Origin: Escherichia coli
Lineage (GTDB): Bacteria > Pseudomonadota > Gammaproteobacteria > Enterobacterales > Enterobacteriaceae
Length of the DNA stretch: 680 bases
Assembly (NCBI RefSeq): GCF_003334385.1
Contig: NZ_QOWN01000151.1
Direction: 5' to 3' (one strand)
In this document: one piece after another, positions 1-680 of the stretch
How positions within the stretch are numbered: the first letter of the stretch is position 1
Layout of the letters: the number at the start of each line of letters is the position of its first letter
Notes under the pieces: model-generated
The model's input: only the letters and a program-made list of their open reading frames with translations
What the model was told of the DNA's origin: nothing
Database searches by the model: none
Position numbers and translations under genes: made by a program

Positions 1-680
1 CTGAAACGTATTTTGCCTGGTAACGGGCGTCATCAAGTGCATTATGGCGCTCACCTTCGAATGGAATAGCCGTTCTGGCATCGAAGTCTATGGCTTTCCC
101 CAGCTCAACGATTGTGCGTACATCGCGATCGTTGTAGTAACGCCACGGGCAGGGGATCCCCTGCCGTTCGTATGAACGGCGCAAAATCGTGTTGTCGAAG
201 TTGGCTCCATTTCCCCAAACCTGAACAAAAAATTCACCGGAGTTTTCGTCGATAAATTCCCGCAATTGTAACAGTGCATCATCTAACGGGATTTCATCGG
301 TCATAATGGCAGATTGCGCTTCGCGTGATTGCTTAAGCCACCATTTAATGGTGTCCCGATCAATGACTCCGCCAGCAGTTTCCAGATCGATAGTCTTACT
401 AAATTCCGGTCCCATATCTCCGGTTTGCGGATCGAAAAATATTGCACCTATTGAGATGATCGGGGCATCAGGATTTTTTCCCATGGTTTCAAGGTCGATC
501 ATTAGATGGTCACACGTCCTGCTGGTGGATGTGATTTCTTGATGACCGTTCACCTTAATTGAGTGATCTGCCGTCTCGCCAGTTTCATTATCGCTATCGT
601 GATGCTGATTGCCGCCAGTGTTCTCCTTGTGTGGATGTTCAGCGCCTTCCATTTCCTCCGGATCATCTTCCTGAACTTCA
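1..680 (-). CDS. Internal fragment (no start or stop in window) of a DnaQ-like DEDDh 3'-5' exonuclease domain protein, preceded by an acidic His-rich linker; possibly part of a prophage RecE/exodeoxyribonuclease VIII-like multi-domain nuclease
   Basis: Seen in sequence: the minus-strand frame with codons 302-304, 299-301 etc. has no stop codon from 679 to 2 (about 226 codons), against roughly 10 stops expected by chance. Translation contains Exo I LMIDLETMG followed by a hydrophobic strand PIISIGAIFFD, Exo II VWGNGANFDNTIL, and Exo III ERHNALDDARYQAKYV, matching the order and spacing of DEDDh exonucleases. The RecE-like attribution is from recalled domain architectures and is unverified. Confidence 0.85.
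2..508 (-). other. DEDDh 3'-5' exonuclease catalytic domain, truncated at its C-terminal side by the window edge
   Basis: Predicted catalytic residues: Exo I Asp at 494-496 and Glu at 488-490 (IDLET); Exo II Asp at 194-196 (ANFD); Exo III His at 44-46 and Asp at 29-31 (HNALDD). A His in Exo III defines the DEDDh rather than the DEDDy subgroup. Motif I to II spacing is about 100 residues and II to III about 50, typical for the fold. Confidence 0.75.
148..165. repeat. Perfect 18-bp palindrome ggcaggggatcccctgcc, centred on GGATCC/GATC, inside the coding sequence
   Basis: Seen in sequence: positions 148-165 equal their own reverse complement; symmetry breaks at 147/166. It encodes RQGIPCPW in the main minus-strand frame. 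It can be read as a 7-bp GC-rich stem (ggcaggg/ccctgcc) with a gatc loop. Confidence 0.9.
521..679 (-). other. Acidic, His-rich low-complexity segment, probably a disordered inter-domain linker N-terminal to the exonuclease domain
   Basis: Translation EVQEDDPEEMEGAEHPHKENTGGNQHHDSDNETGETADHSIKVNGHQEITSTSRT is dominated by E, D, H, G, T and N, has no hydrophobic core pattern, and is in frame and continuous with the exonuclease domain. Confidence 0.6.

Follow-up and report, generated by a model that had tools for sequence, protein, structure and literature searches.

A lambdoid-prophage gene of Escherichia coli predicted to join a RecE-like scaffold to a C-terminal DEDDh exonuclease domain

Features of the locus

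The window, by which we mean the whole 680-nt stretch of E. coli DNA that was analysed, holds an internal segment of one minus-strand prophage gene. Its features are listed below in window coordinates; amino acids (aa) are numbered in the 226-codon window translation or in the 830-aa protein, as stated.

2..679, minus strand: internal coding segment, codons 592-817 of an 830-aa lambdoid-prophage protein (open frame; 100% identity to the NCTC86 locus L001; dN/dS 0.17-0.29)
557..679, minus strand: acidic, His-rich linker (protein aa 592-632; homologous stretch of RecE, aa 551-591) that closes the RecE-like scaffold
509..565, minus strand: module junction and short connector IKVNGHQEITSTSRTCDH, protein aa ~630-648; the RecE similarity ends here and the Pfam domain starts at window aa 58
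2..508, minus strand: predicted DEDDh (DnaQ-like) 3'-5' exonuclease domain of the Rv2179c/DexA family, window aa 58-226, protein aa 649-817
488..496, minus strand: putative Exo I motif D-x-E within MIDLETMG, window D62 (494-496) and E64 (488-490), protein D653 and E655
194..196, minus strand: putative Exo II Asp within WGNGANFDNTIL, window D162, protein D753
29..46, minus strand: putative Exo III motif H-x4-D, HNALDDA, window H212 (44-46) and D217 (29-31), protein H803 and D808
88..282, minus strand: spurious 64-aa open reading frame (ORF) in the +1 frame of the real gene (dN/dS ~1.1-1.2; stops in 2/3 diverged copies)
306..542, plus strand: spurious 78-aa ORF, antisense to the real gene (stops in 3/3 diverged copies)

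Apart from the coding sequence, nothing was evident in the window: an Rfam scan (E<=0.1) detected no RNA family, and a repeat search detected no direct or inverted repeats.

One open frame crosses the window and is under coding constraint

Six-frame translation of the window showed that the minus-strand frame from 679 to 2 comprises 226 codons without a stop, while each of the other five frames contains 7-23 stops. When the window was shuffled with its mononucleotide composition preserved, an open run of at least 226 codons arose in 1 of 20,000 shuffles. The initial annotation had described this frame as open across the window and had noted its absence from the accompanying list of ORFs, and both statements proved correct. 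The list reports only ORFs closed within the window, and frame 679..2 is missing from it because the gene overruns both window ends and never closes inside.

The only listed ORFs of at least 60 aa are 88..282 on the minus strand and 306..542 on the plus strand. Both overlap the real gene, as had been proposed. The former lies in the +1 frame, since its start at 282 is one base downstream of the main-frame codon start at 283, and the latter is antisense. The ATG at 302-304, likewise read earlier as an internal methionine rather than a start, is internal because it encodes residue Met126 in the window translation, which is Met717 in the full protein. An ORF list limited to the closed ORFs of a short window thus hid the real gene and displayed two spurious overlapping ORFs.

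We compared the window with three diverged copies, L008, L007 and L006, which share 93%, 83% and 78% nucleotide identity with it, respectively. In the long frame, third codon positions accounted for 31 of 51 differences (L008), 74 of 153 (L007) and 83 of 151 (L006), and the Nei-Gojobori dN/dS was 0.17, 0.29 and 0.20, respectively. Inside the exonuclease domain alone, dN/dS was 0.06-0.23 across the three copies, while the two other minus-strand frames gave values of 0.86-1.27. These results show that coding constraint acts on the long frame and not on the tracked ORFs. Taken together, the third-position bias, the low dN/dS and the stops in the tracked ORFs indicate that the long frame is the gene and that the tracked ORFs are by-products.

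The L007 copy carries three stops in the main frame. We considered them as a sign that the window is non-coding and rejected this interpretation, as the L007 copy contains an IS insertion and a frameshift.

The full gene and its prophage setting

Many E. coli chromosomes contain the window at 100% identity, and many temperate Escherichia phages at 99-100%. A match was present in 4,701 of 5,426 complete E. coli genomes, and it covered at least 80% of the window in 4,053 of the 5,426. In NCTC86, the window corresponds to L001:6001-6680 and lies within a 2,493-nt coding sequence (L001:5960-8452, minus strand; WP_021533631.1, 'exonuclease'). The product has 830 aa, of which the window encodes codons 592-817. 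This identical copy places the start codon 1,772 nt outside the window on the right and the stop codon 39-41 nt outside it on the left. Extension in both directions, which the initial annotation had recommended for the contig, was made in identical genomes and located the true start and stop. The view that the gene spans the window was borne out, but most of the gene lies outside it, namely 591 codons upstream and 13 codons downstream.

In NCTC86, the coding sequence belongs to a lambdoid prophage integrated beside ompW. It is flanked by xis-int on one side and by DUF1482/ydfD-like, dicB and rha genes on the other, and phage vB_EcoS-640R1 has the same gene arrangement. Truncated, frameshifted and IS-disrupted copies of the gene are common, and the copy in the source genome is known from the window fragment alone.

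PGAP and phage records annotate the gene, Pfam and PHROGs include the domain, and precomputed Pfam matches already give 'Exonuc_VIII + Rv2179c-like' plus the YdfE_C family. It is an ordinary gene whose annotation thousands of E. coli genomes and phage records already carry, so its existence is no discovery. Literature searches on Rv2179c and phage, on RecE/DEDDh/prophage and on ydfE found no functional study of the fusion protein.

Some E. coli proteins appear as 'standalone 180-aa' versions starting with MIDLETMG (e.g. P0048). These were considered as evidence for an internal start and rejected; at the P0048 locus, no gene is called in a 2-kb stretch upstream, which fits a long gene that has been broken. 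Some homologues are truly standalone, for instance P0112 of Salmonella, and in Salmonella prophages standalone versions of the domain are found in the slot just upstream of xis-int.

The C-terminal domain is predicted to be a DEDDh exonuclease

The window translation matched the Pfam family PF16473 (Rv2179c-like) with E=1.3e-66 and 224 bits, from aa 58 to aa 226 and over model positions 2-174 of 177. This agrees with the earlier expectation of an Rv2179c-like or phage-type 3'-5' exonuclease family. With the full protein, the match reached E=3.4e-67 and model positions 2-177, and the domain runs on to about protein aa 820, beyond the window. The match of the window translation to the Pfam family RNase_T was weak (7.7e-05). 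Among the PHROGs, phrog_255 was matched at 2.9e-79 and phrog_2082 at full length; the T4 DexA coding sequence is annotated with phrog_255. The identification of the frame as a DEDDh exonuclease gene was thus upheld, but the exonuclease domain occupies only window aa 58-226, and the first ~41 aa of the window translation are a RecE-homologous acidic linker.

The complete DEDDh motif set that had been read from the translation is present, namely D62/E64, D162 and H212/D217. The Exo III histidine is the mark of the DEDDh subtype. From the 12,170 cluster representatives that an exhaustive HMMER search returned (E<=1e-3), we analysed the 129 best of those covering nearly the full domain. In these representatives, the Exo I Asp was conserved in 129/129 and the Exo I Glu in 127/129, the Exo II Asp in 126/129, and the Exo III His and Asp in 128/129 and 126/129, respectively. 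The pentad was aligned and invariant with T4 DexA, with the probable EcD described below and with standalone homologues.

Searching the PDB with phmmer found only the T4 DexA entries 8KEL and 8KEN, with 8KEL the best at E=1.5e-06; the search with the whole 830-aa protein gave nothing for the N-terminal 630 aa. A profile search with A1 against the PDB also had DexA as its sole match, at an E-value that is circular because DexA is in the profile. We then considered an AlphaFold2 model of aa 632-830, built from an alignment of nine sequences that included DexA. Its mean pLDDT was 83 and its pTM 0.81, and the first 13 residues had a pLDDT below 50. Foldseek placed DexA first (E about 1e-11, TM 0.73; a match that is not fully independent, because DexA is in the alignment behind the model), followed by RNase T, REXO2, 3'hExo and Orn. 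In total, 136 PDB matches were obtained at E<=1e-3, and the best 50 of the 136 were all DEDD-type exonucleases, among them DexA, RNase T, REXO2, 3'hExo, Orn, ERI2 and the PolC exonuclease domain. The catalytic pentad, combined with the RNase H-like alpha/beta fold predicted by the model, places the protein in the DEDDh superfamily. The sequence-level evidence for the domain is independent of the AlphaFold2 model.

The protein resembles RecE up to, and not including, the RecE nuclease

Residues 1-255 of the protein match the K-12 Qin prophage pseudogene ydfE at 96% identity. BLASTP aligned aa 262-632 with residues 278-591 of K-12 RecE (38% identity, E=8e-60) and detected no RecE similarity past RecE aa 591. 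The RecE nuclease, a PDDEXK DUF3799 domain, occupies RecE aa 615-850, and Pfam found no PD-(D/E)XK domain match in the 830-aa protein. Against the NCBIfam exodeoxyribonuclease VIII equivalog NF007259, the protein scored 269.5 bits compared with a curated cutoff of 1269, and only aa 245-632 were aligned, to profile positions 270-602 of 877.

The DNA comparison gave the same boundary. Rac recE (L003:5623-5738) shares 84% identity with window nt 565-680, and the match goes no further than 565; similarly, the megablast match H25, a Rac-type recE, covers just 565-680. Because RecE similarity ends at this place in both DNA and protein, the window holds the junction between scaffold and nuclease head. 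The swap point, at nt ~557-565, corresponds to RecE residue ~590, just before the RecE nuclease domain. The linker region was predicted with low confidence. Judged from these alignments, the protein is a modular chimera in which the PD-(D/E)XK nuclease of RecE is replaced by a DEDDh domain on the RecE scaffold.

Such fusions form a recurrent group. Among the 129 family representatives, 14 are long DEDDh fusions (at least 500 aa, with the domain C-terminal); all 14 matched the N-terminal or middle region of RecE, and 0/14 matched the RecE nuclease domain. One of the 14, P0122, corresponds to RecE 1-592 at 88% identity and then continues with the DEDDh domain. Gene order also distinguishes the two forms. 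recT follows directly after the genuine PD-(D/E)XK recE genes (L003, L004), whereas it was not found after the DEDDh-headed genes at seven loci (L001, L002, L006, L008, L039, L040 and L041). At those seven loci, xis/int usually comes directly after the gene, with other genes in some of them.

Residues linked to HREX activity

EcD has been reported to be a DNA exonuclease that protects against T4 (PMC12153337). In the same study, published in NAR in 2025, DexA residues W152 and D169 were proposed to read 5hmC, and the loss of the tetramer residue D90 (Ala78 in EcD) was proposed to make EcD selective for modified phage DNA (PMC12153337). Using a 17-mer of the forward primer given in PMC12153337, we recovered a 189-aa sequence from IMG/VR prophage contigs. 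Position 78 of this sequence is Ala, and the 3' end fits the reverse primer except for one extra A; we regard it as probably EcD. This probable EcD and the window domain are collinear and share 37% identity (E=2e-36).

The window protein is homologous to DexA and keeps the catalytic residues. At the position of DexA W152, however, it has Tyr773, which is aromatic but not Trp, while EcD has W. The position of D169 is taken by Lys786 or Ala787, depending on the alignment, and in EcD by E in a 7-sequence alignment and by Ser in the family alignment; a DexA-specific insertion makes the alignments uncertain near D169. The Trp and acidic residue proposed to read 5hmC are therefore not seen in the window protein, with the reservation that applies to D169. 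At the position of D90, the window protein has Asp725, so the loss proposed for the defence-type variant is not seen; D or E is present in 13/14 long fusions, and Ala in EcD. These results identify the protein as a member of the DexA/EcD family and do not support a 5hmC-specific mechanism.

Proposed function and alternative explanations

The best explanation, to which we assign a probability of about 0.88, is that the window is an internal fragment of a lambdoid-prophage gene for a DEDDh 'exonuclease' of ~830 aa on a RecE-like scaffold. The gene has its place in the early-left operon, between dicB/ydfD-like genes and xis-int. The window contains the last ~40 residues of the RecE-homologous acidic linker, the short connector and nearly the whole C-terminal DEDDh domain. 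Following established DEDDh enzymology, this domain would act as a two-metal-ion 3'→5' exonuclease that takes nucleotides off 3' ends. Its substrate would most probably be DNA ends, because the closest characterised relatives, T4 DexA and the probable EcD, are DNA exonucleases. The flexible acidic linker would tether the predicted exonuclease to the RecE-type N-terminal scaffold. From the early-left operon position, expression would be expected mainly after induction. Candidate roles are DNA end processing or nucleotide scavenging in lytic growth, or the exclusion of other phages.

Two competing accounts question the identity of the gene itself. That the tracked ORFs 88..282(-) and/or 306..542(+) are the real genes, with the long frame open by chance, would fit their being the sole closed ORFs of at least 60 aa in the window, but its probability is negligible: a run as long as frame 679..2 was seen in just 1/20,000 shuffles, the long frame matches Pfam at E=1e-66, the alternative minus-strand frames have a dN/dS of 0.86-1.27, and diverged copies interrupt the first ORF in 2/3 and the second in 3/3 cases. 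The other account takes the gene for exodeoxyribonuclease VIII (RecE), a 5'→3' dsDNA exonuclease acting with RecT in recombination. Several phage records annotate it so, homology to RecE 278-591 is real in the middle region (aa 262-632), and window nt 565-680 share their 84% identity with Rac recE. Against this stand an equivalog score of 269 bits, far under 1269 and confined to profile positions 270-602, the lack of a counterpart to the catalytic PD-(D/E)XK domain of RecE, in whose place lies a DEDDh domain of predicted opposite polarity, and the absence of recT behind the gene at the seven loci. We therefore consider this account extremely improbable overall, and for the catalytic domain the exodeoxyribonuclease VIII reading is already refuted. 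The protein is not one of the 5'→3' recombination nucleases of the RecE/exonuclease VIII type. Some records say exodeoxyribonuclease VIII because the protein is a RecE-scaffold/DEDDh chimera, and such labels are an over-transfer from the common RecE-like scaffold.

The remaining alternatives accept the DEDDh domain and differ on what it does. It could be an exoribonuclease like Rv2179c or RNase T that trims the 3' ends of RNA, such as host or phage transcripts or small RNAs. The best Pfam family carries the name of the Rv2179c exoribonuclease, the structural neighbours that follow DexA are RNase T, REXO2 and oligoribonuclease, and the PGAP names for the gene include '3'-5' exoribonuclease'. 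We nevertheless think this rather unlikely, as the closest solved structure and the common PHROG are those of T4 DexA, a DNA exonuclease, EcD, the nearest characterised prophage homologue, degrades DNA, and the domain takes the place of a DNA nuclease on the RecE scaffold. DEDDh enzymes often act on both DNA and RNA, so the choice between the two is a question of degree. Another proposal makes the protein an HREX-type anti-phage nuclease like EcD, which would degrade the 5hmC DNA of T-even phages and spare host DNA. EcD is a member of the same family (collinear, 37% identity, E=2e-36), is likewise prophage-borne and protects against T4 (PMC12153337), and the module is very widespread, with a copy covering at least 80% of the window in 4,053/5,426 complete genomes. 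However, the reported 5hmC-reading residues of DexA are not conserved (Tyr for W152, Lys786/Ala787 for D169), and D90, whose replacement by Ala in EcD is proposed to explain host-DNA sparing, is Asp here. PADLOC returned only a weak, generic match to a CRISPR-associated DEDDh model (1.7e-05), so this is not a catalogued defence protein, and the position in the pL early operon would suggest expression on induction rather than in the lysogen. We consider this proposal rather unlikely as well.

Within the favoured explanation, that of a prophage DEDDh exonuclease on a RecE-like scaffold, a broader idea can be put forward tentatively, although we hold it to be on the unlikely side. The RecE N-terminal region may be a conserved scaffold or targeting module for swappable heads, and its DEDDh-headed version a prophage weapon. 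The heads would be either a PD-(D/E)XK 5'→3' nuclease accompanied by RecT, or a DEDDh 3'→5' nuclease without any SSAP. The weapon might serve superinfection exclusion or the degradation of host or foreign DNA. It would be related to EcD/HREX but mechanistically distinct, because the proposed 5hmC-reading residues are missing. Roughly three quarters of complete E. coli genomes carry the DEDDh-headed version, for which exonuclease VIII is a routine mislabel. The domain belongs to the DexA/EcD family, which has recently been tied to phage-host conflict, and its fusion form is very common.

Comparison with known systems

T4 DexA (exonuclease A; 8KEL/8KEN) shares its Pfam family and PHROG (phrog_255) with the window protein, keeps the DEDDh pentad and is the best PDB match both by sequence (E=1.5e-06) and by Foldseek of the model. 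Its D90 has an equivalent Asp in the window protein. The identity between DexA and the window domain is only 25-29%, however, and DexA is a standalone protein of 227 aa with extra loops and helices that are absent from the window domain, whereas the window domain forms the C-terminus of an 830-aa protein of a temperate prophage. DexA W152 is replaced by Tyr, and D169, which lies in or next to the DexA-specific insertion, has no acidic counterpart.

E. coli EcD (HREX, GenBank HAK9828821.1) is likewise a prophage-borne DEDDh exonuclease of the DexA family. It differs in being a standalone protein of 189 aa from another prophage context, beside a DNA methyltransferase, and in having W, E (in one alignment) and Ala at the 5hmC and D90 positions, where the window protein has Y, K/A and D.

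M. tuberculosis Rv2179c, the founder of PF16473, is a DEDDh enzyme with an RNase T-like fold (Abendroth et al. 2014). The family match of the window protein is strong (224 bits), and phmmer and hmmsearch gave no direct sequence match to the Rv2179c PDB entry. Rv2179c itself is encoded on the mycobacterial chromosome as a standalone protein and is reported to act on RNA, whereas the window protein is a prophage fusion.

Rac RecE occupies the same niche: it too is encoded by a large gene that ends the early-left operon close to xis-int, and it has the homologous middle region and acidic linker, including the CxxC...CxxC motif. In the window gene's protein, the N-terminal 255 aa are of the YdfE type and not of the Exonuc_VIII type; other family members, such as P0122, share the RecE N-terminus too. 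The head of RecE is a PD-(D/E)XK nuclease (5'→3') with recT, whereas that of the window protein is a DEDDh domain (3'→5', predicted) without recT. K-12 ydfE, finally, was cut by IS2 and is without everything that the window encodes, but it has the same neighbours, dicB and ydfD, and the window gene is the intact form of ydfE.

Chimeric, truncated and partial copies of the prophage exonuclease gene

The C-terminal DEDDh exonuclease domain was also found behind an N-terminus of the type of RecE, exonuclease VIII of the Rac prophage, at the following loci:

L007:2618-5039, copy in Stx2a phage JNE160313, RecE-type N-terminus joined to the DEDDh domain
L039:5001-7418, P0122 (805 aa), clean chimera with the DEDDh domain placed after RecE residues 1-592 (88% identity)

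The copy in Stx2a phage JNE160313 carried a frameshift near position 3866, and an IS3-family element truncated its C-terminus after '...DFDART'. Because this copy is disrupted, the megablast match to its locus spanned only positions 72-671 of the window. The P0122 gene was surrounded by a Rac-like early region with kilR, ydaE and sieB; recT, the partner of RecE, was missing at this locus, and xis/int came directly after the chimera gene.

Outside the window, the full protein of the NCTC86 prophage (L001) contained a zinc-ribbon-like CxxC-x7-CxxC motif (CTACGQTGGGNCPDCG) at aa 558-572, in a region regarded as non-catalytic, which was conserved with RecE aa 517-531. A Pfam search of RecE returned an insignificant Zn_ribbon_3 match and nothing else for this motif. 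The Gln/Asn-rich linker at aa ~520-545, likewise outside the window, contained a tandem 7-aa duplication (QNSPNAL QNSPNAL QNEPETK), to which a 21-residue gap in the RecE alignment corresponds.

The ydfE pseudogene in the Qin prophage of K-12 MG1655 (L009:4079-4999) showed 96% identity to the full gene (L001:5960-8452) over the N-terminal 255 aa. K-12 ydfE is the N-terminal part of the window's gene, truncated by IS2, and the window-encoded region has been entirely lost from K-12. In-frame internal deletions were detected in the homologues P0060 and P0073, in which the DEDDh domain is reduced to its back half and directly adjoins the YdfE N-terminus. Exo I, the D-x-E motif, was absent from both proteins because the deletion leaves only this back half, and both are presumably decaying prophage copies.

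The majority of close protein-database matches to the gene product were labelled 'partial'. The gene is multi-copy, a single genome having as many as 8 places that match, and draft assemblies are evidently often broken at it, thereby inflating the count of apparent short 'exonuclease' proteins.

Standalone homologues and the probable EcD locus

Homologues annotated or occurring as standalone proteins were as follows:

L036:3008-5543, P0048, '180-aa standalone' E. coli homologue, whose first residue is precisely the Met of MIDLETMG (window 500-502)
L037:3743-5570, P0112 (189 aa), genuinely standalone homologue in a Salmonella prophage

For P0048, an internal start at this Met was disfavoured by the ~2 kb upstream, in which no gene was called; the gene caller probably salvaged this protein from a long gene that has been disrupted. 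The P0112 gene was placed between a DndB-like gene directly before it and xis/int immediately downstream.

The forward primer published for EcD, the E. coli HREX defence exonuclease, recovered its probable gene:

L012:6404-6970(-), probable EcD gene (PMC12153337), IMG/VR prophage contig

Between the reverse primer as printed (PMC12153337) and the 3' end of this gene there is a difference of one extra A. The gene adjoined a DNA methyltransferase gene, with an integrase nearby, and the same arrangement was observed in further IMG/VR prophage contigs (L013, L015, L016, L025 and L027). Given these prophage contigs and the methyltransferase and integrase neighbours, the 'bacterial' HREX defence gene (PMC12153337) therefore appears to be prophage-borne.

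What the first reader, a model, noticed from the sequence alone, without database searches (positions are those of the whole stretch)
2..679. A 3'-5' exonuclease domain embedded in a larger protein behind an acidic His-rich linker
The frame is open at both edges, so sequence lies N-terminal to the linker (beyond 680) and C-terminal to Exo III (beyond 1). Most DEDDh exonucleases are small stand-alone proteins; an internal domain following a 50+ residue E/D/H-rich linker suggests a multi-domain phage or prophage nuclease. One candidate is a RecE/exodeoxyribonuclease VIII-like protein, which would imply a neighbouring RecT-like annealing gene. What the flanking domains are decides whether this is a routine prophage recombination gene or something less usual, such as a defence-associated nuclease fusion.
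Basis: partly seen in the sequence, partly recalled or inferred. Interest (0 to 1): 0.45.

Follow-up and report, generated by a model that had tools for sequence, protein, structure and literature searches.

The report
Prophage RecE-like protein with 3'-5' exonuclease head
The window encodes the C-terminal 3'-5' exonuclease domain of a very common, already catalogued E. coli prophage protein that keeps RecE's non-catalytic front part but carries a different nuclease and has no RecT partner; its function has never been tested.

Summary
The minus strand is one open frame (226 codons) encoding an intact DEDDh (Rv2179c-like, PF16473, E=1e-66) exonuclease domain behind a 58-residue acidic, His-rich tether.

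The window is 100% identical to an annotated 823-aa "exonuclease" gene of ompW-integrated lambdoid prophages. It covers aa 584-810, and the stop codon lies 13 codons beyond the window. The gene order is dicF-dicB-ydfD-exo-xis-int. K-12 ydfE is an IS2-truncated copy. The gene is present at ≥80% length in 3533 of 5426 complete E. coli genomes.

The "linker" is not anonymous. With about 300 upstream residues (including a Cys4 zinc-ribbon motif) it is homologous to the non-catalytic part of Rac RecE (~88% DNA identity near the junction). Homology stops at window position ~562, where RecE's PD-(D/E)xK nuclease would begin.

So this is a RecE scaffold carrying a nuclease head of a different fold, predicted to have the opposite polarity. 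No RecT or other annealase gene is nearby, and there is no defence-system match. The DEDDh domain is under strong purifying selection (dN/dS 0.11). The scaffold matches no solved fold.

A role in DNA 3'-end processing is inferred, not shown. The gene is catalogued but uncharacterised, and of modest interest.

The parts
2..679 (-). Open reading frame fragment. It corresponds to aa 584-810 of an 823-aa prophage 'exonuclease' (WP_113344110.1 in E. coli 118UI). The gene continues 1751 nt upstream (beyond window position 680) and 41 nt downstream (beyond position 1).
562..679 (-). Acidic, His-rich tether (aa ~585-623). This is the last part of the segment homologous to Rac RecE (RecE ~553-591), with ~88% DNA identity to K-12 recE. 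It is predicted to be a flexible linker.
   Evidence: BLASTP, DNA alignment A1, composition. dN/dS is 1.4, with unusually low dS of 0.10.
560..565 (-). Mosaic junction. Identity to recE collapses after '...GGCAGATC' (aa ~623, 'ETAD|HSIK').
509..561 (-). Short unique connector (aa ~624-641, HSIKVNGHQEITSTSRTC) between the RecE-like tether and the exonuclease domain.
   Evidence: The stand-alone homologues start right after it.
1..508 (-). DEDDh 3'-5' exonuclease domain of the Rv2179c-like family (PF16473; Pfam envelope aa 642-813). The last residues lie beyond window position 1.
   Evidence: PHROG 255 at 8e-79. PDB 8KEL at 1.5e-6. dN/dS 0.11.
485..502 (-). Exo I motif MIDLET (catalytic D646 and E648).
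   Evidence: invariant
194..217 (-). Exo II motif WGNGANFD (catalytic D746).
   Evidence: invariant
29..46 (-). Exo III motif HNALDD (H796 ... D801), the 'h' variant of the DEDD family.
   Evidence: invariant
521..528 (+). Chi octamer GCTGGTGG on the strand antisense to the gene, about 35 nt from the mosaic junction. A side observation; no role is demonstrated.
   Evidence: The same site is present in the phage mEp460_ev081 copy.

Best explanation
**What it is (shown).** The window is the 3' part of a lambdoid-prophage early-left-operon gene, in the order dicF-dicB-ydfD-[this gene]-xis-int. The 823-aa product is a mosaic of five pieces:
- An N-terminal YdfE-type module (aa 1-257).
- A helical middle module (aa 258-~345).
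- A small beta-hairpin unit (aa ~388-432).
- A Cys4 zinc-ribbon motif plus acidic tether (aa ~452-623). The middle module and this segment are shared with Rac RecE.
- A complete DEDDh (DnaQ-fold, Rv2179c/DexA-like) exonuclease at the position where RecE carries its PD-(D/E)xK 5'-3' nuclease.

The catalytic residues are intact and under strong purifying selection. No annealase gene accompanies it.

**How it probably works (inferred).** After prophage induction or infection, the protein is made from the leftward early transcript. The RecE-type scaffold would bring the flexibly tethered head to the same place RecE's scaffold brings its nuclease, presumably DNA ends. The head would then remove nucleotides from 3' ends, which is the opposite polarity to RecE.

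Phages carrying this gene lack a Rec module and are Chi-rich. The most likely role is therefore trimming or blunting 3' tails so that host pathways (RecBCD/Chi, RecA) can process phage or broken DNA. It is unlikely to generate 3' tails for a phage annealase. The substrate (DNA versus RNA) and the partner of the scaffold are untested.
For: **Identity and context**
- 100% match to annotated genes; gene order and attachment site.
- DicF lies upstream.
- K-12 ydfE is the truncated copy.

**Domain**
- PF16473 at 1e-66 to 3e-67.
- DEDDh residues invariant.
- dN/dS 0.106 for the domain against 1.44 for the tether.

**RecE scaffold homology and sharp junction**
-.
- A second breakpoint at aa ~452.

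**Modularity**
- Family members carry either DEDDh or RecE-type heads on the same scaffold.
- Stand-alone homologues begin exactly at the start of the domain.

**Recombination link**
- In Salmonella phage g341c the 56%-identical stand-alone gene sits between ssb and abc2, next to erf.
- PMC12315714 lists DnaQ-like nucleases as lambdoid Rec-module members, and separately notes DnaQ-type nuclease genes near int.

**No annealase, Chi-rich carrier**
-.
- mEp460_ev081 has 9 Chi sites against 1.5 expected.

**Transcription**
- No excess of promoter-like or terminator-like sites around the gene.
Against: - No biochemical or genetic data exist for this protein.
- The founding member of the Pfam family, Rv2179c, is reported as an exoribonuclease acting on 3' overhangs of dsRNA, so an RNA substrate is not excluded.
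- The stand-alone homologue sat beside annealase/SSB genes in only 1 of 5 phage contexts sampled. In Enc34, SAP012, YuA and 1720a-02 all neighbours are of unknown function.
- PMC12315714 explicitly declines to count int-proximal DnaQ-type genes as Rec-module members.
Confidence: 0.6

Rival explanations
1. It is an RNA-directed enzyme. The DEDDh head would be a 3'-5' exoribonuclease like Rv2179c or RNase T, trimming or degrading RNA 3' ends during the lytic programme. Candidate substrates are phage or host transcripts, or sRNAs such as DicF, which is encoded in the same operon.
For: The best Pfam family is named for the Rv2179c exoribonuclease, and its reported activity is on 3' overhangs of dsRNA. 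A weaker RNase_T PF00929 match is present. DicF lies about 650 nt upstream in the same transcription direction. Many records label the homologues '3'-5' exoribonuclease'.
Against: The only solved-structure relatives found by sequence are deposited as 'exodeoxyribonuclease' (8KEL/8KEN), and dexA genes of T4-like phages match the same segment. The head replaces a DNA nuclease on a RecE scaffold. A close stand-alone homologue sits inside a DNA recombination module. The 'exoribonuclease' labels are inherited from the Pfam name and were not tested.
Confidence: 0.2
2. It is a counter-defence enzyme. The exonuclease would destroy a host immune molecule, such as nucleotide or oligonucleotide second messengers or retron msDNA, or would protect phage DNA indirectly.
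For: It is an early-expressed phage gene that is widespread in phages both as a stand-alone form and as fusions (754 phage records). The neighbours of the stand-alone forms are often small early genes of unknown function, and YuA carries an 'anti-restriction protein' about 2.3 kb downstream of the exonuclease gene.
Against: No direct evidence. The RecE-type scaffold and the Rec-module placement in g341c point to DNA transactions. No literature links the family to anti-defence.
Confidence: 0.1
3. It is a prophage-encoded defence or superinfection-exclusion nuclease that attacks incoming foreign DNA.
For: It is carried by most E. coli genomes, often in several copies. Neighbouring prophage genes include known host-affecting functions (dicB, hokD).
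Against: There is no PADLOC match. The gene lies in the repressed leftward early operon between dicB/ydfD and xis/int, with no promoter of its own detected, so it should be silent in a lysogen. The same gene is present in free phage genomes.
Confidence: 0.05
4. It is a decaying, non-functional remnant of a recE gene in cryptic prophages.
For: K-12 carries only an IS2-truncated pseudogene (ydfE). Some genomes carry partial or IS-interrupted copies (H83, H93-H98).
Against: The ORF is intact and 823 aa long in copies only 82.5% identical at the protein level, with dN/dS of 0.11 in the nuclease and 0.13 in N1. The catalytic residues are invariant. Full-length copies occur in 3533 genomes and in viable phages.
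Confidence: 0.03

Closest known systems
RecE (exonuclease VIII) of the Rac prophage, E. coli K-12
   Same: - Homologous over aa 262-625 to RecE 278-591: 39% identity overall and near-identical from 'SRGEFV' through the CxxC...CxxC motif to the acidic His-rich tether (~88% DNA identity).
- Same position class, the leftward early operon near xis/int of a lambdoid prophage.
- A variant of this protein (813 aa) also shares RecE's first ~280 residues at 71% identity.
   Different: - It lacks RecE's PD-(D/E)xK 5'-3' nuclease domain and carries a DEDDh domain instead.
- It scores far below the NCBIfam exoVIII cut-off (274 bits against 1269).
- No recT follows it.
- The first 257 residues of the 823-aa form are unrelated to RecE.
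- The frequent annotation 'exodeoxyribonuclease VIII' is therefore misleading.
Rv2179c-like / phage DexA-like DEDDh exonucleases (PF16473; PHROG 255; PDB 8KEL)
   Same: - Full-length match to PF16473 (E=1e-66) with all DEDDh residues.
- PHROG 255 at 8e-79.
- PDB 8KEL 'exodeoxyribonuclease' at 1.5e-6 over aa 643-776; 8KEL is cited as the PHROG 255 structure in a 2026 preprint.
- 56-60% identity to stand-alone ~180-aa phage proteins.
   Different: - Those proteins are stand-alone (~180-230 aa). Here the domain is fused behind a 640-residue scaffold.
- Only 17 of 754 phage records that have the domain carry the long form at 80% coverage or more.
DnaQ-type nuclease genes of lambdoid phages, and 'RecE-2' proteins, as described in Genome Res 2025 (PMC12315714)
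   Same: - The paper reports DnaQ-like 3'-5' nucleases in lambdoid Rec modules (for example epsilon34) and sporadic DnaQ-type nuclease genes very near int, outside any Rec module. This matches the gene's position here.
- g341c shows the in-module form.
   Different: - In the text available to me, the paper does not describe the RecE-scaffold fusion, and it leaves the function open.
- Its 'RecE-2' proteins are said to lack a nuclease domain. They may correspond to the third head type I saw (phrog_2489/7838), not to this protein.
YdfE (b1577), Qin cryptic prophage pseudogene of E. coli K-12
   Same: Its first 257 aa are 96% identical, and the upstream genes are the same: dicF, dicB, ydfD.
   Different: The K-12 copy is cut by IS2 after about 257 codons. 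It therefore lacks the RecE-like middle, the tether and the exonuclease encoded in this window.

Membership tests
DEDDh (DnaQ-fold) 3'-5' exonucleases, Rv2179c-like family PF16473 | Significant full-length match to the family profile | tested here: met
   PF16473 at E=1.3e-66 on the window fragment (model 2-174/177) and 3.4e-67 on the full protein.
DEDDh (DnaQ-fold) 3'-5' exonucleases, Rv2179c-like family PF16473 | Exo I (DxE), Exo II (D) and Exo III (H-x4-D) catalytic residues | tested here: met
   D646, E648, D746, H796 and D801 are present and invariant across six sequences at 35-60% identity.
DEDDh (DnaQ-fold) 3'-5' exonucleases, Rv2179c-like family PF16473 | Metal-dependent 3'-5' exonuclease activity, and its substrate (DNA or RNA) | not testable with these tools
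   Needs enzyme assays. The literature gives RNA for Rv2179c, while PDB depositors name 8KEL an exodeoxyribonuclease.
DEDDh (DnaQ-fold) 3'-5' exonucleases, Rv2179c-like family PF16473 | DnaQ/RNase T-like three-dimensional fold | not tested
   I used both structure-prediction jobs on the unknown parts, because the profile evidence for this domain was already decisive. There is a sequence match to the solved structure 8KEL.
RecE / exodeoxyribonuclease VIII | C-terminal PD-(D/E)xK toroidal 5'-3' nuclease domain (the crystallised construct covers RecE residues 564-866) | tested here: not met
   There is no alignment to RecE beyond residue 591. phmmer with RecE 592-866 gives no hit on this architecture. 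Pfam finds only the DEDDh domain.
RecE / exodeoxyribonuclease VIII | Passes the curated equivalog model (NCBIfam NF007259) | tested here: not met
   273.7 bits against a cut-off of 1269. The match covers only model positions 271-602.
RecE / exodeoxyribonuclease VIII | Homology to the RecE N-terminal (non-catalytic) region | tested here: met
   aa 262-625 match RecE 278-591 at E=9e-61, with ~88% DNA identity in the last ~440 nt. The first 257 aa are not RecE-like in this form.
RecE / exodeoxyribonuclease VIII | Adjacent recT (annealase partner) gene | tested here: not met
   No RecT, Beta, Erf or Sak gene lies between the repressor and int in L001, L007 or the whole mEp460_ev081 genome. Rac has recT immediately downstream of recE.
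Known anti-phage defence systems (PADLOC-DB v2) | Match to any defence-system protein model | tested here: not met
   0 families at E<=0.01.
PHROG 2082 'exonuclease' (phage protein family) | End-to-end match to the family profile | tested here: met
   E=0, 1870 bits, residues 1-823 against profile positions 1-823 of 823.

The most novel reading that the evidence does not exclude
The RecE-family N-terminal scaffold would be a general, exchangeable-head platform. The same zinc-ribbon/acidic-tether core carries a 5'-3' PD-(D/E)xK nuclease (RecE), a 3'-5' DEDDh nuclease (this protein), or other heads. Heads are swapped at conserved disordered joints.

On this reading, the DEDDh-headed form is by far the commonest in E. 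coli. It would be an annealase-independent end-processing factor that lets lambdoid phages lacking a Rec module, which are Chi-rich, use host RecBCD/RecA.

If true, comparing the two heads on one scaffold would give an experimental handle on the long-unexplained function of the RecE N-terminal region.
Probability: 0.2. Interest if true: 0.55.

Novelty: already known. Interest (0 to 1): 0.3.

Why it matters
This is one of the most widespread prophage genes in E. coli: full-length copies occur in about 65% of complete genomes, often several per genome. It is also routinely mislabelled "exodeoxyribonuclease VIII".

Three findings help correct the annotation. It shares RecE's scaffold but not RecE's nuclease, its head predicts the opposite polarity, and it has no annealase partner.

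It also offers a natural "head-swap" comparison for asking what the uncharacterised RecE N-terminal region does. That region is known only to enhance linear-linear recombination (PMC11611040).

Finally, it adds a candidate factor to the recently recognised class of lambdoid phages that have no Rec module and depend on host RecBCD and Chi (PMC12315714). None of this is a new kind of system. The value lies in clarification and in a testable hypothesis.

Tried and rejected
1. **RecE proper.** Rejected: no PD-(D/E)xK domain, below the NCBIfam cut-off, no recT.
2. **Defence-system nuclease.** PADLOC is empty.
3. **Hidden annealase among small neighbouring ORFs.** PHROGs gave only regulators, excisionase and families of unknown function.
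5. **Third head type as a Rad52-type annealase.** I suspected this for the phrog_7838/2489 proteins. Pfam gave only weak hits (5 of 6 members at E<=0.1, best 9e-3). A profile search of PDB sequences found nothing. The AF2 model was mediocre (pLDDT 68) and Foldseek found no Rad52. The idea is unconfirmed and I did not use it.
6. **General Rec-module association of the stand-alone homologue.** It held in g341c. It did not hold in Enc34, SAP012, YuA or 1720a-02.
7. **Separate promoter or terminator for the gene.** No excess over shuffled sequence.
8. **Literature on function.** Searches for Rv2179c+prophage, ydfE and dicB+ydfD+exonuclease returned nothing functional. The supplementary tables of PMC12315714 were not available.
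9. **Other frames in the window.** The plus-strand and other-frame ORFs (78 aa or shorter) lie inside a strongly supported gene, so I did not pursue them.

Full report
**1. The observation**

The minus strand of the window (2-679) is a single open frame of 226 codons. No other frame has an ORF longer than 78 aa.

Pfam places a complete Rv2179c-like DEDDh exonuclease domain on residues 58-226 of the fragment (PF16473, E=1.3e-66, model positions 2-174 of 177). A much weaker RNase_T match overlaps it.

The three exonuclease motifs are all inside the window:
- MIDLET (D646/E648, window 485-502)
- WGNGANFD (D746, window 194-217)
- HNALDD (H796...D801, window 29-46)

The five catalytic residues are invariant in an alignment with five stand-alone phage homologues that are only 35-60% identical.

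The stretch preceding the domain (aa 584-641) is 28% Asp/Glu and 10% His, with net charge -13.

**2. Where it comes from**

The window is 100% identical to chromosomes of many E. coli strains and 99.4-99.9% identical to several E. coli phages, including the "PPompW" prophages.

In strain 118UI it lies in a 2472-nt gene annotated "exonuclease" (823 aa). The window covers aa 584-810, and the stop codon is 41 nt past window position 1. The domain is therefore C-terminal, not internal, and 583 residues lie upstream.

The gene order is repressor ... DicF sRNA - dicB - DUF1482/ydfD - exonuclease - xis - int - ompW. Three further 100%-identical copies show the same arrangement. So do a divergent copy integrated at potC and phage mEp460_ev081.

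E. coli K-12's Qin pseudogene ydfE is the first 257 codons of this gene (96% identity), cut by IS2.

At 80% length or more, the gene is present in 3533 of 5426 complete E. coli genomes, with up to 10 matching places per genome. PHROG 2082 matches it end to end. It is a catalogued gene.

**3. What the flanking parts are**

*The linker is RecE-like.* The "linker" is not anonymous sequence. BLASTP against Rac RecE aligns aa 262-625 with RecE 278-591 (E=9e-61). The match is nearly identical from "SRGEFV(E/D)[13 protein letters not shown]" through a CxxC-x8-CxxC zinc-ribbon-like motif to the acidic His-rich tether.

At the DNA level the two genes are about 88% identical over the last ~440 nt. They then diverge abruptly after "...GGCAGATC" (aa ~623, window ~562). 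This is where RecE continues into its nuclease domain.

*The RecE nuclease is absent.* Nothing in the protein resembles RecE 592-866. Pfam finds only the DEDDh domain. The NCBIfam exoVIII equivalog scores 274 bits against a cut-off of 1269.

*The first module is also exchangeable.* An 813-aa variant in phages vB_EcoS-813R8 and vB_EcoS-640R1 shares the window at 99.7-99.9% identity. Instead of the YdfE-type first 257 residues it has a RecE-type N-terminus (71% identity to RecE 50-284). Its near-identity to the 823-aa form starts at aa ~453.

*Summary of the architecture.* The protein is a mosaic with breakpoints at aa ~452 and ~623, both in low-complexity segments. The AF2 model of aa 1-450 shows residues 439-450 as disordered; the second segment lies beyond that model. 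The zinc-ribbon/tether core is common to RecE and both DEDDh forms.

Stand-alone homologues begin exactly where the fused domain begins (MxHLMIDLET). This suggests that a whole exonuclease gene was captured.

**4. The wider family**

A full HMMER search of 1.84 billion representatives with aa 1-640 found only 253 clusters, many of them fragments. Mapping modules on the long members shows combinatorial architectures:
- The N1 module is YdfE-type or RecE-type.
- The middle and zinc-ribbon/tether segments are shared.
- The head is DEDDh (7 representatives), RecE PD-(D/E)xK (12), or a third type (phrog_7838/2489; 13).
- One member has a RecT fusion, which may be an artefact.

I suspected that the third head is a Rad52-type annealase. 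Only weak Pfam hints support this. Neither a PDB sequence-profile search nor a moderate-confidence AF2 model searched with Foldseek confirmed it. I do not rely on it.

**5. Structure of the scaffold**

AF2 on aa 1-450 with a 40-sequence alignment gives a confident model (mean pLDDT 85). It contains four compact units joined by disordered linkers:
- 1-100, alpha/beta
- 105-205, helical
- 245-340, helical and RecE-shared
- 388-432, beta-hairpins plus helices

**6. Is it functional?**

I compared two intact 823-codon copies that are 82.5% identical at the protein level.

| Region | dN/dS |
|---|---|
| DEDDh domain | 0.106 |
| N1 | 0.13 |
| Middle | 0.19 |
| Zinc-ribbon segment | 0.26 |
| 58-codon tether | 1.44 |

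The tether also has unusually low dS (0.10). This pattern fits a selected enzyme on a selected scaffold, joined by a composition-constrained flexible linker. It is a single pairwise comparison, and the tether estimate rests on few sites.

**7. Context and mechanism**

No annealase, SSB or anti-RecBCD gene lies between the repressor and int in the loci examined, nor anywhere in mEp460_ev081. PADLOC has no match. No excess of promoter-like or terminator-like sites separates the gene from dicB-ydfD or xis-int. It is therefore probably part of the repressed leftward early transcript.

A 56%-identical stand-alone homologue in Salmonella phage g341c sits inside the Rec module (erf-ssb-exo-abc2). In four other phages, however, the neighbours are all of unknown function.

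PMC12315714 reports three relevant points:
- DnaQ-like nucleases occur in lambdoid Rec modules.
- DnaQ-type nuclease genes also occur near int, outside any Rec module.
- 68 of 314 lambdoid phages have no Rec module, are Chi-rich and are proposed to rely on RecBCD.

mEp460_ev081 fits that class: 9 Chi sites against 1.5 expected, 7 of them on one strand.

My best inference has two parts. First, the RecE-type scaffold delivers a flexibly tethered 3'-5' exonuclease to DNA ends. Second, the enzyme trims 3' tails in cooperation with host recombination functions rather than with a phage annealase. An RNA substrate, as reported for Rv2179c, remains a serious rival. No experiment on this protein was found.

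**8. Comparison and verdict**

By every sequence criterion tested, the window's domain is a member of the Rv2179c-like/DexA-like DEDDh family.

The protein is not RecE, although it is homologous to RecE's non-catalytic part and is often annotated "exodeoxyribonuclease VIII".

- Supported: a multi-domain prophage nuclease related to RecE.
- Not supported: a PD-(D/E)xK domain, a RecT neighbour, or a defence-system signature.

The entity is already catalogued and extremely common, so novelty is low. What remains open is why the commonest RecE-like protein of E. coli prophages carries a nuclease of the opposite polarity and no annealase. That question is modestly interesting and directly testable.

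Noticed in passing
window 521-528 (+ strand): A Chi octamer (GCTGGTGG) lies antisense to the gene, about 35 nt from the recE/DEDDh mosaic junction, and encodes S-T-S-R in the short unique connector. The same site is present in the mEp460_ev081 copy. Shuffles expect 0.01 per window. Given E. coli's overall Chi density it is not extraordinary.
   Followed up: partly
L008 (phage mEp460_ev081, whole genome) and L001 1-24680: Chi is enriched in carriers of the gene. mEp460_ev081 has 9 sites against 1.5 expected, 7 of them on one strand. The 24.7-kb 118UI locus has 6 sites against 0.6 expected, 5 on one strand. Neither has an annealase or anti-RecBCD gene. This fits the 'no Rec module, Chi-rich' class of PMC12315714.
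   Followed up: partly
L001 9546-9597 (+): The DicF sRNA (Rfam RF00039, 77 bits) lies upstream of dicB in the same transcription direction as the exonuclease gene.
   Followed up: no
L004 5079-5999 (E. coli K-12 Qin prophage): The K-12 pseudogene ydfE is the first 257 codons of this exonuclease gene (96% identity), truncated by IS2. K-12 therefore lacks the part seen in the window.
   Followed up: yes
proteins P0010, P0015, P0020, P0047, P0068, P0118 and others (alignment A3): A third class of scaffold proteins (phrog_2489, ~700-800 aa, labelled 'exonuclease') carries a conserved ~270-aa C-terminal domain (phrog_7838) that is neither DEDDh nor RecE-type. It gives weak Rad52_Rad22 hits around '...KKSLTDAxKKALSxLGF...' followed by long coiled coils. 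Fold search did not confirm a Rad52 fold. These may be the 'RecE-2' proteins of PMC12315714.
   Followed up: partly
protein P0090 (703 aa): A RecE-type scaffold is fused directly to a RecT-like annealase domain (Pfam RecT at 2e-42; phrog_148 at 1.5e-72). This could be a real fusion or a deletion/frameshift artefact in a recE-recT locus.
   Followed up: no
L001 11650-11960 (aa ~468-570 of the protein; upstream of the window): The most conserved piece shared by RecE, both DEDDh forms and some third-type proteins is the peptide '[20 protein letters not shown]' followed by a CxxC-x8-CxxC zinc-ribbon-like motif. It could be a docking element. No function is known.
   Followed up: no
window 506-679 (tether, aa 584-641), compared with L007: Synonymous divergence in the tether is much lower (dS 0.10) than in the rest of the gene (0.30-0.46), while dN/dS is above 1. 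This would fit repeated recombinational homogenisation of this joint between prophages. It rests on one sequence pair and 58 codons.
   Followed up: no
L001 2856-3521 (-): An epoxyqueuosine reductase QueH gene is annotated inside the prophage, between the hokD and replication-region genes.
   Followed up: no

Follow-up and report, generated by a model that had tools for sequence, protein, structure and literature searches.

A perfect 18-bp palindrome inside an Escherichia coli prophage exonuclease gene, very probably a coincidence of codon choice

The perfect 18-bp palindrome GGCAGGGGATCCCCTGCC, found at positions 148-165 of a 680-nt stretch of Escherichia coli DNA (the whole of which is called the window hereafter), is a real sequence but an ordinary one. 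It is very probably a coincidence of codon choice in the gene that contains it, and we infer that it has no function of its own. According to the evidence, selection does not maintain the symmetry. Set against the defining features tested for terminators, conserved RNA elements, operators and dispersed repeats, the palindrome falls short in each case, and it is not a real functional feature. In an earlier interpretation made from the letters alone, the sequence-only reading, several functional options had been listed next to a coincidence of encoding the peptide GIPCPW, and this last option is the sole one to survive, given the variation among alleles and the absence of other copies in the surrounding 40.7 kb. 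That reading thus stands for the placement, the hairpin geometry and the coincidence, and falls for the functional options, since homologous alleles were found that keep the peptide while breaking the palindrome at synonymous sites, and no further copies of the motif were found in the surrounding genome. None of the rival explanations considered below has positive evidence beyond the symmetry itself, a neighbouring near-palindrome and a modest folding z-score.

Position, symmetry and coding of the palindrome

Both a repeat finder and a direct check against the reverse complement confirmed the palindrome at 148-165 as first described, i.e. as a segment equal to its own reverse complement and composed of two 9-base arms, 100% complementary and with zero spacer. 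It is not extendable, the flanks C147 and G166 failing to pair onward. On the minus strand, the codons across it are CGG CAG GGG ATC CCC TGC CCG, which read R Q G I P C P and are followed by W; the palindrome itself spans the last two bases of CGG (Arg), the complete codons CAG (Gln), GGG (Gly), ATC (Ile), CCC (Pro) and TGC (Cys), and the first base of CCG (Pro). The sequence-only reading was right about the peptide GIPCPW and about the location in an exonuclease coding sequence, as seen from the minus-strand frame and from matches to PF16473 and to PHROG families. Its description of the centre as GATC within GGATCC was also borne out, this GATC standing at window 155-158 and being, as any GATC of E. 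coli is, a site for Dam methylation.

Immediately alongside, at window 163-180, lies the near-palindrome GCCGTTCGTATGAACGGC, which is made of 7-bp arms around a 4-nt centre and codes, in the minus-strand frame, for (R)RSYER. It has GCC in common with the first palindrome, and the two centres are 15 bp apart; its RNA hairpin is predicted at -10.5 kcal/mol. In alleles where the Tyr codon is TAT, this neighbour becomes the perfect 18-bp palindrome GCCGTTCATATGAACGGC (25 loci), so that two perfect 18-mers overlap in such alleles. In Evi-like alleles and in others the neighbour is broken, and the one double change that keeps a pair (locus L304) does not rise above shuffle controls. The rough post-hoc chance of meeting a neighbour of such quality is 0.4-4%.

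The host gene and its prophage setting

The window (positions 1-680, minus strand) lies wholly within the coding sequence for a prophage exonuclease, a protein of ~813-823 aa encoded by a lambdoid prophage. The minus-strand frame, uninterrupted by stop codons through the 680 bases, reads ...RRSYERQGIPCPWRYYNDRDVRTIVELGK... As this frame extends past the window on either side, the real gene is absent from the mechanically produced list of open reading frames. It belongs to a known, annotated family (PF16473, DEDDh). In Pfam, the Rv2179c-like 3'-5' exonuclease domain PF16473, of the DEDDh type, is matched with an E-value of 1.3e-66 over model positions 2-174 of 177 by residues 58-226 of the window translation (window 2-508, minus strand), and a weak second match is to RNase_T (PF00929, E 7.7e-5). 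The window translation also matches PHROG exonuclease families with E-values down to 1e-142, and the closest solved structure by sequence is PDB 8kel, an 'Exodeoxyribonuclease', a weak match at E 5e-8. MIDLET, WGNGANFD and HNALDDA are visible in the window translation and fit D-x-E, D and H-x4-D; MIDLET, GNGANFD and HNALDDA are presumably the DEDDh motifs I, II and III, an assignment in keeping with what is known of the superfamily. Judged by these sequence matches, the C-terminal domain of the gene is classified as a DEDDh Rv2179c-like 3'-5' exonuclease. Among phages, the relatives of the PF16473 domain include exonucleases of the T4 DexA type, to which the strong HMM match to the family and the visible catalytic motifs liken it; tblastn returned more than 1200 phage records with relatives of the exonuclease domain, dexA genes included. 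Unlike in these relatives, the domain here forms the C-terminal end of a protein of ~820 aa.

The gene is often annotated as 'exodeoxyribonuclease VIII'. The domain is directly preceded by an acidic, His-rich linker, EVQEDDPEEMEGAEHPHKENTGGNQHHDSDNETGE..., which is encoded by window 565-680, the first 116 nt in the sense direction; over these 116 nt, the DNA is 84.6% identical to recE of the Rac prophage. While the upstream sequence is thus shared with Rac RecE, the catalytic domain is of the DEDDh 3'-5' type and not RecE's own nuclease domain. Since it is the upstream part that is shared with RecE, the 'exodeoxyribonuclease VIII' label probably reflects this part rather than the catalytic domain, and is probably misleading.

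The window is 100% identical to positions 1488006-1488685 of E. coli 118UI (NZ_CP032515.1), in gene WP_113344110.1, which codes for an 'exonuclease' of 823 aa and whose 3' part the window forms. In this genome, the genes follow one another as dicB, a DUF1482 gene, the exonuclease, excisionase, integrase and ompW; a lambdoid prophage has integrated at ompW, and the locus is its early-left arm. Phage vB_EcoS-640R1 shows the same gene arrangement. The palindrome sits within the C-terminal exonuclease domain, upstream of xis-int, ~190 nt before the stop codon and ~250 nt before xis. Of 5426 complete E. coli genomes, 4053 have the gene (counting places that cover at least 80% of the window), in up to 8 places per genome, and the copies add up to roughly 9,900.

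Variation among alleles

The conservation of the palindrome was assessed on a set of loci gathered blind to it, by whole-window BLAST and by four protein-based scans that used as queries the window domain and three divergent alleles. This set comprised 284 loci, reduced to 105 distinct coding segments that were aligned by codon. Another 120 IMG/VR loci (L089-L208), retrieved with the 18-mer itself, were left out of all conservation counts because they had been chosen on the palindrome and are biased in its favour.

The 18-mer is intact in 69 of the 105 alleles and broken in the other 36. Exactly RQGIPCPW is encoded by 84 alleles, 15 of which break the palindrome by synonymous changes alone, namely as CGA-CAG-GGT (9 alleles), CGA-CAG-GGA (2), CGA-CAG-GGG (2), CGG-CAG-GGA (1) and CGG-CAG-GGT (1). 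Nearly every combination at these two sites, 6 bp apart, is therefore represented, which implies that mutation occurred independently several times. In other clades, the peptide itself is altered (RQE, RLD, RLN, RLG or HLD), in the left arm only. Among the 105 alleles, no compensating change in the other arm was found, the right arm ATCCCCTGCC never being altered so as to restore pairing. As to whether the palindrome is kept at synonymous positions while the protein is conserved, the check proposed by the sequence-only reading, the answer is no: the 15 same-peptide breakers out of 84 are uncompensated.

The two arms also differ in their synonymous diversity. In the left arm, it reaches 0.44 and 0.30 for the Arg and Gly codons, respectively, against a domain mean of 0.166, and the two third positions concerned rank among the most variable of the domain; the left arm thus evolves faster than average, which is the opposite of constraint. 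In the right arm, synonymous diversity is 0 to 0.04. This arm is contained in the stretch of lowest synonymous diversity of the domain, 13 codons reading IPCPWRYYNDRDV (window 119-157, minus strand), which continues ~30 nt beyond it; in the 10-codon window IPCPWRYYND, synonymous diversity is 0.051, against the same domain mean. The IPCPWRYYNDRDV stretch is also the protein segment best conserved with respect to distant relatives, identity peaking there. As a separate observation, it is near-identical as DNA even between alleles that are only ~72% identical as proteins, and it may serve as a homology anchor for mosaic exchange or be under constraint at the nucleotide level.

Codon choice as the best explanation

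The palindrome, then, is best accounted for as a by-product of the commonest allele, in which the codons CGG-CAG-GGG-ATC-CCC-TGC-C encode RQGIPCP and would yield the symmetry incidentally. The right arm (ATC CCC TGC C) would be fixed by the protein and by the local sequence conservation, as a part of IPCPWRYYNDRDV, and the left arm (GG CAG GGG), in a variable stretch, would happen to mirror it in one successful lineage. The transcript could form a 7-bp hairpin, and the central GATC would be Dam-methylated like any other, neither bearing a sign of selection. The palindrome looks frequent only because its allele has spread through E. coli prophages.

Regarding probability, the sequence-only reading had put the chance of such a palindrome at about 0.003 per window, and this figure is right for random sequence and for a single window: the analytic value is 663 x 4^-9 = 0.0025, and 80 of 40,000 shuffled windows contained such a palindrome, i.e. 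0.002 (0.2%). When the same protein was re-coded with the gene's own codon usage, a palindrome of at least 18 bp arose in 597 of 40,000 cases (1.5%), a protein-preserving null that is six times more permissive. Across ~549 kb of non-redundant prophage DNA, ~6-7 distinct palindromes of at least 18 bp were counted, that is one per ~80-90 kb or about 1 window in 120. The permissive re-coding null, the commonness of palindromes in prophages and the fact that many windows and many kinds of features were scanned together remove the significance, and a palindrome at 4^-9 in one window is to be expected by chance many times in a genome-wide scan. For this exact palindrome given the peptide, the probability is ~0.0009, and the codons CGG, GGG and CCC that it requires are minority codons in the gene.

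Compared with the short palindromes that occur by chance in bacterial and phage coding sequences, the present one is alike in being single-copy, located in an open reading frame, built of 9-base arms, of comparable frequency and unconserved at synonymous sites; it differs in needing the three minority codons and in having the hairpin-forming neighbour at 163-180. These two features, along with a folding z-score of -2.8 for a 78-nt segment, are the points that speak against coincidence. The palindrome is best used as a calibration case, in which the number of copies in databases reflects the spread of one allele and not the conservation of a motif.

RNA structure and transcriptional signals

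A first alternative is an allele-specific mRNA structure, in which the palindrome hairpin and the RSYER hairpin, arranged as a three-way junction in the leftward early transcript, would slow ribosomes, block 3' exonucleases or make a processing site, thereby tuning the exonuclease or xis-int. We regard it as highly unlikely. The hairpin with 7 pairs and a GAUC loop announced by the sequence-only reading is indeed predicted as stated, the isolated RNA hairpin of the palindrome folding at -13.4 kcal/mol; both it and the neighbour's hairpin are stable, and the location ahead of the stop codon and of xis would suit such a role. Moreover, a small three-way junction is the predicted fold of the 78-nt sense mRNA segment, for which z = -2.8, only 1 of 200 shuffles being as good (the antisense segment gives z = -1.9). 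Against this, natural variants weaken the stem to -7.3 kcal/mol (GGT allele) or even to -0.6 kcal/mol (Evi-type allele) while the gene is kept, and translating ribosomes unwind stems of such size.

The comparison of alleles also speaks against this alternative. When pairs of the three-way-junction minimum-free-energy fold of the 78-nt segment were counted on 31 distinct alleles, 0 of the 7 pairs of the palindrome helix had changed on both sides; all departures were by unpaired cells only, every change in the stem destroying a pair. Over the same 31 alleles, all whole-structure measures fell inside the shuffle distribution (the covariation score, for example, is equalled or exceeded by 210 of 500 shuffles), and the RNAalifold consensus omits the palindrome hairpin and keeps none of the three-way-junction fold. 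In Rfam, no family matches the whole window at E up to 1. The absence of compensatory pairs, the RNAalifold omission and the lack of an Rfam match tell against a conserved cis-acting RNA structure, and the proposal of an mRNA structure affecting translation or stability was not sustained, its pairs being lost across alleles in an uncompensated manner.

A Rho-independent terminator was also considered and rejected: the flanks are CGTGGCG (sense) and GTTCGTA (antisense), with no U/T run, and the scan of the window detected neither a terminator-like site at 148-165, no T-run following the palindrome on either strand, nor a promoter-like site anywhere. The palindrome resembles intrinsic terminators, protective stem-loops and the retroregulation sites of the lambda sib type in its GC-rich 7-bp stem, its 4-nt loop and a transcript running toward xis-int. 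It differs from them in having no U-run on either strand, in lying within a translated open reading frame, in being unconserved and in being far shorter than an RNase III substrate. The sole terminator-like match of the window lies elsewhere, at 513-533 on the plus strand, antisense to the gene, with a 7-pair stem followed by ATTTCTTGAT; one such match compares with 0.7 expected in shuffles and is thus not a raised count.

Two abutting palindromes in the dominant allele

The variation seen in other alleles leaves room for a function confined to the dominant one. There, the abutting palindromes at 148-165 and 163-180 might form a lineage-specific element, either an RNA processing or stability signal of the early-left transcript, placed just ahead of xis-int, or a protein site for a dimer of dimers that tunes excision, which would have aided the spread of the allele. 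We hold this to be very improbable indeed. If the palindrome at 148-165 did have a function, a regulatory or structural signal would be contained in the coding part of one of the commonest E. coli prophage genes, a short way ahead of the excision genes.

Protein binding and dispersed repeats

Among the readings with the least probability is a double-stranded DNA site for a dimeric phage or host protein, operator-like and perhaps acting together with the neighbour, the perfect dyad symmetry over 18 bp and a second (near-)palindrome centred exactly 15 bp away being what recommends it. The site, however, is inside a coding sequence and not near a promoter, and it is unconserved among orthologous prophages that have the same neighbouring genes (36 of 105 alleles broken). 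In the 40.7 kb scanned of the 100%-identical source genome, no other copy was found within 4 mismatches of the 18-mer, and, leaving aside the two halves of the palindrome itself, 11 half-sites (at most 1 mismatch) were counted where 8.7 were expected. The 12.7-kb locus L001, likewise scanned for mismatched copies and half-sites, gave the same picture. The further copies of the 18-mer or of its half-site in the surrounding genome that the sequence-only reading had suggested looking for are therefore lacking within 4 mismatches or at chance level over these 40.7 kb. The 18-mer was not found in the literature searched, and, to our knowledge, it bears no resemblance to the sites of LexA, CRP, FNR, Cra or PurR. 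An unconserved and unrepeated sequence with no promoter does not bear out a binding site for a dimeric protein.

With phage repressor operators and with REP/BIME elements, the palindrome shares a perfect dyad symmetry. It differs from both in being neither intergenic nor repeated, in showing no enrichment of half-sites and in being unconserved between prophages that share the regulatory region. A dispersed palindromic repeat of the REP/BIME kind was rejected in its own right, the 18-mer being single-copy per locus, per contig and per 40.7 kb, and not extragenic.

The central GATC

Equally remote is a target of methylation or restriction that would serve regulation or defence, whether through the Dam site GATC or through the BamHI-type site GGATCC. 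Both motifs do stand at the centre, and the window shows a mild excess of GATC, 9 sites (at window 127, 155, 358, 385, 430, 458, 497, 565 and 661) against 5.0 +/- 2.0 expected from dinucleotide-preserving shuffles. This excess is marginal even with multiple testing left uncorrected, at least 9 sites being reached by 9 of 200 shuffles. A single GATC is uninformative, since Dam methylates all of them, and BamHI-type systems are not, as far as we know, generally present in E. coli. Many alleles, having GGT, GGA, GAC or AAC at the Gly/Asp codon, lack the central GATC, and this loss tells against a restriction or methylation target.

Mosaicism and recombination

The gene is strongly mosaic, its identity to the allele of the window switching between ~45-70% and 97-100% in blocks of 50-200 nt (in L005, L006, L297, L328 and others), so that a single gene tree is invalid for this locus. 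This mosaicism, and the passage of several alleles from ~75% to 97-100% identity near the palindrome, lend some appeal to a DNA cruciform or recombination hot spot, by which the palindrome would extrude or stall replication and so promote mosaic exchange in the gene; its probability is nonetheless minimal. The jumps in identity track the IPCPWRYYNDRDV stretch and not the centre of the palindrome, L297, for instance, staying divergent for ~30 nt beyond, and an 18-bp GC-rich palindrome devoid of an AT-rich centre is too short to extrude readily under physiological supercoiling or to be cleaved by SbcCD. The cruciform put forward in the sequence-only reading did not survive. Similarly, a recombination junction at the very centre was rejected on the identity tracks, whose breakpoints are scattered around the conserved stretch.

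A cloning or linker artefact stemming from the central BamHI site is rejected, the sequence being present in thousands of independent natural genomes.

Occurrence in other genomes

In IMG/VR, the exact 18-mer has at least 120 matches, and all of those listed are in the same gene, with one copy per locus. Where an E. coli genome holds multiple copies, these arise only from several prophages that carry the gene. A survey of 100,044 species genomes (one each) returned the 18-mer 28 times, always as a single copy per contig. Unrelated taxa and contexts account for 26 of these matches and the exonuclease gene for the remaining 2, one in E. albertii and the other in a contig binned as Lachnospiraceae.

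The latter contig (L422, SFGN01000167.1, 3934 bases of a Lachnospiraceae metagenome-assembled genome) encodes at 2489-2995 the enterobacterial prophage exonuclease domain with 87.6% protein identity, in which both 18-bp palindromes are perfect. It is probably a mis-binned contig of an Enterobacteriaceae or a phage.

In unrelated genomes, the 18-mer is found within longer palindromes or ahead of T-runs (L405, 6672-6689; L413, 2502-2519; L407, 9269-9286; L428, 2662-2679; L431, 3387-3404), and in L405, L413 and L407 it takes the form of a terminator-like stem followed by a T-run. From its letters, the 18-mer looks able to serve elsewhere as a generic GC hairpin, with the look of a terminator stem in these unrelated genomes.

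Follow-up and report, generated by a model that had tools for sequence, protein, structure and literature searches.

The dense GATC sites of a prophage exonuclease gene in Escherichia coli are very probably a by-product of the protein encoded there

A 680-nt stretch of the Escherichia coli chromosome (the window, by which we mean the whole stretch of DNA analysed) contains nine GATC tetramers, and the question that this locus raises is whether these sites form a methylation-related signal or simply accompany the protein encoded beneath them. In a Dam+ host, GATC sites are fully methylated, become briefly hemimethylated behind the replication fork and are then open to SeqA and MutH. A recount places the nine sites exactly where they had originally been reported, i.e., at positions 127, 155, 358, 385, 430, 458, 497, 565 and 661, and the roughly threefold excess over the naive expectation also holds, with nine sites against the 2.57 expected from a zero-order model with the window's own base composition. 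This amounts to one GATC per 76 bp versus one per 247 bp, or 2.76 per 680 nt, in a 150-kb chromosomal reference made up of three widely separated regions of the same chromosome (L003, L004 and L005), in which only 0.5% of the 680-nt windows reach at least nine sites. More realistic null models leave less of this excess: shuffles that preserve dinucleotides yield 4.96 ± 2.02 GATC, with nine of the 200 shuffles reaching nine sites, and the maximal-order Markov (trinucleotide) expectation, N(GAT)·N(ATC)/N(AT) = 24·21/62, is 8.13. Stretches denser than the window were also observed in the chromosomal reference, i.e., at the 3' end of glgP (L005 19604-20645), with up to 13 GATC per 680 nt, and in acrA (L003 44829-46184), with 10 per 680 nt.

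The window is 100% identical to positions 1488006-1488685 of NZ_CP032515.1 and lies inside the minus-strand CDS at 1487965-1490436. Minus frame 1 is open throughout positions 1-680 and encodes residues 584-811 of an 823-residue protein annotated as an exonuclease (WP_113344110.1), whose 2472-nt gene (minus strand; L001 11960-14431 in strain 118UI) exceeds both ends of the window. Positions 1-508 (minus strand) encode a Rv2179c-like DEDD-type 3'-5' exonuclease domain (residues 642-813, the last of which lie beyond position 1), which belongs to Pfam family PF16473 with a match over model positions 2-177 of 177 (E = 3.4e-67) and also matches PF00929 (RNase_T) weakly. Seven of the nine GATC sites are found in this domain, while those at 565 and 661 are found in an acidic, His-rich linker (residues 585-641; positions 509-679, minus strand; delimited on the translation) that sits between a RecE-like N-terminal/middle part and the exonuclease domain. 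The RecE-like residues 246-625 match only positions 271-602 of the 877 positions of NCBIfam NF007259 (RecE), and the C-terminus of the protein is the PF16473 DEDD 3'-5' exonuclease rather than the C-terminal part of the RecE profile. An identity as exodeoxyribonuclease VIII/RecE was rejected, as the score of 273.7 bits compares with a curated cut-off of 1269 for NF007259 and the C-terminal part is unmatched. Judged from these profile matches, the 823-residue product looks like a fusion of a RecE-like part with a DEDD exonuclease, and the name "exodeoxyribonuclease VIII" carried by several phage records is probably a mis-annotation. DexA of phage T4 is a distant relative of the domain, with 28% identity over residues 59-192 of the window translation. 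The protein differs from the Rv2179c-like/DEDD family in that about 640 residues, which partly resemble the N-terminal/middle region of RecE, are fused upstream of its domain.

Two further features of the protein were observed. The sequence IDLET occurs twice in the exonuclease domain (window positions 376-392 and 487-503, minus strand; residues 644-648 and 681-685), in the contexts LMIDLETMG and KTIDLETAG, and each copy yields one GATC from a different codon pair; on the basis of what is known about DEDD exonucleases, we take the MIDLET of LMIDLETMG for the Exo I motif. A CxxC...CxxC motif, CTACGQTGGGNCPDCG (L001 ~12740-12800, minus strand; residues ~548-563), is encoded a short way upstream of the window, between RecE-like part and linker. 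It is conserved among the near homologues, possibly as a small zinc ribbon.

All nine GATC sites can be read from their codon contexts. Six consist of the Asp codon GAT followed by a C-initial codon for Pro, His, Leu or Arg, i.e., those at 127-130 (Asp-Arg, GAT CGC), 358-361 (Asp-Arg, GAT CGG), 385-388 (Asp-Leu, GAT CTG), 430-433 (Asp-Pro, GAT CCG), 565-568 (Asp-His, GAT CAC) and 661-664 (Asp-Pro, GAT CCG). The other three consist of a G-ending codon followed by the Ile codon ATC, i.e., those at 155-158 (Gly-Ile, GGG ATC), 458-461 (Pro-Ile, CCG ATC) and 497-500 (Met-Ile, ATG ATC, the first codons of the MIDLET motif). Asp and Ile account for 10.6 and 8.0%, respectively, of the 226 codons of the window, GAT is used for 17 of the 24 Asp residues (71%) and ATC for 9 of the 18 Ile residues. 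There are 25 dipeptides in the window that can be encoded with a GATC, namely Asp followed by Pro, His, Leu or Arg, a residue with a G-ending codon followed by Ile, and one Arg-Ser, and nine of them are realised as GATC. Among the eight dipeptides of the Asp-(Pro/His/Leu/Arg) kind, six are spelled with GATC, which agrees with GAT being used for 71% of the Asp residues. The flanks of the sites are heterogeneous (CGATCG, GGATCC, CGATCA, AGATCG and others), and a repeat search detected no DNA repeat unit under the GATC sites, with only short chance matches and no common flank.

When the synonymous codons of the window were permuted with the protein and the codon usage kept, 6.80 ± 1.61 GATC were obtained, and nine or more were reached with P = 0.14. 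A codon-shuffled count similar to the observed one is the result that the original prediction had itself named as speaking against its case, and that case does not survive it. Codons drawn from the usage of the whole gene gave 5.99 GATC (P = 0.08) and codons drawn from 11 flanking chromosomal genes gave 7.05 (P = 0.21), so that no selected over-representation of GATC was found under any of the three codon nulls. Since these nulls lie near the observed count, nothing in the window points to a special methylation signal; the window is GATC-dense, but not beyond chance given the protein that it encodes. The suggestion that an Asp-rich protein contributes to the excess was well founded, as the six GAT-Cnn sites attest; its restriction to only a part of the excess was not, for the codon null covers essentially all of it. 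Under the permutation null, GATC ranks 22nd among the 256 tetramers (z = 1.37), and another palindrome, TCGA, deviates more (z = 2.0). The observed count nevertheless lies above the mean of every null (z ~1.4).

The same permutation test was applied to 109 in-frame 678-nt tiles of long ORFs in the 150-kb chromosomal sample. On average, the tiles contain 2.87 GATC versus a mean null of 3.21; their z values have a mean of −0.31 and an SD of 1.01, and 7.3% of the tiles have z of at least 1.37. The mean z of −0.31 suggests a slight general avoidance of GATC in chromosomal genes beyond what codon usage predicts. The null mean of the window, 6.8, falls at about the 99th percentile of the null means of the tiles, and thus the unusual part of the window is the GATC propensity of its protein and not its synonymous choice. 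The whole gene contains 14 GATC versus a null of 12.87 ± 2.49, and the 1752 nt of the gene upstream of the window contain four versus 5.61. Taken separately, the linker contains two GATC versus a null of 1.83 ± 0.58 and the exonuclease domain seven versus 4.53 ± 1.43 (P = 0.08). A weak real enrichment of GATC is still conceivable.

Homologues were compared with the window at the level of counts and of individual sites. The ten homologous domains come from hosts of the genera Escherichia, Salmonella, Klebsiella, Vibrio and Pseudomonas, with 95% nucleotide identity for the closest and about 34% protein identity for the most distant. They contain from one to nine GATC, with z values from −1.28 to +1.61 and thus of inconsistent sign. 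The domain of phage Evi, at 78% nucleotide identity, has five GATC versus 6.74 under its own null. The window has the highest count of its clade, as is expected because it was picked for a high count. In the alignment, each of two homologues with about 77% identity retains four of the nine GATC sites, and independent neutral change predicts that 0.77^4 × 9, or approximately 3.2, would be retained. The fates of the sites differ: those at 127 and 661 are kept in all four near homologues, that at 155 is lost in two of the four, those at 358 and 385 have disappeared from the two homologues of about 77% identity, and that at 430 is lost in phage Evi. The site at 458 occurs in none of the four near homologues and, as the two closest homologues read ATT for ATC, is probably a recent synonymous gain. 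As aligned, the GATC sites are not conserved beyond the neutral expectation. With no consistent excess and a nearly neutral loss of sites, conservation was ruled out as evidence for selection.

The exonuclease gene of strain 118UI is part of a lambdoid prophage integrated beside ompW, with the excisionase and integrase genes directly downstream of it, which bears out the earlier proposal that the region is phage-derived. A window-like place (at least 80% coverage) is present in 4053 of 5426 complete E. coli genomes. Many E. coli chromosomes contain the window with 100% identity, and 17 records of a phage collection, including "PPompW" prophages and induced lambdoid phages, match it with at least 99% identity. 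Given this origin, the excess might be the compositional signature of a phage donor with more GATC than E. coli, an explanation to which the location in a prophage of strongly mosaic GATC density lends itself. The direction is the opposite of what this explanation needs, however, since the prophage outside the window, with one GATC per 391 bp, is poorer in GATC than the host chromosome with one per 247 bp; the original proposal that phage GATC content underlies the excess fails on this point. The rest of the exonuclease gene, moreover, is below its own null, the peak comprises a single domain and vanishes under a null with the gene's own codon usage, and the homologous domain can have as few as one GATC in other phages that infect Dam+ hosts. 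A GATC-rich donor is accordingly highly improbable. The GATC content of phage lambda is low, with which a GATC-poor prophage agrees. The window, which is the densest 680-nt stretch of the 50-kb prophage locus, is thus a local GATC peak within one protein domain of a GATC-poor prophage.

Several other features of the ompW prophage (L002 1-50000) were observed. Its GATC density is strongly mosaic: there is about one GATC per 170 bp in the terminase/head block (L002 ~26-38 kb), eight in the 12 kb from the end of the tape-measure gene through the tail-tip gene J and the tail-fibre genes (L002 38-50 kb), and none or one per 2 kb in parts of the early region. The prophage also carries a truncated pseudogene for a site-specific DNA methyltransferase, a fragment with an FFMGSGS motif, which adjoins a tRNA Ile-Arg-Arg cluster (the pseudogene and transposase features are at L002 18293-18580, 18630-18879, 19094-20307 and 41016-42229). 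The same IS3-family transposase is present in two copies, and as one of these is located among the tail genes, the ompW prophage may be defective.

The other proposal of the original prediction, that the sites might serve methylation-sensitive regulation, corresponds to a GATC density that has been selected as a Dam/SeqA-dependent element. Such an element could be an intragenic GATC cluster at which transcription is blocked once cold shock has stabilised the hemimethylated DNA, or a patch with strong SeqA binding, where remethylation is slowed and the neighbouring xis-int module is influenced. The density itself favours this explanation, as the window is in the top 0.5% of chromosomal 680-nt windows and is the densest of the prophage locus, and so does its position directly upstream of xis and int. 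Precedents are also available: a function has been proposed for intragenic GATC clusters (Riva et al., 2004; BMC Genomics 5:48, PMC493266), and a paper on the structure of SeqA describes a slower remethylation at GATC clusters, such as that in recB, and a preference of SeqA for GATC sites on the same helical face (PMC2691817). Against it stands the result that, with the protein fixed, the excess is not significant (P = 0.14), together with the loss of sites in the homologues at a neutral rate, the count of phage Evi below its own null and the existence of denser GATC patches in ordinary genes (glgP, 13 sites per 680 nt at its 3' end; acrA, 10 sites).

The arrangement of the sites also bears on a Dam/SeqA-dependent element. 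The spacings along the window are 28, 203, 27, 45, 28, 39, 68 and 96 bp. The procedure of Riva et al. (2004; PMC493266), for which they cite earlier work, screens for pairs less than 8 bp apart or triplets within less than 62 bp and defines a cluster as at least four GATC with an average pair distance of less than 18 bp, and the clusters found are reported to be common to E. coli and Salmonella. In the window, no two sites are closer than 27 bp and no triplet spans less than 71 bp, both beyond the limits of the preliminary screen, and the mean distance over the nine motifs is 66.8 bp, beyond that of the cluster definition, which further weakens the case for a functional cluster. Nor is there a cluster conserved in orthologues, with one to nine GATC in the homologues and four of the nine sites retained at about 77% identity. 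The 27-28 bp spacings correspond by calculation to about 2.6 helical turns rather than a whole number, and therefore the paired sites lie off the common face that SeqA prefers; on these spacings, no oriC-like SeqA sequestration array was recognised.

The surroundings of the sites point in the same direction. All nine GATC are within the ORF, and no non-coding GATC overlapping a promoter or a regulator site, as a Dam-sensitive regulatory element would have, was found in the window. The 1.2 kb around the window (L001 11600-12800) contain no sigma-70-like or other promoter-like site on either strand, and the terminator-like matches around the window number two versus 1.4 expected by chance, one of them antisense and one at the 3' end of the gene. 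A promoter or terminator setting for methylation control was thus rejected, with promoter-like sites lacking and terminator matches near chance. The window matches no Rfam family at E <= 1. A Dam-controlled packaging site resembling P1 pac was also rejected, as the GATC sites are inside a gene, the terminase genes are far away and the flanks are heterogeneous. With all sites in the coding sequence, no promoter-like site and no extra conservation, the proposal of methylation-sensitive regulation finds no support, and we consider a selected Dam/SeqA-dependent element to be quite improbable.

Three pairs of adjacent sites, 127/155, 358/385 and 430/458, are 27-28 bp apart. This regularity was noticed post hoc; the share of codon permutations in which one 2-bp bin holds at least three adjacent spacings is 0.3% overall and 0.7% where eight or more sites are present. 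The rarity of the pattern in the permutations is what speaks for a phased array that would be the target of a DNA-binding dimer or of a methylation-dependent factor encoded by the phage. Such an array appears exceedingly improbable when it is considered that the pattern was seen after the fact, that no motif is common to the flanks, and that the pairs differ in codon phase and lie within a structured enzyme domain. Furthermore, none of the four homologues has site 458, neither of the two with about 77% identity has site 358 or 385, and two lack site 155. Because the pairs are not conserved in the homologues, the 27-28 bp pairing is regarded as a post hoc coincidence, although no other lead is left over from the analysis. 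One may also combine the residual excess (nine versus about 6.8) with the three pairs and speculate that the 3' end of the exonuclease gene contains a weakly selected Dam/SeqA-responsive patch, which would couple the state of replication or methylation to the expression of the downstream xis-int genes or to the stability of the ompW prophage; this we hold to be highly doubtful.

The explanation that we consider very probable is that the nine GATC sites arise as a by-product when an Asp- and Ile-rich linker and exonuclease domain are encoded with the usual codon preferences of E. coli. The Asp- and Ile-rich stretch supplies the 25 GATC-capable dipeptides, and the usual preference for GAT and ATC is expected to turn about seven of these positions into GATC, where nine are seen. 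From what is known of Dam, SeqA and MutH, the nine sites would be expected to behave in a Dam+ host as ordinary GATC sites without a dedicated regulatory role. The density of GATC in the window is accordingly of little biological significance. Its interest is methodological: a threefold excess of GATC over a uniform expectation can come wholly from an amino-acid sequence and codon preference, and a window of 680 nt needs a protein-preserving null before Dam-related regulation is invoked. A frequency of one GATC per 247 bp, at least nine sites in about 0.5% of 680-nt windows and a prophage that is GATC-poor overall provide the calibration for this genome. Were a Dam/SeqA-responsive element present beside xis-int, the state of replication or methylation would be linked to the excision of the prophage, but nothing found here supports it.

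Known systems with several GATC sites help to place the window. SeqA arrays, such as those of oriC and the dnaA promoter, and Dam-controlled switches, such as pap and agn43, resemble the window in that several GATC are found within a few hundred bp. Those arrays and switches are non-coding, and their GATC sites are either close together on one face or within regulator sites by promoters, whereas in the window all GATC sites are in an ORF, no promoter-like site is near and the spacings are non-integral numbers of turns. The clusters of Riva et al. (2004; PMC493266) share with the window a local enrichment of GATC in enterobacterial coding sequence, but they are far tighter and are reported to be shared between E. 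coli and Salmonella, while the sites of the window are unconserved. Most similar in kind are the ordinary intragenic Dam sites of E. coli and lambdoid prophages, which consist of the same tetramer in coding sequences and arise likewise from GAT-Cnn and nnG-ATC codon pairs. From these, the window differs in its local density only, with one GATC per 76 bp against one per 247 bp, and this difference is accounted for by the amino-acid sequence.

Follow-up and report, generated by a model that had tools for sequence, protein, structure and literature searches.

Introduction

The closest described relatives of the domain considered here are DexA of bacteriophage T4 (PDB entries 8KEL and 8KEN) and the E. 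coli homolog EcD, which belong to the same Pfam family and share its fold. DexA has the same five DEDDh residues and is approximately 21% identical to the domain in Foldseek alignment. Two further DexA residues, W152 and D169, are needed for recognition of 5hmC DNA, and EcD is described as the 'HREX' anti-phage exonuclease of E. coli (PMC12153337). The domain also gives a full-length HMM match to the Rv2179c-like family (PF16473), with which it has the DEDDh catalytic set in common. The founding member of that family is a stand-alone mycobacterial RNase, unlike the 823-residue prophage fusion described below.

RNase T, oligoribonuclease (Orn) and the epsilon subunit of Pol III have the same fold and order of elements, with Exo I at the end of strand beta1, and these classical DEDDh exonucleases show 14-21% identity in the Foldseek alignments shown. 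Exo I of Orn reads WIDLEMTG. The end of beta3 reads YLKPD in epsilon, HVEPF in RNase T and VHQSD in Orn, and we know of no D-L-E-T-like string at this place in the three families.

This study concerns a 680-nucleotide stretch of E. coli DNA (the window, analyzed over its whole length) in which the pentapeptide IDLET is encoded twice within one domain of this type. It is very probable that the window codes for the DEDDh domain at the C-terminus of a lambdoid-prophage protein, that its first IDLET is the Exo I motif, that the second is non-catalytic, and that the identity of the two is a lineage-specific coincidence.

Results and Discussion

Gene and prophage setting

The sole long open frame of the window is minus-strand frame 1, which spans it entirely and matches the annotated 'exonuclease' CDS WP_113344110.1 (E. 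coli 118UI) at 100%. The residue-to-coordinate map of this protein on the window agrees codon by codon, and the coding sequence is divided as follows.

2-679, minus strand: partial coding sequence, residues 585-810 of the 823-residue prophage 'exonuclease', running off both window ends.
565-679, minus strand: acidic, His-rich linker, residues 585 to approximately 622, common to Rac RecE; recE homology ends here.
2-508, minus strand: DEDDh/DnaQ-fold 3'-5' exonuclease domain (PF16473), residues 642-813 (642-810 within the window).

The gene lies within a Rac-like lambdoid prophage whose insertion adjoins ompW, with dicB/DUF1482 as neighbors on one side and xis/int on the other. Of 5426 complete E. 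coli genomes, 4053 (approximately three quarters) have close copies that span at least 80% of the window, at up to eight places per genome and mostly with at least 95% identity. Copies are also found in Stx2a-converting and 'PPompW' phage records.

A plus-strand open reading frame (306-542, 78 residues), which reads VSRSI opposite each IDLET, was rejected as a gene and is regarded as spurious, since a stop codon breaks it in E. coli alleles L003 and L004. VSRSI appears opposite both copies because the antisense frame shares third codon positions with the sense frame. No Rfam family matched either strand of the window at E values up to 1, a scan of the window for promoters and terminators gave nothing above shuffled controls, and the DNA repeats in the window comprise just short, low-identity chance families.

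A DEDDh exonuclease domain

Pfam PF16473 (Rv2179c-like 3'-5' exoribonuclease) matches the domain with E values of 1.3e-66 and 3.4e-67 over model positions 2-177 of 177, and a weak match to Pfam RNase_T falls in the same domain. An AlphaFold2 model of the domain (pLDDT 93.9, pTM 0.90) displays the DnaQ order of elements, with beta1 at residues 9-16, beta2 at 25-33, beta3 at 40-48 and a helix at 59-66 (domain numbering). Foldseek searches with this model highlight T4 DexA (8KEN and 8KEL) as the best matches, followed by RNase T and oligoribonuclease, with a probability of 1.00 and TM scores of approximately 0.7. DexA is also the nearest solved structure by sequence, with an E value of 6.6e-8 for the single sequence and 1.1e-21 for the profile. 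The motifs of the domain are located as follows.

485-499, minus strand: first IDLET, Exo I, end of beta1; D646 (494-496) and E648 (488-490) are predicted metal ligands.
434-460, minus strand: strand beta2, IISIGAIFF, residues 658-666 (model strand 25-33), with G29, A30 and F33 at least 90% conserved.
377-391, minus strand: second IDLET, end of beta3 and turn; I681 is the last residue of beta3 and D682 is encoded at 386-388, before the conserved Gly687.
338-352, minus strand: T694-x-x-W697-W698 of helix alphaA (model helix 59-66), with T in 125/132, W in 122/132 and W in 131/132 sequences.
194-217, minus strand: Exo II, W739-G-N741-G742-A-N-F745-D746, with D746 in 130/132 sequences and W106, N108, G109 and F112 at least 90% conserved.
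29-46, minus strand: Exo III, H796-N-A-L-D-D801, with H in 132/132 and D in 130/132 sequences.

An exhaustive HMMER search yielded 12,164 representative homologs of the domain. Column counts are given throughout for 132 sequences, namely the query and 131 whole-domain representatives among the best 150 of the 12,164. In alignment A1, which comprises 98 of the representative homologs, D13, E15, D113 and H163 are invariant, and D168 is at least 90% conserved. These residues are D646, E648, D746, H796 and D801 of the full protein, all of which lie within the window, and the presence of H-x4-D in Exo III assigns the domain to the 'h' subtype of DEDDh. The domain thus has every sequence and fold feature of the DEDDh/PF16473 class, and 3'-5' exonuclease activity is predicted on the basis of alignment and model. 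D646 and E648, together with D746 of Exo II and D801 of Exo III, are predicted to hold two catalytic metal ions, while H796 would activate the attacking water as in the standard DEDDh mechanism.

The first IDLET is Exo I

IDLET is encoded exactly at 485-499 (residues 645-649; ATC GAC CTT GAA ACC) and again at 377-391 (residues 681-685; ATC GAT CTG GAA ACT), both on the minus strand. The preliminary description had placed the copies about 35 residues apart, which is confirmed; start to start, the spacing is 36 residues (108 nucleotides). The model places all five residues of the first copy in strand beta1 (domain residues 9-16). The columns at this site are composed as follows.

Site 1, position 1: I, L or V in 130/132.
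Site 1, position 2: D in 131/132; no sequence replaces the catalytic D13 by S, T or N.
Site 1, position 3: L or I in 129/132.
Site 1, position 4: E in 129/132.
Site 1, position 5: T in 118/132.

The commonest string at the site is IDLET itself, found in 40 of the 132 sequences. A near-invariant D-x-E on beta1, followed by beta2 IISIGAIFF, bears out the earlier assignment of this copy as a canonical Exo I motif.

In three homologs the Exo I Glu is replaced by Lys (P0012, VDLKT; P0017, VDLKT; P0095, LEIKT), and from their sequences these may be catalytically dead copies. Two of the three are long fusion proteins, of 752 and 641 residues. M644 (500-502, minus strand), directly before the first IDLET, is retained as Met in 122 of 132 homologs, and several stand-alone homologs (EcD, P0024, P0025 and P0076) begin exactly at this position. 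An internal start at M644 that would give a stand-alone domain is unlikely, the sole Shine-Dalgarno-like sequence being an AGGA approximately 14 nucleotides upstream, at poor spacing.

The second IDLET is not conserved

At the second site the columns are composed as listed here, with frequencies that may lean slightly toward the residues of the query, since the 131 homologs are those closest to it.

Site 2, position 1: I or V in 125/132.
Site 2, position 2: D 69 (52%), S 27, E 9, K 9, T 7 and N 5 of 132.
Site 2, position 3: L in 80/132.
Site 2, position 4: E 40 (30%), D 19, A 16, K 12 and Q 11 of 132.
Site 2, position 5: T 15, S 79 and D 25 of 132.

Among the 132 aligned sequences, only P0001-P0004, all with at least 85% identity to the query, have an exact IDLET at the second site; P0007 (75% identity) has ISLVD there and P0008 (73%) ISLTN. 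Within E. coli, alleles L003 and L004 (91-93% DNA identity) have IDLDT at site 2 and an intact IDLET at site 1, and an allele at 85% DNA identity retains both IDLETs.

These columns bear directly on the suggestion, made in the preliminary description, that the second copy supplies a family-specific second acidic pair. In its wider form, this reading takes the second D-x-E for a family- or lineage-specific auxiliary pair that serves a third metal, a substrate or a regulatory cation beside the active center. D is the commonest residue at the site, E is the commonest two positions on, and beta3 runs parallel to beta1, so that its C-terminal end points to the sheet edge that also holds the active site, as judged from the model and the general topology of the fold. 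In DexA, where site 1 reads IIDFETMG and site 2 KFDLKSQKG, the D-L of the second IDLET and thus its Asp (FDLKS) are retained, but Lys takes the place of the Glu. In the alignment, however, D-x-E occurs at site 2 in just 20 of 132 sequences (15%) and any acidic pair ([DE]-x-[DE]) in 36, while site 1 is invariant. That combination had been named beforehand as the outcome that would tell against a second acidic pair. Many homologs that have all five catalytic residues replace the Asp by S, T, N or K, and the relatives at 73-75% identity carry Ser together with Val or Thr. The DexA structure paper names the five DEDDh residues, W152 and D169 as functional, and D50 is not among them (PMC12153337). 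A family-specific second acidic pair is thereby refuted, and an auxiliary pair in the wider sense is considered very improbable.

The strand order of DnaQ folds is 3-2-1-4-5. Beta3 would thus be an edge strand, two strands from beta1 and away from Exo II and Exo III, which would argue against a share of the second IDLET in metal binding. Since D is still the majority residue at the site and is kept in T4 DexA, some non-catalytic role for the Asp is likely. There remains a slender chance that the end of beta3 in the E. coli prophage protein is a true second D-x-E, which would bind an extra cation or contact the incoming 3' strand and so tune substrate choice, or, more weakly, that D682 and D50 of DexA are second-shell residues that position the T-x-x-W-W helix.

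A turn between beta3 and helix alphaA

The preferred reading is that the second IDLET is structural. In the model, beta3 (40-48) ends at I48, followed by D49 in coil and a short helical turn made up of L50-T52, which leads via the conserved G54 to the helix at 59-66 carrying the near-invariant T61, W64 and W65. The T-x-x-W-W of this helix, alphaA, is presumably nucleotide-binding, by analogy with oligoribonuclease and RNase T. At position 49, 108 of 132 sequences have D, S, T or N, the classical helix N-cap set; at position 52, 124 have S, D, T or N.

Mutual information from approximately 127 related sequences, which offers hints only, links L50 to helix positions 66, 63 and 59 (z = 5.1, 4.1 and 3.7) and, weakly, D49 to K63 (z = 2.9). 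I681 and L683 would pack in the core under helix alphaA, and D682 would cap the short turn after beta3; it is read as a cap because the position varies to S, T and N as capping residues do. E684 would occupy a freely variable surface position, and T685 would fill a slot that usually holds Ser. From alignment and model, we infer that the second IDLET has no catalytic role and forms a structural segment where beta3 turns toward helix alphaA.

Identical pentapeptides with different conformations, known as 'chameleon' sequences, were reportedly described by Kabsch and Sander in 1984. The two IDLETs resemble such cases in the predicted structure, in that the same five residues are all strand at site 1 but form a strand end and helical turn at site 2. 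Unlike the chameleon cases, both copies belong to one protein.

Chance and the origin of the repeat

Composition-preserving shuffles contain some repeated 5-mer in 1.6% of cases for the 226-residue window translation, 1.1% for the 190-residue domain and 21% for the full 823-residue protein. Of 127 homologs less than 80% identical to the query, 2 (1.6%) have some repeated 5-mer within the domain. An exact pentapeptide repeat inside one domain of this size thus has a chance level of approximately 1-2%; from the shuffle rates, the IDLET repeat is mildly unusual in a single window but expected many times genome-wide.

A trace of an intragenic DNA event, such as internal duplication, gene conversion or slipped-strand copying, is extremely improbable. 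The copies are identical at 12 of 15 nucleotides, which might be taken in its favor, but the three differences are synonymous third-position changes, in three of the five codons, and the longest exact run common to the copies is 5 nucleotides. Protein identity extends over IDLETxG (IDLETMG and IDLETAG) and no further, the flanks being unrelated, and a repeat search of the window with a 7-nucleotide seed leaves the two sites unpaired. The earlier conclusion against a recent DNA duplication therefore stands. Close homologs, moreover, differ at site 2, which indicates that the identity arose by point substitutions on a pre-existing beta3 segment.

The two sites were compared at the level of the family, using column frequencies from the 127 homologs less than 80% identical to the query and all non-overlapping window pairs in the domain. 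For the chance of drawing one string twice, the site pair (12, 48) comes top among 14,028 pairs of five-column windows and likewise among 13,366 pairs of seven-column windows. Per lineage, the two sites would carry an identical 5-mer with a probability of 0.0012; repeated 5-mers at all places in the domain add up to an expectation of 0.010, of which this pair makes up approximately 12%. In the HMM consensus, site 1 appears as 'iDlEtlg' and site 2 as 'vdlesa..g'; only site 1 has capitals, which denote strong conservation. Both sites follow a loose pattern of hydrophobic residue, D, hydrophobic residue, x, S/T, x and G, and this shared pattern makes exact pentapeptide identity likelier. The family comprises thousands of lineages, so that a few exact repeats at precisely these two sites are expected; P0030, which is 49% identical to the query, has independently acquired VDLET at both.

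The same resemblance, hDLx[ST]xG at the ends of beta1 and beta3, could be read as a relic of an ancient strand-turn duplication in the DnaQ/RNase H-like fold. The top rank of the site pair in profile similarity, at both window widths, and the recurrence of VDLET at the same two places in so distant a homolog as P0030 are in keeping with such an origin. The likeness, however, spans approximately 7 columns, too few residues to test deep homology, and the preceding strand residues and the following segments are unrelated. The homologs were, moreover, selected for likeness to a query in which the repeat is present. Strands in which buried and exposed positions alternate before a polar cap and a Gly turn commonly arise by convergence. 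Nothing further speaks for ancient duplication, which is regarded as very unlikely. The shared pattern of the two sites is most simply regarded as convergent.

Coincidence, which the preliminary description had listed as an alternative, is therefore favored by the evidence: the second site is unconserved, and a weak family-level resemblance between the sites helped the match along. Column conservation quickly settles repeats of this kind, in that a catalytic Asp stays D and a capping Asp varies to S, T or N. The gene is annotated as an exonuclease across thousands of E. coli genomes and its first IDLET is textbook Exo I; the repeat is ordinary and nothing new.

A RecE-like scaffold

The acidic linker at the start of the encoded segment marks the end of a longer region of RecE homology. 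By megablast, the linker is 84.6% identical (query bases 1-116) to annotated recE of K-12-like strains, and by blastp residues 262-625 align to residues 278-591 of Rac RecE with 39% identity (E = 9e-61). This homology stops just upstream of the exonuclease domain, at residue 625 in the blastp alignment and near position 565 of the window. Homology to RecE takes in the middle region of the 823-residue protein, its zinc-ribbon-like CxxC...CxxC motif and its acidic linker. The CxxC-x8-CxxC motif lies at residues approximately 556-572 (L001 4250-6721), just upstream of the window and directly before the acidic linker, reads CTACGQTGGGNCPDCG and is apparently a zinc ribbon; its conserved counterpart in RecE is CNACGQTGGDNCPDCG.

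Beyond the linker the two proteins part, RecE continuing into a 5'-3' nuclease and the 823-residue protein into a 3'-5' DEDDh nuclease instead. The C-terminal 5'-3' nuclease of RecE is a PD-(D/E)XK-type domain. The position of the gene in the Rac-like prophage is similar to that of recE, but no recT follows it. The NCBIfam RecE model NF007259 gives 273.7 bits against a cutoff of 1269, with profile positions 271-602 of 877 matched, and an identification of the protein as RecE was rejected on account of this score and of its different C-terminal nuclease domain. With that domain replaced and the score below the RecE cutoff, it is misleading that some phage records name the protein 'exodeoxyribonuclease VIII'. 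By its sequence, the protein is a RecE-like mosaic carrying a predicted DEDDh 3'-5' nuclease (L001 4250-6721; L005 1352-3952).

Relation to EcD and DexA

EcD is a stand-alone protein, whereas the window domain is the C-terminus of an 823-residue protein. The possibility that the domain is EcD itself was examined and rejected, EcD being stand-alone and beginning with MIDTET according to its cloning primer (PMC12153337). No defense model of PADLOC 2.0 matches the 823-residue exonuclease.

The DexA residues needed for 5hmC recognition align with Y766 (134-136, minus strand; W152) and A780 (92-94, minus strand; D169), although the alignment of these loops is uncertain at approximately 21% identity. 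D782 and D784 lie near A780. The family column at the DexA Trp position contains W in 61, Y in 24 and R in 16 of 132 sequences.

The surrounding gene outweighs the repeat in interest. A literature search for prior work on a RecE-like DEDDh fusion returned nothing relevant, and no experimental study was found of this gene, in which a RecE-like scaffold with a swapped nuclease, related to DexA and EcD, is carried by approximately three quarters of complete E. coli genomes. Should the HREX model hold, the prophage enzyme may differ in its preferred DNA modification, given that Y766 and A780 align with the two recognition residues of DexA.
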